A stretch of DNA of 64,000 nucleotides from Planctomycetota bacterium (GTDB taxonomy: Bacteria > Planctomycetota > UBA1135 > UBA2386): NCBI GenBank assembly GCA_046290465.1, contig JBKAGP010000001.1, positions 3,808,001 to 3,872,000 on the forward strand. The letters are read 5' to 3'. Shown here piece after piece: positions 1 through 64,000 of the stretch. Positions within the stretch are counted from its first letter, which is position 1. Each line of letters starts with the position of its first letter. The notes beneath the pieces are model-generated. The model worked only from the letters and a program-made list of their open reading frames with translations, was not told the DNA's origin and did no database searches. The position numbers were made by a program, and so were the translations under genes.

Positions 1-597
1 GTCGAGGTCCGCGAGCCGTGCCGGCTGGAGGTCGCCTTCGTCGAACAGCGCGTGCCCGCGCGGCACGTAGACCGCGCGCGTCAGGTCGGCGATCCGCCGC
101 ACGGTCAGGCTGTCGTGCTGGATCGGATCCTCCTGGAACGCGACGTCCAGTTCGCCGCGCATCAGTTCGGTCAGGATCACGCCGAGCGGACGCGTCAGCA
201 GCTGGGGCACCACCTCGGGATGCTCCTGGCGCAGCCGCTGCACGGCGGGAGCGACCAGCGCGGTGGTGCCGGCACCGAGCGACGAGATCCGCAGGGGGCC
301 GGTGAGCCCGGTCTGCGCCAACTCGTGGCGCGCGTCGTCGACGCGGCGCATCGCCTCGCGCACCGCGGCCAGCAGCGCCTCGCCGTGGTGGTTGAGCCGC
401 AGCGTGCGCCCGGTCCGTTCGAACAGTTGCTGGCCGAGCGCGCGCTCGAGCAGGCCGAGCGTTCGCGACAGCGACGACGCCCCGACGCCGCAGATCGTCG
501 CCGCGCTCGGCAGGTGCTCGGTCTCGGCGATCGCGCGGAACTGCGGCAACCACGGCCAGATCGAGAGCAGGCTGCGCATCGGAGCCAGGCCATCCAT
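1..597 (-). CDS. LysR-family transcriptional regulator (3' end runs off window)
   Basis: Manual minus-strand translation from ATG 597 (or 579): MDGLAPMRSLLSIWPWLPQFRAIAETEHLPSAATICGVGASSLSRTLGLLERALGQQLFERTGRTLRLNHHGEALL, an HTH_1 pattern. No stop before base 1, so absent from ORF track. Divergent from lactonase gene. Confidence 0.88.
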   Translation of the reverse strand, partial: MDGLAPMRSLLSIWPWLPQFRAIAETEHLPSAATICGVGASSLSRTLGLLERALGQQLFERTGRTLRLNHHGEALLAAVREAMRRVDDARHELAQTGLTGPLRISSLGAGTTALVAPAVQRLRQEHPEVVPQLLTRPLGVILTELMRGELDVAFQEDPIQHDSLTVRRIADLTRAVYVPRGHALFDEGDLQPARLADLD

Positions 598-720
598 GCA
601 CGGATTCGAATGGTGGCTTCGAAACATTGCAAGGAACGCAACAGATGCCGCCGCGAACCAGTCGCCCGTCGCCGTGACTCCCCTGCGGCGAATCGACCCA
701 ACACCCTTCTGCTGAACAAG

Positions 721-1803
721 ATGAAGCTGCTTTCCATCCTCGCGGGCGCCCTCCTGGCGGTCTCCGCATCTGCCCAACACTTCGGCACGGTCTTCTCCCT
801 CGACAACGATCCCACCGACAACCGCGTGCACGTGATGTTCCGCGGTCCGACCGGCAACCTGATCCCCGTCGGCTCCCACTCGACCGGCGGCACCGGCACC
901 GGCAGCGGCCTCGGCTCGCAGGGCGCCCTCGCGACCAACAAGTCGGGTCGCACGCTGCTGGCCGTCAACCCGGGCAGCAACGAGGTCTCGATGTTCCGCG
1001 TGATCGCGGGCATCTACCCGGTCCTGCTCGACCGCGAGCCGAGCGGCGGCATGCGGCCGACGAGCGTCGCCGTGCACGGCCGGCTGGTCTACGTGCTCAA
1101 CGCGGACAGTGACTCGATCACCGGCTTCCGGCGCCGCGGCCCGCGCCTGATCCCGATCGCCGGCGCCACCTACCCGCTCAGCGGCGCCAGCGTCGCGGCG
1201 GCACAGGTCGGCTTCAGCCCGGACGGCAGCCACCTCGTCGTGACCGAACGTGCGACCGACACGATCGCGGTGTTCCCGGTCAAGCCCAACGGCAGGCTCG
1301 GCAACGCGCAGTTCGTGCCGTCGGCCGGCCCGACGCCGTTCGGGTTCCTGTTCCGCGACGACGGCACGTTGGTCGTCAGCGAGGCCGCGGGCGGCGCCGC
1401 CGGCGCGAGCGTCGTGTCGAGCTACTACATCGACGGCAACGGCGGCCTGCAGGTCGTCACCGGCGCCGCCGCGACCAACCAGGCCGCCGCGTGCTGGATC
1501 GCGATCCCGAAGAACGGCGACTTCGCCTACACCACCAACACCGCCGACGGCACGCTGTCCGGGTTCTCGCTCGACGCGACCGGCAACCTGGCGCTGCTCG
1601 ACCCGAGCGGCGTGACCGGCAACCTCGGCGCGGCGGCGCGGCCGATCGACTTCGACTTCACCGCCAACGGCCGGTTCCTCTACGTGCTCGACTCGGCGGG
1701 CGACGAGATCCGCGGCTTCTACCGGAAGCCGGACGGCAGCCTGCTGCCGCTGTCGGTCCAGGTGCCGCTGGCCGACGGCCACGCCGGCCTGCTGGCGCGC
1801 TGA
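721..1803 (+). CDS. Secreted lactonase-family beta-propeller protein (6-phosphogluconolactonase/cycloisomerase-like)
   Basis: ATG 721 gives signal peptide MKLLSILAGALLAVSASA-Q. Repeated blades: LLAVNPGSNEVSMF, VYVLNADSDSITGF, FSPDGSHLVVTE, FLYVLDSAGDEIRGF. Upstream part of ORF 52..1803 is antisense to lysR. Confidence 0.82.
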   Translation: MKLLSILAGALLAVSASAQHFGTVFSLDNDPTDNRVHVMFRGPTGNLIPVGSHSTGGTGTGSGLGSQGALATNKSGRTLLAVNPGSNEVSMFRVIAGIYPVLLDREPSGGMRPTSVAVHGRLVYVLNADSDSITGFRRRGPRLIPIAGATYPLSGASVAAAQVGFSPDGSHLVVTERATDTIAVFPVKPNGRLGNAQFVPSAGPTPFGFLFRDDGTLVVSEAAGGAAGASVVSSYYIDGNGGLQVVTGAAATNQAAACWIAIPKNGDFAYTTNTADGTLSGFSLDATGNLALLDPSGVTGNLGAAARPIDFDFTANGRFLYVLDSAGDEIRGFYRKPDGSLLPLSVQVPLADGHAGLLAR

Positions 1804-1837
1804 TCGCAATCGGCGGACGCTGCGCCGCCGGCCCCGC

Positions 1838-3538
1838 TCACTTCGGCAGGAACGGCTCGACGCCGTGGCCCCAGCAGCGGTTGCAGGTGCCAGGCACAAA
1901 CACCTTGCGGTGCACGAAGTTGCCCTGCCGCACGACGTTGCCCACGCGCAGGCGCCGCTGCTCCCAGCGGTAGCCGTTGATCTTGTCGTAGACGAGCACC
2001 TCGCGCCAACGGCGCTCGACGCCATCGCCACCACAGCGGCCGCACTCGGCCAGCAGTTCCGCCGCGGCCACCGGCACGATGTAGGTGCCGTTGAGTTCGT
2101 TCTTGAGGCGCGTCTGCAGCCGACCGCTCCACTGCATCAGCACGCGCTCGTAGCCGTCGCCGGTGTTGACCTTCATCGCAGACTGCCAGTTGTCGCCGTC
2201 CCACCACAGAAAGCACTTCGGCGCGTGCTCCCAGTCGATGCTGCCGTCGTAGACGACGCCGTCGACGGTCACGATGCGCTGGCCGGCGTAGCTCTTGCCC
2301 CCGACGACCACCATCGGCGTGTCGTTGCGCTCGTAGCGATCGATCTCCCACTCGGCGATGCCTCCCTTGACCAGCGCCTGGCGGAACGCGACGCGCTCCT
2401 TCTCGGCGGCGATCGCGCGCTGGCGACGTTCTTCGGCCTCTTGCTGCCGGCGGTCGCGCTCGCGCTGCTCCTCCTCGCGCTTCTTCGCGAGGGCGCGTTC
2501 GAGGGCGAGACCTCGCTCGACGCGGGCACGATCCTCGGCCTCGCGGAATTCGGTGAGCAACCGCGCACTCGTACGCTGCAAAGCGGCCCCGACGTCGTCG
2601 GCCCTTGCCAGCTCGCGCTCGTCCTCGTCCCACGAGAGCACCCGCCACGGCTCGGCCTCGCCGTCGCGCTGCACGACGACGACGCGGCGCTGCGCACTGA
2701 CGCCCGGCGCGCGGACCCAGGCGGCGCGCTCGATCTCGACGAAGTCGGCCGCGGTCCGTAGCTCCAGGTCCGTACCCGCCAGCCCGAATCCTGCGTCACC
2801 CGTTCGACGGAGCGCCCAGACCTCGACCCGACGACCTTCGCCGAACGACAGCGGCCGAACCTCTGCGTACGGTCCGTCGCCGACGAAGCGTCGTTCGGTC
2901 GCCACGCGCACCCCGTCCGCGCTGCGGACCAGCCAGACCTTGCCGAGGCCAACCGCGTCGAACGGCTCGAGCGGTGCGGTCGTGCGCGGCCGCAGATCGC
3001 GATCGACGTAGTCGATCAGTTGGTCGCCGCGCCGCACCAGCAGCCCGCCCGCGGCCAATTCGAAGTCGTCGCCGGCGACGCGTGCGAGTTCGCGACCGGC
3101 GGCGTCGATGCGGATCAGTGCCGTCTGCTCGTCGAGCAACACGTAATGGCCGAGGAATCCCTCGGCGACAGCGCGGAACACGTGGTTCCAACCGTTCATG
3201 ACCGCCACCGGCTCATCGGCCCGACGACGCAGCCAGTCACGGCTGCCGCGATCACGCACGAAGAAGGTCCGGTCGTCGGTCACCCGCAGCTGCTCCCATG
3301 GCCCCCACGGCACCACCTGCTCAGCGAGTTCGTCGCCGCGCAGCCGCCACAGCGACTGCTCCGGCGCCCGCGGGTTGCCGCGCCACTGGATGCGATACAG
3401 CTGACCGCCGTAGCTCTCCAGGTCGTCGTCGGACGCATCGTGCAACCCCGTCGACGATGTCGGATCGACCCAGTCGTCGGGGTAGGACGCGCACGCCGCG
3501 AACAGGAAGGGCAGGGGCCACCAGATCGTGTTCCGCAT
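1838..3538 (-). CDS. Hypothetical lipoprotein with coiled coil and C-terminal CxxCxGxG pair
   Basis: Lipobox LFAAC, E/R/K-rich coiled segment, CGRCGGDG and CNRCWGHG. Start could be 3538, 3547 or 3550. Confidence 0.7.
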   Translation of the reverse strand: MRNTIWWPLPFLFAACASYPDDWVDPTSSTGLHDASDDDLESYGGQLYRIQWRGNPRAPEQSLWRLRGDELAEQVVPWGPWEQLRVTDDRTFFVRDRGSRDWLRRRADEPVAVMNGWNHVFRAVAEGFLGHYVLLDEQTALIRIDAAGRELARVAGDDFELAAGGLLVRRGDQLIDYVDRDLRPRTTAPLEPFDAVGLGKVWLVRSADGVRVATERRFVGDGPYAEVRPLSFGEGRRVEVWALRRTGDAGFGLAGTDLELRTAADFVEIERAAWVRAPGVSAQRRVVVVQRDGEAEPWRVLSWDEDERELARADDVGAALQRTSARLLTEFREAEDRARVERGLALERALAKKREEEQRERDRRQQEAEERRQRAIAAEKERVAFRQALVKGGIAEWEIDRYERNDTPMVVVGGKSYAGQRIVTVDGVVYDGSIDWEHAPKCFLWWDGDNWQSAMKVNTGDGYERVLMQWSGRLQTRLKNELNGTYIVPVAAAELLAECGRCGGDGVERRWREVLVYDKINGYRWEQRRLRVGNVVRQGNFVHRKVFVPGTCNRCWGHGVEPFLPK

Positions 3539-3766
3539 CGCCCGCATCATCGACGCCAGCCGAGCGACCGATCAAGCGGTGCACGCGCGGCGCTGCTATC
3601 GTGCCCCATGTTCGACCGGGATCCTCGATGCCACCGCAGCGTGCTCGCCACGCTGCGGCTGCTGACCGCCGCCTGCACCCGGGATGCAACGCCCCACCGC
3701 CGACCAGCTCAGCCCGCGCGTTCACTTTCGCGAACCGATCGCTCCCCTCCACGTAGAATGCGCGCC

Positions 3767-4534
3767 ATGATCCGTTCGACCCTTCCGGTGGCCTTCGCGC
3801 TCGCCGCCGCTGCCTGCAGCGGCACCGAGCGCCACCCGCAGGCCGCCGTCGAGACGACGACCCGGAGGCAGATGATGCGACCCGAAACCGACACCCACGT
3901 ACGGCCGGCGATCGACCTCGAAGCGCCCGCCGCGTTCCAGACCGCCACGTTCGCCCTCGGTTGATTCTGGGGACCCGACTCCCGGTTCGGGAGTCTCGAC
4001 GGCGTGCTGCGCACCCGCGTCGGCTACTGCGGCGGCACCACCGACGCGCCGACCTATCGCAAGATCGGCGACCACGCCGAGACCATCCAGATCGACTTCG
4101 ATCCCAAACGCATCAGCTACGACCGGCTGCTCGAGATCTTCTGGACCACGCACAACCCGTGTCGCACCGCGTGGAGCCGTCAGTACATGTCGGCGATCTT
4201 CTACGCCGACGACGCGCAGCGCGACGCGATCGAACGCACGCGCAAGCAGTTCGTCGGTGAGGACAAGGAGGTCCAGACCGAGGTCCAGCGCCTCGAGCGG
4301 TTCTGGATCGCCGAGGACTATCACCAGAAGTACCGGCTGCGGCACGAACCGGAGCTGCTCGACGAGATCCGCGCGATCTACCCGGACGAACGCGACTTCG
4401 TCGACTCGACCGCGGCGGCGCGGCTCAACGGCTACCTCGACGGGCACGGCGGCCGGCGCCAGCTCGACGCCGAGATCGGCAGGCTGGGCCTGACCGAGAA
4501 GGGCCAGCAGCACCTGCGCAAGCTCTGGCGCTGA
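3767..4534 (+). CDS. msrA: Selenocysteine-containing peptide-methionine (S)-S-oxide reductase, predicted lipoprotein
   Basis: ORFs 3020..3964 and 4004..4534 share a frame and join across TGA 3962-3964: TATFALG-[TGA]-FWGPDSRFGSLDGVLRTRVGYCGG...DHAETIQIDFDP...AEDYHQKY. The TGA sits at the catalytic Cys of GCFWG. Lipobox ALAAAAC. Confidence 0.92.
3977..3995 (+). promoter_or_regulatory. Candidate bacterial SECIS element of msrA
   Basis: GACTCCC-GGTTC-GGGAGTC perfect hairpin starting 12 nt after the in-frame TGA. Confidence 0.8.
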
Positions 4535-4636
4535 CGCGGCGCGGTCCTCAGCAGGCACGACGCGACGACGCGTGCGAGCATGGCCGCCGTCCTCGCCGAT
4601 CGGTGGCCGCCGGCCAGGGCCGGATGCGCCGGCGGG

Positions 4637-5314
4637 CTACAGCGGCTGCGTCGGCGTGCGCTTGAGCAGCCAGGTGCCGAAGTAGAACAGCGGCGTGTCG
4701 GCCAGCGCGACCAGCGCCTTGAACAGCCACAGGTCCAGGACCGTCGACAGGATCTGGTCGGACTCCCAGACGCCCGCGAACAGCACCAGCACCACCAGCA
4801 CCGAGTCGAGCAGCTGTGAGAGCACCGTCGACGCGTTGTTGCGCAGCCAGAGGTGGCGGCCGTTCGTCAGGTCCTTCCAGAAGTGGAACAGGCGAACGTC
4901 GACGAACTGCGCGAACAGGTAGGCCGTCATCGAGGCGGCGATCACGCGCCACGTGTTGGAGAAAGCCTGCCCGTAGGTCTCGTCGCCGACGGGGCTCCCC
5001 TCGATCGCGGGAAACTGTGCCCCGAGCCACAGCGCCAGCAGCGCGAACAGCGACGCGGCGAAGCCGGCCCAGACGACGCGGTTGGCGCGGCGTCGGCCGT
5101 AGAGTTCGGACAGCAGGTCGGTCGCCAGGAACGTGATCGGGTACGGCAGCGCCCCGGCCGACAGCGTGAACACCTTGAAGCCGAGATCGACCGTCAGGAA
5201 CTTGTTGGCGATCAGGTTGCAGGTGACCAGCGACGACAGGAACACCGCCGCCAGCACCAGGAACACGAAGTCGACCGGCCGGTCGCCCGCGTTGTCGAAC
5301 TCGACCGCCGTCAT
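4637..5314 (-). CDS. yhhQ: Queuosine precursor transporter (YhhQ/VUT family)
   Basis: NLIANK, GALPYPITFLATDLLSELYG, AYLFAQFVDV, LWLRNNASTVLSQLLDS, KALVALADTP motifs; multiple TM helices. Confidence 0.88.
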   Translation of the reverse strand: MTAVEFDNAGDRPVDFVFLVLAAVFLSSLVTCNLIANKFLTVDLGFKVFTLSAGALPYPITFLATDLLSELYGRRRANRVVWAGFAASLFALLALWLGAQFPAIEGSPVGDETYGQAFSNTWRVIAASMTAYLFAQFVDVRLFHFWKDLTNGRHLWLRNNASTVLSQLLDSVLVVLVLFAGVWESDQILSTVLDLWLFKALVALADTPLFYFGTWLLKRTPTQPL

Positions 5315-5317
5315 CGC

Positions 5318-5959
5318 CTACTCCCAGCGCAGCGTCTCGATGAACCCGATCACGCCGCCACAGTTGATCTGGTGGCACTGGATGCAGGCGTTGACCACCG
5401 CGTTGTAGGTCTCCTTGTCGGGCGCCTCGTCGAACGCACGCACGGTCGCGAGGTAGCTCTGGGCGCGGCCGTCGTAGCCTTCGTTGCGCTCCTTGGGGTT
5501 GGTCGGCCACGCGCACCGCATCGTGCGATGCGTCGGGAACAGCTTCTCGACCGACTCGCCGTTCTTGACGCGCAGACGGTTCTCCTTCAGTTGATCGACG
5601 AACCGACGCATCAGCACGGCGAGTTCGCTGTCGCCGTTGGGGTTGCGCGGCGACTCGATCAGGTGCCCAGGCGCACCCGGCTTGTTCGGGTCGAGCACCG
5701 TCTGCAGGTTGCAGTCGGAGTCGTCGTAGGCACCCTGCCCGGACGGGTTGTCTGCGGCCCCTCCCTGCTCGGGCCGATCGGCGCCGGCGGCACCGGTCGG
5801 GTTGTCTCCGGATGGGGCCTGACCGGACGGGGTCTGACCGGATTGGGCCTGACCGGATTGGGCCTGACCGGATTGGGCCTGGCCAGATTGCGTGGGCTCG
5901 TCCGCGGTGCACGCGACGAAGAACAGGGAGAGGAACGACAGCGTCAGGAATCGGGACAC
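5318..5959 (-). CDS. Monoheme c-type cytochrome lipoprotein (class II-like, C-terminal CxxCH)
   Basis: GTG 5959 gives MSRFLTLSFLSLFFVAC (lipobox), low-complexity QSGQA linker, and CIQCH near the C-terminus of a helical domain. Confidence 0.65.
   Translation of the reverse strand: MSRFLTLSFLSLFFVACTADEPTQSGQAQSGQAQSGQAQSGQTPSGQAPSGDNPTGAAGADRPEQGGAADNPSGQGAYDDSDCNLQTVLDPNKPGAPGHLIESPRNPNGDSELAVLMRRFVDQLKENRLRVKNGESVEKLFPTHRTMRCAWPTNPKERNEGYDGRAQSYLATVRAFDEAPDKETYNAVVNACIQCHQINCGGVIGFIETLRWE
5808..5890. repeat. 15-bp tandem repeat, 5+ copies (CCGGATTGGGCCTGA), in frame as QSGQA
   Basis: Period-15 copies at 5808, 5823, 5838, 5853, 5868. Confidence 0.9.
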
Positions 5960-6002
5960 GGCAGTCGCGATGCTGGGCCCCGATCGCTCGCCTTGCAAGC
6001 CG

Positions 6003-6172
6003 CTAGCGGGCAAAGCCCCGTCCGCAAGCGTACACGCCGCTTTCGCGATCACGGTTGGCAGCGCGTCCACTACCTGGACGCGCTCCTAGCGGGCAAAGCC
6101 CCGTCCGCAAGCGTACACGCCGCTTCCGCGATCACGGTTGGCAGCGCGTCCACTACCTGGACGCGCTCCTAG
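6003..6172. repeat. 83-bp direct tandem duplication bounded by CTAG, each unit with a perfect 10-bp hairpin
   Basis: CTAG at 6003, 6086, 6169; units differ at one base; AGCGCGTCCA-CTACC-TGGACGCGCT in each. Confidence 0.92.
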
Positions 6173-7164
6173 GGCCAGAACGCGCGCCTGGCGGACGTTC
6201 CGAGCAGCTGCCCGGACGGCGAGACGACCAGCCCCTGGCAGAACCACTCGGTGCCGGGCGGCAGCGACGGCATCGCGATCAGCAGCTGGTCGGCCACGAC
6301 GAAGCTGTCGACCGCGACCAGCTGCGTCAGCGTCGGCGTCCACGCGACCGACGTCGACTGCAGACCGAACGCGAACAGGCCCGGCTGGCCGGTCGGATAC
6401 AGCCGCAGGTCGACGACGTTGTCGCGACGGTGCTCGGCATGGAGCTGCGCCGTCGCGCTGGCCCAGCCGAACCCCTCGATCACCGGCTGCCCCGGAAAGA
6501 ACCGCACCTCGAACGTCAACCCGGCGCCGTGCCCGTCGAACTGGCCGTTGACCGCCGATGCGCCGGCCGTGTTGTCGACCTGCAGCTGGATCGGCACGGG
6601 CTGCGCGCCGATCACCAACGGCAGATCGAGCGCGATCTCCGACAGCGACGGCGAGAACACTTGCGACGACGCGGCGACCTCGACCGACCCGTCGGCGCCG
6701 ACGTCCATCGCGACGTGCGCCGCGCCGATGTCGTACTCGTAGCCCGAGTAGACGACCTGCAGGCGTCCGCGGGTCGGCTGCATCGCCGCCAGCGTCAGCC
6801 GCACCGTCGCCTGCATGCTGGTGCTCACCGCTTCGGCGACCGGACCGGTCGGCGGGCTTGCAACCGCGCTCGCCGACGACTCGATCGCAAACGCGAACGG
6901 CGCGACCTGGTTGGACACCGAGTCGAGCACGGTCACGCTGCTCTGGCCCGAGCTCGCACCGAACGAGGCGGAGTTGACGAACACCGTGCCCGGCGGCACG
7001 ACGCCAGGCTGCGCCGACACGTTGCTGACGACCGCCGCGGCATAGCTGGGATTGACGGTCGCGCTGGCGCTGCCCCCGGTGACCTCGATCGTCATGCTGA
7101 CGTTCTGGGCACAGAGGCTGCCGGCGCACGCGATCGCCACGATCGAATACTGTCTCACCTTCAT
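6169..7164 (-). CDS. Secreted hypothetical protein
   Basis: ATG 7164 MKVRQYSIVAIACAGSLCA-Q signal; S/T/V-rich beta-type sequence; C-terminus MPSLPPGTEWFCQGLVV resembles a short form of the recurring C-terminal module. Confidence 0.75.
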   Translation of the reverse strand: MKVRQYSIVAIACAGSLCAQNVSMTIEVTGGSASATVNPSYAAAVVSNVSAQPGVVPPGTVFVNSASFGASSGQSSVTVLDSVSNQVAPFAFAIESSASAVASPPTGPVAEAVSTSMQATVRLTLAAMQPTRGRLQVVYSGYEYDIGAAHVAMDVGADGSVEVAASSQVFSPSLSEIALDLPLVIGAQPVPIQLQVDNTAGASAVNGQFDGHGAGLTFEVRFFPGQPVIEGFGWASATAQLHAEHRRDNVVDLRLYPTGQPGLFAFGLQSTSVAWTPTLTQLVAVDSFVVADQLLIAMPSLPPGTEWFCQGLVVSPSGQLLGTSARRAFWP

Positions 7165-7242
7165 CGCAGTGGGCGATCGTAGCGCCGTCGGGGAAGACGC
7201 GCCCCCCCCACCCTCAGCACCGACCTCGACCTTGGTGACCCA

Positions 7243-7740
7243 TTGAAAGGAACGCCGACCCACCCCCTGCTGATCCTCTGCGTGGCCCTGTTCGGCCTGC
7301 TGATGATGCTCCCCGACCTGGACCACGCCTGGTCGGGCCTGCCCGATGGCACCTGGCCGACGAGCGAGGCGAGGGTCGTCGCAAGCGAGGTCGAGGCCCA
7401 CAGCAACTACAACAGCGCGACGCACGTCCACTCGACCCACTACATCGCGCGCATCACCTATCGCTACCAGCACGAGGGCACGTCGTACGACTCGTACTGG
7501 TGGAACCCCGGTGGCTCGCGCTCGTTCGCCGACAAGCAGGACGCGCAGGCGGCGGTTGCGGCGAGCCCGGTCGGCGCTTCGCTGACGGTGCACGTCAACC
7601 CCAAGATCCCGTCGCGCGCCGTCGTCGACCCCACGCCGCCGCAGGACTACGGCGCGTGGTTCGTGCGCGGCGGCATCATCATCGGCATCGCGCTGCTGAT
7701 GCTGGTCGTCGAGATCGTGCGCCGCCGCCGCTCGGCGTAG
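7243..7740 (+). CDS. DUF3592-like membrane protein
   Basis: N- and C-terminal TM segments; WPTSEARVVASEV, ITYRYQHEG, PVGASLTVHVNPKIPSRAVV pattern. Confidence 0.75.
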   Translation: MKGTPTHPLLILCVALFGLLMMLPDLDHAWSGLPDGTWPTSEARVVASEVEAHSNYNSATHVHSTHYIARITYRYQHEGTSYDSYWWNPGGSRSFADKQDAQAAVAASPVGASLTVHVNPKIPSRAVVDPTPPQDYGAWFVRGGIIIGIALLMLVVEIVRRRRSA

Positions 7741-7761
7741 CCGCGACGCGCCCGTCCGGCG

Positions 7762-8214
7762 CTACGGCTTGCCGTCGCCGCTGCGCGTCTCCGTCGGCGG
7801 CGACGTCTCGGGCGGCTTGCGCAGCTCCATCGCCTTCTCGAGGCCGACGACCTTGACGAGTTCGGCCCACGAAGGCTCGTACTCGATGTAGACCTCGGTC
7901 GTCACCGGCGTGACCAGCAGCGTCAGCGGCCAGTAGGCGAGCGAGTAGTTGACGGAGCCGGTCTGCACGACCCGCACGCGCGTGCCGTCATGCCGGGCGA
8001 TCGCCGCGGTGGTGACGTCGACCATCTCGTCGAGCGTGATGTTGCCGAGCAGCGGGATGAACACGAGCAGGTTGATGCCGACGTTGGTGGTCGCCTTCAT
8101 CAACACCGGCCGGCCCTCGGGGTCGAGCCGACCGTTCCAGTGGGTGGCGGTGCTGGTGAACGAGCAGGACGTCAGCGCGCCGGCTACGGCTACGGCGAGG
8201 ACACGAAGTCGCAT
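7762..8214 (-). CDS. Hypothetical lipoprotein
   Basis: GGAGG upstream of ATG 8214; MRLRVLAVAVAGALTSC lipobox. Confidence 0.72.
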   Translation of the reverse strand: MRLRVLAVAVAGALTSCSFTSTATHWNGRLDPEGRPVLMKATTNVGINLLVFIPLLGNITLDEMVDVTTAAIARHDGTRVRVVQTGSVNYSLAYWPLTLLVTPVTTEVYIEYEPSWAELVKVVGLEKAMELRKPPETSPPTETRSGDGKP

Positions 8215-8280
8215 GGCTACACCCTCCATGAACGTGGCCGGCGCGGCCAGCATCGCGGCAGGAATCGCCGCGCCTCGCTG

Positions 8281-9294
8281 CTAGGAGCGACCTTCCGTTC
8301 TGCCGACAACGCCGGCCGACATGGCCTGCTGCAGCGCCCGCTGCAGCTCCCGTTCGGCGCGCTCGGGCAGGCCGCGCTGGATCCAGACGACCTCGGCACC
8401 GGCCAGGCCGCGCGGCGCGCGCGGCAGCGGCATCGGCGGCGAGACCGAACGGCCGGCGCTCTGCAGCGCGTAGACCGTCCCGGTCGCCGCGCAGCGCGCC
8501 ACCATCTTGACGCGCAGCAACCGCTCGCCGTCCAGCTGTGTCGCCAGCCGCAGCCACAGCTGCAGGGCATCGATGTCGACCGGAGCGTCGCCGCGCACGC
8601 TGCGGGTGACGGCGGCGCCGTGGTCGACCGCGCCGGACTCACCGGCAGGCATCGTGACCAGCCACCGATGCGCCATGCCGTCGCCACCGAACGGCGCCGC
8701 GAACAGCCAGTCCAGGTCCACGGCACCTTCACCGGACTCGCGCACGTCCCGGCCGCCGAACTGCTCGGCCAGCAGCTGCCGCAGCGGCTCGACGCGCTGC
8801 GGCGCGACGTCGCACCGGGTCAGCAGCACGCGATCCCCGAGGTCGAGCTGGCGGCGGAACTCCGGCTCGGTCTCGAGCAGCCGCTCGCCGCGTTCGCAGT
8901 CGACGACGGCGATCACGCCGCGCGGCGCGACCAGCCGGCCGAGGCGCGCATCGGCGGTCAACGCCCCGAGCATCGGCGCCGGATCGGCGAGCCCCGACGT
9001 CTCCAGCACGATGCGGTCCGGCCCGAGCGCCTGCAACCGCAGCAGCGACTCGTGCAGGTCGTCGCGCAGCGCGCAGCAGATGCAGCCGCCTGGCAGCGTC
9101 AGCACGTCCTCGTCGTAGTCGACCAGCAGGTGGCCGTCGATCGGCAGGTCCGCGACCTCGTTGACGAGCACGGCGATCCGTTCTCCGGTCGCCTCCAGCA
9201 CGCGTCGCAGCAGTGTGGTCTTGCCGCTGCCGAGAAAACCGGTCAGCACGTGCAGCGGCGTCGGCGCGGTCGGGGATCCTGGTTGCGGAGTCAT
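8281..9294 (-). CDS. CobW/COG0523-family metallochaperone GTPase
   Basis: LTGFLGSGKTTLL, GCICC, LETSGLADP, CobW_C-like LLRVK. Confidence 0.9.
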   Translation of the reverse strand: MTPQPGSPTAPTPLHVLTGFLGSGKTTLLRRVLEATGERIAVLVNEVADLPIDGHLLVDYDEDVLTLPGGCICCALRDDLHESLLRLQALGPDRIVLETSGLADPAPMLGALTADARLGRLVAPRGVIAVVDCERGERLLETEPEFRRQLDLGDRVLLTRCDVAPQRVEPLRQLLAEQFGGRDVRESGEGAVDLDWLFAAPFGGDGMAHRWLVTMPAGESGAVDHGAAVTRSVRGDAPVDIDALQLWLRLATQLDGERLLRVKMVARCAATGTVYALQSAGRSVSPPMPLPRAPRGLAGAEVVWIQRGLPERAERELQRALQQAMSAGVVGRTEGRS

Positions 9295-9324
9295 CGCGGC
9301 GGGTTCGAAGCTACCATGCGGGCG

Positions 9325-10191
9325 ATGGCCGAACCGTACCTGATCGACGCGCACGTCCACCTCAACAACTACCACGAGGCGACCCGCAAGCCGACGGTCG
9401 ACAACGTGCGCGAGCTGGTCGAGAAGATGGACGAGATCGGGGTCGACCACGCGATCGTGATCACGTCCTACAAGGTCGACCTGGATCGGCCGAGCGTCGA
9501 GCAGGTGCTCGAGTCCCTCGCCGACAGCCCGCGCGTCACGGTCGTCGAAGGCCTGCGCTGGCGCGGCGAGCAGCGCACCGACCTGTTCACGCTCGAAGAA
9601 CGCATCCGCGACGGTCTCGTGCGCGGCATCAAGCTCTACCCGGGCTACGACCACTATCCGATCAACGACCCGTCGCTCGAGACGGTGTTCCGGATCGCCG
9701 CCAAGCACGACGTGCCGGTGATGATCCACACCGGGGACACCTATTCGAAGACCGCGAAGGTGCGGATGGCGCACCCGCTGCTGGTCGACGACATCGCCGT
9801 CGACTACCCGGACGTTCGCTTCGTCATGTGCCACCTCGGCAACCCCTGGTTCCAGGACGCGGCCGAGGTGCTCTACAAGAACGACAACGTGTTCGCCGAC
9901 ATCTCCGGCCTGACGCTCGGCGAGTTCACCTACGAGTTCGAGCGCTACGTCGCGATGCGGCTGAAGGACATGATCACCTACATGGGCGATCCGGGTAAGC
10001 AGCTGATGTACGGCACCGACTGGCCGCTGGTCCGCATGAAGCCCTACATCAAGCTGCTGCACGAACTCGAGTTCGACGACGAGCAGTTCGAGAACGTCTC
10101 GTGGCGCACCGCGGCCCGGGTGTTCGGGATCACCGAGTCGCAGCTGGCGAAGAGCCGGGCGGCGCGCGGCGGTGGGCCGGGCGCGGGCTGA
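9325..10191 (+). CDS. Amidohydrolase family protein (Amidohydro_2-like)
   Basis: IDAHVH, GIKLYPGY, VMIHTG, CHLGNPW, ADISG, MYGTDWP. Confidence 0.9.
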   Translation: MAEPYLIDAHVHLNNYHEATRKPTVDNVRELVEKMDEIGVDHAIVITSYKVDLDRPSVEQVLESLADSPRVTVVEGLRWRGEQRTDLFTLEERIRDGLVRGIKLYPGYDHYPINDPSLETVFRIAAKHDVPVMIHTGDTYSKTAKVRMAHPLLVDDIAVDYPDVRFVMCHLGNPWFQDAAEVLYKNDNVFADISGLTLGEFTYEFERYVAMRLKDMITYMGDPGKQLMYGTDWPLVRMKPYIKLLHELEFDDEQFENVSWRTAARVFGITESQLAKSRAARGGGPGAG

Positions 10192-10195
10192 CGCA

Positions 10196-10846
10196 TCAGC
10201 GCAGCGAACGGATCGCCGCCAGCGTCTCCTCCGGCTCGGGGCGCCGCGTGTAGTCCGGGTCGGCGTCGATCCGGTGGATGCGGCCGCCGGCCGCGACGAC
10301 GATGCGCGTCGACAGCGGCAACTCCCACGAATCGTCGCCGTTGTGGTCCGGCAGCGAGATGCCGGCACCGAGATAGACCTGGCGCAGGTCCTCGGGCAGC
10401 GTGAACACCAGTCCGAGCTGGCGCGCATACGCGTTGCCGGAGTCACGGAGCACGCGGAACGTCAGGCGATGGCGTTGCCGGACCTCGGCGTTCTTCTCGA
10501 TCGACTGCGGTGAGATCGCGACCAGGTCGGCCCCGAGCTTCTGCAACTCGTCGTGAACCTGCTGCAGAGCGTACAGCTCCGCGTTGCAATAGGGTCACCA
10601 GACGCCGCGGTAGAACGTCACGACCAGCGGCCCGTCACCGTGCAGGTCGACGGCTCGCACGGCGTGGCCGTTCGTGTCGGGCAGCTCGAACGGCGGCAAT
10701 GCCGCGCCGGGTCGGGGCAGGCGGTCGAGGATCCCGGAGTCGCGCAGGTCCTGGGTGGCGCGGTTCATGATCGCCTTGGCTTCGGGCGGCGTGCGCTCGG
10801 CCGAGGCCTGCTTGAGACGGTCCAGTCGTTCTTTCAGAGTCGGCAT
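10196..10846 (-). CDS. Selenocysteine-containing AhpC/TSA peroxiredoxin-like protein (UxxC)
   Basis: ORFs 10595..10846 and 10196..10546 are one frame: GPLVVTFYRGVW-[TGA]-PYCNAELYALQQVHDELQKLGADLVAISPQ. The TGA replaces the first Cys of WCPYC. Confidence 0.9.
10564..10582 (-). promoter_or_regulatory. Candidate bacterial SECIS element of the AhpC/TSA gene
   Basis: GCGGAGC-TGTAC-GCTCTGC hairpin (one G-U pair) starting 12 nt after the in-frame TGA. Confidence 0.78.
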
Positions 10847-10977
10847 GACGGGCTTCGATCGGGGTTGCAGGGTTGGATCCTGCGGTCGGCGTCAGGCGTG
10901 CCTGCTGCGGGCCAGGATTTCCGACGGACGTGTCGACCCCGCAGGGCCGCCCCACAAGGGCCTTGCCGCGAACCTCC

Positions 10978-12630
10978 CTACCGCTCCTCGACCGTCATGT
11001 AGTAGTTGCGGTCGAGTTCGAACGACTCCAGCGCCCCCTCGACCGGCACCCGCACCTTCTGCTCGCCGACCGTCACGCGCCGCTCGGCGCCGTTGACCGT
11101 CACCGCGACCGGCACCTCGAAGCCCGGCACCACCCCTTCGAACCACAGCACCAGTTCGCCCGCGTCGTCGTCGAAGCTGCGGCACAGCACCGGGATCCTG
11201 GTCGTGCGCAGGTACTGGTCGAACACCTTGCCGAAGTCGAACCCGCACTCGCGGCTCATGTAGGCCTCGAACTCCGCGGTGCCGATCGTCTGGTGCCAGA
11301 AGTGCTCGTTGAGGCCGCGCAGCACCTTGCGCCAGCGCACGTCGTCGTCCAGCACGTGCCGCATCGTGTGCAGCATGTTGCCGCCCTTGTAGTACATGTC
11401 GCCCGAACCCGAGTGGTTGACGCCATACGTGCCGATGATCGGCCGGTCGTTGCGGATCAGCGCGCGGCACCCGATCACGTAGTCCTGCGCCTCCTTCTCG
11501 GTGAAGTGGTATTCGACGAACAGGTTCTCGGCGTAGTTCGCGAAGCTCTCGTGGATCCACATGTCGGCGGCATCCTTCATCGAGATGTTGTTGCCCCACC
11601 ACTCGTGCGCCGACTCGTGCACGACGATGAAGTCGAACTTCATACCGACACCGGTCCGACTCAGATCGCGGCCGCGGTAGCCGTTCTGGAAGCCGTTGCC
11701 GTAGGTCACCGAACTCTGGTGCTCCATGCCGAGGTAGGGCACCACGACGATCTTGTAGCTGTCCTCGTAGAACGGGTAGCGGCCGAACCAGTGCTCGAAT
11801 GCGGCCAGCGTGCGCGGCACCTCCGCAAACTGCTTCTTCGCCTGTTCGACCTGGTGCGCCAGCATCCAGTACTGCAGATCGAGCGTGCCGCCCTCGCCCT
11901 CGTAGGTGCCGTCGATCGACACGTAGTTGCCGATGTTGACGTTGACGCCGTAGTTGTTGATCGGGTTGGTGACCTGCCAGTGGAACGTGCTGCGCTTGCC
12001 GTCGTCGCTGTCGGAGCGCTCCTTCAAGCGGCCGTTGCTGACCGCGACCAGCCCCTTCGGAACGGTCACGCGCACGTCCATGCCGCGGTCGGGCTCGTCG
12101 TAGCCGTGGTCCTTGTTGGGCCACCAGATGCTGGCCCCGATCCCCTGGCAGGTCGTCGCGATGAAGTGGTCGCCGTGGTCGTCCTTGCGCCACGAGAACC
12201 CGCCGCTCCACGGCGGGCGCGTGCTCTGCCGCGGCCGGCCGCCGTAGGCGAGCCGCAGCTGGTAGTCGCGCCCCTTCTCGAGCTCGAGGTCGCCGAGCGA
12301 GATCCAGTAGACGTTCTGCTGGCGCTCGAACGCGAGCACCGCGTCCCCGATGCGCGCCTCGTCGAGCTGCAGCGGCGGCTGCAGGTCGATCTGCATGCGA
12401 TCGCCGGCGTCGAGGACCGCGAACGTGATCACGTTGACGCCCTGGATCGACTTGCTGTCGGGGTGCACGTCGAGCGACAGGTCGTAGTGCCGCACGTCCC
12501 ACCAGGCGCGCTCGTCGGTGATCGAGCCGCGGCGGACGTCGTGCTCGGTGAAGCCACTCGGGATGGCCTTCGGAGCGGACTGCGCGAGGCACGCGCTGAG
12601 CGCGGACAGGACGGCGACGATCGAACGCAT
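10978..12630 (-). CDS. M1-family zinc aminopeptidase, secreted
   Basis: GMEHQ, HESAHEWWGN...WIHESFANY (HExxH-x18-E), YYKG; signal peptide ending CLA-Q. Confidence 0.92.
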   Translation of the reverse strand: MRSIVAVLSALSACLAQSAPKAIPSGFTEHDVRRGSITDERAWWDVRHYDLSLDVHPDSKSIQGVNVITFAVLDAGDRMQIDLQPPLQLDEARIGDAVLAFERQQNVYWISLGDLELEKGRDYQLRLAYGGRPRQSTRPPWSGGFSWRKDDHGDHFIATTCQGIGASIWWPNKDHGYDEPDRGMDVRVTVPKGLVAVSNGRLKERSDSDDGKRSTFHWQVTNPINNYGVNVNIGNYVSIDGTYEGEGGTLDLQYWMLAHQVEQAKKQFAEVPRTLAAFEHWFGRYPFYEDSYKIVVVPYLGMEHQSSVTYGNGFQNGYRGRDLSRTGVGMKFDFIVVHESAHEWWGNNISMKDAADMWIHESFANYAENLFVEYHFTEKEAQDYVIGCRALIRNDRPIIGTYGVNHSGSGDMYYKGGNMLHTMRHVLDDDVRWRKVLRGLNEHFWHQTIGTAEFEAYMSRECGFDFGKVFDQYLRTTRIPVLCRSFDDDAGELVLWFEGVVPGFEVPVAVTVNGAERRVTVGEQKVRVPVEGALESFELDRNYYMTVEER

Positions 12631-12662
12631 GGGCAACGTTGTAGACGATCGTCGCCCGCATG

Positions 12663-12694
12663 GTAGGCCGCCGGCGGGATGGCCGGCGGCCTGC
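12663..12694. repeat. GTAG-led palindrome (REP-like or terminator stem)
   Basis: GT-AGGCCGCCGGC-GGGATG-GCCGGCGGCCT-GC, 11-bp perfect stem. Confidence 0.6.
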
Positions 12695-12697
12695 GAT

Positions 12698-14104
12698 TCG
12701 ATCGTCCTGCTGGGGCTCGATCGGCAGGAAGGGCTCGAACGCGCCGCGGTCGATCTGGCTGCCCTTGATGCGCATCGTGCCGTCGTAGTCGAACGGCATC
12801 GGCTCGGTCACGTTGCCGTCCCCGTCCGCGTCGAAGTAGTCCTGCTGCACGAACGCCTGCGTGCCGGTGTTGACGCAGAAGCTGCTGGTGCTGATGTGCA
12901 GGTTGCCGTTGGCCGGGTCGAGGAACAGCGGGTCGACGTAGAAGTTGTTGGCGATCGTCGCGCCACAGGCCGGCGCACCGATGGCCGCGTTGGTCAGATC
13001 GTTGTTGGCGATCACGACCGGCAGGTCGCTGCACTGCAGCGTGATCGCGTACCAGGTCTGGAACTCCGGCTCGGTCAGGGCCGTGTTGCCGTAGCTGATG
13101 CAGTTCCAGATGCGCGTCTGGATCTCCGGCAGGCCGTGGCCCTGGTCGTGCGACAGGCCGCCGCCCATGCCCGAGCGGTTGCCCGAGAAGCTGCAGTTGG
13201 CGATGTCCGACGCGGCCCACGCGCCGAGGTGCAGACCACCGCCCATGTCGACCGCCGCGTTGCGATCGAACACGCAGTTCATGAAGCGAACGCGCGGGTC
13301 CTGCTGGACGAAGTCCTGCGGCGTGTCGATCATGCAGCCGCCGCCGAGGTCACCGGCGACGTTGAGGCGGAACAGCGTGTTGTAGACGTGCGAGTGCTGC
13401 GACAGCTCGCCGCTGCCGTGATCCATCACGTAGATGCCGCCACCGGCGATGCCGGCGTTGTTGCTGATCAGCCGGCACTGGTAGGCGTTGAGCGTGCCGC
13501 CCTGCGCGTAGATGCCGGCGCCGGCCGTGTCGGCCTTGCAGTCGCGCACGCGCACGTCGCGCAGCTCCAGCGAGTGGCCGCCGATCGGACCGCCGGTCAG
13601 CGGCGCGGTGTAGAGGATGCCGGCGCCGACGTCCTCGTAGCTGCCGTTGCCGGTCGCGTTGCCGTCGATGATCTTGACGCGTTCGATCCGGGTCGTGCCG
13701 GTGACGCCGGGAGGGATGACGACGCTGACGACGTGACGCGCGCGGCTCGGACCACCCGAGACGACTTCGCCGTCGAGGATCGTCTTGGCCGGCAGGCCGA
13801 GCGGCGTGCCGTTGGTCTCGTTGCCGAGGAAGCCGCCGATCAACGTGACGTTGGGCCCGACCTGGAACGTCGAGTTGGCGAGCTGATTGAGCTGGCCGGC
13901 AGGGATCGTGCTCGGTCGGTAGGTGCCTTCGGCGACGTAGATGAGGGCGCTGCCGCCGCTCATCGCCAGTGCGGTGTTGAGGTCGTTGTAGGCCGTCGCC
14001 CAGCTGACGCCGTTGCCGCCGGCGGGGGCGCTGTCGTCGACGAAGACCTGGGCTTGCGCGCTCGCGGACAGGACGGCGGCGAGCAGGATGGTGTGCTTGT
14101 TCAT
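12698..14104 (-). CDS. Secreted right-handed parallel beta-helix (pectin-lyase fold) protein; no stop codon at the expected 3' end (end approximate)
   Basis: Signal MNKHTILLAAVLSASAQA-Q; VFVDDSAPAGGNGVSWATAYNDL, IYVAEGTY, N-A-GGG-IY repeats, DPLFLDPANGNLHI...IDRGAFE. Protein-like sequence ends near 12700 but the frame stays open to 10892. Confidence 0.8.
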
Positions 14105-14227
14105 GGGTTCTCCTTGGGTTTCCCGGCGAGCGACGTTGCTCGCGCTGCCCCCAGGGCGGACTTCGACCGCCGCCGTTACGGCACGGAATCACGGTTTGCC
14201 GGGCGTTCGAACGCGTCCGTCGCTATC

Positions 14228-14259
14228 GTGCTTGCCCCCGAACCGCGGGGAGCAAGCAC
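14228..14259. promoter_or_regulatory. Inverted repeat overlapping putative -10 and RBS of atuA-like gene
   Basis: GTGCTTGCCCCCG-AACCG-CGGGG(A)GCAAGCAC ends at the base before ATG 14260; TATCGT at 14224-14229. Confidence 0.55.
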
Positions 14260-15621
14260 ATGCGCGACAAGATCCACATCGGTTACGGCCAGGGATTCTG
14301 GGGCGACTCGATCCTCGGCCCCGTTCGCCTGGTCAACGAAGGTCCGCTCGACTACCTCGCCCTCGACTACCTGGCCGAGGTGACGATGAGCATCATGCAG
14401 AAGCTCAAGAGCCGGAATCCCGACGCCGGCTACGCGACCGACTTCGTGCGCATGCTCGACCGCACCCTCGACCAGATCGCCGACAAGGGCATCAAGGTCA
14501 TCGCCAACGCGGGCGGCGTGAACCCCGAGGCCTGCCTCAACGCGGTGCTCGACCTCGCCAGGAAGAAGGGCATCCAGGGACTCAAGGTCGGCATCGTCGA
14601 GGGCGACGACATCCTGACGCGCGTGCCCGAGCTGCTCGCCGCCGGCCACGACATGAAGAACATGGACGACGGCCGGCCGCTGTCGGAGGTGCAGGACAAG
14701 CTGCTCAGCGCCAACGCCTACATCGGCGCGTTCTCGGTGGCGGAGTGCCTGGCCGCCGGCGCGCAGATCGTCATCTGCGGCCGCGTCACCGACCCGGCGC
14801 TGGTCGGCGGCCCGATGGTGCACGAGTTCGGCTGGCAGCCGACCGACTACGACAAGCTCGCGGCGAGCACCGTCGCCGGCCACATCGGCGAGTGTGGCGC
14901 GCAGTGCACCGGCGGCAACTACACGCGCTGGCGCGAGGTCGAGGACTTCGTGCGGATCGGCTACCCGGTGATCGAAGCGACGCCCGACGGCACCTTCACG
15001 GTCACCAAGCACGAAGGCACCGGCGGCCTGCTGACCCGCAACACGGTCGTCTCGCAGCTGCTCTACGAGATGGGCGACCCCAACAACTACCTCGGCCCCG
15101 ACTGCGCCGCGGACTTCACCAGCGCCAGGATCGAAGAGGTCGGGCCGAACCGCGTGCAGATCTCGGGCGTCAAGGGCAGCGCGCCGACCGACACCTACAA
15201 GGTCTCGCTGAGCTACCAGAACGGCTACAAGGCGACGGGTCAGCTGACCATCGCGGGCCCGGACGCCATCGACAAGGCGAAGCTGTGCGCCGACATCGTC
15301 TGGGGCCGGCTGGCGTTCGACGGCTGCGAGTTCGCCGACGACGAGAAGATGGTCGAGTTCGTCGGCGCGGGCATGACCCACGCCGGCATCCTCGAATCCA
15401 ACGACCCGCCCGAGGTCGTGCTGCGCATGGGCGTCAAGTGCGGCCACAAGGCCCGGGTCGATCGCTTCGGCAGCGAACTGGTGCCGCTGGTCACGTCCGG
15501 ACCACCGGGCGTCACCGGCTTCGCGGGCGGCCGCCCGAAGGCGACGGACATCGTCGGCTACTGGCCGGCACTGCTCGACAAGAACCAGGTCAAGACGCGC
15601 GTGCGCGTGGAGGAGTCGTAA
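14260..15621 (+). CDS. atuA: Acyclic terpene utilization AtuA family protein (DUF1446)
   Basis: GQGFWGDS, DYLAEVTMSI, NAGGVNP, SANAYIG, GRVTDPAL, GHIGECGAQCTGGN, QLLYEMGDP. Confidence 0.9.
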   Translation: MRDKIHIGYGQGFWGDSILGPVRLVNEGPLDYLALDYLAEVTMSIMQKLKSRNPDAGYATDFVRMLDRTLDQIADKGIKVIANAGGVNPEACLNAVLDLARKKGIQGLKVGIVEGDDILTRVPELLAAGHDMKNMDDGRPLSEVQDKLLSANAYIGAFSVAECLAAGAQIVICGRVTDPALVGGPMVHEFGWQPTDYDKLAASTVAGHIGECGAQCTGGNYTRWREVEDFVRIGYPVIEATPDGTFTVTKHEGTGGLLTRNTVVSQLLYEMGDPNNYLGPDCAADFTSARIEEVGPNRVQISGVKGSAPTDTYKVSLSYQNGYKATGQLTIAGPDAIDKAKLCADIVWGRLAFDGCEFADDEKMVEFVGAGMTHAGILESNDPPEVVLRMGVKCGHKARVDRFGSELVPLVTSGPPGVTGFAGGRPKATDIVGYWPALLDKNQVKTRVRVEES

Positions 15622-15935
15622 TGGCGAAGGTCAAGCTGAGTGAGTTCGCGATGGCGCGCAGCGGCGACAAGGGTGACGGCAGCAACGTCGGCATCTTCGT
15701 CACCAACGAAGCCGACTACGAGGTGATCAAGCGCGAGCTGACGGTCGAACGCGTGCAGCAGCACTTCCGGGAGATCTGCTTCGGCGAGATCACCCGCTAC
15801 GAAGCGCCCAACATGCTCGCGCTCAACTTCCTGCTGCGCGACAGCCTCGGCGGCGGTGGCAGCGAGAGCCTGAAGACCGACGCGCAGGGCAAGACGCACG
15901 GCCTCGGCCTGCTCGAGCTCGAGGTCGAGCGCTGA
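15621..15935 (+). CDS. AtuA C-terminal-domain-like small protein
   Basis: TAATG stop/start overlap, RBS GGAGG; ARSGDKGDGSNVG, RYEAPNMLALNF, LGGGG, DAQGKT. Confidence 0.85.
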   Translation: MAKVKLSEFAMARSGDKGDGSNVGIFVTNEADYEVIKRELTVERVQQHFREICFGEITRYEAPNMLALNFLLRDSLGGGGSESLKTDAQGKTHGLGLLELEVER

Positions 15936-16114
15936 TTGGCGGGGCGGCAATCGGCCGCCGCAAACAAAGAACGGCGAGGCGCGCCGGCCGCACTGCGCGC
16001 CGAAATGCGTAACCCGCCGCGGAGACCCTGCTTCGGCGACAGACGCGAAAGCGTCATTACGGACCTGCGCCAGGAGGCTCCAACTGGCGCGTAAGACGCT
16101 ATGTTCTCCGCGTC

Positions 16115-17716
16115 ATGAGGAAGGCCCTCTTCATCAGTTTCGTGGTCGCCATGCCGGTTGTCGCGCAATCGCCCGGCCTGCGCCTGTTCTCCCCCACCCA
16201 GACGAACAACACGCAGATCGTGGACGGCAACGGCACCACGGTCCACTCGTGGAGCGGGTTCAACAGCACCGTCGTGCACATGGATCACGACGGCAACCTG
16301 ATCCGCGGCATGGTCGAGCCGAACTCGGGCTTCCCCGGCACGACCGGTCGCCTGCAGCGTCGCGACATCAACGACAACCTGCTGTGGGATCTCGTCGTCA
16401 CGGACTCCGAGCACCTGATGCACCACGACATCTGTGCGCTGCCCAACGGCAACGTGCTGGTCATGGCCTCGGACATCATGACGCAGGCCGAGGCGATCGC
16501 CGACGGCCGCGACCCGGCGCTGCTGACCGCGCCCGACTGGTTCCCGGCGGGCATCCTCGAGATCCAGCAGACCGGTCCGACCACCGGCCAGATCGTCTGG
16601 GAGTGGCACGTCCAGGATCACCTGGTGCAGGACTTCGATCCGACCAAGAACAACTTCGGCGTCGTGTCGGACCACCCGGAGCTGGTCGACATCAACTACC
16701 CGCCGATCCTGCTCGACGTGATCGGGGACTGGACCCACGCCAACGGCATCGACTACGACCCGATCAACGACTGGATCATCATCAGCTCGCGCGCGCAGGA
16801 CGAATGCTGGCTGATCGACCACTCGACGACCACCGCCGAGGCGGCCGGGCACACCGGCGGCGCGCGCGGCCGCGGCGGCGACATCCTGTGGCGCTGGGGC
16901 AACCCGCAGTGCTACGGCCGCGGCACGTCGGCCGACCGGCAGCTGTTCAAGCAGCACGACCCGCGCTTCATCCCGCCGGGCTGCCCGGGCGCTGGCAACA
17001 TCACGATCTTCAACAACCAGGCGATGCCCGGTCAGTCCTCGGTGATCGAACTGACGATGCCGGTCGACACCCAGGGCAACCCGTTCGTCGATCCGGTCAG
17101 CAACGTCTTCGGGCCGGCCGCGCCGGTGTGGACGTTCACCGAGCCGGGCTTCTTCTCGGCGTTCGTGTCGGGTGCGCAGCGCCTGCGCAACGGCAACACG
17201 TTGATCTGCAGCGGCGCCAACTCGCTGCTGTTCGAGGTCACCCCGGCCGGCCAGACCGTCTGGAGCTACACCTACCCGACCGGCGACATCATCTTCCAGT
17301 GCGACGCGATCGAGCGCCGGATGTGGACGAGCGGCAAGGAACTGTCGGTCGCCAACGGCGGCATCATCGACTGCACGCACATCTGCGACACCGAGCGCAC
17401 CGGCGACTTCTACTACCTGCTCGGCTCGCTGGCCGGCACGACGCCGGGCACGACGCTGCCGGGCGGCGTGATCCTGCCGCTCAACACCGACGTGCTGCTG
17501 GTCGGCATGGTCACGCACCCGAACATCACGGTGTTCGTCGACACGCTCGGCACGGTCGACGCGGTCGGCAAGGCCAACTCGTCGATCCAGATCCCGCCGG
17601 GTCTGCTGGTGCCCGCGCTGATCGGCGCGGAGATGAACCTCTGCCACGCGCTGATCGACAGCACCGGCTACGTGGTCGAGATCAGCAACGTCGAGTCGGT
17701 GCAGATCACGCCGTAG
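16115..17716 (+). CDS. Secreted aryl-sulfate sulfotransferase (ASST family) with C-terminal extra domain
   Basis: HHDICALPNGNVL, VWEWHVQDH, DWTHANGIDY, LWRWGNP, QHDP, SGAQRLRNGNTLI. Confidence 0.88.
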   Translation: MRKALFISFVVAMPVVAQSPGLRLFSPTQTNNTQIVDGNGTTVHSWSGFNSTVVHMDHDGNLIRGMVEPNSGFPGTTGRLQRRDINDNLLWDLVVTDSEHLMHHDICALPNGNVLVMASDIMTQAEAIADGRDPALLTAPDWFPAGILEIQQTGPTTGQIVWEWHVQDHLVQDFDPTKNNFGVVSDHPELVDINYPPILLDVIGDWTHANGIDYDPINDWIIISSRAQDECWLIDHSTTTAEAAGHTGGARGRGGDILWRWGNPQCYGRGTSADRQLFKQHDPRFIPPGCPGAGNITIFNNQAMPGQSSVIELTMPVDTQGNPFVDPVSNVFGPAAPVWTFTEPGFFSAFVSGAQRLRNGNTLICSGANSLLFEVTPAGQTVWSYTYPTGDIIFQCDAIERRMWTSGKELSVANGGIIDCTHICDTERTGDFYYLLGSLAGTTPGTTLPGGVILPLNTDVLLVGMVTHPNITVFVDTLGTVDAVGKANSSIQIPPGLLVPALIGAEMNLCHALIDSTGYVVEISNVESVQITP

Positions 17717-17767
17717 CGGCGGAGCCGCTGCAGCCGGGCATGTCTGCCCGGCCGCCGGCGGCAGGGC

Positions 17768-17871
17768 TCAGGCCAACCCCGATCAGGCCAACCCCGATCA
17801 GGCCAACCCCGATCAGGCCAACCCCGATCAGGCCAACCCCGATCAGGCCAGCCCCGATCAGGCCAGCCCCG
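17768..17871. repeat. 15-bp tandem repeat x7 (TCAGGCCARCCCCGA)
   Basis: Copies at 17768, 17783, 17798, 17813, 17828, 17843, 17858. Confidence 0.92.
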
Positions 17872-18013
17872 CCAGCGTGCGCTCGACCTTGTCGGCCTCG
17901 GCGGTCTTGGCCGCGAACGCGACGATGTCGCCGCGCCGCTGCAGATCGCGGGCTTCCTGCAGGAGCTTCCGGTGCAGTCGCTCGAGGCGACGACGCTTCC
18001 ACCACTTGAGCAT
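17858..18013 (-). CDS. Small 51-aa helical protein, DUF6435/Lacal_2735-like (below ORF-track cutoff)
   Basis: MLKWWKRRRLERLHRKLLQEARDLQRRGDIVAFAAKTAEADKVERTLAGLA-stop; GC3-rich codons; downstream of the methyltransferase on the same strand. Confidence 0.75.
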   Translation of the reverse strand: MLKWWKRRRLERLHRKLLQEARDLQRRGDIVAFAAKTAEADKVERTLAGLA

Positions 18014-18063
18014 GCGGAGCCGTTCGCGCGGCCGCCGGCCACGGATGCGCCGGCGGGCCGCGA

Positions 18064-18984
18064 TCAGTCGCCGAGCAGGAACGTCAGCTCGTGCTTGTTG
18101 TGGTGCAGGTGCAGCACCCGCGCACTGTCGATCTCGGCGAAGCCGCGCGCAGCCTCGTGCTCGCCCTCACCCTGGAACTTGATCGTGCAGACGAAGCGGC
18201 GCGCCATGCCGGCCTCCCGCCACCGCTGCACCAGCTCCAACAGCCGCGGCGGGTAGCAGATCACGTCGCTGAACAGCCAGTCGACCGGGCCGACTTCGCG
18301 CGGATCCAGACCGAACGCGCTCTCGGTGCGCACTTCGACGTTCGGCAGCGCGGCGACCGAAGCATCCATGTCGGCCTTGTCGACGGCGACCACGTCGGCG
18401 CCCAGGCGCGCCAGCGCCCAGGTCCAGCCGCCGGGCGCCGCACCCAGGTCGATGCATCGCTCCCCCGGTTGCGGCAGCGGACCGAACCGCAGCAATGCCT
18501 CCCACAGCTTGCGATAGGCGCGGCTCGGCGGCCCCGTCCGGTCCTCGACGAACTGCAGCTCACCGTTGCCGAACGGCGACGAGCAGCGCGCGCTGGCCAG
18601 CATCAGGTCGTGCTCCCACAACGTCCACGATCCCATCGGGGACGTCGGCACCTCGAACGGGAACTCCCGCGGCCTCGATCGCAGCGGCGGCAGCTTGTCG
18701 ACCAGCAGCGTCGCCCGCCGGTAGAAGTCGTCGCCGTAGAACGTCCAGTTGCGCTGCATCGAGCGCAGCCAGCGGGCGCCGTCGCCGATCGAGCCGATCC
18801 GCCGCCACTCCGGCTCCAGCCAGGTGTTGGCGGCCCACCACGAGGCCTCGTCGCACGGCTCGGCGGCGAGCACCAGCCGCCCGCGCACGGCGAGCACCCG
18901 GTCGCCGAGCGCGTCGACGATCGGCGCGACCAGCCCTTCGGGCGCGAGGTAGGCGACGGCGACGGGGGACGGTTCGGCGGACAC
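18064..18984 (-). CDS. FtsJ/RlmM-like SAM-dependent rRNA 2'-O-methyltransferase
   Basis: PSRAYRKLWEAL, IDLGAAPGGWT, FSDVICYP, TIKF, HNKHELT (K-D-K-E tetrad). GTG 18984 supported by TACGCT 7 nt upstream. Confidence 0.85.
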   Translation of the reverse strand: MSAEPSPVAVAYLAPEGLVAPIVDALGDRVLAVRGRLVLAAEPCDEASWWAANTWLEPEWRRIGSIGDGARWLRSMQRNWTFYGDDFYRRATLLVDKLPPLRSRPREFPFEVPTSPMGSWTLWEHDLMLASARCSSPFGNGELQFVEDRTGPPSRAYRKLWEALLRFGPLPQPGERCIDLGAAPGGWTWALARLGADVVAVDKADMDASVAALPNVEVRTESAFGLDPREVGPVDWLFSDVICYPPRLLELVQRWREAGMARRFVCTIKFQGEGEHEAARGFAEIDSARVLHLHHNKHELTFLLGD

Positions 18985-19163
18985 GGCCGGCAGCGTAGCC
19001 GGCCACGGCACCGCCCGCGACACACCCATGCCGCCGGCCGGTCGCCCCGGTCGACGCCCCCGATCGACACCCCCGGTCGACACCCCCGGTCGCCCGCCCG
19101 CGGCCACCAACCCGCCCGAAGGACCGGGGGCGGCCCGTGTCGACGCGGTATCCTTGCGACGCG

Positions 19164-22100
19164 ATGGTGGCCGATCCAGCACAGCCCGACGACGCCCCGA
19201 CCGAGGATCCGGTCGAGAAGCTGCTGTTCGAATGCCTCGAGTCGAACGATCCGGAGGCCGCGATCGAAGCTGCTGCGGCCGACCACCCGTCGCTCGCCGA
19301 CGAACTGCGCCGCGCCTACGCCGAGATGGCGCACTTCGACCTGATCGGCGACGCGACCGCGCCGCGCAGCTCACCCGAACAGGTCCCCGAGAAGCTCGGG
19401 GAGTACCGCCTGCTCGAGCGCCTCGGCGCCGGCGGCATGGGCGTCGTCTACCTGGCGCGCGACGACGTGCTGCAGCGCACCGTGGCGCTCAAGCTGATCC
19501 GCCCCGAGCACCTCTACCTGCCGGGCGCGCGCGAACGCTTCCAGCGCGAGGTCGAGACCATCGCGCGCCTGCAGCACGCCGGCATCGTGCCGATCTACGG
19601 CGTCGGCAAGGCCGATGGCATGCCGTACTTCACGATGCAGCACATCGGCGGCTGCTCGCTGTCGCAGGCCCTCACCGAACTGCAGCAGCAGGAGACGGCG
19701 CCGGACGGCCGCGCGCTGACGCGCGTGGCGGCGGCCGGCTCGGAGCGCGTCGATGCGCACGGCAGCGGTTCCCCGTCGGGCACGAGGTCGGGATCCAGGT
19801 CCGGCTCCAACTCCGGCAGCGGCAGCAGCACGCACGGCATCGACGGCCTCTCGTGGCCCGACACGTGCGTCGCGATCGCGACCGAGATCGCCGCGGCGCT
19901 GCACCATGCGCACGAACGCGGCGTGCTGCACCGCGACGTCAAGCCGTCCAACATCCTGCTGTCGGCGGACTGCCGACCGATGATCGTCGACTTCGGCCTG
20001 GCGTGGGCCGACGACACCGACCAGCGCCTGACGCGCTCGACCAGCCAGCTCGGTTCGCTGCCGTACCTGCCGCCGGAACACATCACCGGCGACACCCCCG
20101 ATCCCAACCGCGCGACCGACGTCTACTCGCTCGGCGTGACGCTCTACGAGATGTTGACGCTGCGCAACCCGTTCCTCGGCAAGAACGGCGAGGAGACGCG
20201 GCGCAACATCCTCGGCGCCCGCGCCCTGCGCCTGCGTCGCGAACAGCGCGGCGTGTCGTGGGAGCTCGAGACCGTCTGCATGAAGGCGCTCGATCCGGAC
20301 CCGAGCAAGCGCTACCGGACGATGCTCGACTTCCAGCGCGACCTCGAGCGGGTGCGGAACCGCCAGACGATCGAGGCGCGGCGACCCGGGGTGCTGCGGC
20401 GCACGCGGCGGTGGACGCAACGACACCCGACGGTGATGGTCGCGTTCGCGGTGGCGCTGCTCGTGTCGATCGTCGCGCTGGTCGCGTTCGGCGTGCAGCA
20501 GCGCGACCAGCGGGTCCAGTCGGACAACCTGCGCGAGACCGCCGAGATCGAGCGCTACAGCGCCCTGGTCTCGAGCGCCGACGTCGAGATGCGCGCGAGC
20601 GGCCGGCCGGCACGCGCCCGCCTGCAGCTGTCGCAGTGCCGCGAACAGGACCGCGGCTGGGAGTGGCTGCAGCTCGAATACGCGACCGACCAGAGCCGGT
20701 CGGTCAACAGCGAGCTCGCCGGGCCGGTGCAGGACCTGCTCTGGCATCCGGACGGCGACCGCTACGTCGCGTGCACGCAGGAGCGCGAACTGGTCTGCTA
20801 CACGCGCGACCAGCAGCAGGTCTGGCGACACCAGGGACAGCCGATCTCGTCGTTCGTGTTCCGCGCGGTCGACGGCGGCCACGAACTGATCGCCGGCATG
20901 CTGGGCGCGCTCATCGAGGTGCGCGACGCGGCGAACGGCGTGCGCACCGGCACCTACGAACGGCCCACCGACGCGCTCGCCGGCGAGCTGACGTCGCTGG
21001 CGATCACCGCCGACGGCAGCCGCGTGTTCTCGACCTGCTCCGATGGCAACGTCAGCGTCTGGGACGCGCGCGAACGGCGCTTCGTCGAGACCTTCGGCCA
21101 CCACGACGCGCAGGCGCACTGCCTGGCGTTGAGCAGCGACGGCAGCCGGCTCGCGACCGGCGGCTTCGACAACATGGTGCGGGTGTTCGACACAAAGACG
21201 CTCGAAGAGGTGGCGTCCTGGCGCATGGGCCGCTGGGTGCTGGACCTGTTCTTCTCGCCCGACGGCGCCTCGGTCTGCGCCACCGACGGCCTGTTCCTCT
21301 ACGCCAAGACGATCGCCGAGGCCGACGAGGCGCCGCGCGTGCTCGACCGCAACGCGCGCACCGTGCTGGCCAGCAAGATCAGCCCCGACGGCAAGTGGGT
21401 CGCGATCTCCGCGACGCGCCGCAAGCTGCAGATCTACCGGGTCGCGCAGCAGCAGCCGTTCCGCATCGAACGCTACGCGCAGCTGCTCGGCCACGAAGGA
21501 CTGCTGCAGCACCTCACCTTCGCGAGCGACAGCCGGCACCTGCTGAGCGGCAGCACCGACCAGACCGTGCGGATCTGGGACCCGATGCGCAGCGCCGAGA
21601 CCGGCGCGCGCCCCCACCGGCGGCTGGTCCAGGAGCTGGTGTTCGTCGGCGACGGCGCCTGCATCAGCGGCGACTCGATGGGCAACCTGTGCGCCACCGA
21701 CGACGACGGCCAGATCACGCGGCTCGAGGCGATCGAAGGCCAGGCCGCGCACGGCAACGCGGTGAGCGCGCTGCTGTACCGCGACGGGCAGCTGACCAGC
21801 ATCGACGAGGGCGGCCGCGTGATCCTCTGGCATCGCGCCGACGGCAGCTGGCAGCCGACGACGACGATCGAACTCGAGACCCAGGTGACCACGGCGCAGC
21901 GGCTCGACGACGGCCGGCTGGCGATGGCCACCGGCGACGGCCAGGTGGTCGTGCTGGGCGACGACCGTTCGGCGTGGCGGGCGCACGATGCGCACATCAC
22001 CTCGCTGGTCGTGCACGGCAACCGCGCCTGGACCGCCTGCGTCGACGGCCAGCTGAAGCGTTGGGACCTCGACACGGGCGCGCTCGATGCGACGGGACCG

Positions 22101-22535
22101 ACCCACCCGGAGTGGATCGCGTCGATGACGATCGCCCCGGACGGCTCGTGGATCGCGACCGGCTGCGCCGACACGATCATCCGGATCCTCGACGCAGAGA
22201 CGTTCGCGCTGCGCCACGAACTCGAGGGCCACGCCCGCGTGCCGATGGCGATGGTCACCGACACCGACGGCGCGCGGCTGATCTCGGGCGGCGGCTTCGA
22301 CGCCGAACTGCGCTTCTGGACGCCGGACACCGGCCGCTGCCTCGTCAGCCAGGGCCGCCCCGACGCGGTGCTGTCGCTCGCGTTCGACCCCGAGACGCTG
22401 TCGCTGGCCCTCGGCGGCCGCGTCGGCCACGTGCGCCGGCTGCGCACGCGCCCCGGCGGACCGCGCAGCTACGTTCGCCGCGCGACTCCGGTCGATCGCA
22501 TCACGTCACCGCCCGGCCAGCCCAGCCACCGCTGA
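19164..22535 (+). CDS. Ser/Thr protein kinase with TM helix and WD40 repeats
   Basis: LGAGGMGVVY, VALK, HRDVKPSN, DFGLA, GSLPYLPPE, DVYSLG; GWEW linker; GH...WD repeats. Confidence 0.93.
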   Translation: MVADPAQPDDAPTEDPVEKLLFECLESNDPEAAIEAAAADHPSLADELRRAYAEMAHFDLIGDATAPRSSPEQVPEKLGEYRLLERLGAGGMGVVYLARDDVLQRTVALKLIRPEHLYLPGARERFQREVETIARLQHAGIVPIYGVGKADGMPYFTMQHIGGCSLSQALTELQQQETAPDGRALTRVAAAGSERVDAHGSGSPSGTRSGSRSGSNSGSGSSTHGIDGLSWPDTCVAIATEIAAALHHAHERGVLHRDVKPSNILLSADCRPMIVDFGLAWADDTDQRLTRSTSQLGSLPYLPPEHITGDTPDPNRATDVYSLGVTLYEMLTLRNPFLGKNGEETRRNILGARALRLRREQRGVSWELETVCMKALDPDPSKRYRTMLDFQRDLERVRNRQTIEARRPGVLRRTRRWTQRHPTVMVAFAVALLVSIVALVAFGVQQRDQRVQSDNLRETAEIERYSALVSSADVEMRASGRPARARLQLSQCREQDRGWEWLQLEYATDQSRSVNSELAGPVQDLLWHPDGDRYVACTQERELVCYTRDQQQVWRHQGQPISSFVFRAVDGGHELIAGMLGALIEVRDAANGVRTGTYERPTDALAGELTSLAITADGSRVFSTCSDGNVSVWDARERRFVETFGHHDAQAHCLALSSDGSRLATGGFDNMVRVFDTKTLEEVASWRMGRWVLDLFFSPDGASVCATDGLFLYAKTIAEADEAPRVLDRNARTVLASKISPDGKWVAISATRRKLQIYRVAQQQPFRIERYAQLLGHEGLLQHLTFASDSRHLLSGSTDQTVRIWDPMRSAETGARPHRRLVQELVFVGDGACISGDSMGNLCATDDDGQITRLEAIEGQAAHGNAVSALLYRDGQLTSIDEGGRVILWHRADGSWQPTTTIELETQVTTAQRLDDGRLAMATGDGQVVVLGDDRSAWRAHDAHITSLVVHGNRAWTACVDGQLKRWDLDTGALDATGPTHPEWIASMTIAPDGSWIATGCADTIIRILDAETFALRHELEGHARVPMAMVTDTDGARLISGGGFDAELRFWTPDTGRCLVSQGRPDAVLSLAFDPETLSLALGGRVGHVRRLRTRPGGPRSYVRRATPVDRITSPPGQPSHR

Positions 22536-22536
22536 G

Positions 22537-23145
22537 TCAGCGCCCCTCGGGCACGAACGGCAGCGTCGGCGGCCGTTCGACGTGGTCGTCGCCGAACACG
22601 TCGATCAGCAGCAGGCCGAGCGCGAAGTCGACGAACTCGGCGACGTTGAAGCCGACGTGCGCGTGCACGAACACCGGCGTCAACCCGAGTTCGACGCCGA
22701 ACAGGTCGACGACCTTCTGCTCCGGCGTCAGTGCGAACGGCGCGCTGTCGTCGAGGTCGAACACGTCGCTGAGCAGGATCCACGAGCTGACGTCGTCGAA
22801 TCCCTGCGGATCCTCGACGTGGTTGCCGGTCGTGCTCGTCGCGAGGAAGCGCGACCACGACTGGCCGTAGCCGAGCGGGCCGAGCGTCGTGAACGGAATG
22901 CCGTAGCCGTGGTTGGTCAGCGTGTAGCCCGGCCGCTGCCACCACGTGTCCTTGCCGACGCCCCACTCGGCATACCAGCCGCCGACGTTGACCGCGAGCG
23001 GCCCGACCTTGGCGTCGACGTTGGCGCCGAGCGCGCTCTGGTGCCAACGCCAGACGAAGCAGTCGCCGAGATCGGTCAGCCTCTGGTCGACGTACGTGCA
23101 CGCCGCGAACGGCAGCAACAACAGCATCTGGGCAACGCGGCGCAT
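22537..23145 (-). CDS. Hypothetical lipoprotein
   Basis: MRRVAQMLLLLPFAAC lipobox; RLTDLGDCF...GFNVAEFVDFALG...DVFGDD. Confidence 0.72.
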   Translation of the reverse strand: MRRVAQMLLLLPFAACTYVDQRLTDLGDCFVWRWHQSALGANVDAKVGPLAVNVGGWYAEWGVGKDTWWQRPGYTLTNHGYGIPFTTLGPLGYGQSWSRFLATSTTGNHVEDPQGFDDVSSWILLSDVFDLDDSAPFALTPEQKVVDLFGVELGLTPVFVHAHVGFNVAEFVDFALGLLLIDVFGDDHVERPPTLPFVPEGR

Positions 23146-23299
23146 GGCGGCCCGCAGTTCTAACCCGCTTCGCGCGTCGACGGTGCGCTCGAGTGCGTCG
23201 GAAATCGTGACCGGGCGCGGCAGAGCTTGCCGCGCACGGGGCAGCCGCGCTCGCGACGCGCCCTTTGCAAGCGAACGGACCGCCCGCAGAATGCCCTGC

Positions 23300-24211
23300 A
23301 TGATCGACGTGCTGGACCGCCTGCGCGACCGCGCCCGCAGCCGCAGGGCGCGCATCGTGCTGCCCGAGACCGACGACGAACGCGCCGTCGCCGCGCGACA
23401 GCGCATCGAGAGAGACGGCCTCGGCGAGGTCGTGTGGGTCGAATCCCCGCGCGACGACGCGCGTTTCGACGAGGTCGCCGCGCTGGTGCACGAGCGACGC
23501 CGGCACAAGGGGATCGACGAACAGCAGGCGCGCGACCTGGCGGCGCAGCCGCTGGTGTTCGGGGCCGGCCTGTGCGCGCTCGACCACGCCGACTGCGGCG
23601 TCAGCGGCGCCGCGCACTCGACCGCCGACGTGATCCGCGCCGGCCTGTTCTGCCTCGGCACGGCGCCGTCGATCCCGCTGGTCTCGTCGATGTTCCTGAT
23701 GGTGCGCGGCGACGAGGTGCTGTCCTACGCGGACTGCGGCGTGATCCCGGACCCGGACCCGGGACAACTCGTGCACATCGCCAACGCGACCGCGCACAAC
23801 CACCGGCTGTTCACCGACGACGAGCCGCGCGTGGCGTTCTTGTCGTTCAGCACGCACGGCAGCGCCGAGCACGACAAGGTCACCAAGGTGCGCGCGGCGT
23901 GCGCCGCGTTCCGCGAGGCGCACCCGGACGTGCTGGCCGACGGCGAACTGCAGTTCGACGCCGCCTACGTGCCGTCGGTGGCGCAGCGCAAGTGCCCGGA
24001 CAGCCCGATCGAGGGCCGCGCCAACGTGCTGGTGTTCCCCGACCTCGACGCCGGCAACCTCGCCTACAAGCTGACCCAGCGGCTGGGCGGCTTCGACGCC
24101 TACGGCCCGCTGCTGCAGGGCCTGCGCAAGCCGTGGCTGGACCTCTCGCGCGGCTGCACGGCCGACGACGTCGTCGGGGTCGCCGTGATCGCCAGCGCGA
24201 TGCTCGGCTGA
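23300..24211 (+). CDS. pta: Phosphate acetyltransferase (PTA_PTB family)
   Basis: IVLPETDDER, SGAAHSTAD, ADCGVIPDP, VAFLSFSTHGSA, DGELQFDAA, NVLVFPDLDAGNLAYK, DLSRGC. Confidence 0.92.
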   Translation: MIDVLDRLRDRARSRRARIVLPETDDERAVAARQRIERDGLGEVVWVESPRDDARFDEVAALVHERRRHKGIDEQQARDLAAQPLVFGAGLCALDHADCGVSGAAHSTADVIRAGLFCLGTAPSIPLVSSMFLMVRGDEVLSYADCGVIPDPDPGQLVHIANATAHNHRLFTDDEPRVAFLSFSTHGSAEHDKVTKVRAACAAFREAHPDVLADGELQFDAAYVPSVAQRKCPDSPIEGRANVLVFPDLDAGNLAYKLTQRLGGFDAYGPLLQGLRKPWLDLSRGCTADDVVGVAVIASAMLG

Positions 24212-24320
24212 GCCCGACCGCCCCTGGCGAGACGATCGCAGGTCGCCGATCGGGAGCATTGCCGCACCAGCCCGCTTGCGCCGGCGCATCGGGCGGCGGA
24301 GACTCGCGCTGGGAGCTGCC

Positions 24321-25355
24321 ATGAACCGGATCCGAGTCGCCGTTCTTCTTTCCCTGCTGGTCTGCCTCGGCGGATGCCTCGAACTCGACGGCCAGGACGT
24401 CTACCTGCGCTTCGACGTCGACAACGACCGCATCGACGCGATGTTCATCCACCGCGGCGTGTTCGCCGAGGGTGGCAACGGCAGCGGCAGCGACCCGATC
24501 GCCAAGGCGATCAAGGACCTCGACGAGGCCAGCCAGACCGGCGAGTTCGTGTTCTGGAACAACTGGCCGATGTCGTGCAACCCGAGCCGCGACTACGACG
24601 CGCCGCGCAACGCGCTGCTGAAGCACATCGACGTCGAGAACGGCGGCCTGTTCACCGATCCCAAGGGCGAGCTTTGCGCCTACCAGTTCGTGCGGATCAA
24701 CAAGGCGAAGTCGTTCGTCAAGAAGCTCAACACGCTGCTCGAACTCGCGGTGCAGGCGACCGGCGGCATCAAGCCGCTCGGCAACCACCAGCTCGACGAC
24801 GAGTCGAAGGACAACATCCGCGAGTTCCTGCGCAGCCGCGAGAAGATGCTGACGATCGAGGACGGCCGCATCGAGCTGCGCCTGCCGTTCTCGCCGAAGG
24901 ACCACCGGTGGTTCAAGAAGGCGATCGAGGACCACTTCCTCGACAACATGCCCAACGAGATCACGCGCCGCGAAGCGGTCGCGCAGCGCCGCAAGAACGG
25001 CGGCGTCGTCACCGACACGACGCTCAGCAACGAGACGGTCGCGATCGACGGGGTCGACATGCGCAAGGCGATCGAGCGCGCGCCGAGCTACCGGTTCTTC
25101 TGGGACAACGACATCTCGATCCAACGCACGCTGGAGCTGACCACGATCGGCATCGGCGTCACCGGCGCCGACGAACTGCACGTGCACAAGGCCCGCTCGG
25201 GCCTCTACAACGACGCACTGCTGAAGAAGCTCAACGGCAACGAGGATCACAAGATCGAGAGCGGCCTGCCCGACCAGGAGCTGATGCGCCGCTTCGACGC
25301 GTTCGGCACCCGCGACGCGAAGCTGCCCGAACTGCTGGCGAAGAAGCGCGCCTAG
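24321..25355 (+). CDS. Hypothetical lipoprotein
   Basis: GGGAG upstream; MNRIRVAVLLSLLVCLGGC lipobox; typical coding bias. Confidence 0.78.
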   Translation: MNRIRVAVLLSLLVCLGGCLELDGQDVYLRFDVDNDRIDAMFIHRGVFAEGGNGSGSDPIAKAIKDLDEASQTGEFVFWNNWPMSCNPSRDYDAPRNALLKHIDVENGGLFTDPKGELCAYQFVRINKAKSFVKKLNTLLELAVQATGGIKPLGNHQLDDESKDNIREFLRSREKMLTIEDGRIELRLPFSPKDHRWFKKAIEDHFLDNMPNEITRREAVAQRRKNGGVVTDTTLSNETVAIDGVDMRKAIERAPSYRFFWDNDISIQRTLELTTIGIGVTGADELHVHKARSGLYNDALLKKLNGNEDHKIESGLPDQELMRRFDAFGTRDAKLPELLAKKRA

Positions 25356-25394
25356 CACAGCCTGGCCGCACGGCCCGGATCGCTGCCGCGGGCC

Positions 25395-28300
25395 TCACAG
25401 GCCGACGCCCCAGACCATCACGAAGCACTCGGCGCCGGACAGCGAGCTGAGCCCGATCAGCCGTTCACCGCCGTGCACGAACGCCAGTCGCGCGACCGCC
25501 TTGGGCGCGTCGGACAGCGACAGCAGTTCGACCCCGTCGCGACTGATCAGGTGCACGATCGCGCGATCGTCGCTGGCGGCGATCCGCCCCTCGCCCGGCT
25601 CGATCGCCAACGCCGAGTAGGGCGCCCGGTCGAGCAGCGTCGTCGACGCGGCCGCCCCGGCCGGCTGCCACGCGATCCGCTCGCGCTCGCTGCGCACCAG
25701 CTCGCCGCCACGCAGCGCGAACGCGGTCACGTCGGCGGCAGCCTCGCGGCGGCCGACCCGCCCGGTCTCGGGCTCGATCCAGCGCAGCTCGTCGGCGCCC
25801 ACTCCACAGACGAAGCAGCCGCTCGCCCGGTCCCAGCGGACCCGTTCGCCGACGCCCTGGTCGAGCCGATGGCGCAGCTTCATGTCGGGCAGGCTCCAGA
25901 TCCGGGCGCCGCCCGCACCCCAGGTCGTGCCGAGCAACCAGCGGCCGTCGTGCGACACCTCGAGGTGCGCGATCGGGCGACCGGGGCGATCGCCATGGCG
26001 GACCTCTCCCGTCGTCCGGTCGATGGCCATCAGGGCGTGGCCCGCGACGAAGACCTCGCCGCCGGTCACCGCGCACCCCATCAACCACGCGGCCTTGTCC
26101 CCGTCGACCAAGTCGCGCTCGAACTCGAGTTCGAGCGTGGCCGCGTTCCAGCACTTGACGTTGCCGCGCGAATTGCAGACCGCGAACGTGCTGCCGTCGG
26201 CAGCGACGCCGAGGTCGGTCACGTTGAAGCCCGCCGGCAGCGCCACCGCGCGGCGCCGCGGCGTGGTCGACCAGACGCTGGTCGAACGCTCGGAGGTGCA
26301 CGCGAGCAGCTTCCCGTCGGGGCTCAGCTCCAACGCCTCGCACGGACCGTCCAGGCCGTGGAACCGGCCGTGCAGCTCCAACGTCTCGGCCGACCAGGCC
26401 AGCACGCTGGTGCCGGGCGCACCCGCGCCGAACAGCACCCGGCGATCGTCGGACAGCCGCAGGGCGTTGAGTTCGAAGCCGACGTGCACGCGCTGCCGCA
26501 GCCGCATCGTGCTGAGGTCGACGCGGTGCAGCTTCGGGCCGCCGCCGACGAACACCGCGTCGCGCGGCTCGTCGACGGCGAGGGTCTTGGCCCCCTCCTT
26601 GTCGAGCGCGACCTCGGCGACCAGCGCGCCGTCGCGCACCCGCCGCCGCTGCAGGCGGCCGTCGGCGAGCGCCAACAGCAGTTCTTCGCCATCGGCGACG
26701 AACTCCATGCGCCATGCGAACTGCTCGCCCGGGACGTTGCACAGGCGACGCGGCGGCTGGCGGCCGAAGATGTCGAGCAGGGTCACGTCGCCGACGTTCT
26801 GCGAGATCGCCAGCACCCGTTCGTCCGGCGACAGCGCCAGCGAGCGGATGTCGAGCAGGCGGCCGCGGGCGCCGCGCGGAGCCACGTCGTGCAGCGTGCG
26901 CCGCAGGCCGATCACCGTGTCGATCATCGTGACCCGCGAGTAGTTGTCGGTGACCGCGAACGCGCGCCGCCGATCCCGACTGTGCACGAACTGGGTGACG
27001 TGGCCGGCGAACTTCAGCAGGCGCGTGTGCTCGCTCGGATCCGACGGGTCCCAGCGCGCGACGTTGGCGTCGTAGTAGACCTGGCAGAGCTGGTCGTCGT
27101 CGAGCCACAGCAGGCCGCCGATCTCCTGGTCGACGACGCTCGGCAACCTCGCGATCGACGTGTCGCAGAGGCTCGCCAGGTAGCGCCACTCCCAGCCGCG
27201 CAGCGGCGGCGCCGCCGCGTCGAGGTGCCGCTGGGCCGACGCGACGTCCCCGGTCTCGATCGCCGCCTGCGCCGCAGCCATATGGGCCGCGTATTCGTTG
27301 CGAGTCGCCAGCTCGCGACGCTGCTCGGCGACGTCGTTGGCGAGCGACACCTGCCGCAGCGACCACCACAGCCCGGCCACCCCGACACCGACGCCGAGCA
27401 GCACGGTCAGGGTCAGCGCAACCGCGACGCGATGCCGGTCGACGAACCGTCGCAGCAGGTAGAGGACCTCGGGTTCCCGCGCGCTGACCGGTTCGCGGCG
27501 GCGGTAGCGTTCGACGTCGGCGATCAAGTCCCCGACGGCGCCGTAGCGCTGCTCGGGACTCCGGGCCAGCGACTTGCGCACGATCCACTCGAGGTCACCG
27601 GTCAACGCCCGCTGCAGCGCCGCCGCGCTCGAGGCCCGCCGCGCCGCGATCGCCTCGCCCGCCGCCTCGGCATCGCGCAACGCCGTGCTGAGCCGGCGCG
27701 GCTCCTCCTGCTGGACCAACCTCGCGAGCTCGCCGAGGCCGACCTCGCACAGCCGCGTGCGCGCGAACGGCAGGTCGCCGCTGAGCAGTTCGTAGAGCAG
27801 CGCGCCGAGCGCGTAGACGTCGGCGCGCGTGTCGACCGGTTCGCCGGCGGCCTGTTCGGGGCTCATGTAGCCCGGCGTGCCGATCATCGCGCCGTCGCGC
27901 GTGACCAGCGACTTGCCGTCGGCGTCCTCGAGCACCTTGGCGACGCCAAAGTCGATGACCTTCGGGGTCGGCTCGCCGTCCTCGAGCTTGACCATCACGT
28001 TGTTGGGCGTCAGGTCGCGGTGCACCACGCCGCGCTGGTGGGCGTGCTGCACGGCGGCGCAGACCTTGAGGAACAGCGCGACGCGGTCGTCGAGCGACAG
28101 CCGGAAGCGGTCGCACCACGCCGTGATCGGCTCGCCGTCGACGAACTCCATCGCGAAGTAGTGCAGGCCCTCGTCGGTGCTGCCGGCGTCGAAGATCTGC
28201 GCGATGAACGGGTGCTGCATGCGCGCCAGCACCTGACGTTCGGCCTGGAAGCGCCACTTCGAACGTTCGTCGAGCCGCAGCGGGTGCAGCACCTTGAGCG

Positions 28301-28643
28301 CGACGACGCGCCGCACCGGTTCGTGCTGCAGCGCGCGGTAGACGGTGCCGAAGCCGCCCTCGCCGAGCAGCGACTCGACCCGGTAGTCGCCGACCCGTTC
28401 GGGCAGCGGCGTCTCCGCGAGCGGATCGCGCACCCGCTCGAGCATGCGGTCGCCGGTCTGCATCATGTCGACGCGGGCGCGGATCGCCGCGCGGCTGTCC
28501 GGACGCCGATCGCACAGCCCGGCCAAGAGCCGCGGCCGTTCGTCGGCGCCGCGATCGAGCAGGATCTCGTAGAGCTCGGTCTCGACGTCCTCCGGCAGCG
28601 GCGGCAGGTCGTCGGGCTCCTGGTCCGGTTGGTGCGAAGACAT
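25395..28643 (-). CDS. Ser/Thr protein kinase with TM helix and beta-propeller (WD40-like) sensor
   Basis: LGEGGFGTVY, VALK, HRDLTPNN, DFGVAK, GTPGYMSPEQ, DVYALG; RGWEWRYL linker. Confidence 0.93.
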   Translation of the reverse strand: MSSHQPDQEPDDLPPLPEDVETELYEILLDRGADERPRLLAGLCDRRPDSRAAIRARVDMMQTGDRMLERVRDPLAETPLPERVGDYRVESLLGEGGFGTVYRALQHEPVRRVVALKVLHPLRLDERSKWRFQAERQVLARMQHPFIAQIFDAGSTDEGLHYFAMEFVDGEPITAWCDRFRLSLDDRVALFLKVCAAVQHAHQRGVVHRDLTPNNVMVKLEDGEPTPKVIDFGVAKVLEDADGKSLVTRDGAMIGTPGYMSPEQAAGEPVDTRADVYALGALLYELLSGDLPFARTRLCEVGLGELARLVQQEEPRRLSTALRDAEAAGEAIAARRASSAAALQRALTGDLEWIVRKSLARSPEQRYGAVGDLIADVERYRRREPVSAREPEVLYLLRRFVDRHRVAVALTLTVLLGVGVGVAGLWWSLRQVSLANDVAEQRRELATRNEYAAHMAAAQAAIETGDVASAQRHLDAAAPPLRGWEWRYLASLCDTSIARLPSVVDQEIGGLLWLDDDQLCQVYYDANVARWDPSDPSEHTRLLKFAGHVTQFVHSRDRRRAFAVTDNYSRVTMIDTVIGLRRTLHDVAPRGARGRLLDIRSLALSPDERVLAISQNVGDVTLLDIFGRQPPRRLCNVPGEQFAWRMEFVADGEELLLALADGRLQRRRVRDGALVAEVALDKEGAKTLAVDEPRDAVFVGGGPKLHRVDLSTMRLRQRVHVGFELNALRLSDDRRVLFGAGAPGTSVLAWSAETLELHGRFHGLDGPCEALELSPDGKLLACTSERSTSVWSTTPRRRAVALPAGFNVTDLGVAADGSTFAVCNSRGNVKCWNAATLELEFERDLVDGDKAAWLMGCAVTGGEVFVAGHALMAIDRTTGEVRHGDRPGRPIAHLEVSHDGRWLLGTTWGAGGARIWSLPDMKLRHRLDQGVGERVRWDRASGCFVCGVGADELRWIEPETGRVGRREAAADVTAFALRGGELVRSERERIAWQPAGAAASTTLLDRAPYSALAIEPGEGRIAASDDRAIVHLISRDGVELLSLSDAPKAVARLAFVHGGERLIGLSSLSGAECFVMVWGVGL

Positions 28644-28696
28644 GGCGAAGGCGACGCGTTGGCCGAATGCTAGCCGGACGGCGTTAGGATGCGGGA

Positions 28697-29290
28697 GTGA
28701 GCGGCGACTTCGACGAGCTGCAGCGGAGCGTGACCAATGGTGACGAGCAGGCGCTCGATCGCATGGTCGCCCGCTTCCTGCCGCGCCTGCACGCGTTCGT
28801 GCGGGTGCAGATGGGGCCGGGCCTGCGTCGGCGCGAAGCCTCCGTCGACGTCGTGCAATCGGTCTGCCGCGAGGTGCTCGAAGAACGTGACTCGTTCGAG
28901 TTCCGCGGCGAGGGCGCGTTCTTGAGCTGGCTGCTGACCGCCGCGATGAACAAGCTGCGCGAACGGGCGCGGTTCTTCTCTCGACAGCGCCGCGACGTCG
29001 CCCGCGAGGCGGTGCTGCCGGACGCGATCGCGTATCGCGGGCTGTCGCCGAGTCGCGAGGTCATGGATCAGGAAGAGGTCGGCCGGCTCGAAGACGCACT
29101 CGCGCAGCTGCCGGACGACTACCGCGAGATCCTGGTGCTGGCGCGCATCGTCGGCATGCCGCACGCGGACATCGCCGAACACCTCGGCCGCTCGCTGCCA
29201 TCCGTCCGCAACGCGCTCGGGCGGGCCGTGACCCGCCTCGGCAAGTTGATGAAGGACGGCGCGAGCGGCGACGGCGCCGACCGCGACTAG
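28697..29290 (+). CDS. ECF-type RNA polymerase sigma-70 factor
   Basis: GDEQAL, DVVQSV, FLSWLLTAAMNK, ALAQLPDDYREIL...IAEHLGRS; TAGGAT 6 nt before GTG. Confidence 0.9.
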   Translation: MSGDFDELQRSVTNGDEQALDRMVARFLPRLHAFVRVQMGPGLRRREASVDVVQSVCREVLEERDSFEFRGEGAFLSWLLTAAMNKLRERARFFSRQRRDVAREAVLPDAIAYRGLSPSREVMDQEEVGRLEDALAQLPDDYREILVLARIVGMPHADIAEHLGRSLPSVRNALGRAVTRLGKLMKDGASGDGADRD

Positions 29291-31800
29291 AGATCGCCGA
29301 TGGTGCCGCGCAGGCCCTGGCTCAACGCGATGTTGATCTGGTTGATGCCGGGCACCCAGGCGCCACCCTGCGCGTAGACCATCTGCCCGACCAGCGCCGG
29401 GTTGGCCGGCACGAACAGCGAGTAGACCGGGTTGGGCGACGGCAGCAGGAACGCCTCGGTCACGGCGCCGCCGGTCAGCACCGTGCAGCCGGGCGCGAGC
29501 AGGCCGAGCGGCGTGTTGGCCGCGACCATGTCGAGCTGCAGGATGCCGATCAACGCGCCCGCCGGCACGCTGTCGAGGTTGATCTGCCACGGCTGGCACA
29601 GCATCGGACGGGTGTTGCCGCTGATCGTCATGCCGTAGCAGCCGTTGCCGTAGCTGTCGTTCTGCGCGACCTGGTCGCCGTTGGCGCGATCGTCCGACAG
29701 GTAGAGCATCGTGAACGCCTCGTCGGCCGGCGCACCCGCGGCGTCGTAGCAGCGAACGGTCACCTGCGTGCCGCCGCTGCCGTTGCCGGCCCAGCCGCTG
29801 ACCGACGCGTATTCGCTGCCGCCGCCGTAGGCCGTGACCTGCACGGTCGAGCTGTCGAACGCCGCGAGCGTCGGCAGCTCGACCTGGTAGACCCCGACGC
29901 CGAGGCGTGAGACCTCGATCGGATCGGTCGACGGCACGGTGCCGTTCTCGTCGGTGTAGGCCGCACCCGGCAGGTAGCTGGCCGTGAACGGCTGCCCCGC
30001 CCAGACGTGCGCGCCGGAGCCCTGCATGTCGCCGATCGGCGCCGCCACCTCGTTGTAGCTGACCATGAAGCGGCCGTTGCTCGGGTTGCCGGCGCCGTCG
30101 TAGACGCGCACGCCGATGGTCACGCCGGTCGAGCCTGCCGCCCAGCCGCTGACCTTGGCACGCAGCAGACCAGGACCGTACGGCGTCACCTGCACGTGGC
30201 CGAGTTCGGCGCCGAGCGGATCGAGCCCGGGGAAGAAGACCGTGTAGCTGCCGGTGCCGCCGCGCGTGATCGTCGGATCCGGACGGTCGGCGTTGAACGA
30301 GAAGTCGGTCGCCGGCGTGTAGCTGTTGGCGTTGGGCGAGTTGGCGAAGCAGTAGGCCTCGCGGGTGCGGTCGTTGCCACCCGAACGGAAGTGCACCGTG
30401 AACGCCGCGTCGTTGGCCGGGCCGCCGCTCGGCGTCCAGCAGTCGACGTAGATCCACACCGCCGAACCGACCAGCGACCAGCTGTTGACGACCGCCGTGT
30501 GGTTGCCGCCGTAGGCCGACGCGTGCGCCGTTCCGTTGGCCGTGCTCATGCCGGGGATCTTCACGACGTAGCGGTGCTGCAGGCCAGCGAAGCGGTCGAC
30601 GGTGATCGTCTGCCCCGAGGTCGTGTGCTGGTAGGTCGCCGACGGCGTGAACGACGCGCCCTGGTTGACCGGGTAGACCCAGGCCCAGGCGACCTCGCGC
30701 TGCCGCGCCGGCTCGTCGCTCAGGTAGATCAGGTCGAAGCGCGCGTCAGCCGGCCCGCCGTTGGCGTCGAACGTGCGCACGCGCACGATCGTGCCGCCGC
30801 AGCCGTCACCGCTCCAGTACTGCACCACCGCGTGGCTGTTGTCGTTGCCGTAGCTGGTCGCCGCCGCGTAGCTCTTGTTGGTCGGGATCATGTCCGGCAG
30901 GTAGACGTCGTAGCTGCCGACCCCGACGCGCGTGATGCGCTCGACGCCGTCGGGCCCGCCGGGGCCGTTGCTGTCGGTGTAGGTCGGGGTCGGCACGTAG
31001 CTCGCGGCGAACGGATCGTTCGCCCAGACGTGCGCGCCCGAACCGGCGTTGCCGTCGATCGCCGCCGCCGTCTCCTGGTAGCTCAGCGTGAAGCGCTGGT
31101 CCGCCAGCGAGCCGGTCGCGTCGTAGGTGCGCACGTCGACGAGCTGGTCGCCGCCGCCGGGGTTCCAGGTCGCGACCTTGGCGCGCATCGCGCTCGAACC
31201 GTACGGCGTGACCTGCACGTGCCCGCCCTCGGCGCCGAGCGGCGCGAGCCCCGGCAGCCGCACGCGGTAGTGGCCGGTGTTGAGCCGCTGGATCGTCGGC
31301 GCGGCGCGGTTGCCGTTCCACGCGTAGATGGCGCTCGGCGTGTAGCTGGCCGCGGTCGGGTTGTTGGCCCACAGGTAGGCTTCGCGGCGTTCGTCGTCGC
31401 CCTCCAGCCGGTACGAGATCGTGAACGCGGCGTCGTTGGCCGCGACGCCGTTGAGGTCGAACATCTCGACCGACGCGCGCACGGTGCCGGCGGTGATGCC
31501 CCAACCGTTGACGACCGCGACGCTGTCGCCGCCGTAGGCGTGCGCCTGCACCACCCCGGTCCCGGCCGAGAAGCCCGGCATGTCGACGTAGTAGAGGTTC
31601 TGCTGCGTCGGCGAACGGCTGACCGTGATGGTCCCGCCGGAGCTGGTGTACTGGTAGTTGGGGTTGGGAGTGAAGGTCGCGCCGGCGGTGCTCGGCGTGA
31701 CCCAGGCCCATGCAACCTCCTGCGCGAGCAGCGAGGGAGCGGACAGCAGGACGGCGGCCGCCGCGGTGGCAACGAACGGACGGAACGGGGATCGGATCAT
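29287..31800 (-). CDS. Secreted protein with six modules of about 110 aa (ABC-ABC) and C-terminal module
   Basis: Signal ending SLLA-Q; EVAWAWV, REAY.AN, GSGAHVWA each occur twice; every module ends (T/C/M)-(F/Y/W)-D...G...D..F...(Y/F). Confidence 0.85.
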   Translation of the reverse strand: MIRSPFRPFVATAAAAVLLSAPSLLAQEVAWAWVTPSTAGATFTPNPNYQYTSSGGTITVSRSPTQQNLYYVDMPGFSAGTGVVQAHAYGGDSVAVVNGWGITAGTVRASVEMFDLNGVAANDAAFTISYRLEGDDERREAYLWANNPTAASYTPSAIYAWNGNRAAPTIQRLNTGHYRVRLPGLAPLGAEGGHVQVTPYGSSAMRAKVATWNPGGGDQLVDVRTYDATGSLADQRFTLSYQETAAAIDGNAGSGAHVWANDPFAASYVPTPTYTDSNGPGGPDGVERITRVGVGSYDVYLPDMIPTNKSYAAATSYGNDNSHAVVQYWSGDGCGGTIVRVRTFDANGGPADARFDLIYLSDEPARQREVAWAWVYPVNQGASFTPSATYQHTTSGQTITVDRFAGLQHRYVVKIPGMSTANGTAHASAYGGNHTAVVNSWSLVGSAVWIYVDCWTPSGGPANDAAFTVHFRSGGNDRTREAYCFANSPNANSYTPATDFSFNADRPDPTITRGGTGSYTVFFPGLDPLGAELGHVQVTPYGPGLLRAKVSGWAAGSTGVTIGVRVYDGAGNPSNGRFMVSYNEVAAPIGDMQGSGAHVWAGQPFTASYLPGAAYTDENGTVPSTDPIEVSRLGVGVYQVELPTLAAFDSSTVQVTAYGGGSEYASVSGWAGNGSGGTQVTVRCYDAAGAPADEAFTMLYLSDDRANGDQVAQNDSYGNGCYGMTISGNTRPMLCQPWQINLDSVPAGALIGILQLDMVAANTPLGLLAPGCTVLTGGAVTEAFLLPSPNPVYSLFVPANPALVGQMVYAQGGAWVPGINQINIALSQGLRGTIGDL

Positions 31801-32069
31801 GGTGGGGACCTCGATGGATCGGGGAAGGGATGCGTCGGCCCCCACCAGTGCCACCCACCGACGATGTGCTCGCGCGTGCTCGCGATTTCCTCCGCTCATC
31901 GCCGCGCCGTAAGCGCCGGCGATCCCCGCGCGCATCCGTCAGGAAGCGAATGGCCTCATTGCGCTCATTGCCTATGATGCTCGCGCGATCGACGGCGGAG
32001 CGATGCCGCTCCCCTCGCCCGACCCGCACGGGTCGCGGTCGCACCCCCTACTTCCAGGTATCCACAACT

Positions 32070-33749
32070 ATGCTCAGCACTACTCTGCTCAACGTTCTCG
32101 CCTTCCTGCCCCAGGGCGGCCAGGGCGCCTCGACGGCCCCGGTCGTCATCAACGAGTTCAGCTACGACGATTCGAGCGGCGACGACTTCGAGTTCGTCGA
32201 GCTCTACAACCGCAGCGCCGCGCCGGTCGATCTCAGCAACTGGTCGCTGGTCGGCGACGACTCGAACGGCGTCAACTTCACCGAGGTCCTGCCGGCCGGC
32301 ACGATCCTGAACCCGGGCGACTACCTCGTCATCGGCGACGCCAACGTCCCGAACGTCGACATCGTGCGCGCGTCGGGCTTCCTGCAGAACAGCGACGAGT
32401 CGATCACCCTGTTCGACGACTCGCAGAACCTCATCGACACGCTGATCTACGAGTCGAACAAGAGCGTCTTCAACGCCACTCTGGTCGAAGGCGAAGGCCT
32501 GTGGGGCAACTTCATGCTGGTCGAGGGCAACGAGACCACCTGGTCGCGCTTCCGTGACGGCTTCGACTCGAACGACAACGGCAACGACTTCCGTCTGCAG
32601 CCGTGGTCGCCGGGCACGAGCAACAACCTCCCCTACCAGCCGCAGGTCGTCGAGGCCTTCGACGGCCTGACGGTCGGCGCCGACGTGCCCGGCTGGGGCA
32701 GCTCGTTCGTCAACCCGCGCGTCATCGACCCGACGCTGATCGACGGCAACAACCCCAACGCCATCCCGGTGTCGCCGCAGGGCGCCAACGCCGGCATCCT
32801 CTGGGATCCGTCGGGCGGCGGCGACCACGGCATGCTGATCGCCGATCCGGGCAAGAACGGCAGCTTCGAGGCCTACGTCTACATCGCCTCGGCGCAGCTC
32901 CCGGTCACCGAACTGGAGATGTGGTCGGTCGGCTTCGGCACGTCCGGCACCTTCTACAACTTCCCCGACCCGACCGCCGCGCTCGGCTTCACCGCCAACG
33001 GCAACACCGGCGTCACCTGGACGTTCGTCCGTGACGAGTTCGGCGCCAACATCTACCTGATCGACCACAACAACGGCGGCCTCGGCGGCAACGCGATCAG
33101 CAACGCCACCGTCATCGGCACCGTGGCGATCGCCTCGGGCGTCAACGACGGCTGGCAGCGCCTGCGCCTCGAGATCAACGGCGGCAACGTCACGGCCCGC
33201 TTCGGCGGCACCTATGGCGTCGCCGACGGCACGGTGTTCACGACCACGGTCGACGACATCGACCGCGGCCTCTACGCCAGCTACCGCGAAGGCCTGACGG
33301 TCAACGCCGACGCCCGCCCGTTCACGTGGGACCTGATGACGTTCACGAGCGAAGGCTCGGCGCGCGCCACCGCCTACGGCGTCGGCTGCGACAACCTGAC
33401 CCTGACGACGACCGGCGCCCCGACGATCGGCAACAACACGTTCTCGCTCGAGGTCAACAACGTCGGTGCGGTCCCGATCGCGCTGGTCGGCTTCGGCACG
33501 ACGGCCGTCAACCCGGGCCTCGACCTGACCGCCGTCGGCATGGCCGGCTGCTTCGGCTACACGTCGCTCGACATCGGCCTGTTCCAGACCTCGCCGGTCG
33601 TCGCCGGCACCGGCTCGCTGCCGCTGCCGATCCCGAACTCGGCCACGTTCATCGGCTCGACGTTCTCGGCGCAAGGCGTCGCCTTCTCGCCGACCACGTC
33701 GCTCGGCCTGTCGTCGTCGAACGGCATCGACATGTTCTTCGGCCTCTAG
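32070..33749 (+). CDS. Lamin-tail-domain (LTD) secreted protein with C-terminal module
   Basis: VVINEFSYDD...EFVELYN...VDLSNWSL...GTILNPGDYLVI...LQNSDESITLFD. Confidence 0.85.
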   Translation: MLSTTLLNVLAFLPQGGQGASTAPVVINEFSYDDSSGDDFEFVELYNRSAAPVDLSNWSLVGDDSNGVNFTEVLPAGTILNPGDYLVIGDANVPNVDIVRASGFLQNSDESITLFDDSQNLIDTLIYESNKSVFNATLVEGEGLWGNFMLVEGNETTWSRFRDGFDSNDNGNDFRLQPWSPGTSNNLPYQPQVVEAFDGLTVGADVPGWGSSFVNPRVIDPTLIDGNNPNAIPVSPQGANAGILWDPSGGGDHGMLIADPGKNGSFEAYVYIASAQLPVTELEMWSVGFGTSGTFYNFPDPTAALGFTANGNTGVTWTFVRDEFGANIYLIDHNNGGLGGNAISNATVIGTVAIASGVNDGWQRLRLEINGGNVTARFGGTYGVADGTVFTTTVDDIDRGLYASYREGLTVNADARPFTWDLMTFTSEGSARATAYGVGCDNLTLTTTGAPTIGNNTFSLEVNNVGAVPIALVGFGTTAVNPGLDLTAVGMAGCFGYTSLDIGLFQTSPVVAGTGSLPLPIPNSATFIGSTFSAQGVAFSPTTSLGLSSSNGIDMFFGL

Positions 33750-33766
33750 GCCGGAGAACGTTCGGG

Positions 33767-33949
33767 CGCGGCCCTAGAGGCCGCGTTTTGGCGCCAGGGC
33801 GTCCGACGCGGCCCTCAAGGCCGCGTTTTGGCGCCAGGGCGTCCGACGCGGCCCTAAAGGCCGCGTTTTGGCGCCAGGGCGTCCGACGCGGCCCTCAAGG
33901 CCGCGTTTTGGCGCCAGGGCGTCCGACGCGGCCTGAAGGCCGCGTTTTG
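33767..33949. repeat. 40-bp tandem repeat, about 4.5 copies, each with palindrome CGCGGCC-N5-GGCCGCG
   Basis: Period 40 at 33771, 33811, 33851, 33891, 33931; only loop bases vary. Confidence 0.92.
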
Positions 33950-35012
33950 TCACCAAGTACACCGCGAAGCTGCCGAGCCAATGCCCGCCTTCGTAGTGCT
34001 CCCCGGTGACCGCCGCGAGCCCGGCGTCGCGGTGCGCGCGCGCCGCGCGTAGCACCGCCGCAGTGCGCGGGTCGTCCTTGCCGAGCCCCTGCGCGATGCC
34101 TTCGAGCATCCACGCGCGCGCGAGATTGAGGCCGTCGAGGTGCGCGAGCTTGCCGTCGGACTTGTCGGTCACGACCGCCGGCGCCATCGCAAACCTCTGG
34201 TCGAGACCCGGCAGGAAGCCGCCGAGCCACTCGGCGAACGCACCGCGCACAAGCACCCGTCGCATCAGGTCCGCCTCGGCGAGCCCCGGCGACAGGAAGT
34301 CCTGGCCACCGGGCTCGAACGACAGGTTCCAGCCGCGGTCGCCGCCGTAGAACGCCTTGGCCCGCGCGACCAGCAGCTGCTCGAACTCGCGGTCGCCGAC
34401 GGCGCGCGCCCAGTCGAGCATCAACCCCATCGCAAACGCCGTCTGGCTGTGCTCGCCGGTGCGGATCGGATGGCTCAGCTTGGGAAACCACGCGACCAGC
34501 CGTTGGCGTGCGGCGCGACTCAACGGCGCCAGCGCCGCGGCCCAGCCGCGCGCCTCGTCGTCGTCCCAACCACGCAGCTCGGCGTCGAGCTGCAGCAGCC
34601 ACGCGAGTCCGTAGGGACGTTCGAACGAGGCCCGGCCCGCGCCTTCGAGGTAGGCGACTTCGGCGGCGAGGTTCTGCTCGGTCAGCGAACGCCGCAGCGC
34701 CGCGCGCGCCCGCGCGGCGAACGGCGCGTCCGGATACGTGCGCGCGAGCCGCGCCAGCAGCCAGTGCCCGTGCACCGACGAGTGCCAGTCGTAGCAGCCG
34801 TAGAACGCCGGCGTCAGCTCGTGCGGCTCGGCGACGTCGTCGGGCGAACGCAGCACGTGGCTGATCTTGTTGGGATACTCGCGATGCACGCAGTCGAGCG
34901 CGAGTGCGGCGAAGCGCGCCGCGGCGGCAGCCGGAAACGGCCGGGGCGCCTGGGCGCACGCCGACGCCAGCAGGGCCAGCGCACCGAGCGCAGGGGAGGT
35001 GGCTAGTCGCAT
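33774..35012 (-). CDS. DUF2891 family protein (C-terminus extended through tandem repeat)
   Basis: EYPNKISH, PAFYGCYDWHSSVHGHW, FERPYGLAWLL, GEHSQTAF, DFLSP, HLDGLNLARAW, YEGGHWLGSFA. Confidence 0.88.
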   Translation of the reverse strand: MRLATSPALGALALLASACAQAPRPFPAAAAARFAALALDCVHREYPNKISHVLRSPDDVAEPHELTPAFYGCYDWHSSVHGHWLLARLARTYPDAPFAARARAALRRSLTEQNLAAEVAYLEGAGRASFERPYGLAWLLQLDAELRGWDDDEARGWAAALAPLSRAARQRLVAWFPKLSHPIRTGEHSQTAFAMGLMLDWARAVGDREFEQLLVARAKAFYGGDRGWNLSFEPGGQDFLSPGLAEADLMRRVLVRGAFAEWLGGFLPGLDQRFAMAPAVVTDKSDGKLAHLDGLNLARAWMLEGIAQGLGKDDPRTAAVLRAARAHRDAGLAAVTGEHYEGGHWLGSFAVYLVTKRGLQAASDALAPKRGLEGRVGRPGAKTRPLGPRRTPWRQNAALRAASDALAPKRGL

Positions 35013-36097
35013 GGTTGCTTCTGCTTGTCGCGCAGCCGCAGCTGGCCGCACGCGGCGTCGGCATCGGAGCCGGCCGAGTCGCGGATCTTGGCGAGGATCC
35101 CGAGCGCGTTGACGCGCTGCACGATCTCGACGATGCGCGCCCGCGGTGGCGACACGAACGGCACGCCGTCGACCGCGTTGTACTTGATGAAGTTGACGTA
35201 GCCGCGCACGCCGCGCAGCAGGTCGACCAGCAGGTCGACGTCGTCGTCGCCGTCGTTGACGCCTTCGAGCAGCGTGTACTCGAACTGGATCGGCGTGCCG
35301 ACTGCGCGACTGTAGCGATCAGCGGCCGCGACGATGTCCTCGAGGCGGTCCTTGTGCGCGCGCGGTAGCAGCTCGCGGCGCACGTCTTCCTTCGGCGTGT
35401 GGATCGACAGCGCCAGGCACGGCCGCGCATCCGCCGCCAGCATGCGTTCGATCGCGTGCACGCCACCGACCGTCGACAGCGTCTGCCGCTTGGCGGACAT
35501 ACCGAGTTCGTCGCGCAGCCGCGCAACCGCCGTGAGCACGTTGTCGAGGTTGTGCGACGGCTCGCCCATGCCCATGTAGACGACGCGGCCGATCCGCATC
35601 TCCGCGCGCGCATGCACGACCTGTTCGACGATCTCGTCGGGCGTCAGGTGGCGCTCGACCCCGAACATGCCGGACGCGCAGAAGCGGCAGCCGACCGCGC
35701 AGCCGACCTGCGTCGAGACGCAGCACGCGCCGACGGGCATCGCGACGCTCTCGACGCGCCGGCCGTCCTGCAGCTGGACCAGCAGCTTGACGGTGCCGTC
35801 GGTCGAACGGGTGCGCTCGACGACCGAGGTGACCAGGCCGTGGTCCAGCCACTGCTGCACGAGGTCCCACTCGCGCTGCGACAGCCGCAGGCCGCGCCGG
35901 TCGAACTCGTGCTCGGTGACCCGTTCGCCGAGCGCGACCAGCCGGCGTGCCAGCAGGGTCTTCTCGCGCGACAGGACCTGGCCGAGACCGGACAGGCCGG
36001 AGCCAACCAGACTGGAGCCGACCAGATCGGAGCCCACCAGGGTGGAGCCGACCAGGTTGGGGGTCGCAGCGGACTGGTCGGGAGAACTGGAGGTCAT
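35003..36097 (-). CDS. RlmN/Cfr-family radical SAM RNA methyltransferase (RlmN paralog type)
   Basis: CVSTQVGCAVGCRFCASG, MGMGEP, EYTLLEGVND, DAACGQL. Confidence 0.9.
   Translation of the reverse strand: MTSSSPDQSAATPNLVGSTLVGSDLVGSSLVGSGLSGLGQVLSREKTLLARRLVALGERVTEHEFDRRGLRLSQREWDLVQQWLDHGLVTSVVERTRSTDGTVKLLVQLQDGRRVESVAMPVGACCVSTQVGCAVGCRFCASGMFGVERHLTPDEIVEQVVHARAEMRIGRVVYMGMGEPSHNLDNVLTAVARLRDELGMSAKRQTLSTVGGVHAIERMLAADARPCLALSIHTPKEDVRRELLPRAHKDRLEDIVAAADRYSRAVGTPIQFEYTLLEGVNDGDDDVDLLVDLLRGVRGYVNFIKYNAVDGVPFVSPPRARIVEIVQRVNALGILAKIRDSAGSDADAACGQLRLRDKQKQPCD
35999..36058. repeat. 15-bp tandem repeat x4 encoding LVGSx
   Basis: GGAGCCNACCAGNNN at 35999, 36014, 36029, 36044. Confidence 0.8.
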
Positions 36098-36216
36098 GGG
36101 CGGCGGGATCGCGGCGGCACAGGGTGCCAGGGTGCGGCGGGCCGCGCAATCGGGCGGCCCCACCGCCGTCGGGACGCACCGCCGCTGCTTCGCCAGAAAA
36201 GTCCCAGCGTCAATAC

Positions 36217-36245
36217 TTGACTAGTCATGCTTATCGGCCGATACT
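36217..36245 (+). promoter_or_regulatory. Putative sigma70 promoter (TTGACT-17-GATACT) overlapped by palindrome TGACTAGTCA
   Basis: -35 at 36217-36222, -10 at 36240-36245, GTG start 6 nt later. Confidence 0.65.
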
Positions 36246-36251
36246 GCCCGC

Positions 36252-36764
36252 GTGGCCCGTGACCCCGAACAACCGCAGAGCGTCCAGGAGGCGATCCAGC
36301 AGACCCAGCCGTTCCGCAGCCGGCGGCACGAAGCGATGATCGGGCTGCTGCTGACCGCCCAGGAGCTGATGCGGCCGATGCAGGAGCTGCTCGCCGAGCA
36401 CGACGGGCTCACCCACCAGCAGTACAACGTGCTTCGTATCCTTCGTGGCAGCAAGGACATCGGCTTGCCGACCCTCGAGATCGCCGAACGCATGATCGAG
36501 CGCACCCCGGGCGTGACCCGGCTGATCGACCGCCTCGAGAAGAAGGGCCTGGTCCGCCGCGAGCGCTCCAGCCAGGACCGCCGCCAGGTGTTCTGCCACC
36601 TGACCCAGGCCGGCGACGAGCTGCTCGCCCGACTCGACGGCCCCGTCGATGCGCTCGACGACGTGCTACTGCGCGGCCTCGACGACCAGGAGGTGCAGAC
36701 GCTGATCGCGACGCTCGATCGCCTGCGCCACGACGCCCGAACCCGCGGCCCCGTGCCGCAGTGA
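36252..36764 (+). CDS. MarR-family transcriptional regulator
   Basis: LTHQQYNVLRIL, IAERMIERTPGVTRLIDRLEKKGLVRR...DRRQV...LTQAG. Confidence 0.92.
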   Translation: MARDPEQPQSVQEAIQQTQPFRSRRHEAMIGLLLTAQELMRPMQELLAEHDGLTHQQYNVLRILRGSKDIGLPTLEIAERMIERTPGVTRLIDRLEKKGLVRRERSSQDRRQVFCHLTQAGDELLARLDGPVDALDDVLLRGLDDQEVQTLIATLDRLRHDARTRGPVPQ

Positions 36765-36808
36765 CCCTTCCCCTTTCGAATCGACCGACCCGAACCACGG
36801 AGATATCC

Positions 36809-36820
36809 ATGACTAGTCAA
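36809..36820. promoter_or_regulatory. Second copy of the TGACTAGTCA palindrome, on the doxX start codon
   Basis: ATGACTAGTCAA is the exact reverse complement of TTGACTAGTCAT at 36217-36228. Confidence 0.6.
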
Positions 36821-37303
36821 TCGTTGCCCGTTGAAGCTTCCGCCGGCCAGACCGGCCTGCTCGCCCGCCTGCTCGCCAGCCGCCCGACCCTCGCGCCGGT
36901 CGCGCTGCGCACCACGCTCGCCGTCGTGATGTTCCCGCACGGCGCGCAGAAGGTGCTCGGCTGGTTCGGCGGCTACGGCTGGAGCGGCACGATGGGCTTC
37001 TTCACCGAGCAGATGGGCATGCCGTCGTTTGCAGCGGCGGGCGTGATCCTGCTCGAGTTCCTCGGGCCGCTGCTGCTGCTCGCCGGCCTCGGCACCCGCG
37101 CCGTCGCGCTCGGCTTCGTCGGCATCATGATCGGCGCCATCGCGACCGTGCACGGCAGCGAAGGCTTCTTCATGAACTGGACCGGCCAGCAGACCGGCGA
37201 GGGCTTCGAGTACCACCTGCTGGTGATCGGCATGTCGCTCGCGCTGGTGTTCGCCGGCGGCGGCCGTTGGTCGCTCGATCGCAGGCTCGCGTCGCGCGGC
37301 TGA
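36809..37303 (+). CDS. DoxX family membrane protein
   Basis: RBS GGAG; HGAQKVLGWFGG, EFLGPLLLLAGLGTR, GFFMNW, GFEYHLL, GGGRWSLD. Confidence 0.9.
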   Translation: MTSQSLPVEASAGQTGLLARLLASRPTLAPVALRTTLAVVMFPHGAQKVLGWFGGYGWSGTMGFFTEQMGMPSFAAAGVILLEFLGPLLLLAGLGTRAVALGFVGIMIGAIATVHGSEGFFMNWTGQQTGEGFEYHLLVIGMSLALVFAGGGRWSLDRRLASRG

Positions 37304-37376
37304 GCTGCCGACGACCGCGTCGGCGTCAGGGCAACTTGCCCCTGTGCGTGCCTGCGCCATCTGCTCTAGTGCTCGC

Positions 37377-38282
37377 ATGAAGAACGCATCGACGAAGGCC
37401 GCGCTCGCGGCCTTGCTCTGCATCGCGACCGCCTGCGGCACCGACACAGACGCCGCTCCGAAGGTGCTGCGCGTCTCCGGCATCCCCGACAGCAAGGGCA
37501 CCGAGATCGATGCGCTCGCCAAGGCCGTCGAGAGCTACCTCGGCAAGGAGCTCGGCATGAAGGTCGAGTACATCAACGCCACCAACTACGACGCGGCGGT
37601 GACGATGATGGGCTCCAACAAGATCGACCTCGGCTGGTTCGGTGGCGTCACCGGCGTCGACGCGGTCGACGCCTGCGAGGGCAAGGCGCGCATGATCGCG
37701 ACGCGCGAGAAGGACCTGAAGTTCAAGACCTACTTCATCGCCAACCGCGCCGTCGTCGACGCCGGCAAGGTCGCCCCGGTCGAGAGCCTCGAGGAGCTGA
37801 AGCCGAAGCTGAAGGACCTGTCGTTCACGTTCGGCAGCCTGCGCTCGACCTCGGGCCACATCATGCCGCGCCACTTCATGGTGGCTGCCGGCATCGACGC
37901 CGACAAGGACCCCAAGGGCGGCGCCAAGAACCAGAAGAACCACGACCTCACGCTCGACATGGTCGCCGACGGCCGCGTCGACGTCGGCGCGCTCAACTAC
38001 ACCAACTACGAGACCGCCAGCGACGAGAAGAAGCAGCAGGCGGTCAAGATCTACGAGACCCCGACCTACGTCGACTACTGCATGGTCGCGCGCGACACGC
38101 TCGGCGACGAGCTGATCGGCAAGATCCAGGCGGCGTTCACCCGGCTCGACCCGAACAATGCGGAGCACAAGGCGATGCTCGACGCGTTCAAGGCCGAGAA
38201 GTTCGTCGCCGCCGAGTCGTCGCAGTGGCAGATGATCCGCGACGTCATGAAGGGGCTGAAGGACAAGGGTCTGCTCAAGTAA
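37377..38282 (+). CDS. PhnD-like ABC substrate-binding lipoprotein, putative selenate-transporter clade
   Basis: Lipobox IATAC; SGIPD, LGWFGGVTGV, FKTYFIAN, FTFGSLRSTSGHIMP, TPTYVDY. Confidence 0.8.
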   Translation: MKNASTKAALAALLCIATACGTDTDAAPKVLRVSGIPDSKGTEIDALAKAVESYLGKELGMKVEYINATNYDAAVTMMGSNKIDLGWFGGVTGVDAVDACEGKARMIATREKDLKFKTYFIANRAVVDAGKVAPVESLEELKPKLKDLSFTFGSLRSTSGHIMPRHFMVAAGIDADKDPKGGAKNQKNHDLTLDMVADGRVDVGALNYTNYETASDEKKQQAVKIYETPTYVDYCMVARDTLGDELIGKIQAAFTRLDPNNAEHKAMLDAFKAEKFVAAESSQWQMIRDVMKGLKDKGLLK

Positions 38283-38293
38283 CCTGGGCCGAC

Positions 38294-39106
38294 GTGTCCA
38301 CGCCGGCTCCGACCCCCGCGACCGATCAGGTGACCGCGCTCGAACTGCGCGGCGCCACCGTGCGCGCCGGCGGCCGCGCGATCCTCGACGGCGTCGACCT
38401 CGCGATCTCCGCGGGCGAGAAGGTCGCCCTGATCGGCCCTTCGGGATCCGGCAAGACGACGCTGCTGCGCCTGCTCGGCGCGAGCCTGTGGGCCGATGCC
38501 GGCAGCGTGCACACGCTCGGCCAACGGCCGGACACGCTGCACGGCCGCGCGCTGCGCCACCACCGACGCCGGATCGCGTTCCTGCGGCAACAGGACAACC
38601 TGATCCCGCCGCTGCGCGTAGCCCACAACGTGCTGATGGGGCGCCTGGGCCGATGGTCGCCGCTGCGCGCCGCCTGGAACCTGATCTGGCCCGGAGAGCT
38701 CGACCGCGCCCGCCAGGCGCTGCGACGGGTCGAACTCGAGGACCGGCTGTGGGCGCTGCCCGACGAACTCTCCGGCGGCGAACGGCAGCGCGTCGCGATC
38801 GCGCGCATCGTCGTGCAGGAGCCCGATGCGATCCTCGCCGACGAACCGGTCAGCGCGCTCGACATCCGCCTCGGCCAGCAGGTCGTCGACCTGCTGATGG
38901 CGCTCGCGGACGAACGCGCGGCGACGCTGCTGGTCAGCCTGCACAGCCTCGACCTGCTGCACCGCGGCTTCGACCGCGTCGTCGCCCTGCGCGCCGGTCG
39001 CCTGCACTGGCAGGGCACCCCGGCCGAGCTCGACGAGGCAACGCTGCGCGACGTCTACGGCGCGGAGTTCCAGCGCCTGGACCTGGCCGGGGTCCGCGAA
39101 GCTTGA
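38294..39106 (+). CDS. PhnC-like ABC ATP-binding protein
   Basis: GPSGSGKTT, NVLMGRLG, LSGGERQRVAIAR, LADEPVSALD, SLH. Confidence 0.9.
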   Translation: MSTPAPTPATDQVTALELRGATVRAGGRAILDGVDLAISAGEKVALIGPSGSGKTTLLRLLGASLWADAGSVHTLGQRPDTLHGRALRHHRRRIAFLRQQDNLIPPLRVAHNVLMGRLGRWSPLRAAWNLIWPGELDRARQALRRVELEDRLWALPDELSGGERQRVAIARIVVQEPDAILADEPVSALDIRLGQQVVDLLMALADERAATLLVSLHSLDLLHRGFDRVVALRAGRLHWQGTPAELDEATLRDVYGAEFQRLDLAGVREA

Positions 39107-40782
39107 GCCGCTCGCCGTCGCTCCGCCCGCTGCGGCCGTACCGGGTCTGGTTCGCGCTCGTCGTCGCCGCCGCGCTGAGCGTCGCCGTGCTGCCGTGGGA
39201 CCTGAGCCATCTGGCGACCGCCGAGGGCTGGACGTCCGCGTGGGCGCGCGTCGACACGTTCGTCGAGGGCTTCGCGCCGCCGGACCTGTCGCGGAGCACG
39301 CTCACGCTCGCGACCGACCTCGCGCTCGAGACGCTCGCCATCGCCGTGCTCGGCGTCGGTCTCGGCCTGCTGCTCGCCTACCCGCTGGCAGTGCTCGCGA
39401 GCGCAGCGACCCTCGACGACGGCAGCCGCCCGGTCGGCTGGCGCGCGGCGCTCCGCGCCACCGTGCGCGAGTCGTTCCGCTTCGTGCTCGACGCGCTGCG
39501 CGGCGTCCCGGACTTCGCCTGGGCGCTGGTGCTGCTGACGATCTTCGGCCCGACCGCGGTCACCGCGGTGCTCGCGATCGCCGTGCACGTCGCCGGCATC
39601 CTCGGCAAGATCCTCAGCGAGCTGTGGGATGGCGTGCCGCGCATCCACGGCGAAGTGCTGCGCGGCACCGGCGCCACGCGCCTGCAGGTCCTGCTGTACG
39701 GCAGCCAGCCGCTGGCCGGCCGCGGCATGCTGTCGTTCTTGTTGATGCGGTTCGAATGCGCCGTCCGCAACGCGTCGGTGATCGGCGCCGTCTGCGGCGG
39801 CGGGCTCGGGGGCGCGATCATGCAGGAGCTCAGCTTCGGCAACAAACAGCGCGCCGTCACCCTGCTGCTCGCCGCGCTGGTCGTGACCGTCAGCGCCGAC
39901 TTCGCGAGCAACACGCTGCGCCGGCTGCTGCGCCAGGAACGCAGCAGCTCGCTGCAGCAGGCGCGCCGCCGTCGCCAGCTCGCCGGCCTGGCGATCGCGA
40001 CCGCCATCGCGCTCAGCCTGTTCGCGATCCGCGCGCCGATCCTCGACCTCGGGCAGGAGCTCGCCCGCCTCGACCTGCGCTACCTGCGCCAGCACTACGG
40101 CCAGCTGCTGCTGCCGGATCTGAGCGCCGAGACCCTCGGCGACGCGCTGCGCGGATTGGTCGTGCCGCTCGCCCTCGGCGTGCTCGCGACCATCGCCGCA
40201 TCGGCGATCGCAGCGGCGATGGCGTGGTGGGGCTCGGCTTCATTCCAGCTGCACTCGCAGCGGTTCGCTCCCGAACGGCGCTCGCTGCCCGTGCGCGCCT
40301 GGCGCACCGCGCTGGTGCTGGCGATGCGGGTCGGCTCCGCCGTGCTGCGCGGCATCCCCGAGGTCGCGTGGGTCTGGATCCTGGCGCTGTTCTTCCTGAC
40401 CGGGGTCGAGGCGGCGCTCGGCGCGCTGGTGCTGCACAGCGCCGGCCTGCTGGCACGCGTGTTCACCGAGACCGTCGACAACATCCCGTATCGCCGCCTC
40501 GAGGACGTCAGCGCGCCGGGCCGCGGCACGGCGTTCGTCTACGGCGCGCTGCCGTTGAGCCGCTCCGACTGGCGCACCTACGCGCTGTTCCAGTTCGAGT
40601 CCAACGTGCGCACCGGCGTCGTGCTCGGCATCGTCGGGATCGGCGGCATCGGCTACCTGTTCCGTGCGTCGCTCGCGCATGGCGCGATGAACCGGGCGTC
40701 GACGTTCCTGCTGGCCACCGTGCTGTTGACGGTGGCTATCGACCGGATCTCGCGCCGGATCCAGCGCGGTCCGCGCTGCTAG
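39103..40782 (+). CDS. PhnE/PtxC-like ABC permease, two fused permease domains
   Basis: TTGA overlap with ATPase stop; LRGVPD...RFECAVRNASVIG and LRGIPE...QFESNVRTGVVLGIVG. Confidence 0.87.
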   Translation: MSRSPSLRPLRPYRVWFALVVAAALSVAVLPWDLSHLATAEGWTSAWARVDTFVEGFAPPDLSRSTLTLATDLALETLAIAVLGVGLGLLLAYPLAVLASAATLDDGSRPVGWRAALRATVRESFRFVLDALRGVPDFAWALVLLTIFGPTAVTAVLAIAVHVAGILGKILSELWDGVPRIHGEVLRGTGATRLQVLLYGSQPLAGRGMLSFLLMRFECAVRNASVIGAVCGGGLGGAIMQELSFGNKQRAVTLLLAALVVTVSADFASNTLRRLLRQERSSSLQQARRRRQLAGLAIATAIALSLFAIRAPILDLGQELARLDLRYLRQHYGQLLLPDLSAETLGDALRGLVVPLALGVLATIAASAIAAAMAWWGSASFQLHSQRFAPERRSLPVRAWRTALVLAMRVGSAVLRGIPEVAWVWILALFFLTGVEAALGALVLHSAGLLARVFTETVDNIPYRRLEDVSAPGRGTAFVYGALPLSRSDWRTYALFQFESNVRTGVVLGIVGIGGIGYLFRASLAHGAMNRASTFLLATVLLTVAIDRISRRIQRGPRC

Positions 40783-40788
40783 GAGCGC

Positions 40789-42117
40789 CTACCAGTAGGT
40801 GCGGTAGGCGACGAACGCACTCCAGCCGCGGAAGATGTCCATCCCGTCGCTGCTCAGCGTGTCGTACTCGACGCCGAACATGACCTTGTGCTGGTGGCCG
40901 CACAGCAGCTTGTTGAGGCCCGCGTAGAACGTCAGCTGCTCGTCACCGCGGCCATTCGCGAACGCCGGCAGGTTGTCCTTCACGCCGGCTCGCCGCACGT
41001 AGCGCGAATTGAGGCGGATGCCCTGCGACTCCTCGGAGCCCTGGTACTGGAACTGGAACACCGCCTCGAGGCTGTTGTCGAGGATCCAGTACGACGGCAT
41101 CACCGTGAAGCCCCAGAAGTCGCCCTCGCGGTTCGGGTTCGATCGATCCCCGTTGTTGCCGGCGATGCCCTCGACGGCGAACTCCCACGGGCCTTCCTTG
41201 TGCACCAACGCCACTGCCGTGGCCCAGTCGAGGCCGTTGGCGAGCACCTCGTCGCCGACGCTGCGCTCCTGATGGAACGCCGTCCAGCGCAGGTCGGTGT
41301 CGGCGCCGTCCGGGCCGTCGTGCAGGTCCCACTTGAGGTTGCTGTAGTACAGTTCGCCATCGTCGAACGGCGCCAGCCAGTCGTCCTGGGTCGTGCTGAA
41401 CACACCGACGGTCCAGTCGATCGGGTCGAGGCCGACCTGCACCCACGCGCCGGTCGGGTTGGCGAACTCGGAGTTGAACGCCCAGATCTTGTTGGCGATC
41501 GCCGAGCGCTCGACGGTCTTGATGCGCTTCGACGACGTCACCCACTCGTACGACATGTTGATCTCGCGCGAGCCGATGCCAACCTTGAGTGCATCGAGCT
41601 CGTCGATGCCGAACGCCTTCTTGGCGTCGAAGTGCAGCTTGAGCTGCCACATGTGCTGGAAGCGAATGTCAAAGTCGCCGCCGCGCGGACGACGGTCCTG
41701 GCCGATCTCCGCCTCGGCATACAGGTCGAAGTGGTCGAGGAACTTCGAACCGATGCCGGTCCGGAAGCGACGGATCTGGTCGGCGTGGTAGTTGAACTCG
41801 TTGCCCGAGCCCTCGCCGTCGACGATGCCGTACTGGTAGTGCAGACGGCCGAAGACTTTGAACTCCTGCACGTAGGGGTTCTCCGGGTCCTTGTAGAGCG
41901 TGCCGAGGTTCTTCCACCACTTGCAGAAGCTCGGCGGCAGCGAGGCCTCGGGCCCATCCGGCTTGGGCGGGGCGCCGCCGTCCTGGGCGGCGGCGAGCGG
42001 TGCCAGCGCGGCGAGGGTGAGCAGGGCGGCAAGGCGAACGCCGCCGCGAGAACGGACAGAGGTGCGGACTGGCTGCGCGAACGCGGTGCGAGGATGCGAG
42101 GGAATCGGAGAGGTCAT
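40789..42117 (-). CDS. Outer-membrane porin, OprO/OprP-like
   Basis: Signal ending LAAA-Q; GRLHYQY, IRRFRTG, TSSKRIKTVERSAI; alternating beta strands; terminal aromatic residue. Confidence 0.72.
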   Translation of the reverse strand: MTSPIPSHPRTAFAQPVRTSVRSRGGVRLAALLTLAALAPLAAAQDGGAPPKPDGPEASLPPSFCKWWKNLGTLYKDPENPYVQEFKVFGRLHYQYGIVDGEGSGNEFNYHADQIRRFRTGIGSKFLDHFDLYAEAEIGQDRRPRGGDFDIRFQHMWQLKLHFDAKKAFGIDELDALKVGIGSREINMSYEWVTSSKRIKTVERSAIANKIWAFNSEFANPTGAWVQVGLDPIDWTVGVFSTTQDDWLAPFDDGELYYSNLKWDLHDGPDGADTDLRWTAFHQERSVGDEVLANGLDWATAVALVHKEGPWEFAVEGIAGNNGDRSNPNREGDFWGFTVMPSYWILDNSLEAVFQFQYQGSEESQGIRLNSRYVRRAGVKDNLPAFANGRGDEQLTFYAGLNKLLCGHQHKVMFGVEYDTLSSDGMDIFRGWSAFVAYRTYW

Positions 42118-42419
42118 GTCGGGGAATGGCGAACGCACGCCTCCCCGACACACGTCAGGTTGGACGGCCTTCGCAGGTTCTGGGCAGGCGCCCGGCCACG
42201 CCGGGCTCAGGGATTGCTCAAATGACGTTGGTCATCGGGTTGGTGCGCTGTGTCGCGCAGGCTCGTTGTCTTACCTCGGTCGACGGCAGCATCCAAGGCA
42301 GCAGCATCCGGGGCCGCAGTATCCGGAACCCTCCCCCGGTCGCGCGTCGCACGAGGGCGATCACCTCGAACCGCGACGGTCCCGGCCCACGGTGCTGACG
42401 AAGCGGGTAGAACGTCAGC

Positions 42420-43268
42420 ATGCGCTCGTCCCACAAGGCGCCCGTCGTCCCGACCGTGCTGGCCACGCTGGCTCTCGCCGTCGCCGTCACCGCCGTGCTG
42501 CGCACGCCGGCCGCAGCGCTGCCGAATGCCGACACGGACCCGGAGCTGGCCACCGCCGTGCGTGACCTGCAGGCACGGGTCACCCGCCTCGAGGGCCAGC
42601 CCGCCGCGACCAGCGCCCGGCCGCAGCCCGACGACCGACCGTCGGAACCGACCACCGCGTCGACACCGATCGAGCGGAGCGCCGTCGACGTCGCCCTCCG
42701 GCAGCAACTCGCCGAGCTGACGACCCGGCTGCACAACCTCGAGCAGGCCGCGGCGCGCGACACGCAGCAGCGACGCAGCCTGGCCGAGCCCGACTCGATC
42801 CCCGCGGCGCTGGCGGTGCTGCTGGCCTCGCGCGGCGTCGTCACCAAGGTCGGCGACATCGAGGCGATCCAGCAGAACCTCGGCGTGCTCGCGGCGATCG
42901 CCGCGGACCCGACGTGCGGCGACTGGGACCGGATCGAGGCCTTTCGCGGCATGCTGACGTTCGGCTTCGACGAGCCCGAGACGTGCGCCGCCGCAGCTCC
43001 CGGCCTGGCCTCGCTGCTGCTGACGTCGACCGACGCCAAGGCTCGGCGCAGCGCCGCGGCGATGCTCCTGAACTACGCCGATCCGGCGATCAGCAACACC
43101 GTGCTCACCGCGTTCAGCCGCGAACCCGATGCGGCGGTGCGCTCTGCGCTGCTGCCGGTCCTGCTGAAGCTCCGCGACGATCCCAGCGTGCTGCAGCTGC
43201 TGCAGCAGGCCGCCGCCAACGATCCCGACCCCGGCCTGCGCACCCGGATCGCGAAGGCGCTGGAGTAG
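42420..43268 (+). CDS. Membrane-anchored coiled-coil / HEAT-repeat protein
   Basis: N-terminal hydrophobic helix, LQARVTRLE coils, DAKARRSAA / DAAVRSALL / DPGLRTRIAKAL repeats. Confidence 0.7.
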   Translation: MRSSHKAPVVPTVLATLALAVAVTAVLRTPAAALPNADTDPELATAVRDLQARVTRLEGQPAATSARPQPDDRPSEPTTASTPIERSAVDVALRQQLAELTTRLHNLEQAAARDTQQRRSLAEPDSIPAALAVLLASRGVVTKVGDIEAIQQNLGVLAAIAADPTCGDWDRIEAFRGMLTFGFDEPETCAAAAPGLASLLLTSTDAKARRSAAAMLLNYADPAISNTVLTAFSREPDAAVRSALLPVLLKLRDDPSVLQLLQQAAANDPDPGLRTRIAKALE

Positions 43269-43271
43269 GCG

Positions 43272-43796
43272 CTACCAGCCCTTCTGCGCGCGCAGCGTGG
43301 TGATGTGCGCGACGTGGTGCGCGCCGTGCCACGCGTAGGTGGCGACGAAGTCGTCGAGCGTGCGCTCGCCGTCGGTGCTGTGCAGCGAACGCTTGCGGAA
43401 CACCTTCTCGGGCTGCGAACGCAGCGCGTCGACGAGGCGCGTATGGATGCCCTGCACGATCAGCAGCGACGCGCCGATCGGCGCCTTGGCGTCGACCATC
43501 TCCGCCCAGAACGCCTCGTCGTAGGCCGGCACCGTGGCCATGTCCTCGCTGATGGTCAGCTTGTGGCGGATGTAGGCGTTGATGTGGCTGTCGGCGATGT
43601 GGTGCACGACCTGACGGAGGGACCAGCCACCCAAGCGATACGGCGTGTCGAGCTGCTCCTCGTCGAGGCCGCGCACGGCGTCGTAGAGGTGCGTCGGCAG
43701 CGCGGCCATCTCGGCGAGGCAGCGCGCGCGCCGCTCCGGCGTCAGGCGGCCCGGCAGCTGCAGCCGTCCGGTCGGGTAGCGGGGATCCTTCGCCAT
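43272..43796 (-). CDS. bstA: YfiT/BstA-family (DinB superfamily) thiol transferase
   Basis: RYPTG, TPYRLGGWSLRQVVHHIADSH, YDEAFWA, YAWHGAHHVAHI. Confidence 0.85.
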   Translation of the reverse strand: MAKDPRYPTGRLQLPGRLTPERRARCLAEMAALPTHLYDAVRGLDEEQLDTPYRLGGWSLRQVVHHIADSHINAYIRHKLTISEDMATVPAYDEAFWAEMVDAKAPIGASLLIVQGIHTRLVDALRSQPEKVFRKRSLHSTDGERTLDDFVATYAWHGAHHVAHITTLRAQKGW

Positions 43797-44306
43797 CTAG
43801 CCCTCCTTGGGTTCGACGACGACCAGCGCGTCGCCCTGGTCGACCGTCGCCCCGACCTCGGTCGAGACCGACTGCACCACGCCGGCGACGCCCGCCGACA
43901 GCTTGTGCTCCATCTTCATGGCGGAGACGACGACCAGCGTCTGCTCGGCGTCGACCTCGTCGCCCGGCTTGCACGACACCTCGAGCACGGTGCCGGTCAT
44001 CGGCGCGCGCACGGTGCCGTCGCCGCCACCGCCGCCCGGCCCGCCGCGTCGCGCGGGCGCCTCGAGCGCGTGGGTGCGGCCGTCGACACGCACCATGTAG
44101 GACTGCTGCGAACCGGCGCCGTAGGCGACCCCGCTGCGGCCGTTCTCGCCGAGCAGCTGCAGGCGAACGCCACCGTCGGGCATCGCCCGAGCGTCGTATT
44201 CGTAGGTCTGGTCGCCAACGCGCACGCGGAAGCGGTTGCCTTCGATGCGTTCGACCTGGACGCCGACGGTCTCGCCGTCGCGCACGAACTCGCGGGAGAG
44301 CTTCAT
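43797..44306 (-). CDS. Biotin carboxyl carrier protein with N-terminal beta domain
   Basis: APMTGTV...SAMKMEH biotinylation motif; ATGA overlap with upstream gene. Confidence 0.9.
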   Translation of the reverse strand: MKLSREFVRDGETVGVQVERIEGNRFRVRVGDQTYEYDARAMPDGGVRLQLLGENGRSGVAYGAGSQQSYMVRVDGRTHALEAPARRGGPGGGGGDGTVRAPMTGTVLEVSCKPGDEVDAEQTLVVVSAMKMEHKLSAGVAGVVQSVSTEVGATVDQGDALVVVEPKEG

Positions 44307-45841
44307 CGCGTCACCTCGAAGAGTCGGAAGCCGTTCAGATCCTGCCACACCTGCGTCGAGCCGGCGTGCGAGGCGCCGCTCGACCCGCCGCCGCCGCTGC
44401 CGCTGCCCGACCGCTGCAGCGCCTGGCACAGCACCGCCGCGGCCAGCGCGTGGTCGTCGGGTCCGTCCTTGGGCCCTTCGGCCAGCTCCGGACGCTTCGA
44501 CAGCATGTCGGTGCTGATCGCCGCGGTGCGGAACGCCTGGTCGTCGACGATCCGCCGCAGGAAGTCGACGTTGGTCGGGATGCCGAGGTACGCCGTATTC
44601 TCGAGCGCCTTGCTGAGGCGGTCGCACGCGGTCGCGCGGTCCGGCCCCCAGACCACCAGCTTGGCGAGCATCGAGTCGTAGTACGGCGGCACCTCCCAGC
44701 CGGAGTAGACGCCGCTGTCGACGCGGATGCCCGGGCCGGTCGGCTCGTGCACGAGATCCAGCCGACCGGCGGCCGGGATGTAGCCCTGCTCCGGCGACTC
44801 GGCGCAGATCCGCGCCTCGATCGAGTGGCCGCGCGGCGTCAGGTCCTTACCGGCGAGCGCCTCCTCGAGCTTGCCGCCGGCGGCGACGTGCAGCTGCAGG
44901 TGCACGAGGTCGACGCCGGTGACGAACTCGGTGACCGGGTGCTCGACCTGCAGGCGCGTGTTGACCTCGAGGAAGTAGAACTTGCCCGCGTCGTCGACCA
45001 GGAACTCGCAGGTGCCGGCGTTGTCGTAGCCGACGCGCTTGGCGAGCGCGACCGCGGCATCGCCCATCTGCTTGCGCAGGTCTTCGCCGACCACCGCCGA
45101 CGGCGCCTCTTCGAGCACCTTCTGGTGGCGGCGCTGCACCGAGCACTCGCGCTCGTGCAGCGACACCGCGTGGCCGTGCTCGTCGGCGAGGAACTGGATC
45201 TCGATGTGCCGCGCCGGGAACACCGCGCGCTCGACGATCATGCGGTCGTCGCCGAACGACTCCTTGGCCTCGCGGCGGCCCGCCGCAATCGCCTCGGCCA
45301 GGTCCTGTTCGCGCTCGACGCGGCGCATGCCGCGGCCGCCACCGCCGGCGCTCGCCTTGACCATGACCGGCATGCCGATCTCCTTGGCGACCTTGATCAG
45401 CTCCTCGTCGCCAAGGTCCTGCTCGGTGCCCGGGATCACCGGCACACCGGCGGCGATCGCCTCCTCGCGTGCGGCCTTCTTGCCGCCGAGGCGGTCCATC
45501 GCCTCGGCGTTGGGGCCGACGAACACCAGGCCGGCGTCCTTGACGGCGCGCGCGAACGCGCTGTTCTCGCTGAGGAAGCCGTAGCCGGGGTGGATCGCCT
45601 GCGCGCCGGTCGCCTTGGCCGCGGCCAGCACCTTGTCGATGTCGAGGTAGCTCTCGGCCGCGGTGTTGCCTCCGAGCGGCACGACGTGGTCGGCGGCGAG
45701 CACGTGCGCGCAGTTGGCGTCGGCATCGCTGTGGACCGCCACCGACTCGATGCCGAGTTCGCGCAGGCCGCGCATCACGCGCAGGGCGATCTCGCCGCGA
45801 TTGGCGACGAGCACGCGTTGGAAGGGAGGTTGGTCTGCCAT
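44303..45841 (-). CDS. Biotin carboxylase subunit of an acyl-CoA carboxylase
   Basis: LVANRGEIA, HPGYGFLSEN, GGGGRGM, ERECSVQRRHQK, LEVNTRLQVEHPVTE, YYDSMLAK. Confidence 0.94.
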   Translation of the reverse strand: MADQPPFQRVLVANRGEIALRVMRGLRELGIESVAVHSDADANCAHVLAADHVVPLGGNTAAESYLDIDKVLAAAKATGAQAIHPGYGFLSENSAFARAVKDAGLVFVGPNAEAMDRLGGKKAAREEAIAAGVPVIPGTEQDLGDEELIKVAKEIGMPVMVKASAGGGGRGMRRVEREQDLAEAIAAGRREAKESFGDDRMIVERAVFPARHIEIQFLADEHGHAVSLHERECSVQRRHQKVLEEAPSAVVGEDLRKQMGDAAVALAKRVGYDNAGTCEFLVDDAGKFYFLEVNTRLQVEHPVTEFVTGVDLVHLQLHVAAGGKLEEALAGKDLTPRGHSIEARICAESPEQGYIPAAGRLDLVHEPTGPGIRVDSGVYSGWEVPPYYDSMLAKLVVWGPDRATACDRLSKALENTAYLGIPTNVDFLRRIVDDQAFRTAAISTDMLSKRPELAEGPKDGPDDHALAAAVLCQALQRSGSGSGGGGSSGASHAGSTQVWQDLNGFRLFEVTR

Positions 45842-45881
45842 CGGGGCCGAAGACGATAGCGCGCCAGTCGGCGCGAGCCGA

Positions 45882-46652
45882 CTATTTGTCGACCCGCCGC
45901 ACCGGAACCCCGGCCTTCGCGGCGGCGAAGGCAGCCGCCTCGGCCCAGACCTCGGGCGGGTGGGTGTCCTGCCGGCCGTGCACGGCCTCGACGCCGTCGT
46001 CGAACACGATCGCGAGGTGCGGCCGTTCGACGACCTTGCCGGTCATCGCCTCGAACGTGCGCACGATCTTGACCTCGGACACCTGCGACCACGACCGCTG
46101 CTGCTCCGACGCGAACGGGTGGTTGCACCAGCGCACGCCGTCGTCGTCGAGCCGCAGGAAGAACGAGCCCATCGAGAAGTGCAGCGCCAGCGCGAGGCAG
46201 CCGATGACGACGCCGAGCAGGATCTGCAGCGACCGGAAGTCCTTGTATCCGCCGCGGGCCGAGGCGCGGTAGACGAGCTTGGCCAACGGCCGCGGCGAGA
46301 CGAACCGGTCGGTGAGCCACGGCGCGGTCGCCGCACCGATCGACAGCACCAGGAAGAACGGCCCCAGGTACCACCCGATCCCGCTCGCCGGCGTGAACGT
46401 CCTCGGCTCCGACGTCGGCGGCGCGATCAGGTAGAGCACGCCGACCGCGGCGAGCCCCAGCAGCAGTGCGGTGCCGTGCGCAGCGTGGTAGCGGAACCGG
46501 TCGAAGGCGCGCACGACGATCGAGTCGCCGTCCTGCTCGGGATCGGCCAGCGGCGGGATCAGCCGGCTGCCGCGGCTGCGCGCGATCAGGCCCAGCACCA
46601 GGGTGGCCGCGGCGCCGCCGATGGCCCCGTAGACTGCTGCGTTCGCGATCAT
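45882..46652 (-). CDS. Hypothetical membrane protein
   Basis: Four hydrophobic segments plus soluble C-terminal domain; co-oriented with neighbours. Confidence 0.7.
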   Translation of the reverse strand: MIANAAVYGAIGGAAATLVLGLIARSRGSRLIPPLADPEQDGDSIVVRAFDRFRYHAAHGTALLLGLAAVGVLYLIAPPTSEPRTFTPASGIGWYLGPFFLVLSIGAATAPWLTDRFVSPRPLAKLVYRASARGGYKDFRSLQILLGVVIGCLALALHFSMGSFFLRLDDDGVRWCNHPFASEQQRSWSQVSEVKIVRTFEAMTGKVVERPHLAIVFDDGVEAVHGRQDTHPPEVWAEAAAFAAAKAGVPVRRVDK

Positions 46653-46709
46653 GACGGGGGCAGCATGCCGCGCGTGCCGCTCTCGTCAACCGCACCCGCG
46701 CAGGCCGCG

Positions 46710-49700
46710 CTACAGCCCCAGCTGCACCTGCAGGCCGCCGCTGACCACGAAGTCGTTGAGGAACGGACCGTTGCCCGGGTCGAACGCGGCGAACTGGAAG
46801 AACAGGTTGTAGCCGATCAGGTTGGTGTCGTTGGGGATCGGCAGCGGGCTCGCGCCGAGGCCGTTGGCGTCGGTCAGCACCGCCGGCTGCAGCACGTACG
46901 GGATGTCGATGTAGAGGCGGCAACCGCCGCCGATGTTGATGTTGTTGGAGCCCTCCGACACCGCTGGCACGGCGAGCGTCAGCGGCAGCGTGTTGGCGAC
47001 CGTCACCGCGAACGCGCCGTTGCCGATCGTCGGCAGGCTGTTGGAGCCGACCACGGGATCGCCGGCGGTGCCACCGCACGCGTTACCGTAGGGCAGCGTG
47101 AACGCGAGGCCCGCGACCGCCGGGTCGTAGACCCACGGCTCGAGGCCGTTGACGCCCTCGTCCGCGGCGAAGAACACCCGCGCGCCGATCGGCGTGAACT
47201 CCTCCATCGTGACCGCGCCGTAGCCGTTGCCGCCGAAGTTGGTGATCTGGCGCGTGTTCGTCGACGTGCCGTCCGACAGCCACAGCTGCAGGCCGTGCTC
47301 GAGGTCGCTCGCCGCGAACAGCACCTGCGTGCCGCCGAGCGCCGGCACCAGCGTGCCCTCGATCGGCCCCTGCGCCGCACCTGGCGCGATGTCCTTCAGC
47401 AGCACCTCGCCGCCGATCGTGCCGTCGCTGTGCCACAGCTCGAGGCCCGCGCCGTTGCCGTCGTCGTGCAGGAAGAACACGCCGCTGGCCGTCGCCGTCA
47501 GGTCGCGGTACGGGTTGAGCACGCCGCTGACGCTGGCGGTCAGCTGCAGCGTTCCGCCATTGGTGCCGTCGCTGACCCAGACCTGCTCCCCGGCCGCCGA
47601 GCTGCCGGTCGCGGTCATGTAGAGCAGACCGTTGGCGACCTGCAGTTCGCGCAGCGCCGAACCGGCGATGCCCGGCCGGATGTCCTTGACCAGCACGGTG
47701 CCGGCCTGGGTGCCGTCACTCTTCCACAGCTCGGTGCCGGTGCCGGTCTGCGATGCCGAGAAGTAGAGCTCGCCGTTGTAGGCGACCAACTCCGACGGAT
47801 CCGAGCTGCCCGAGCCGGCGCGGATGTCGGCGACCTGGTAGGTGCCGGCGCTGGTGCCGTCGGTCGCCCACAGCTCGCGGCCGGTGACGCTGTCGTTGGC
47901 GGTGAAGAACGCGAGGCCGCCGACCACGGTGAAGTTCTCGCCGAACAGCAGGAACGAACCGCTGGTCGGATGGATGTCCATCAGTTCGAAGGTGCCCGCC
48001 GCGGTGCCGTCGCTGACCCACGGCTCGCGGCCGTTGCCGTCGATCGCCGAGAACAGCGCCAGGTTGCCGAACCCGGTGATCGCCCGCGGCGACAGGCCGT
48101 TGAACGTGACCTGCACGGTGCCCGCCGCGGTGCCGTCGGTGCGGTAGAGGTTGCTGCCGGACGCGTTGGTGTTGGCCTCGAACCAGACCTCGCCGTTGAT
48201 CTCCGCGGCGTCGTCGACGTCGCTGCCGAGCGACGTGCCGTTGATGTCGACGATCAGGGCCGTGCTCGCGACCGTGCCGTCGGTGAGGTGCGGCTCGCGA
48301 CCGACGCTGTCGGCGTTGGCGACGAAGAACACGTCGCTGCCGAGCGCGGTGAACTCGTCCGGGGACGAGTTGGAGACGTTGGGGGCAAGGTCGTCGAGCA
48401 GCACCGTGCCGAGCGCCGTGCCGTCGCTGAAGCACGGCTCGAAGGTGCCTGCGCCGAAGCTGCCGCGGAACAGCAGGCCGTTGCCGAACGCCGTCAGGCC
48501 GATCGCGTTGAGGCCGCCGGTGCCGGGGACGATGTCTTCGAGCAGAAACGTGCCGGCCGCGGTGCCGTCGGTGCGGTAGAGCTCGTTGCCGGTGACGCCG
48601 TCGCTGGCCGTGAACCAGACCTCACCGCCGACCACCGTCAGGTCGTCGACGCCGCCGCTCAGCGAACCCGGCCGGACGTCGACCAGTTCGACGGTGCCGG
48701 CGACGGTGCCGTCGCTGATCCACAGCTCGCGGCCGTTGGGCGAGTCCATCGAGAACAGCACCTGGCCGTTCCACGGCACGAACGCGCGCGGGCCGCTGTT
48801 GGGCGTGCCCGGGTCGAAGTCGCCGAGCATCATCGTGCCGGCCGGCGTGCCGTCGGTGACGTAGAGCTCGCGGCCGGTGCCGGTGACGTCCGCGGTGAAC
48901 AGCGCCAGCGCGCCGAACGCGGTGAAGTCCTCCGGGTTGGAGTCGTCGGTGCCGATCTCGAGGTCGGCCAGCTGGAACGTTCCTGCGGCGGTGCCGTCAC
49001 TGACGTAGGGCTCCCAGCCGTCGGCGACGTCGCACGCGAACAGCAGCTGGTTGCCGAACGGCGCGAACTGCCGGAACGACGAGCCGGCGCTGCCGGGCGT
49101 CAGGTCGGCGACCAGCATCGTGCCGGCCGCGGTGCCATCGCTGACGTAGAGCTCGTTGCCGACGCCCGACACGTTGGCGTTGAAGTAGAGGCTGCCGCCG
49201 ACGACCGTCAGGTTGTCCGGCGACGAACCGCTGATGCCGGGGCGCAGGTCGACGAGAACCTGCGTCCCGGCTTCGGTGCCGTCCGACACCATCAGCTCGA
49301 GACCGACCGCGGGGTCGATCGCGACGAAGTACAGCAACCCGTTGAACGCGGTCAGGTCGCTGATGCTCGAGCTGCTGGTCCCCGGCCGCACGTCCTTGAC
49401 GAGCACGGTGCCCGCGACGGTGCCGTCGGTCTTCCACAGCTCGAAGCCGAGTCCCGGGACGTTGGCCGCGAAGAACACCTCCGAGCCGATCACCGTGAAC
49501 TCCTTCGGGTTGCTGCTACCCGACGGCATCAGATCCTTGAGCAGGAACGTGCCGGCCGGGGTGCCGTCCGTGACGTACGGCTCGCTTCCGAACTGACCGC
49601 CACCGTCGAACACCGCGATGCCGCCGGCGACGTAGAACGGATCGAGTCCGCTCGACGGCTGGCTGCCGCTGCTGGTGCTGAGGTTCCCGACGAGACTCTG

Positions 49701-49754
49701 CGCAGAAGCGAAAGCACAGAGGGCGAGGGTCGTGAGGATGAGGCGGGCGTTCAT
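46710..49754 (-). CDS. Secreted ELWxxDGT-repeat protein with C-terminal module
   Basis: Signal ending FASA-Q; 17 countable E(L/P)xxxDGT-type repeats. Confidence 0.92.
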   Translation of the reverse strand: MNARLILTTLALCAFASAQSLVGNLSTSSGSQPSSGLDPFYVAGGIAVFDGGGQFGSEPYVTDGTPAGTFLLKDLMPSGSSNPKEFTVIGSEVFFAANVPGLGFELWKTDGTVAGTVLVKDVRPGTSSSSISDLTAFNGLLYFVAIDPAVGLELMVSDGTEAGTQVLVDLRPGISGSSPDNLTVVGGSLYFNANVSGVGNELYVSDGTAAGTMLVADLTPGSAGSSFRQFAPFGNQLLFACDVADGWEPYVSDGTAAGTFQLADLEIGTDDSNPEDFTAFGALALFTADVTGTGRELYVTDGTPAGTMMLGDFDPGTPNSGPRAFVPWNGQVLFSMDSPNGRELWISDGTVAGTVELVDVRPGSLSGGVDDLTVVGGEVWFTASDGVTGNELYRTDGTAAGTFLLEDIVPGTGGLNAIGLTAFGNGLLFRGSFGAGTFEPCFSDGTALGTVLLDDLAPNVSNSSPDEFTALGSDVFFVANADSVGREPHLTDGTVASTALIVDINGTSLGSDVDDAAEINGEVWFEANTNASGSNLYRTDGTAAGTVQVTFNGLSPRAITGFGNLALFSAIDGNGREPWVSDGTAAGTFELMDIHPTSGSFLLFGENFTVVGGLAFFTANDSVTGRELWATDGTSAGTYQVADIRAGSGSSDPSELVAYNGELYFSASQTGTGTELWKSDGTQAGTVLVKDIRPGIAGSALRELQVANGLLYMTATGSSAAGEQVWVSDGTNGGTLQLTASVSGVLNPYRDLTATASGVFFLHDDGNGAGLELWHSDGTIGGEVLLKDIAPGAAQGPIEGTLVPALGGTQVLFAASDLEHGLQLWLSDGTSTNTRQITNFGGNGYGAVTMEEFTPIGARVFFAADEGVNGLEPWVYDPAVAGLAFTLPYGNACGGTAGDPVVGSNSLPTIGNGAFAVTVANTLPLTLAVPAVSEGSNNINIGGGCRLYIDIPYVLQPAVLTDANGLGASPLPIPNDTNLIGYNLFFQFAAFDPGNGPFLNDFVVSGGLQVQLGL

Positions 49755-49850
49755 GTTCGGTCCTGGATGAGGAGCACCTGGGACAGCGATCCGGTGCCCG
49801 GGGCGTTACACGCGTTTCCGATCCGGACCGCGCTCGCCTATACCGGCGCC

Positions 49851-50138
49851 ATGACCGACGCCGCCGACGGCCCCGTTGCGACCGAGATGAGACGCCGCCT
49901 CGAGCAGGCGCTGAGCCCGACGCAGCTGACCCTGCAAAACGACAGCGACCAGCACGCAGGCCACGCCGGCCACGACGGCTCCGGCGAGAGCCACTTCTCG
50001 CTGACGATCGAAAGCACTGCGTTCGAAGGGCTTAACCGCGTGCAGCGACAGCGGCTCGTGTTCCGCGCGCTCGGCGACCTGATGGCCGGCAAGGTGCACG
50101 CGCTGCAGATCCAGGCGACCGCGCCCGGCGATCGCTGA
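49851..50138 (+). CDS. bolA: BolA family protein
   Basis: NDSDQHAGH, SHFSLTIESTAFEGLNRVQRQRLV, VHALQI. Confidence 0.92.
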   Translation: MTDAADGPVATEMRRRLEQALSPTQLTLQNDSDQHAGHAGHDGSGESHFSLTIESTAFEGLNRVQRQRLVFRALGDLMAGKVHALQIQATAPGDR

Positions 50139-50196
50139 CGGCGGGGAAGGGTCGGGCCTGGGTTTCGTCGGAGGGACGACCCAGCTACCACCCGCG

Positions 50197-51060
50197 ATGA
50201 ACCGAACCGCCCTGACGTTGTCGTTCTTGTTGCTCTGCACCGGCCTGTCCGCCCAGGACCCGGACCAGCAGCAGGCTCCCCAGAAGGCTCCCGCCGAGGA
50301 CCATAAGACTGCCGCCAAGGACCAGCAGGCTCCGCAGAAGGAGCCGCCGTTCGTGTTCGAGGCCGGCACGATCCCGCTGGCAGAGCTGGTCGAGAAGTGC
50401 GGCCGCTACCTGCAGTGGAACGTGCTGATCGACGAGAACGAGTTCGCGGCGGTCGTCACCGGCGGCCGCCCGCGCGGCCGCAAGGCGCCAAAGCCCGAGG
50501 CCGACAACGACCAGCCCACCGGTCCGATCGTCGAACTGCACCTGCCGGTCGTCACCGACAAGCACGGCTGCGAGGAGATGCTCAGCAGCATCCTGTGGCG
50601 GTACGGGTTCGCGCTGATGCCGCTCGACGAACAGAAGGACGCCTACGAGGTGATCCTGCGGCAAGGGCAACGCGGCCGCGAGCTGATGATGCGCAGCCGG
50701 CAGCGCACGCCCGAACAGATCCTCGCGCGGCCGACGCTGCGCCAGTTCGTCACCACCGTCTACATGCTCAAGCACGCCAGCGCGCAGCAGGCCAACAACT
50801 CGCTGCGACCGTTCTTCGCCAGCATGAGCAGCAACTCGTTCGGGCTGGTCATCGGCAACTTCGGCAACAACGCGTCGCTGCTGCTCAGCGGCCCGCAGGA
50901 CCTCGTCGCCAACGCGCTACGGCTGCTGCAGTCGGCGGACCAACCGCCGCAGAACGTCGACCCGGTGACCCGGTCGCGGCTCAAGAAGCTCGAGGACTCC
51001 CACGAGAAGCTGCTCCGCGAACTCGAACGGCTCAAGCAGAAGGTCGACGCCGGGCAGTAG
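50197..51060 (+). CDS. Secreted protein with secretin N-terminal (NolW-like) domain, no secretin barrel
   Basis: Signal ending GLSA-Q; VYMLKHASAQQA...SLLLSGPQDLVANALRLLQSADQP; C-terminal coiled coil. Confidence 0.68.
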   Translation: MNRTALTLSFLLLCTGLSAQDPDQQQAPQKAPAEDHKTAAKDQQAPQKEPPFVFEAGTIPLAELVEKCGRYLQWNVLIDENEFAAVVTGGRPRGRKAPKPEADNDQPTGPIVELHLPVVTDKHGCEEMLSSILWRYGFALMPLDEQKDAYEVILRQGQRGRELMMRSRQRTPEQILARPTLRQFVTTVYMLKHASAQQANNSLRPFFASMSSNSFGLVIGNFGNNASLLLSGPQDLVANALRLLQSADQPPQNVDPVTRSRLKKLEDSHEKLLRELERLKQKVDAGQ

Positions 51061-51108
51061 CGGTGACGACCGCTTCCGACCGGCGCCACCGTGACCTACG
51101 GTAGCCGG

Positions 51109-51567
51109 ATGACCGAGCCGGAAGCCGACGACACCCCCGAGACCCCGCGCGAGCCCGAGATCGAACTGCTCGGCAAGCTCGCGCGCGGCGGTCTGTTCGT
51201 CATCCGGATGGCGCTCCTCGCGGCCGGCGTCGCCGCGCTCGGCTACGGGCTCAAGAAGACGCTGACGATCGGCGACGGCTGGGCCTGGGGGGGGCTCGAG
51301 TTCCGTTCGACGCCGTCCGCCGCCGGCTTCGTCTGGATGACGGTCGGCCTGCCGCTGGCGCTGCCGGCGAACACCCTGCTCAACCGCGGCATGCCGCAAG
51401 CGGCGCTGCTGCTGACCAGCGCCGCCATGTGGTTCGGCCCGATGGCGCTCGCCGACGACAGCGCCTACGGCTGGATCCTGCGCCTGTTCGCGACGCTGGT
51501 GGCGTTCTTGTGCCTGGTGGTCTGGCGCACGCTGTGGCGGCTGACCGAGATGGAGCCCAGGCCGTAG
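51109..51567 (+). CDS. Hypothetical membrane protein (4 TM)
   Basis: Hydrophobic segments; TACGGT 6 nt before ATG 51109. Confidence 0.72.
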   Translation: MTEPEADDTPETPREPEIELLGKLARGGLFVIRMALLAAGVAALGYGLKKTLTIGDGWAWGGLEFRSTPSAAGFVWMTVGLPLALPANTLLNRGMPQAALLLTSAAMWFGPMALADDSAYGWILRLFATLVAFLCLVVWRTLWRLTEMEPRP

Positions 51568-51653
51568 GCGGCTCGGCGCGGCGGACGCGCCCACGGGGTT
51601 GCTCCGTCCAGCCGCGGCACCGACGATACTTGCCGCCCCTCTCCGCCGCCCAC

Positions 51654-54600
51654 ATGCAGAACCCCATCCGCCCGAGCCTGCGGCCCTTGCTGGCCGCCGC
51701 GCTGTCCGTCTGCGCGCCGTTGACCGCCCAGTGCCCTCCCGGAGCGACGATGCCGCGCGACCTCGCGCTCGAGACGACCCTGCCGGCGACCGGGCCGGCG
51801 ATGACGCGCCGCCAGACCGGCCTCGGCGCGTTGGCCGACGGCAACCTCGCCGAGGCGCGCAAGCACCTGTTCGCGGCGCTGGAGTTCCACCCGTCGTCGG
51901 CCGACCTGCTGCTCGACATCGTCTGCGCGTGCGGCGACGACGCCGACCTGCTGCAGCAGTGGACCGAACGCTACGTGCGGGCGGCGACCGACGAACGCGG
52001 CCGGATGAAGCTCGGCTCGCCGACGCGCAAGCGCCTCGGCGCGGTCGACGGCGCGATGGACGCGATCAAGCCAGCCCAGGCGCTGACGCAGAAGCGGTTC
52101 GCGGCGATCAAGGAACTGGCGCGCTACGTCACCAGGCAGAAGGCGCGCGGCAAGGACCTCGCACCGCGCGCGCTGCTGGTGCGCTGGGCGAGCGAACTGC
52201 TGCTCGAGGTCGGCGAGGGCGCGCCGGCCGCGCTCGGCGGCGTCGCCAAGGACGTCGACGCACACCAGGCGAAGTACCGGCCCGAATACGACCTGATCTA
52301 CGACGCGCTGGCCAAGGTCATGCGCACGCCGCTGCCGGCCGCGGCCGGCGACGACACCGCGCCGACGACCGGCGGCGACCGGGCGATCGACGAGATCAAC
52401 GACCGCCGCATCCGCGCCGCCCGCATCCTGCTCGGGCTGTCGCGCCAGGTGCGCTTCAAGGACCTGCAGGGCGAACGCCCGGACGGCCCCAAAAGCCTCG
52501 GCGACGAAGCGCGCGAACTGCTCGAGTCGGAGCGCAAGGCCGACGTCGAGAGCGGCAAGGTGTGGACGATTGAAGAGCTCGAGAACATGAGCCTCGACGA
52601 GTCGCTGCGCTTCACCGAGCAGCACCGCGACTGGCACAACCCTGGCATCGCGCTGAGCCCGAAGGGTCTCTACCGCGTCGAGACGATCTGCGGGCACGGC
52701 ACGCTGCTCGGCGCCGCCAAGACCATCGAGCTGCACCACCACCGGCTGGTCAACCACTACGGCAAGGATCCGTTCGACGGCCGCCGCGGCATCGCGCGCA
52801 TCGTGCCGGAGGTCGACGACCTCGAGACCGAGGGCGCGCCGTTCTGGTGGGCCGCCGGCTTCCAGTCGGGCGACCGCACCACGGTGCGGTTCTCGTGGGG
52901 CACGATCCCGGGCCTCGGCCGCACGCTGACGCACGAACTGACGCACCGCTTCGACGGCGTGATCCGACCGTTCTTGCCGGCCTGGTACGTCGAGGGGCAC
53001 GCCGACTGGACCGGTGCGCACTACGCCAAGATGGCCGACGAGACGTTCGTCGACGACATGCTCAAGATCGGCACCGCGGCCCACACGTTCTACAAGGGCT
53101 ACGGCGGCAAGCGGAAGTTGAAGCAGCTGCTCGAGGGCGAGGTCGACGACTACCGCGACAACTACTTCGCGGGCTACTCGCTCTACACGTTCTTGCAGAC
53201 CTACCCGCCGAACCAGCCGCGCTACGCCGCGGCGCTGCCGAAGTTCGAGCGCAACGCGCGGGCCGGCCAGCGCGACCCGCTCGGCTACTTCCTGGCGACG
53301 TTCTGCGACGGCAAGGACGGCCGGCCAGCGGACTTCGACGGGCTGCACGAGGACTGGCGCACGTTCGTGCGCGGCTGCTACGACTGGCAGGATCGCAAGC
53401 GCGAGAACAACCGCTGGATCCGCAACTACCGCCATGGCCCCGGCAAGGGCGACAAGGCGCCGATGGTCATGGACGAGCCGACCTGGTCGTGGGGACGCAA
53501 CCGCGCCGAGCCCTACTACGGCCAGGAGCACGCCGCCGCCGCGACGCTGCTGCTCGCCGAGGTCGCCGACCTCGACGCGACGATCTCAGCCGGGGTCTGG
53601 TCGCTGACCGCCGACGGCTGGCGGCCGGAGGTCGCCGCCGCGCTCGGCAAGGCGCTCGGCGCGAGCCGTTCGCAGGAGGCGAGCAAGGCGTTCTCGACGC
53701 TGGCGAACGCGCACTTCCCCGAGATCGCGACGCTCGACGGCACCGAACTGCTGGCCAGGCTGCCCAAGACCAAGGCGCTGCTGGCCGCGCTCGCAGAACG
53801 CGCCGCGACGCTGGCCACGGCCGGCCATCGCGAAGCTTCGGCCGCGACTGCACGCGAACACGCCGCCCTGCGCCACCTGTTCGGGCTGCCGCCGAGCGAG
53901 CACGCCCGGGCCGACGTCACAGCGCGCTTGCCGCGCCACCTCGGCGGCGCCGGCTTCGACGAGAGCGGGTTGACGAGCTACGAGGACCGGCGGCGCAAGG
54001 GCCTGTGGTACGTGACGCCCGAAGGCGACCTGCACGTCGGCCGCGAGAAGCCGCGCGAGGCGACCGGCGTGCTGGACCGGCGCGCGCACCAGCGGCACGC
54101 GTTCGCCCACACCGTCGGCTGGCTCGAGCCGGGCCACTACGTGCTGCGCGGGCGGGTGCACTGGACGACCTCGTACGTGTCGGGCGCGATCGTGTTCGGC
54201 TACACGCGCCGCGACCGCAACCTGCGGCTCGGGTTCTCGGCGGGCGACTTCCAGTACGCGATCGGCAAGAGCGACACCAACGACCGCAAGGGTCGCGTGC
54301 GGCTGTCGCTGGCCGGCCTGTGGGAACGCGACGGCAAGCTGCCCGACAGCCGTCGGCAGAAGACCGTCGAGATCCCCGACGAGCAGAACTGGTTCGAGTA
54401 CGAACTGATCGTTCGCGGCCCGCGCGTCGACGTGCGCATCAACGGCGAGTCGGTGATGAACTACGGCGTGCACGACGGCACGCCGATCGAGGGTCGGGTC
54501 GGCTTCGCGACGTCGACCGGCGCGATCCGCGTGCAGCAGCCGACCGTGCAGCGGCTCGACGACGAACTGACCCCGCCGGTCTTCGGCCTCGACATCGCCG

Positions 54601-55034
54601 TGCAGCCGAAGGGCGCGCTCGACGACTTCGTGCACCTGCAGACCAAGGGCATCCCGGTCGGCCCCGACGGCACGCTCGTGCTGTGGCTGCCGAAGGTCGA
54701 CGAAGGCTCGCCGGCGCAGAAGCTCGGCCGCGCGGTGCGCCCGCTGAGCCGGATCCTGCAGCACCCGCTCGAGTATCCGCAGAAGTGGGTGCTGGCGACG
54801 CCGAAGGGCATGGACCCCGCCGACCGCAAGGCCGTGCTCGAAGACCTGACCGACCTGCGCGAGCAGCCGATGGAGCTGGTCGAACACGACGTCGGCATGC
54901 CGTTCGAAGGCCCCTACTGCTGGGTCGTCTTCCTCGACGCGCAGGGCGTCCTGCGCGCCGCCGCCGAAAGCGTCGACCCCCGCCTCCACAGCAAGGTCCA
55001 GCAGTGGTCACGCCGATTCCGCCACCGCCGCTGA
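51654..55034 (+). CDS. Large secreted protein with gluzincin-like HExxH motif and C-terminal beta-sandwich
   Basis: Signal ending PLTA-Q; LTHELTHRF...PAWYVEGHADW; WFEYELIVRGPRVDVRINGE...GRVGF. Confidence 0.8.
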   Translation: MQNPIRPSLRPLLAAALSVCAPLTAQCPPGATMPRDLALETTLPATGPAMTRRQTGLGALADGNLAEARKHLFAALEFHPSSADLLLDIVCACGDDADLLQQWTERYVRAATDERGRMKLGSPTRKRLGAVDGAMDAIKPAQALTQKRFAAIKELARYVTRQKARGKDLAPRALLVRWASELLLEVGEGAPAALGGVAKDVDAHQAKYRPEYDLIYDALAKVMRTPLPAAAGDDTAPTTGGDRAIDEINDRRIRAARILLGLSRQVRFKDLQGERPDGPKSLGDEARELLESERKADVESGKVWTIEELENMSLDESLRFTEQHRDWHNPGIALSPKGLYRVETICGHGTLLGAAKTIELHHHRLVNHYGKDPFDGRRGIARIVPEVDDLETEGAPFWWAAGFQSGDRTTVRFSWGTIPGLGRTLTHELTHRFDGVIRPFLPAWYVEGHADWTGAHYAKMADETFVDDMLKIGTAAHTFYKGYGGKRKLKQLLEGEVDDYRDNYFAGYSLYTFLQTYPPNQPRYAAALPKFERNARAGQRDPLGYFLATFCDGKDGRPADFDGLHEDWRTFVRGCYDWQDRKRENNRWIRNYRHGPGKGDKAPMVMDEPTWSWGRNRAEPYYGQEHAAAATLLLAEVADLDATISAGVWSLTADGWRPEVAAALGKALGASRSQEASKAFSTLANAHFPEIATLDGTELLARLPKTKALLAALAERAATLATAGHREASAATAREHAALRHLFGLPPSEHARADVTARLPRHLGGAGFDESGLTSYEDRRRKGLWYVTPEGDLHVGREKPREATGVLDRRAHQRHAFAHTVGWLEPGHYVLRGRVHWTTSYVSGAIVFGYTRRDRNLRLGFSAGDFQYAIGKSDTNDRKGRVRLSLAGLWERDGKLPDSRRQKTVEIPDEQNWFEYELIVRGPRVDVRINGESVMNYGVHDGTPIEGRVGFATSTGAIRVQQPTVQRLDDELTPPVFGLDIAVQPKGALDDFVHLQTKGIPVGPDGTLVLWLPKVDEGSPAQKLGRAVRPLSRILQHPLEYPQKWVLATPKGMDPADRKAVLEDLTDLREQPMELVEHDVGMPFEGPYCWVVFLDAQGVLRAAAESVDPRLHSKVQQWSRRFRHRR

Positions 55035-55124
55035 GTAGCGGTACGGTACGCGGTTCATCCTCCAACTTTCGCGGCGGCAGCGCCGCCGCGAAAGTTGGAG
55101 GATGACCGCGTACCGTACCGCTAC
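55035..55124. repeat. 90-bp near-perfect palindrome (43-bp stem, 3-nt loop, one bulge) with GTAG/CTAC ends
   Basis: Left arm 55035-55078 equals the reverse complement of 55082-55124 apart from one extra T; fills the gap between convergent stops. Confidence 0.92.
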
Positions 55125-56467
55125 TTTGGGCCGCCGGGGGGGATCAGTTGGCTCATGGCGGTGTCGCGCTGCTTGATCAGGAAGGCGAGGCGGCGCTGGG
55201 CGTCGACGGCGGCGAACTGGGGGGTCGGCGCCGGGGCGGTGCGCGCCTCCTGGTAGATCACGGCCAGCGCGTCGACGTGTTCGTCGAGCGTCGGTGAGGC
55301 TGGCGGGATCGCGGCGGCGAGCTGCGGCCACAGGGCCGGCTCGTCGATCATGCGCAGCATCGCGCGCGCGAGGTCGTCGATGTCGCCGGCCTTGGTGGCG
55401 ATCCCGGCCGCGCCGGCGCGCGTCGGCAGCGCGCCGAGGTCGCTGGTGATGCACGGACGCCCGAGCTCGAAGCACTCGTCGAGCACCAGCCCGAACGTCT
55501 CGATGCACGTGCTCGGAAACACCCCGACGTGCGGGCCGACCGCGTGCAGCGCCGCGGCGTCGAACGGACCGTGGAACGTCACCGGCAGACCGTCGGCCAA
55601 CGCCCGCAGTTCGCTTTCGAACGCCTCGCTCTCGAAACCGCCCAGCACGTGCAGAACCGCACGGCCGCTGCGCTGCTGGTGCACGCGACGGAATGCTTGC
55701 AACAGCACGTCGACGCCCTTGTGGCGCCCGATTCCACCCCAGAACGCAAAGCTCAGGGGATCGCCCTCGTGGGGCACCGGAAGCGCCGACATGCTGTTGA
55801 AGCGCTTCTTGTACCCGAGCGGCAGCGTGCGGTAACGGCTGCGGGAAACGCCCGTCGTGCGCGACAGCAGGTCGGCCGTCGAATCGACCGCGACCAGCAC
55901 CGCGCGGGCCAGCGACAGCTCGGCGCGGTAGTGGTCCCGATACAGCGTGATGCCGTCGTCGAGTTCGTGCTGCGGCTCGTAGCCGTACTTGGGCACACAG
56001 GTGCGGCAGCTGTCCGGCGACAGCTCGCGCCGACACGCCTCGTCCCCTTCGCGGCGACGGAACGCGCGCGGGCAACTCGTGTAGTAGTCGTGCAGCGTCA
56101 CCACCGCCGGCACCCCGACCCGTTCGCAGATCTCGACCAGGTTGCAGGTCAACCGCACCCAGTGGTGCACGTGCACGAGCCCCGGCCGGTGCTCGCGCAA
56201 GAACTGCTCGAAGCGCGCCTCGACACCGGGGTGCCACATCTTGACGTGGTGGTCGAAGAACAGATCGTTGCGATGTAGCCGCCACAGCGGCAGTCCCTCG
56301 ACCTCGTCGCGATCCAGCGTTACCTGCTCGGTCGCGTGCATCGTTCCCGTGAACACCGCCACGTCGACGCCGCGCGCCTGCTGCCGCTGCGCCAGGTCGA
56401 ACGTGTAGGACTCCGAACCGCCGCGGTGTTCGGGCAGGAACTGGTGGATCACGTGCAGCACGTCCAT
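55121..56467 (-). CDS. Glycosyltransferase family 4 (GT-B)
   Basis: HQFLPEHRGGSESY, TLHDYYTSCPR, HKGVDVLLQAF, FPSTCIETFGLVLDE, SDLGAL. Confidence 0.9.
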   Translation of the reverse strand: MDVLHVIHQFLPEHRGGSESYTFDLAQRQQARGVDVAVFTGTMHATEQVTLDRDEVEGLPLWRLHRNDLFFDHHVKMWHPGVEARFEQFLREHRPGLVHVHHWVRLTCNLVEICERVGVPAVVTLHDYYTSCPRAFRRREGDEACRRELSPDSCRTCVPKYGYEPQHELDDGITLYRDHYRAELSLARAVLVAVDSTADLLSRTTGVSRSRYRTLPLGYKKRFNSMSALPVPHEGDPLSFAFWGGIGRHKGVDVLLQAFRRVHQQRSGRAVLHVLGGFESEAFESELRALADGLPVTFHGPFDAAALHAVGPHVGVFPSTCIETFGLVLDECFELGRPCITSDLGALPTRAGAAGIATKAGDIDDLARAMLRMIDEPALWPQLAAAIPPASPTLDEHVDALAVIYQEARTAPAPTPQFAAVDAQRRLAFLIKQRDTAMSQLIPPGGPK

Positions 56468-56515
56468 CGGCGCCGATGCTACGCGCACGGACTCGCCGCG
56501 GATACGCTGCCGGCG

Positions 56516-57289
56516 ATGAACGCGCTCGCCCGCCAGCTCCTCGTGCTCGCGCCCTTCGCCCTCGCCGGCTGCCAGCTGTCGCAGCAGGCGCCGGTGACGC
56601 CGCAGCGCCCGACCGTCTCGTTCGACACCGCCACCACCGCACCCGGCACGTTCGAGCTCGAGACCGGCGTCAACGTCGACCCCGGCGACTTCTTCGACAC
56701 GCCCAACACGCTCAAGTACGGCACCGGCGAACGCACCGAGCTGTTCGTCGGCTGGTCGCCACTGCAGGTCCTGTCGCAACCCGGCGAGGACGCCGACGGC
56801 GCCAGCGACGTCGTGCTCGGTGCGCGGCACCGGCTGTGGGACGCCGACGACGGCACGCCGTCGGGCGCGGTCGTGCTGAGCGGCAAGCTGCCGACGGCCA
56901 GCTCCAACAACGGCCTCGGCTCGGGCGAGGTCGACCTGCGTGTCGGCGGCATCCTCAACCAGTCGTTCGGCGACGTCTCGGCCAACCTGTTCTACCAGTA
57001 TGGCGCGCTCGGCCAGGCCAGCGGCGGCACCACCTCCGAGCACATCGCGACGCTGACGCTCGGCACGCCGCTCGCCGAAGACGTCGGCGGGTTCTTCGAA
57101 CTGGGCGGACAGTTCGTGCCGACCACCGACACCGACGCGCTGTTCGCGATCACCGGCGTCACCTGGTCCTACTCGCCGTCGCTGGTGTTCGACGGCGGCG
57201 TCAACGTCGGGCTGTCCGACGACGCGGCCGACCTGCAGGTGTTCTTCGGCTGCACGTGGAACCTCGGCGGCCCACCGATGCGCCGCTGA
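56516..57289 (+). CDS. Putative outer-membrane beta-barrel (MetA-pathway/phenol-degradation transporter-like)
   Basis: RPTVSFDTATTAPGTFELETG, LKYG, DVVLGARHRL, KLPTAS, GLGSG; N-terminal LAGC. Confidence 0.72.
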   Translation: MNALARQLLVLAPFALAGCQLSQQAPVTPQRPTVSFDTATTAPGTFELETGVNVDPGDFFDTPNTLKYGTGERTELFVGWSPLQVLSQPGEDADGASDVVLGARHRLWDADDGTPSGAVVLSGKLPTASSNNGLGSGEVDLRVGGILNQSFGDVSANLFYQYGALGQASGGTTSEHIATLTLGTPLAEDVGGFFELGGQFVPTTDTDALFAITGVTWSYSPSLVFDGGVNVGLSDDAADLQVFFGCTWNLGGPPMRR

Positions 57290-57298
57290 GTCCACACG

Positions 57299-58468
57299 TC
57301 ACAGCAGCACTTCGAACCGCAGCGTCAACACCAGCGCGTCGTCGATGCCGCGCTGGCCCGACGGATCGTGCAGCCACTGCACGTCCGGCATCGCGACCAG
57401 CCACGGCGTCGCCTGCAGCCGCCAGAACAGTTCGGTCGCGACCTCGCCGCCGCCGCGCAGGTCGTCGCCGCGCACGTCCCGGAAGCGCGCCCACGCGACG
57501 CCGACCCCGACCATGTCGCGCGGCCGCCAGCGACCGAGACCGGTCCAGGTCGCGCCGGCGCCGATGTAGTGCTCGATGCCGCTGCCGTCGGGGTCGACGT
57601 AGCCGTACTGACCGAACACGCGCAGGCCGCGATCGGGGTCATCGACGCCGCACGGCAGCCGCTGTTCCCAGTTGACGAACGCGCCGGCGAGGCCGTCGCG
57701 AGTGGCTCCGTCGGCGCGCTCGAACGGCCCCGAGTGGTGCCACGCGCCGACCGCGGCGCGCCCCTGCAGCACGTCGCCGCCGTAGCGCCAGCCGGTCTCC
57801 GCGACCGAGAACGCGCCGTCGGGCGAGCCGAACACCGTGCGCGGGCCGCGCGGTCCCGTCGCCGTTCCCGCCTGGGTGGCGCCGTCCATGACCGCAGCGC
57901 GCAGGTAGGCACCCTGCCCATCGCCGACGTCGACGAGCGCACCGAAAGAGGGGTCGGGGTAGCTCGGAAAGCCGGCGATCGTCGGCGTGAAGCCGAACGA
58001 CGAGTGCACGTGCAGCACGCCCGCGTCGACCAGCGCGAACTCGTCGTTGGCGTCGAACTTGCCGACGCGGACCCGGGCCAACCCGCTGCAGAACCGCTGC
58101 TCGACGAACAGCCGCGCCAGCTGCACGCGGTCGGGCCCGTCGATGTTGGAGTAGACCTGCACGTCGCCACTGTCGCGGCTGCCGTCGCGGCCCTGCTGGA
58201 TCTGCAGGCCACCGACGACGCGCAGGCCGTCGATGCCCAACAGGCGCGCGCCGTCGAGCGCCGCCTCGAGATCCACCAGCGCGCGCACCACGCCGCGGCC
58301 TTCGCGCCGGCCGCCGCGCGCCAGCAGCGATGCGTCGGCGATCGCCGAGGCCGAGACCTCGACGCCCGGTGGCTGCCACCACGCGGATGCCCCGTCCTGC
58401 GCGCCCGCGGACGCCGCGACACCGCCGGCCAGCAGCAGCGCCCGCAGTGCGCGCCGGCCCCAGCTCAT
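57299..58468 (-). CDS. Carbohydrate-selective porin, OprB family
   Basis: Signal ending AGA-Q; SNIDG, RVGKFDANDEF, PSYPDPSFG, ELFWRLQATPWLVAMPDVQWLHDPSG. Confidence 0.85.
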   Translation of the reverse strand: MSWGRRALRALLLAGGVAASAGAQDGASAWWQPPGVEVSASAIADASLLARGGRREGRGVVRALVDLEAALDGARLLGIDGLRVVGGLQIQQGRDGSRDSGDVQVYSNIDGPDRVQLARLFVEQRFCSGLARVRVGKFDANDEFALVDAGVLHVHSSFGFTPTIAGFPSYPDPSFGALVDVGDGQGAYLRAAVMDGATQAGTATGPRGPRTVFGSPDGAFSVAETGWRYGGDVLQGRAAVGAWHHSGPFERADGATRDGLAGAFVNWEQRLPCGVDDPDRGLRVFGQYGYVDPDGSGIEHYIGAGATWTGLGRWRPRDMVGVGVAWARFRDVRGDDLRGGGEVATELFWRLQATPWLVAMPDVQWLHDPSGQRGIDDALVLTLRFEVLL

Positions 58469-59829
58469 GTCAGGTAGGGCAGCGCCATGCTCGCCATGCC
58501 GAGCACCAGGAAGAAGCCGCAGATGTCGGTGACCGTCGTCAGGATCGGCCCCGACGCCAGCGCCGGATCCTTGCCGAAGCGCTTGATCACGAGCGGCACC
58601 AGGCCGCCGATCGACACCGCGATCAGCGTGTTGAGCATCATCGCGCCGCCGACCACCGCGCCGAGCGCCGGGTTGCCCTTCCAGACCCACGCGACCAGGC
58701 CGACCAGGCAGCCGAGCGCGGTCCCGTTGACGATGCCGACGGCCAGCTCCTTGCTCCAGACGCGCAGCAGCTCGCCCGAACGCACCAGGCCGAGCGACAG
58801 TTCGCGGATGCTGACCGCGACCGCCTGGTTGCCGGAGCAGCCGCTCATGTCGCTGATGATCGGCAGGAACACCGCCAACGCGATCACCGCCTGCAGCGTG
58901 CTCTCGTAGATCGAAATGACGCTGGCGGCGCCGAGATTGAGCACGATGTTGAGCGACAGCCACGCCAGACGGCGCGACGTTCGCGTGCGCAGCGGCATGG
59001 TGCGCAGCTCTTCGCCGCCGACGATGCCCTGCGCGGCCAGGTAGTCGTTGTCGCTGCGCTCGCCGGTCGCGACCTCGAGGTCGCGGCCGTGCACGACGCC
59101 GACCAGCCGGCCCTCGTCGTCGACGACCGGGATGCCGAGGATGTCGTGCTCGTCGAACATCGCCTCGACGTCCTCCAGCGACGCGTGGTGCGTCACCGAC
59201 CACGGGTCCGGGATCATCAGCTCCGACAGCTGCTGGTCCGGCGCCGCCCACAACAGATCGCGCACCCGCAGCACGCCGACCAGGCGGCCGTCGCGTTCGA
59301 CGACGTAGGCGTACTGCACGTCGTAGTCGGCGTATTCCTCGCGGTTCTGCCGCATGTCCTCGATGACCGCGGCGACCTTCGCGCGGCGGCGGAACGCGAG
59401 AAACTCGGTGACCATGATGCCACCGGCCTCGTCGTCCTCGTAGGCAGCGAGCGCGCGCAGGCCGCTGGCCACCTCGGGATCGAGCCTTGCGAGGATCGCC
59501 TCGGCGTCCTCGTCGTCGAGGTCGCCTATGATGTCCGCCTGCTCGTCGCTCGGCAGCTCCTCGAGGATGCGCGCCGCCGTCTCGGGCTCGAGATCCTCGA
59601 CCAGTTCGAGAACGGTCGGCTCCGGCATCTGCTCGACCAGGTCAGCGGCGTCCTCCGGCTGCAGCTGGGAGAACAGCGCCGCGCGTTCGGGCTCGCTGAG
59701 GCGCGAGATCGCGAGCACGGCGTCGTTGCCGCTCAGCTCGGCGAGGTAGTCGGAGGCGTCCGAGCCGGACTGCACGCGGGTGCGCAGTTCGGTGCAGGCG
59801 TCGAGGGCGTCACGGGTGCTCTGGTCCAT
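58465..59829 (-). CDS. mgtE: Magnesium transporter MgtE
   Basis: Acidic N domain, AGGIMVTE, CBS pair, RRLAWL, FLPII..MSGCSGNQ, DPALASGPILTTVTD; alternative GTG at 59844. Confidence 0.93.
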   Translation of the reverse strand: MDQSTRDALDACTELRTRVQSGSDASDYLAELSGNDAVLAISRLSEPERAALFSQLQPEDAADLVEQMPEPTVLELVEDLEPETAARILEELPSDEQADIIGDLDDEDAEAILARLDPEVASGLRALAAYEDDEAGGIMVTEFLAFRRRAKVAAVIEDMRQNREEYADYDVQYAYVVERDGRLVGVLRVRDLLWAAPDQQLSELMIPDPWSVTHHASLEDVEAMFDEHDILGIPVVDDEGRLVGVVHGRDLEVATGERSDNDYLAAQGIVGGEELRTMPLRTRTSRRLAWLSLNIVLNLGAASVISIYESTLQAVIALAVFLPIISDMSGCSGNQAVAVSIRELSLGLVRSGELLRVWSKELAVGIVNGTALGCLVGLVAWVWKGNPALGAVVGGAMMLNTLIAVSIGGLVPLVIKRFGKDPALASGPILTTVTDICGFFLVLGMASMALPYLT

Positions 59830-59952
59830 GTCGAGAAGGGCCACCGACCGCGCCGGCGAATCCGGCTGCGGCCAAGTGCGTAGGGGCGCTCCTCCTATCC
59901 ACCGACGCGATCGACGTCAACGCAAGCCCGGCGGAACTCTGCACGCGATGGC

Positions 59953-61509
59953 TCAGACCTCCTGGTCCTGGCCGTCCTCGCGGAACCGCACGCGATAGAT
60001 GTCGCGTCGCCGGTCGCGCCAGTTCTGCGTCGTGCCGAGGTAGCGGTGACGGCGCAGCAGCTCGATGTCGAGGTCCTTCATGACGATGGTCTCGATGTTC
60101 GGCGTGCACTCGGCGGCGATCGCGTCGGGGCTGAACGGAATGTCCGCCGGCGTGTAGATGCCCGACTGCGCGTAGTGGATGTCGGCGTTCTCGACCTGCG
60201 GCAGGTTGCCGGTGCAGCCGGACAGCACCGTGTAGACGTGGTTCTCGATGCAGCGCGCCATCGCGCAATTGCGCACCCGCAGGTAGCCGTAGCGCTCGTC
60301 CGTGTTGAACGGCACGAAGATCACCTGCGCGCCCTTCTTGGCGGCGATCCGCGCCAGCTCCGGGAACTCGACGTCGTAGCAGATCAGGATCGCGACGCGG
60401 CCGCAGTCGGTGTCGAACACCTCGACCTTGTCGCCGCCGTTGACGCCCCACCACCGCCACTCGGCCGGCGTGATGTGGATCTTGTACTGCTTGCCGATCG
60501 TGCCGTCCCGGCGGAACAGGTACGACACGTTGTAGAGCTTGTCGTTCTCGACGGCGAAGTTGCTGCCGCCGATGATGTTGACGTGGTAGCGGAGCGCGAG
60601 GCCCTGGAACAGCTCCAGGTAGCGCTCGTTGAAGTCGGCCAGCGCGCGCGCGGCCATGCCGGGCCGGACGGCGTCGACCAGCGACAGCAGCTGCGTGGTG
60701 AACAGTTCGGGGAACACGACGAAGTCGCAGCGGTAGTCGCCGGCCGTGTCGACGAAGTGGATGACCTGCTTCTCGAACTGCTCCCACGAGTCGATCGCGC
60801 GCATCATGTACTGCACGGTCGCCAGCCGGACGACCTGCACCGGCCGCATCTCCCGCTTCTGGTGCGGCCGGTAGTCGACGTTGACCCACTCCATGTGGGT
60901 CGCCCAACCGGCGCTGTCCTCGTCGTTGGGCAGGTAGTCGGCGATCAGCTGCTTGAGCTCGAAGCCGTTGGCGAGCTGGGTCGTCAGCACCGGGTCGTAG
61001 AGGGTCTTGTCGGCGACCTTCTTGGCGTACTCGTGCGCCGACATCTCTTCGCTGTGTGGTTGGTAGCCGGGGATCCGGCCGCCGATGACGATCGCCTCGA
61101 GGTTGCGCTCGCGGGCCAGCTTCTTGCGCTCGGTGTAGAGCCGGCGCGCCAGCCGCATGCCGCGGTAGTCGGGATCGACCATGATCTCGATGCCGTAGAG
61201 CACGTCGCCGCCGTCGTCGTGGTTGCGGATGTAGCCGGCGTCGGCGACCGCCTTCCAGTCGTGCCAGTCCGAGCACAGGTCGTAGTCGACGATCAGGCTG
61301 CACGACGACGCGACCAGCTTGCCGTCGTACTCGATGCCGATCTGCCCGTCGGGAAAGTGCTCGATCTGGCTCTCGACGTGCTCGCGCGTCCAGGTCGGCA
61401 TGCCGGGAAAGCACCGCTTCTGCATCGCGACGATCGCTTCGAAGTCGTCCAGGCGGAGGCGGCGGGCGGTTAGCTTCTGCTCGAACTGATCGAGGGGGAT
61501 CGGATCCAT
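59953..61509 (-). CDS. Bifunctional GNAT acetyltransferase / carbon-nitrogen hydrolase
   Basis: [45 protein letters not shown] (E-K-C triad). Confidence 0.92.
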
Positions 61510-61538
61510 GCAAGGCATGCTAACCGCTCGTCGTGCGG

Positions 61539-61826
61539 TTACTGGACCACGACCCGGCAGGTGGTGCGGCGATCGCCGCGGCCGATCCAGATGCGCAGCA
61601 CGCTGCCGGAAGGTGCCGCCGGCACCTCGAGCGTCACGCGCCCGTTCGGCGCGACGAGCCGCCAGCGCACGTGGCGGCTGCCTTCGACGGCGTAGCAGAC
61701 GCGCATCGCGCCCGGCCCGACGTCGACGACGATCGCGGCACCGGCCGGGGCGCTCGCCGGCGCGCGGATCTGGGCACCGAGCGAGCCGGCCAGCAGCAGC
61801 GCGACGACAACAGACGCGCACCTCAT
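61539..61826 (-). CDS. Small secreted hypothetical protein (95 aa)
   Basis: ATGA overlap with upstream stop; [19 protein letters not shown] signal. Confidence 0.62.
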
Positions 61827-62914
61827 TGGTGTTCGAGGCGCAGCACGTGCGCGGTGTGGGCCGCAGCGTGACCTTCCGCATCGAGCGGGTGGCCGTAGAC
61901 GGTCGCCATGTCGAGCGACGGCAGCGTCGCGGCGATCACGCCGCGGGTCGCGTTGCTGGCCGCGACCTGCGCGAGGTCGAACCACTGCGCCGACAGCGAC
62001 GCGCCGCACAGGGCGGGATCGTCGGGCACCCACACGTCGAGCCAGGCCTCGCCGCCGAACGGCTGCTCCTCGGGCTCGGGCATCGGCGTGAACACCGCCG
62101 GCAGCACGACGTGCAACGACCCGAGGTGCAGCGCGCAGCCGGGCCCGGCCAGCATCGACGCCGGCAGGCCGAGCGCCGCCAGCGGAACGGGTGCGGCACC
62201 GAGCGTGCCGAACGCGGCCAGCGCGACGCCGCCGGGGGTGCCGTTGGCGAAGAACTGCGTGTGGCCGCCGGCGACGAATCCGACCGCCGCGCTCCACTCC
62301 CCGTTGGCGCCGCCGTAGGCACCGCAACCGCTGCCGACCGACGTCGCGCGGGTCTGGCTCGCCAGGCTCTCGGCGTCGGCCAGCCACCACACCGCCCCGG
62401 TGATCGGCGCGCCGACGACGTCGACGCACAGCGTCCCGCCGGTGTAGACGAACGGCGTCTGCAGGTCGACGCGCACCGTGTTGTCGCTGTCCCACGCGAC
62501 CTGTGGGCCGGGCTCGGCCGGCGATGCGGGCGCGTGCAGCACGCCGGCGAACACCTGCACGGCGTCGGCGCCGACGTGGCTCGCGAACGTCGTCGACGTC
62601 TGCAGCGGCGAACGCGGCGACGTCGACATCGTGACGGTGACCTGGGCCGCGCCGGCCGGATAGGCCTCGCCGTCTGCGCTGCGCCGAAGTTCGAACGCGG
62701 TGATCGCGTGTCCGAGCAGGCTGGCGAGGTGGCTCGGGCCGACCAGCGTCTGCACGCGCATCGGGCCGCCGATGCCGGCCACCGGCAGGTGGCGGACCGC
62801 GTCGAGATCGGAGAAGGCGGCCGGAACGACCGTTTGCTGTTGGGCTTGCGCGGCCGCGGCCATCGCGGCGGCGATCATCGCGGCGGTCGCGCCGCGCGGG
62901 AGAACCAGTTGCAT
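61823..62914 (-). CDS. Secreted hypothetical protein with the recurring C-terminal module
   Basis: GAGG upstream; signal ending [20 protein letters not shown]...GPGCALH...[16 protein letters not shown]. Confidence 0.78.
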
Positions 62915-63051
62915 GAGCGTGTTCCTCGTTATCGGGGGAGTGGTCTGGAGGGATCAGCAGTCCCTTCCAGGTGCACCACCGGGGGGCATTCGCCCCATGG
63001 CCCCGGCCGCCGCCATGCCCTAACCTGTTCTCCCCACCCAACGAGACCCCG

Positions 63052-63969
63052 ATGCAAAGCACGCGATTCCTCCCTGTCCTGACCGCGCTCGTCCTCGCCG
63101 CCGCCGCCACGGCGCAGGACAAGAAGCTCGACGCCAACAAGTACGACCACTTCGGCGACGGCATCACCGTCGGCTCCGAGCCGCTGACGCTGCGCGCGGC
63201 CCTGAAGAACGCCAAGGAACTCGACGGCAAGACCGTTCGCGTGCGCGCGCCGATCACCGGTGTCTGCCAGGTGAAGGGCTGCTGGATGAACCTCGGCAAG
63301 CCGGACCAGAAGGGCAACCCGCCGATGTTCGTCAAGTTCAAGGACTACGGCTTCTTCATGCCCAAGGACGCGAGCGGCCGCGTCGCGATCGTCGAGGGCA
63401 CGATGTCGTTCAAGCAGGAGACCGTCGCCGAGACGCGGCACTACCTCGAGGACGCCGGCAAGCACGAGGAGGCCAAGAAGGTCACCGAGGGCCGCAAGGT
63501 GCTGCGCTTCATGGCCAGCGGCGTCGCGATCGAGAAGCCGATCGACCTGACGACCTACCAGCACTTCGGCGCCGGCATCGAGAAGGGCACAGCACCGGTC
63601 ACGCTCGCCGAGGTGATGGAGTCGCCGAAGGACTTCGTCGGCAAGAAGGTGCGCGTGCGCGGCCCGATCACCGGCGTCTGCCAGGTGAAGGGCTGCTGGA
63701 TGAACCTCGGCAAGCCGGACGCGAAGGGCAACCCGCCGATCTTCGTCAAGTTCAAGGACTACGCGTTCTTCGTGCCCAAGGACGCCAGCGGCCGCGACGC
63801 GATCCTCGAGGGCCAGCTGTCGTTCAAGCAGGAGACCGTCGCCGAGACCCGTCACTACCTCGAGGACGCCGGCAAGCACGAGCAGGCCAAGAAGGTCACC
63901 GAGGGCCGCAAGGTGCTGCGCTTCATGGCCGACGGCGTCGCGATCGAGAAGCCGGCGAAGAAGAAGTAG
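63052..63969 (+). CDS. Secreted tandem DUF4920-domain protein
   Basis: Two copies (period 414 nt) of VCQVKGCWM...FVKFKDY.FF.PKD...RHYLEDAGK. Confidence 0.88.
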   Translation: MQSTRFLPVLTALVLAAAATAQDKKLDANKYDHFGDGITVGSEPLTLRAALKNAKELDGKTVRVRAPITGVCQVKGCWMNLGKPDQKGNPPMFVKFKDYGFFMPKDASGRVAIVEGTMSFKQETVAETRHYLEDAGKHEEAKKVTEGRKVLRFMASGVAIEKPIDLTTYQHFGAGIEKGTAPVTLAEVMESPKDFVGKKVRVRGPITGVCQVKGCWMNLGKPDAKGNPPIFVKFKDYAFFVPKDASGRDAILEGQLSFKQETVAETRHYLEDAGKHEQAKKVTEGRKVLRFMADGVAIEKPAKKK

Positions 63970-64000
63970 CCCGCCGCGCCGCAAGACCTGCACCGAATCG

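Follow-up and report, generated by a model that had tools for sequence, protein, structure and literature searches.

Does an msrA reading frame with a TGA codon at its catalytic position encode a working enzyme and, if so, on which side of the membrane does that enzyme act? The question is raised by the frame at 3767-4534 (+) of the window (the whole 64,000-nucleotide stretch of DNA that was analysed), which belongs to a Planctomycetota-related genome of 6.59 Mb (one contig, 70% GC, 94% complete). The placement follows from named relatives, one of whose loci (L051) has a translation identical to that of L022, a locus of the same genus. An earlier note on this DNA had proposed that the frame encodes a lipoprotein MsrA with selenocysteine (Sec) in place of the catalytic cysteine. 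Sec-containing MsrA is an experimentally proven family and stands among the established selenoproteins in a 2026 review; what differs here is a predicted lipoprotein signal, two extra cysteines and a conserved internal ATG. The reading that we favour, with a probability of about 0.6, is that of a Sec-MsrA of the Clostridium oremlandii type which would be exported and lipid-anchored, would repair oxidised methionine in the cell envelope, and would also be made in a shorter, cytoplasmic form. The features on which the argument turns are collected in Table 1.

Table 1. Features of the msrA locus; positions are those of the window.
Feature	Position	Strand	Basis
-10-like hexamer TAGAAT, 7 nt before ATG 3767; predicted leaderless mRNA	3754..3759	+	genome-wide spacing
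msrA, CoMsrA type, 255 aa with predicted Sec66	3767..4534	+	profiles, PDB match, fold
Predicted lipoprotein signal peptide to Cys17 (codon 3815-3817)	3767..3817	+	pattern and hydropathy
Linker between lipobox and folded domain, poorly conserved	3818..3901	+	27% median pairwise identity, 19 loci
GGAGG Shine-Dalgarno-like motif, 6 nt before ATG 3875	3864..3868	+	uses rare AGG codon
ATG-ATG (Met36, Met37), putative internal start of a form of about 219 aa with no signal	3872..3877	+	conservation in linkers
In-frame TGA, predicted selenocysteine 66, catalytic position	3962..3964	+	aligns with CoMsrA residue 16
Predicted bacterial SECIS: 8-bp stem, GUU loop, -12.7 kcal/mol	3977..3995	+	loop 20 nt from UGA
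Cys88 in GY-C-GG, absent from CoMsrA	4028..4030	+	15/88 loci
Cys132 in HNP-C, absent from CoMsrA; candidate resolving or disulfide cysteine	4160..4162	+	25/88 loci
C-terminal helical domain typical of CoMsrA-type enzymes	4349..4531	+	model, TM to 4LWJ

An in-frame TGA at the catalytic codon of msrA

The frame contains a single internal TGA, codon 66, in the context ATFALG-U-FWGPDSRFG, and closes with a terminal TGA at 4532-4534. When the internal TGA was read through, the product matched the msrA profile TIGR00401 with 120.6 bits (curated cut-off 108.1) and the Pfam PMSR profile PF01625 with 143.1 (cut-off 23.7). This bears out the claim that the TGA falls exactly at the catalytic C of GCFWG, here LG-U-FWG, with MsrA intact on both sides. 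Plain ORF calling yielded only a frame that terminates at the TGA and, from GTG 4004 onwards, a piece of 176 aa. The earlier note had expected standard pipelines to call such a gene truncated, and indeed the 34 best database protein matches are pieces of 162-176 aa; the two that were inspected begin past the TGA. Two further, longer database proteins have W written at the Sec site. Both the downstream piece and the written W would fit a gene broken by a nonsense mutation or an assembly error, a pseudogene, or a TGA that is read as Trp under another genetic code, and a single change suffices to turn TGC into TGA.

Conservation speaks against such a break. We searched 41 genomes, from the genus, the family and other families of the order, for MsrA of this type and found it in 15. 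Within the genus 11 of 15 genomes have it, in the remaining genera of the family 4 of 10, and in other families none of 16. All 15 family-level orthologues have one internal stop only, a TGA at the equivalent of codon 66. Against 11 orthologues, dN/dS was 0.16-0.42 downstream of the TGA and 0.04-0.50 over the 20 codons upstream, well below 1 on either flank; the relatives thus show purifying selection and not decay around the TGA. Positions 3962-3964 are unchanged in the contigs of four of four runs from four studies, one run being possibly the source of the analysed DNA, and the contigs of the three other runs keep the TGA although they depart from the sequence at 13-19 other positions of the stretch, so that the TGC or TGT which would betray an assembly error did not appear. 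In a wider collection of 95 loci of this MsrA type (88 unique), the catalytic codon was TGA in 52, TGC or TGT in 36 and nothing else in any, these being the two kinds of homologue for which the earlier note had proposed to look. On a quick tree with 87 rows, TGA loci and Cys loci are mixed among one another, one of the 88 loci having been dropped for length.

A pseudogene or an assembly error is ruled out by the orthologues, the contigs of the further studies and dN/dS. The Trp code is likewise ruled out: TGA is the commonest stop in our own gene model of the genome (3038 of 4984 genes) and hence not generally reassigned, the tRNA for Sec is the sole one with a TCA anticodon among the 58 listed, and TGG was found at the catalytic codon in none of 111 loci. 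The absence of selA, selB or selC, which the earlier note had named as fatal to its proposal, was not observed; selA, a full-length selB, selD with its own in-frame TGA and the gene for tRNA-Sec (selC) are all present in the genome. A selA match was obtained in 40 of the 41 genomes, so that a presence/absence contrast is uninformative; the one genome that has a TGA msrA but lacks a selA match (G005) is 81% complete. From the machinery and the conservation together, we regard it as almost certain that this is a real selenoprotein gene whose UGA 66 is read as Sec, and a broken gene or another code as a negligible prospect. The recoding call is the correct annotation fix for a clade that the databases hold as fragments of the above size.

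Outside this type of MsrA, two msrA genes of the canonical type without the helical domain (L043 and L045, from genomes G039 and G032 of two other families of the order) also have TGA at the catalytic codon (AAG-U-FWGVE). Sec is thus present in both MsrA clades.

A hairpin downstream of the TGA

The hairpin that the earlier note had seen downstream of the TGA is present and reads GACUCCCG-GUU-CGGGAGUC. By our own script it satisfies all of the published rules for bacterial SECIS elements, namely a loop of 3-9 nt, a stem of 4-16 bp, a G in the first two loop positions, a spacing of 16-37 nt and an energy of -7.5 kcal/mol or lower (PMC13188914). The stability of this hairpin alone was not significant when compared with dinucleotide shuffles (z -0.5 to +0.3), and comparison with synonymous recodings gave p = 0.056. 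Since the energy of the single sequence is not significant, the support for a SECIS element comes from conservation across relatives. The median hairpin energy was -9.8 kcal/mol in TGA genes versus -5.0 kcal/mol in Cys genes (p 3e-6), and the pairing codons CC...GGG occur in 49 of 52 TGA genes versus 7 of 36 Cys genes, a motif picked post hoc and counted among kin that are not independent; GGG makes up 10% of the Gly codons in the genome. Seven of the 36 Cys genes likewise beat their own shuffles at p < 0.05. Three Cys-coding msrA genes from Dehalococcoidia (L061, L068 and L069) retain a full SECIS-like hairpin, which suggests a recent change from Sec to Cys.

Enzyme type and additional cysteines

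The seven best PDB matches of the protein are all C. oremlandii MsrA (CoMsrA), the best with an E-value of 5.5e-55. An AlphaFold model of residues 46-255 (mean pLDDT 97) aligned to the CoMsrA structure 4LWJ with a TM-score of 0.86 over 199 columns at 44% identity; MsrAs that lack the helical domain reached about 0.6. The model has five helices past residue 194; the Pfam match to this C-terminal domain, PF20939, is weak (E 6e-4, 20.0 against a cut-off of 23.7). Thus, the likeness to the Sec-MsrA of C. (Alkaliphilus) oremlandii that the earlier note had pointed out holds by sequence as well as by fold and, since the closest structure is CoMsrA with the helical domain included, the enzyme type is known. 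The active site of CoMsrA comprises Tyr47, Glu55, Gln89, Tyr90, His137 and Tyr140 (PMC4333827). All six are matched here, by Y97, E105, Q139, Y140, H186 and Y189, next to the motif G65-U66-F67-W68-G69. The protein is therefore very likely an intact Sec-MsrA of the C. oremlandii type, its activity being judged from that of CoMsrA.

The two cysteines that CoMsrA lacks occur together in 14 of the 88 loci, and neither is missing from any member of the 13-row clade to which this gene belongs (SH-aLRT 99). The 25 loci with Cys132 are all named Planctomycetota records or relatives of this genome. Cys88 and Cys132 may form either a resolving relay or a structural disulfide. With both in its mature chain, the enzyme belongs to the CoMsrA structural subfamily but is not strictly of the 1-Cys type.

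The start at 3767 and the predicted export signal

A TAnnnT hexamer 6-10 nt ahead of the start codon is the layout of leaderless mRNAs. In this genome TAnnnT peaks at that distance before predicted ATG starts (4.06% at 6 nt and 2.73% at 7 nt, among 3699 starts), versus at most 0.05% at the same spacing before 25,902 internal ATGs. With TAGAAT placed 7 nt ahead, ATG 3767, and not the overlapping ATG 3758, is the likely start; by start context it outscores 99.9% of internal ATGs. The same layout precedes the signal ATG in 7 of 19 MsrA loci. A sigma-70 scan returned no -35/-10 pair, and the one terminator-like site lies upstream on the opposite strand. In about 12% of the 3699 starts genome-wide, TAnnnT stands 6-10 nt upstream, an observation that points to many leaderless mRNAs in this Planctomycetota lineage.

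Lipoprotein signal peptides of the SPII kind have a basic n-region, an uncharged h-region and a lipobox Cys at position 15-35. Residues 1-17, with R3, the stretch PVAFALAAAA and C17, are in our judgement a fit to the PROSITE-type lipoprotein pattern; the lipobox -3 residue is Ala, where Leu, Val or Ile is usual. Both lgt and lspA are encoded in the genome. A hydrophobic N-terminal segment was found in 71 of the 88 loci, in TGA genes (44/52) and Cys genes (27/36) alike, so that export tracks the subfamily and not Sec. A Cys ends the hydrophobic stretch in 11 of the 15 family-level orthologues (ten by script and one, L026, by eye); the remaining four (L022, L023, L024 and L032) have a hydrophobic signal without a lipobox Cys, and three of them are the nearest on the tree. 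The predicted targeting is conserved; the lipid anchor is less so.

A purely cytoplasmic Sec-MsrA, made from Met36/37 as CoMsrA is made without a signal, would turn the apparent signal peptide into an untranslated chance reading of GC-rich DNA. It is true that the best Shine-Dalgarno-like motif precedes ATG 3875 and that the genome encodes a signal-less CGFS glutaredoxin, CoMsrA itself being served by glutaredoxin (PMC4479559). However, the hydrophobic segment recurs across the 88 loci, most orthologues end it in Cys, and ATG 3767 combines the -10 spacing of the genome with its high-scoring context. We consider this alternative quite improbable and predict that the long form is very probably exported.

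The earlier note had taken the lipobox to imply a membrane-tethered, extracytoplasmic enzyme. Export stands, as a prediction from the N-terminal segments; the anchor does not stand as a fixed trait, given the four orthologues without the Cys, and an exclusively extracytoplasmic location had to be amended because the conserved ATG inside the frame points to an additional form in the cytoplasm. Nor is an extracytoplasmic selenoenzyme as unusual as had been supposed: MccSep (PMC13510729) and SaoX and SaoB (bioRxiv 2022.07.06.499078) precede it.

An internal ATG in the linker

GGAGG at a distance of 6 nt, as before ATG 3875, is found at 1.11% of predicted starts versus 0.01% of internal ATGs; the 16S end carries CCUCC, and AGG accounts for 1.8% of the Arg codons in the genome. 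We examined 31 order-level MsrA loci, 19 of which have a script-detected lipobox and fall into two paralogous clades. A linker ATG is present in all 19; among control lipoproteins the figure is 50 of 142 for the linker-like ones and 146 of 335 overall. Exactly one ATG occurs in 17 of the 19 linkers, the next residue is P, T, S or N in 18, and none of nine other residues tested in the MsrA linkers was enriched. In a wider set of 104 unique loci, the linker ATG was seen in 33 of 38 lipobox loci. It was also seen in MsrB (14 of 16; 30 loci), where the linkers are longer than in MsrA. All three Msr genes of this genome (two MsrA, one MsrB) combine a lipobox with a linker ATG, and a signal-less MsrA or MsrB gene was not found in the genome. 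Consequently, unless internal starts are used, the cytoplasm would be left without MsrA or MsrB.

The linker Met could instead be a relic of an ancestral cytoplasmic start, or a sacrificial residue that the enzyme repairs on itself, in an exported Sec-MsrA with a single start and no cytoplasmic isoform. A start-context weight matrix separated the MsrA linker ATGs from those of other lipoproteins (median 4.35 vs -2.0), a contrast that we discount since it proved largely a matter of linker composition under a within-linker control. By that control 13 of 19 MsrA loci lay above the median start context (p 0.012), and MsrB gave no signal (7 of 14). A context so weak favours a single start, as do the occurrence of a Shine-Dalgarno-like motif in just 7 of 38 linkers and the fact that kin are not independent, which overstates the p-value of the linker ATG. 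Yet the ATG persists in linkers that are merely 27% alike and in both paralogous clades, and the genome offers no signal-less Msr gene to take over in the cytoplasm. Moreover, in each of the five lipobox loci without the ATG the linker contains a Val encoded by GTG, which in four cases stands at about the place of the ATG in close kin, although GTG is a common Val codon. We therefore hold a single start to be unlikely, and an internal start at Met36/37 that yields a cytoplasmic isoform to be probable.

The same layout of signal, linker, Shine-Dalgarno-like motif and internal Met is seen in a 271-aa lipoprotein candidate at G000:C1:4939353 (-). Its domain looks pirin-like, which we take as provisional.

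Electron supply and other candidate selenoproteins

Glutaredoxin reduces CoMsrA, whereas thioredoxin does not (PMC4479559), and the signal-less CGFS glutaredoxin of this genome could serve a cytoplasmic form in the same way. As the characterised CoMsrA has no signal and is fed by glutaredoxin, a Sec-MsrA in the envelope must be recycled another way. No MsrP-family match was found in the genome. Its sole DsbD (812 aa; G000:C1:4518361-4520799 (+), locus L134:433-2871) is built from DsbD_N, DsbD_TM and thioredoxin-like domains. Its N-terminal part holds two CxxxxC pairs (four Cys), and in the thioredoxin domain a TGA takes the place of the first Cys of the CxxC, in FN-U-GSC. At this site TGA was found in 25 and TGC in 2 of 27 covered loci from relatives (29 fetched, a set biased to relatives with similar DNA); the hairpin at this TGA reached only -4.2 kcal/mol in our own scan. 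The 2026 review lists a 'thiol:disulfide interchange protein' UxxC family and the DsbD fusion TsoB, so that a Sec-DsbD may already be covered there.

A motif scan of the genome gave 22 candidate Sec sites. Six belong to ResA/TlpA/DsbE-like UxxC proteins, which have TGA at the CxxC and score below the family cut-offs; five of the six have a signal-like N-terminus, as judged by eye. Another falls in a VPGUxxT type 2 protein that bears a signal and whose frame contains two TGAs (G000:C1:4806935-4808008 (-), locus L165; 362.9 bits for NF041383 against 275), in which a thioredoxin-like UxxC domain is fused to an MsrA-like GMS-U-FW domain. The loci L166-L176 make up a large, mostly signal-bearing candidate selenoproteome that includes the ResA/TlpA-like UxxC proteins, two CopZ/MerP-like lipoproteins, an ArsC-related protein above cut-off and a 444-aa W-U-C protein. 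The window itself holds a second likely selenoprotein gene, for a 216-aa protein of the AhpC/TSA family at 10196-10846 (-), with the TGA at 10595-10597 in RGVW-U-PYC; plain calling splits it into two ORFs, its hairpin has -10.5 kcal/mol, and the protein has no signal. The locus adds to a picture in which the uncultured Planctomycetota of this lineage have a large candidate exported selenoproteome that gene callers overlook.

In the neighbourhoods of the family-level loci, msrA is not part of a recognisable operon, no reductant gene is linked to it and the upstream gene is not common to them. Downstream and convergent lie a Vut_1 transporter gene (PF02592; 4637-5314 (-)), which adjoins msrA in 8 of 15 family-level loci, and a gene for a predicted CxxCH lipoprotein with a Q-S-G-Q-A repeat (5318-6070 (-)), which adjoins it in 7 of 15 and has no Pfam match. 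Among 25 longer homologues there was no fusion to thioredoxin: 23 carry MsrB according to precomputed Pfam, P0143 does so too on rescan, and P0123 is a rubrerythrin-like read-through. The only plasmid matches were two distant haloarchaeal ones.

The TGA-bearing DsbD and the six ResA/TlpA-like proteins suggest a selenium-based repair relay in the envelope. The order DsbD, thioredoxin, MsrA is drawn by analogy with the PilB and pneumococcal Etrx systems discussed below, and the reduction of CoMsrA by glutaredoxin instead of thioredoxin counts against recycling by exported thioredoxins. A more far-reaching proposal, which we put forward tentatively and hold to be doubtful, is that an all-selenium envelope chain replaces MsrPQ, with electrons passing from Sec-DsbD to exported Sec-thioredoxins and on to lipid-anchored Sec-MsrA via its two extra Cys, while the same msr genes serve the cytoplasm from internal starts. 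Because the genome names its candidate envelope reductants, the recycling question can be put to the test in vitro.

A proposed course of events

In the reading that we favour, a leaderless mRNA would begin at ATG 3767, as the -10-like motif indicates. SelB and tRNA-Sec, guided by the hairpin, would decode UGA 66 as Sec. The long product would leave the cytoplasm, receive its lipid at Cys17 from Lgt and then be cleaved by LspA; the genes for both enzymes are at hand. Sec66 would then attack methionine-S-sulfoxide with the help of the six conserved active-site residues, as in CoMsrA. For the oxidised Sec, the best candidate for recycling outside the cytoplasm would be one of the ResA/TlpA-like UxxC thioredoxins, itself supplied with electrons by the TGA-bearing DsbD and perhaps acting via Cys132 and Cys88, a step to which we give roughly even odds. 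Initiation at Met36/37 would, with somewhat better prospects, produce the signal-less isoform, which cytoplasmic glutaredoxin or thioredoxin might recycle.

Comparison with known systems

In the main text of the 2026 selenoprotein review the terms signal peptide, lipoprotein, periplasm and Planctomycet do not appear, and among the papers listed by a literature search none dealt with an exported or two-start Sec-MsrA. Sec is combined with export, including lipoprotein signals, in MccSep (PMC13510729), SaoB/SaoX (bioRxiv 10.1101/2022.07.06.499078) and VPGUxxT type 2 proteins (NF041383); none of these is a methionine sulfoxide reductase of the CoMsrA type.

The nearest relative in structure is CoMsrA (PDB 4LWJ-4LWM, 4U66, 7C13, 4W8C; PMC4333827, PMC4479559), which shares GUFWG, the six active-site residues and the C-terminal helical domain. 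That enzyme has 209 aa and no Cys besides Sec, and with its catalytic residue at position 16 it leaves no room for a signal. The protein described here adds the predicted lipoprotein signal, the linker with its conserved internal ATG, Cys88 and Cys132. The hosts also differ, CoMsrA being from a Gram-positive anaerobe.

In its presumed function the system resembles CcdA-Etrx-MsrAB2 of Streptococcus pneumoniae, in which surface MsrAB is fed by thioredoxin lipoproteins, so that methionine-sulfoxide repair at the surface is supplied by thioredoxin-fold lipoproteins (PMC3914529). The pneumococcal system is all Cys-based and belongs to a Gram-positive cell, according to the same source, whereas in this genome the attacking position is encoded by TGA in MsrA, in the candidate thioredoxins and in DsbD alike, and their genes are unlinked.

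In its predicted dual start it resembles PilB of Neisseria, where a single gene gives rise to an exported Msr and, by reinitiation at an internal AUG, to a cytoplasmic one, and where the exported form is linked to DsbD via a thioredoxin-like domain (PMC6210582). PilB relies on Cys, and its MsrA part, of canonical fold, is fused to thioredoxin and MsrB domains (PMC6210582); in contrast, the MsrA of this locus stands alone and is Sec-based, and its second start and its reductant are predictions. Should translation indeed start at the internal ATG, the targeting of one gene's products to two compartments would be a general design of both msrA and msrB in this lineage.

Follow-up and report, generated by a model that had tools for sequence, protein, structure and literature searches.

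SECIS-type hairpins behind two in-frame UGA codons of a Planctomycetota bacterium and conserved distal hairpins 44–77 nt past UGA

Two genes split by an in-frame TGA were analysed in a 64,000-nt window of Planctomycetota bacterium GCA_046290465.1 (contig JBKAGP010000001.1), together with the other candidate selenocysteine (Sec) codons of this genome. The geometry of the two window hairpins is the published bacterial default, not a lineage signature. In three other gene families, candidate SECIS hairpins lie 44–77 nt past the UGA, as much as double the published maximum, and by sequence comparison they are as conserved as the near ones; they were likely brought into reach by folding of the RNA in between. 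The best explanation overall, and judging from the comparative data a highly probable one, is that the window hairpins are standard SECIS elements and that far G loops work via folded-out RNA.

The two window genes and their hairpins

The msrA gene encodes a Sec-type methionine sulfoxide reductase A and is otherwise intact, with TGA in place of the catalytic Cys in the G-U-F-W-G motif of Sec-MsrA (PMC13188914, section 7). The protein scored 120.7 bits against TIGR00401 (cut-off 108.1) and carries the PMSR domain with the GUFWG motif (PF01625, E 1e-41); a weak match to PF20939 (E 6e-4) was under the cut-off of that model. The start codon is uncertain (3758 or 3767). The second gene, also otherwise intact with TGA replacing the catalytic Cys, encodes a Prx-like protein with an AhpC-TSA domain (PF00578, E 3e-23) and U at the first CxxC position. 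Both families, Sec-MsrA (PF01625, GUFWG) and Prx-like UxxC (PF00578), stand in the selenoprotein list of PMC13188914 (Table 1). The MsrA studied here differs from the listed family in a lipoprotein-signal-like N-terminus, likely an export signal, and the Prx-like protein in passing no NCBIfam cut-off. The genome carries selA, selB, a TGA-bearing selD, and tRNA-Sec. TGA-bearing msrA loci numbered 25 in 91 family genomes, including this one; Prx-like homologues comprised 22 with TGA and 11 with Cys.

Table 1. Features of the window (positions within the 64,000-nt window) and distal elements (G000:C1).
Feature	Position	Strand	Basis
Sec-type methionine sulfoxide reductase A (msrA), 255 aa through TGA	3767..4534	+	TIGR00401, PF01625
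msrA in-frame TGA at catalytic Cys of G-U-F-W-G, candidate Sec codon	3962..3964	+	Cys alignment
msrA SECIS hairpin, 7-bp stem 3977-3983/3989-3995, loop GGTTC 3984-3988	3977..3995	+	
Prx-like (AhpC/TSA, PF00578) thiol:disulfide oxidoreductase with UxxC, 216 aa through TGA	10196..10846	-	
Prx-like in-frame TGA at first Cys of W-U-P-Y-C, candidate Sec codon	10595..10597	-	
Prx-like SECIS hairpin, 7-bp stem 10582-10576/10570-10564, one G.U, loop TGTAC 10575-10571	10564..10582	-	
Distal elements, loop at 44, 51, 77 nt past UGA	G000:C1 4520491, 3350466, 1207500		

An earlier note on this DNA had claimed one compact, lineage-specific SECIS geometry for the two genes (UGA + 12 nt + 7-bp stem + NGUNC loop, hereafter the strict pattern). 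Both hairpins are real, at the positions in Table 1 and with the 12-nt spacer, 7-bp stem, and loops described. In msrA, the spacer occupies 3965-3976, the loop starts at 19 nt, and the loop G (3985) lies 21 nt past the TGA. The MFE is -11.5 kcal/mol, or -12.7 as a triloop; the minimum-energy fold has 8 bp and a GUU triloop, and the pentaloop reading is favoured because orthologues with an A..C loop occur. In the Prx-like gene, the loop also starts at 19 nt, the loop G is 10574, and the MFE is -10.5 kcal/mol.

As had been proposed, these are SECIS-type elements. They are conserved in TGA-bearing homologues and covary across relatives. The msrA stem has 7/7 pairs in 23 of the 25 family loci and 6/7 in the other 2. 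Among 120 GTDB loci, the loop G was present in 117, and stem covariation exceeded that of 500/500 shuffles. Synonymous codon choice favours the msrA hairpin: the Arg codon with the loop G is G-ending in 76/77 cases vs 323/896 downstream (120 loci), and the stem Gly is GGG in 107/120 vs 136/707, while Gly/Pro codons of the spacer vary freely. An identical hairpin was found in other phyla (L130, L138, L139, L143, L159, L160, and L167), including Chloroflexota, Acidobacteriota, and Myxococcota, which contradicts the claimed lineage specificity.

The Prx-like homologues fall into two types. In type A, to which the window form belongs, 15/16 orthologues keep 7/7 pairs, 98.2% of cells are paired with 2 compensatory pairs, and 1/500 shuffles covaried as highly. 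The loop G is kept in 16/16, but the loop U and C are missing in 11/16 orthologues, with loops such as TGGAT, TGGCA, and TGGGA, so the proposed NGUNC loop is not fixed. The hairpin was present in 0/11 Cys homologues (2–5 of 7 pairs). In type B the near hairpin lacks a G loop and a second hairpin (GGTCC) lies at 35 nt; the G loops at 19 and 35 nt are mutually exclusive. Two genomes (G272 and G320) contain both types and one selB each; in G464 (88% complete), selB was not found. Type A forms a clade (99/91), and grouping of A with B was not rejected (p-AU 0.295). In five genomes from other phyla, no Prx-like homologues were found.

Folding z-scores are weak evidence for the window hairpins taken alone: -0.2 at 45 nt and -0.8 at 60 nt for msrA, and -2.4 and -0.85 for the Prx-like gene, whose mRNA at 60 nt has a competing fold as its MFE structure. 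Rfam gave no match in the window at the gathering threshold.

The bSECIS model (Zhang and Gladyshev 2005), as summarised in PMC13188914 (section 5, Fig. 2A legend) and PMC10778597 (section 4), is a single hairpin in the coding region with a 3–9 nt loop, a 4–16 bp stem, a G at loop position one or two with U or G as the next base, 16–37 nt spacing, and an MFE of at most -7.5 kcal/mol. The general bacterial case is described as a stem of 6–8 bp whose loop G comes about 20 nt past UGA (PMC4605307, section 15; PMC13188914, Fig. 2A legend). Both window elements agree with this consensus in loop, stem, G position, spacing (19 nt), and MFE, and in having a Cys-aligned TGA in a host with SelA, SelB, SelD, and tRNA-Sec. 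Through them, SelB would deliver selenocysteine at the msrA and Prx-like UGA. The hairpins are ordinary, and their value lies only in allowing two selenoprotein genes that had been split to be annotated correctly; they are outweighed in importance by the distal elements.

Distal hairpins in DsbD-like, ArsC-like, and TlpA-like genes

In the three distal families, a conserved hairpin without a G loop precedes a far N-G-U/G hairpin. The latter was kept at 44 nt in 40/50 TGA homologues of the DsbD-like gene, at 51 nt in 34/43 of the ArsC-like gene, and at 77 nt in 37/37 of the TlpA-like gene. Inside a family, near and far G-loop positions are mutually exclusive. In six DsbD-like homologues the G loop sits on the near hairpin and the far stem is disrupted; nine ArsC-like homologues have the loop at 21–22 nt, and those from two other phyla have it at 18–22 nt (25/25). 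In the TlpA-like far stem, all cells are paired, with 3 compensatory pairs. The far hairpin was found in 0/14 DsbD-like Cys homologues, which form at least three separate lineages in the tree, and in 0/6 non-TGA TlpA-like homologues, 5/6 of which have lost the active-site Cys altogether. In stem, G loop, and TGA-dependence, the distal elements are those of bacterial SECIS; since their spacing lies outside 16–37 nt, they were filed as bSECIS-like in working, outside the consensus.

The comparative data make it fairly probable that SelB reads the G-loop hairpins at 44, 51, and 77 nt because a G-less hairpin folds the mRNA out, leaving the effective 12–17 nt geometry as it is in the two window elements, and that the G loop shifts between near and far sites as families evolve. 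Bacterial SECIS elements would then not be confined to 16–37 nt. The conserved feature would be a stretch of about 11–17 unpaired nt with structured RNA behind it. If the encoded protein leaves no room for a near G loop, a hairpin without it would take that place and fold out the intervening RNA, so that the G-loop hairpin (at 35, 44, 51, or 77 nt) nearly adjoins. The moves of the G loop within gene families are few events, because the homologues are kin: all DsbD-like sequences of the 23-nt form fall in a single clade, and 1–2 origins suffice for the ArsC-like 51-nt form in the tree.

It is unlikely that flexible tethering of SelB serves the far SECIS while the intervening hairpins are incidental or merely slow the ribosome. 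The WHD2-WHD3 hinge is described as absorbing length differences (PMC4605307), and TlpA paralogues in this genome, whose spacer is 24 nt and whose loop lies at 31 nt, need no looped-out hairpin. The spacer helices also show lower conservation than the SECIS helices. Some observations speak against the folded-out model itself: pairing in the ArsC spacer helix reaches 73%, two registers fit the TlpA helix equally well, and RNAalifold alone did not predict the former and gave only 3 bp of the outer helix of the latter. Against tethering, structural selection on the intervening segments was seen in TGA genes only (mean z against synonymous shuffles -2.4, -1.7, and -1.3; non-TGA or Cys controls -0.3 and +0.6). 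These segments covary in the distal families, and the near hairpin is kept even without a G loop in DsbD-like and Prx-like genes.

Lower still is the probability that the far hairpins are not SECIS elements and merely result from protein constraint and common descent, with the UGA recoded via a weak unseen near element. The sequences are close kin, and GC-rich RNA folds readily (a hairpin of at most -7.5 kcal/mol follows 545/1,973 true stops). However, no near position is common to more than 2/37 TlpA-like homologues, the far stems are maintained by compensatory and synonymous changes, and they are lost in Cys revertants. The loop, moreover, obeys N-G-U/G, the ArsC-like loop Arg codon being CGT or CGG in 32/32 and CGC in none.

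Searches for bacterial SECIS elements have the 16–37 nt rule built in. In one benchmark, bSECISearch missed 13% of known selenoprotein genes, and atypical elements, not further specified, were held responsible (PMC12013277). A SECIS placed far downstream, past RNA that is folded out, would be a concrete class of such elements and, if folding out is confirmed, would account for some of the selenoprotein genes missed by SECIS-based finders. The constraint that SECIS puts on coding is known to hamper the production of recombinant selenoproteins (PMC10778597, section 5.4); engineers could then put the SECIS away from the active site, with looser coding constraint on the residues just past it.

The strict pattern and loop spacing across the genome

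Initial selenoproteome scans demanded a hairpin at 13–40 nt and missed eight candidate Sec sites, which came only from a SECIS-blind scan (258 TGAs, motif judged by eye). L076 and L077 had no motif and were left out. Examples of rejected Sec candidates are 2372610, 4229277, 5225378, 5828470, 1508527, and 4099714, and likewise 3159321, 2368252, 2177676, 4533750, and 5060360 (gene junction, antisense frame, or no family support). Across the resulting 43 candidate Sec codons, N-G-U/G loops start at 17–77 nt. The base that opens the loop is mostly unpaired (N-G-U/G-N-N), and four sites lie past 37 nt (38, 44, 51, and 77); in both respects the genome differs from the consensus.

The suggested scan for the strict pattern gave a divided result. 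The pattern followed 4/102,607 TGA triplets, 13/326,256 TGC, and 9/197,079 TGG, i.e., it was not enriched after TGA. It nevertheless matched 3 of the 35 Sec sites then known, which had partly been picked with a SECIS filter, vs 0/1,973 true TGA stops and 0/2,747 Cys codons (Fisher p 5e-6). As a selenoprotein finder it was precise, three of its four genome-wide matches being Sec sites (the third an FG-GAP W-U-C gene), but it finds only 3/43 candidates. The clustering of A/T-ending codons, not significant for the two window genes (4/24 vs 18/224, p 0.24), held over the 35 Sec sites (85/420 vs 111/1,045, p 2.5e-6). Among the codons that had been listed, only AGT and GCT are inside stems; GGA and TAT fall within the spacer and differ among homologues.

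A compact fixed SECIS required by the SelB of this lineage is already largely refuted and has very little probability left. In its favour, 19 nt (6/43) and 21 nt (7/43) are the most frequent loop starts, 12/7/5 is the commonest exact geometry (3/27 non-redundant sites; only 6/351 pairs share an exact geometry), and no true stop is followed by the strict pattern. Against it stand the 40/43 candidates that do not fit, the distribution of the msrA hairpin over many phyla, the variable Prx-like loops, and the coexistence of 19-nt and 35-nt Prx-like forms under one selB. The 12-nt spacing shared by the window hairpins likely reflects the mRNA length covered by the ribosome, not a lineage code. It is barely conceivable that these TGAs act as genuine stops, mark pseudogene lesions, or encode Trp, with hairpins by chance: the background rate of the strict pattern after TGA would agree with it, but TGA recurs at the catalytic Cys across the msrA and Prx-like homologues, the Sec machinery is complete, and the genome has 1,973 ordinary TGA stops.

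Comparison with known SECIS systems

The use of a lineage-level SECIS model to find a new family is known from the Epsilonproteobacteria, where a covariance model of a compact 5/6-bp hairpin with an invariant loop G led to the DUF466 selenoprotein family (PMC4607533). In the passages covered, all elements are near the UGA with no distal ones, unlike in the genome studied here. Excerpts of PMC10945757, PMC7590224, PMC11881835, PMC9499178, and PMC4561486 contain nothing on spacing.

The E. coli fdhF SECIS (NC_000913.3) has an 11-nt spacer vs 12 nt in the window elements and its loop G at +23 vs +24, counted from the U of UGA; its GGTC loop is identical to several elements of this genome. It needs the bulged U17 (PMC8659212, section 13), whereas the window stems are, as had been noted, unbroken 7-bp helices without a bulge. 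SelB of this genome has PPTLDE where E. coli SelB has EPWWVRD. The SECIS of Moorella thermoacetica has no bulge and carries a five-base GGU loop. The structure 2PLY (PPWVKE) was reportedly made as a mimic of the E. coli bulge pocket. The best structural relative of the SelB C-terminal domain is Moorella SelB WH3-4/SECIS (PDB 1WSU, 2UWM, 1LVA). By a putative shared binding mode, WH3-WH4 would bind G(U) in the loop of a stem without a bulge while UGA is in the A site; the identity of the domains is low (E 2e-6), and PPSFKE/SRKYVLPLLEY of Moorella SelB aligns with PPTLDE/SRKFLIPLLEY here.

SECIS-type hairpins of the window

Both window elements consist of a TGA, a 12-nt spacer, a 7-bp stem, and a 5-nt loop with G-T at loop positions 2-3, which confirmed in both sequences the geometry that an earlier note had described as common to the msrA and Prx-like (ahpC-like) genes. 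Judged from sequence, they are almost certainly SECIS, the function being assigned as a candidate one. The elements and their host proteins are of already known kinds and, alone, are ordinary. The genome (6.59 Mb, 70% GC, single contig) carries selB, tRNA-Sec, selA, and selD with its own TGA. The coordinates are listed in the table.

Features of the window (window numbering) and of the source genome's contig (G000:C1, genome positions)
Feature	Position	Strand	Details
msrA putative Sec codon	TGA 3962	+	within G-U-F-W-G of TIGR00401/PF01625 protein
Prx-like putative Sec codon	TGA 10597	-	within W-U-P-Y-C of PF00578 protein
selA + selD, adjoining	G000:C1:1309514-1311945	-	
selB	G000:C1 575791		away from selA/selD
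tRNA-Sec	G000:C1 5914319		away from selA/selD
Two-Sec HMA-like candidate selenoprotein	G000:C1:1515907-1516467	+	C-S-G-I-G-G-U; no NCBIfam match
DsbD-N-like candidate selenoprotein	G000:C1:3354830-3356464	-	Y-I-U-I-C; no NCBIfam match
Small lipoprotein-like UxxC candidate selenoprotein	G000:C1:5453186-5453608	-	no NCBIfam match
FG-GAP-like exported protein	G000:C1:3756620	+	W-U-C, AGTTC loop at 19 nt
FG-GAP-like exported protein	G000:C1:5536341	-	W-U-C, AGTTC loop at 19 nt
TGA pair	G000:C1:4052100/4052097	-	apparently one common hairpin, at 20/17 nt
TGA pair	G000:C1:1364230/1364227	-	apparently one common hairpin, at 21/18 nt
TGA pair	G000:C1:4117601/4117589	-	apparently one common hairpin, at 38/26 nt
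TlpA-like UxxC gene	G000:C1:1207500		far hairpin at 77 nt
ArsC-like NF041106 gene	G000:C1 3350466		far hairpin at 51 nt
DsbD-like UxxC domain	G000:C1 4520491		far hairpin at 44 nt

Neither hairpin stands out by folding energy alone. The strict pattern (TGA, 12 nt, 7-bp stem, NGTNC loop) followed 4 of 102,607 TGA triplets in the genome and was no commoner than after other triplets. In the comparison of Cys-aligned TGAs with true stops proposed in the earlier note, three of these four matches were Sec sites, whereas the pattern followed none of 1,973 true TGA stops or 2,747 Cys codons.

According to passages of PMC4605307, SECIS in general have a 6-8 bp stem and a loop G positioned ~20 nt downstream of UGA, with ~13 nt of connecting mRNA between the A site and the hairpin. 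The bacterial consensus, as given in parts of PMC13188914, has a loop of 3-9 nt, a stem of 4-16 bp, and G within the first two loop positions; the spacing is 16-37 nt in most bacterial SECIS, and some elements fail the consensus model. The window geometry is this general case and is not special, and the msrA loop G extends across many phyla; therefore, the lineage-specific compact geometry suggested earlier was not upheld, although the interpretation as SECIS-type hairpins was. A lineage-level compact SECIS model has been used before to discover a new selenoprotein family (PMC4607533, in part). In the E. coli fdhF SECIS, the spacer measures 11 nt, G23-U24 lie within the loop GGTC, and U17 is bulged (PMC8659212, in part; checked on the fdhF sequence). 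Unlike it, the window stems have no bulge, as had been noticed, and the bulge is also absent in ArsC-like elements from two other phyla. The host SelB has PPTLDE, resembling PPSFKE of Moorella, at the place of EPWWVRD in E. coli SelB, whose Trp presumably forms the pocket for the SECIS bulge.

The hairpin was kept in TGA-bearing msrA orthologues. In 25 such loci from 91 family genomes, 7/7 stem pairs were found in 23 and 6/7 in 2; five canonical Cys MsrA loci, of a different subfamily from the Sec msrA, kept 1-3 pairs. A GTDB scan for G-U-F-W-x-P-D-S/A-x-F-G codons, whose pattern sets some stem and loop bases and not the loop G, yielded at least 120 loci. The matches listed (120 loci) included Bacillota, Chloroflexota, Desulfobacterota, Actinomycetota, Nitrospirota, Acidobacteriota, Myxococcota, Spirochaetota, Verrucomicrobiota, Planctomycetota, and others. 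Among these listed loci, the loop G was kept in 117, the stem had 7/7 pairs in 42, 6 in 30, and ≤5 in 48, the inner three pairs held in 107, 120, and 112, and 36 showed the strict pattern; covariation was above 500/500 shuffles and every slid control. Conservation is backed by synonymous codon choice in the same listed loci: the loop Arg codon was G-ending in 76/77 (36% downstream) and the stem Gly was GGG in 107/120 (19% downstream). The spacer codons, unlike those of the stem and loop, were variable.

Candidate selenocysteine codons in the genome

Coding-potential scans with a SECIS filter revealed 35 candidate Sec codons and a SECIS-blind scan added 8, giving 43 in ~37 genes genome-wide, with family support for many and part of them checked on orthologues. 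NCBIfam backs many of the candidate selenoproteins; for about a dozen, the support consists of coding potential and motif. They include SelD, AhpC, BCP, SelW, AhpD, rhodanese, two deiodinase-like, ArsC-like, and SelL-like proteins, a VPGU/MsrA fusion, zinc-ribbon DG, and several TlpA and HMA proteins. Both FG-GAP-like proteins matched no selenoprotein model and did not turn up in PMC13188914, Table 1.

When the best hairpin was picked regardless of loop sequence, G occupied loop position 2 in 27/27 non-redundant sites and formed G-T with the next base in 23/27, counts biased by the SECIS filter that defined this first set; among 1,725 hairpins downstream of true stops, the corresponding counts were 546 and 84. 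Over the 43 codons, the loops started at 17-77 nt (six at 19, seven at 21, and 39 within 16-37). The window pair has the commonest exact geometry (3/27 sites), and any exact geometry was common to 6/351 pairs; the match is mildly unusual and is expected at the mode.

Near and far hairpins

Three sites of the SECIS-blind scan, in TlpA-like, ArsC-like, and DsbD-like genes, had no G-loop hairpin within range and one farther out. The TlpA-like sample comprised 43 of 62 family matches (37 TGA and 6 non-TGA). The 77-nt hairpin (7 bp, loop CGTGT) was present in 37/37 TGA homologues, with all stem cells paired and double changes at three pairs, and in 0/6 non-TGA homologues; any one near hairpin position was common to at most two of the homologues examined. 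All 43 ArsC-like family matches, one further match being excluded, carried TGA, with the hairpin at 51 nt in 34 and at 21-22 nt in 9; homologues from the phyla of two other genomes (Desulfobacterales and Acidobacteriota) had it at 18-22 nt in 25/25. The DsbD-like sample (64 of 85 matches) included 50 TGA and 14 Cys homologues. GGTC was located at 44 nt in 40/50 TGA homologues, behind a 6-bp near hairpin without a G loop (one has both), while in 6/50 the near hairpin, at 23 nt, carried CGTGA and the far stem was disrupted, and 4/50 contained codon insertions. No near or far G-loop hairpin was found in the 14 Cys homologues, which have at least three origins on the tree. Near and far forms exclude each other and depend on the TGA; the sequences are kin, and the switches represent few events.

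In all three families, a spacer helix begins 12-18 nt after UGA and stops 0-6 nt before the far stem. The intervening segments of TGA genes were better folded than synonymous shuffles (mean z -2.4, -1.7, and -1.3), and control segments were not (z -0.3 and +0.6). These segments covary, an ArsC example pair being U-A in 12/34, G-C in 11/34, and unpaired in 9/34; RNAalifold by itself did not predict the ArsC spacer helix, and the TlpA register is ambiguous.

The Prx-like family repeats this near/far pattern inside the published spacing range. The 91 family and 401 phylum genomes yielded 22 TGA homologues. In 16 of these the hairpin lies at 19 nt, with two compensatory pairs and 98% of its cells paired, and only 5 of the 16 keep the loop U; in the other six a GGTCC hairpin at 35 nt takes its place, and a 4-5 bp near hairpin without a G loop is retained. 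Neither the 19-nt nor the 35-nt hairpin occurred in 11 Cys homologues. Two related genomes (G272 and G320) contain both forms and one selB each; a third (G464) contains both, and a search of its genome found no selB.

The far hairpins are very likely SECIS, and the spacer helix is probably needed. Through WH3-WH4, SelB attaches to the SECIS loop at the mRNA entry channel (PMC4605307, in part). The window hairpins would be read directly, and the far ones would be pulled to the same place once the intervening mRNA folds out, which would relieve the codons that follow the active site of encoding the G loop. A full-text literature search, with subscription journals and supplements outside its range, yielded no description of SECIS beyond 37 nt or of spacer hairpins; such elements are possibly new, and because of that range an earlier report may exist.

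Other features of the window

The MsrA N-terminus (window 3767-3820, +) ends in a lipobox-like L-A-A-A-A-C. An ordinary Cys MsrA gene is located at G000:C1:1198299, <10 kb from Sec TlpA and AhpC genes. Two direct, near-identical intergenic copies of ~86 bp occupy window 6003-6171. Low-complexity Q-A/T-Q/P-S-G repeats (window 5815-5890, -) lie in a small protein whose gene adjoins a queuosine-precursor transporter gene (TIGR00697); the protein matched nothing in Pfam and carries a C-terminal CxxCH-like motif.
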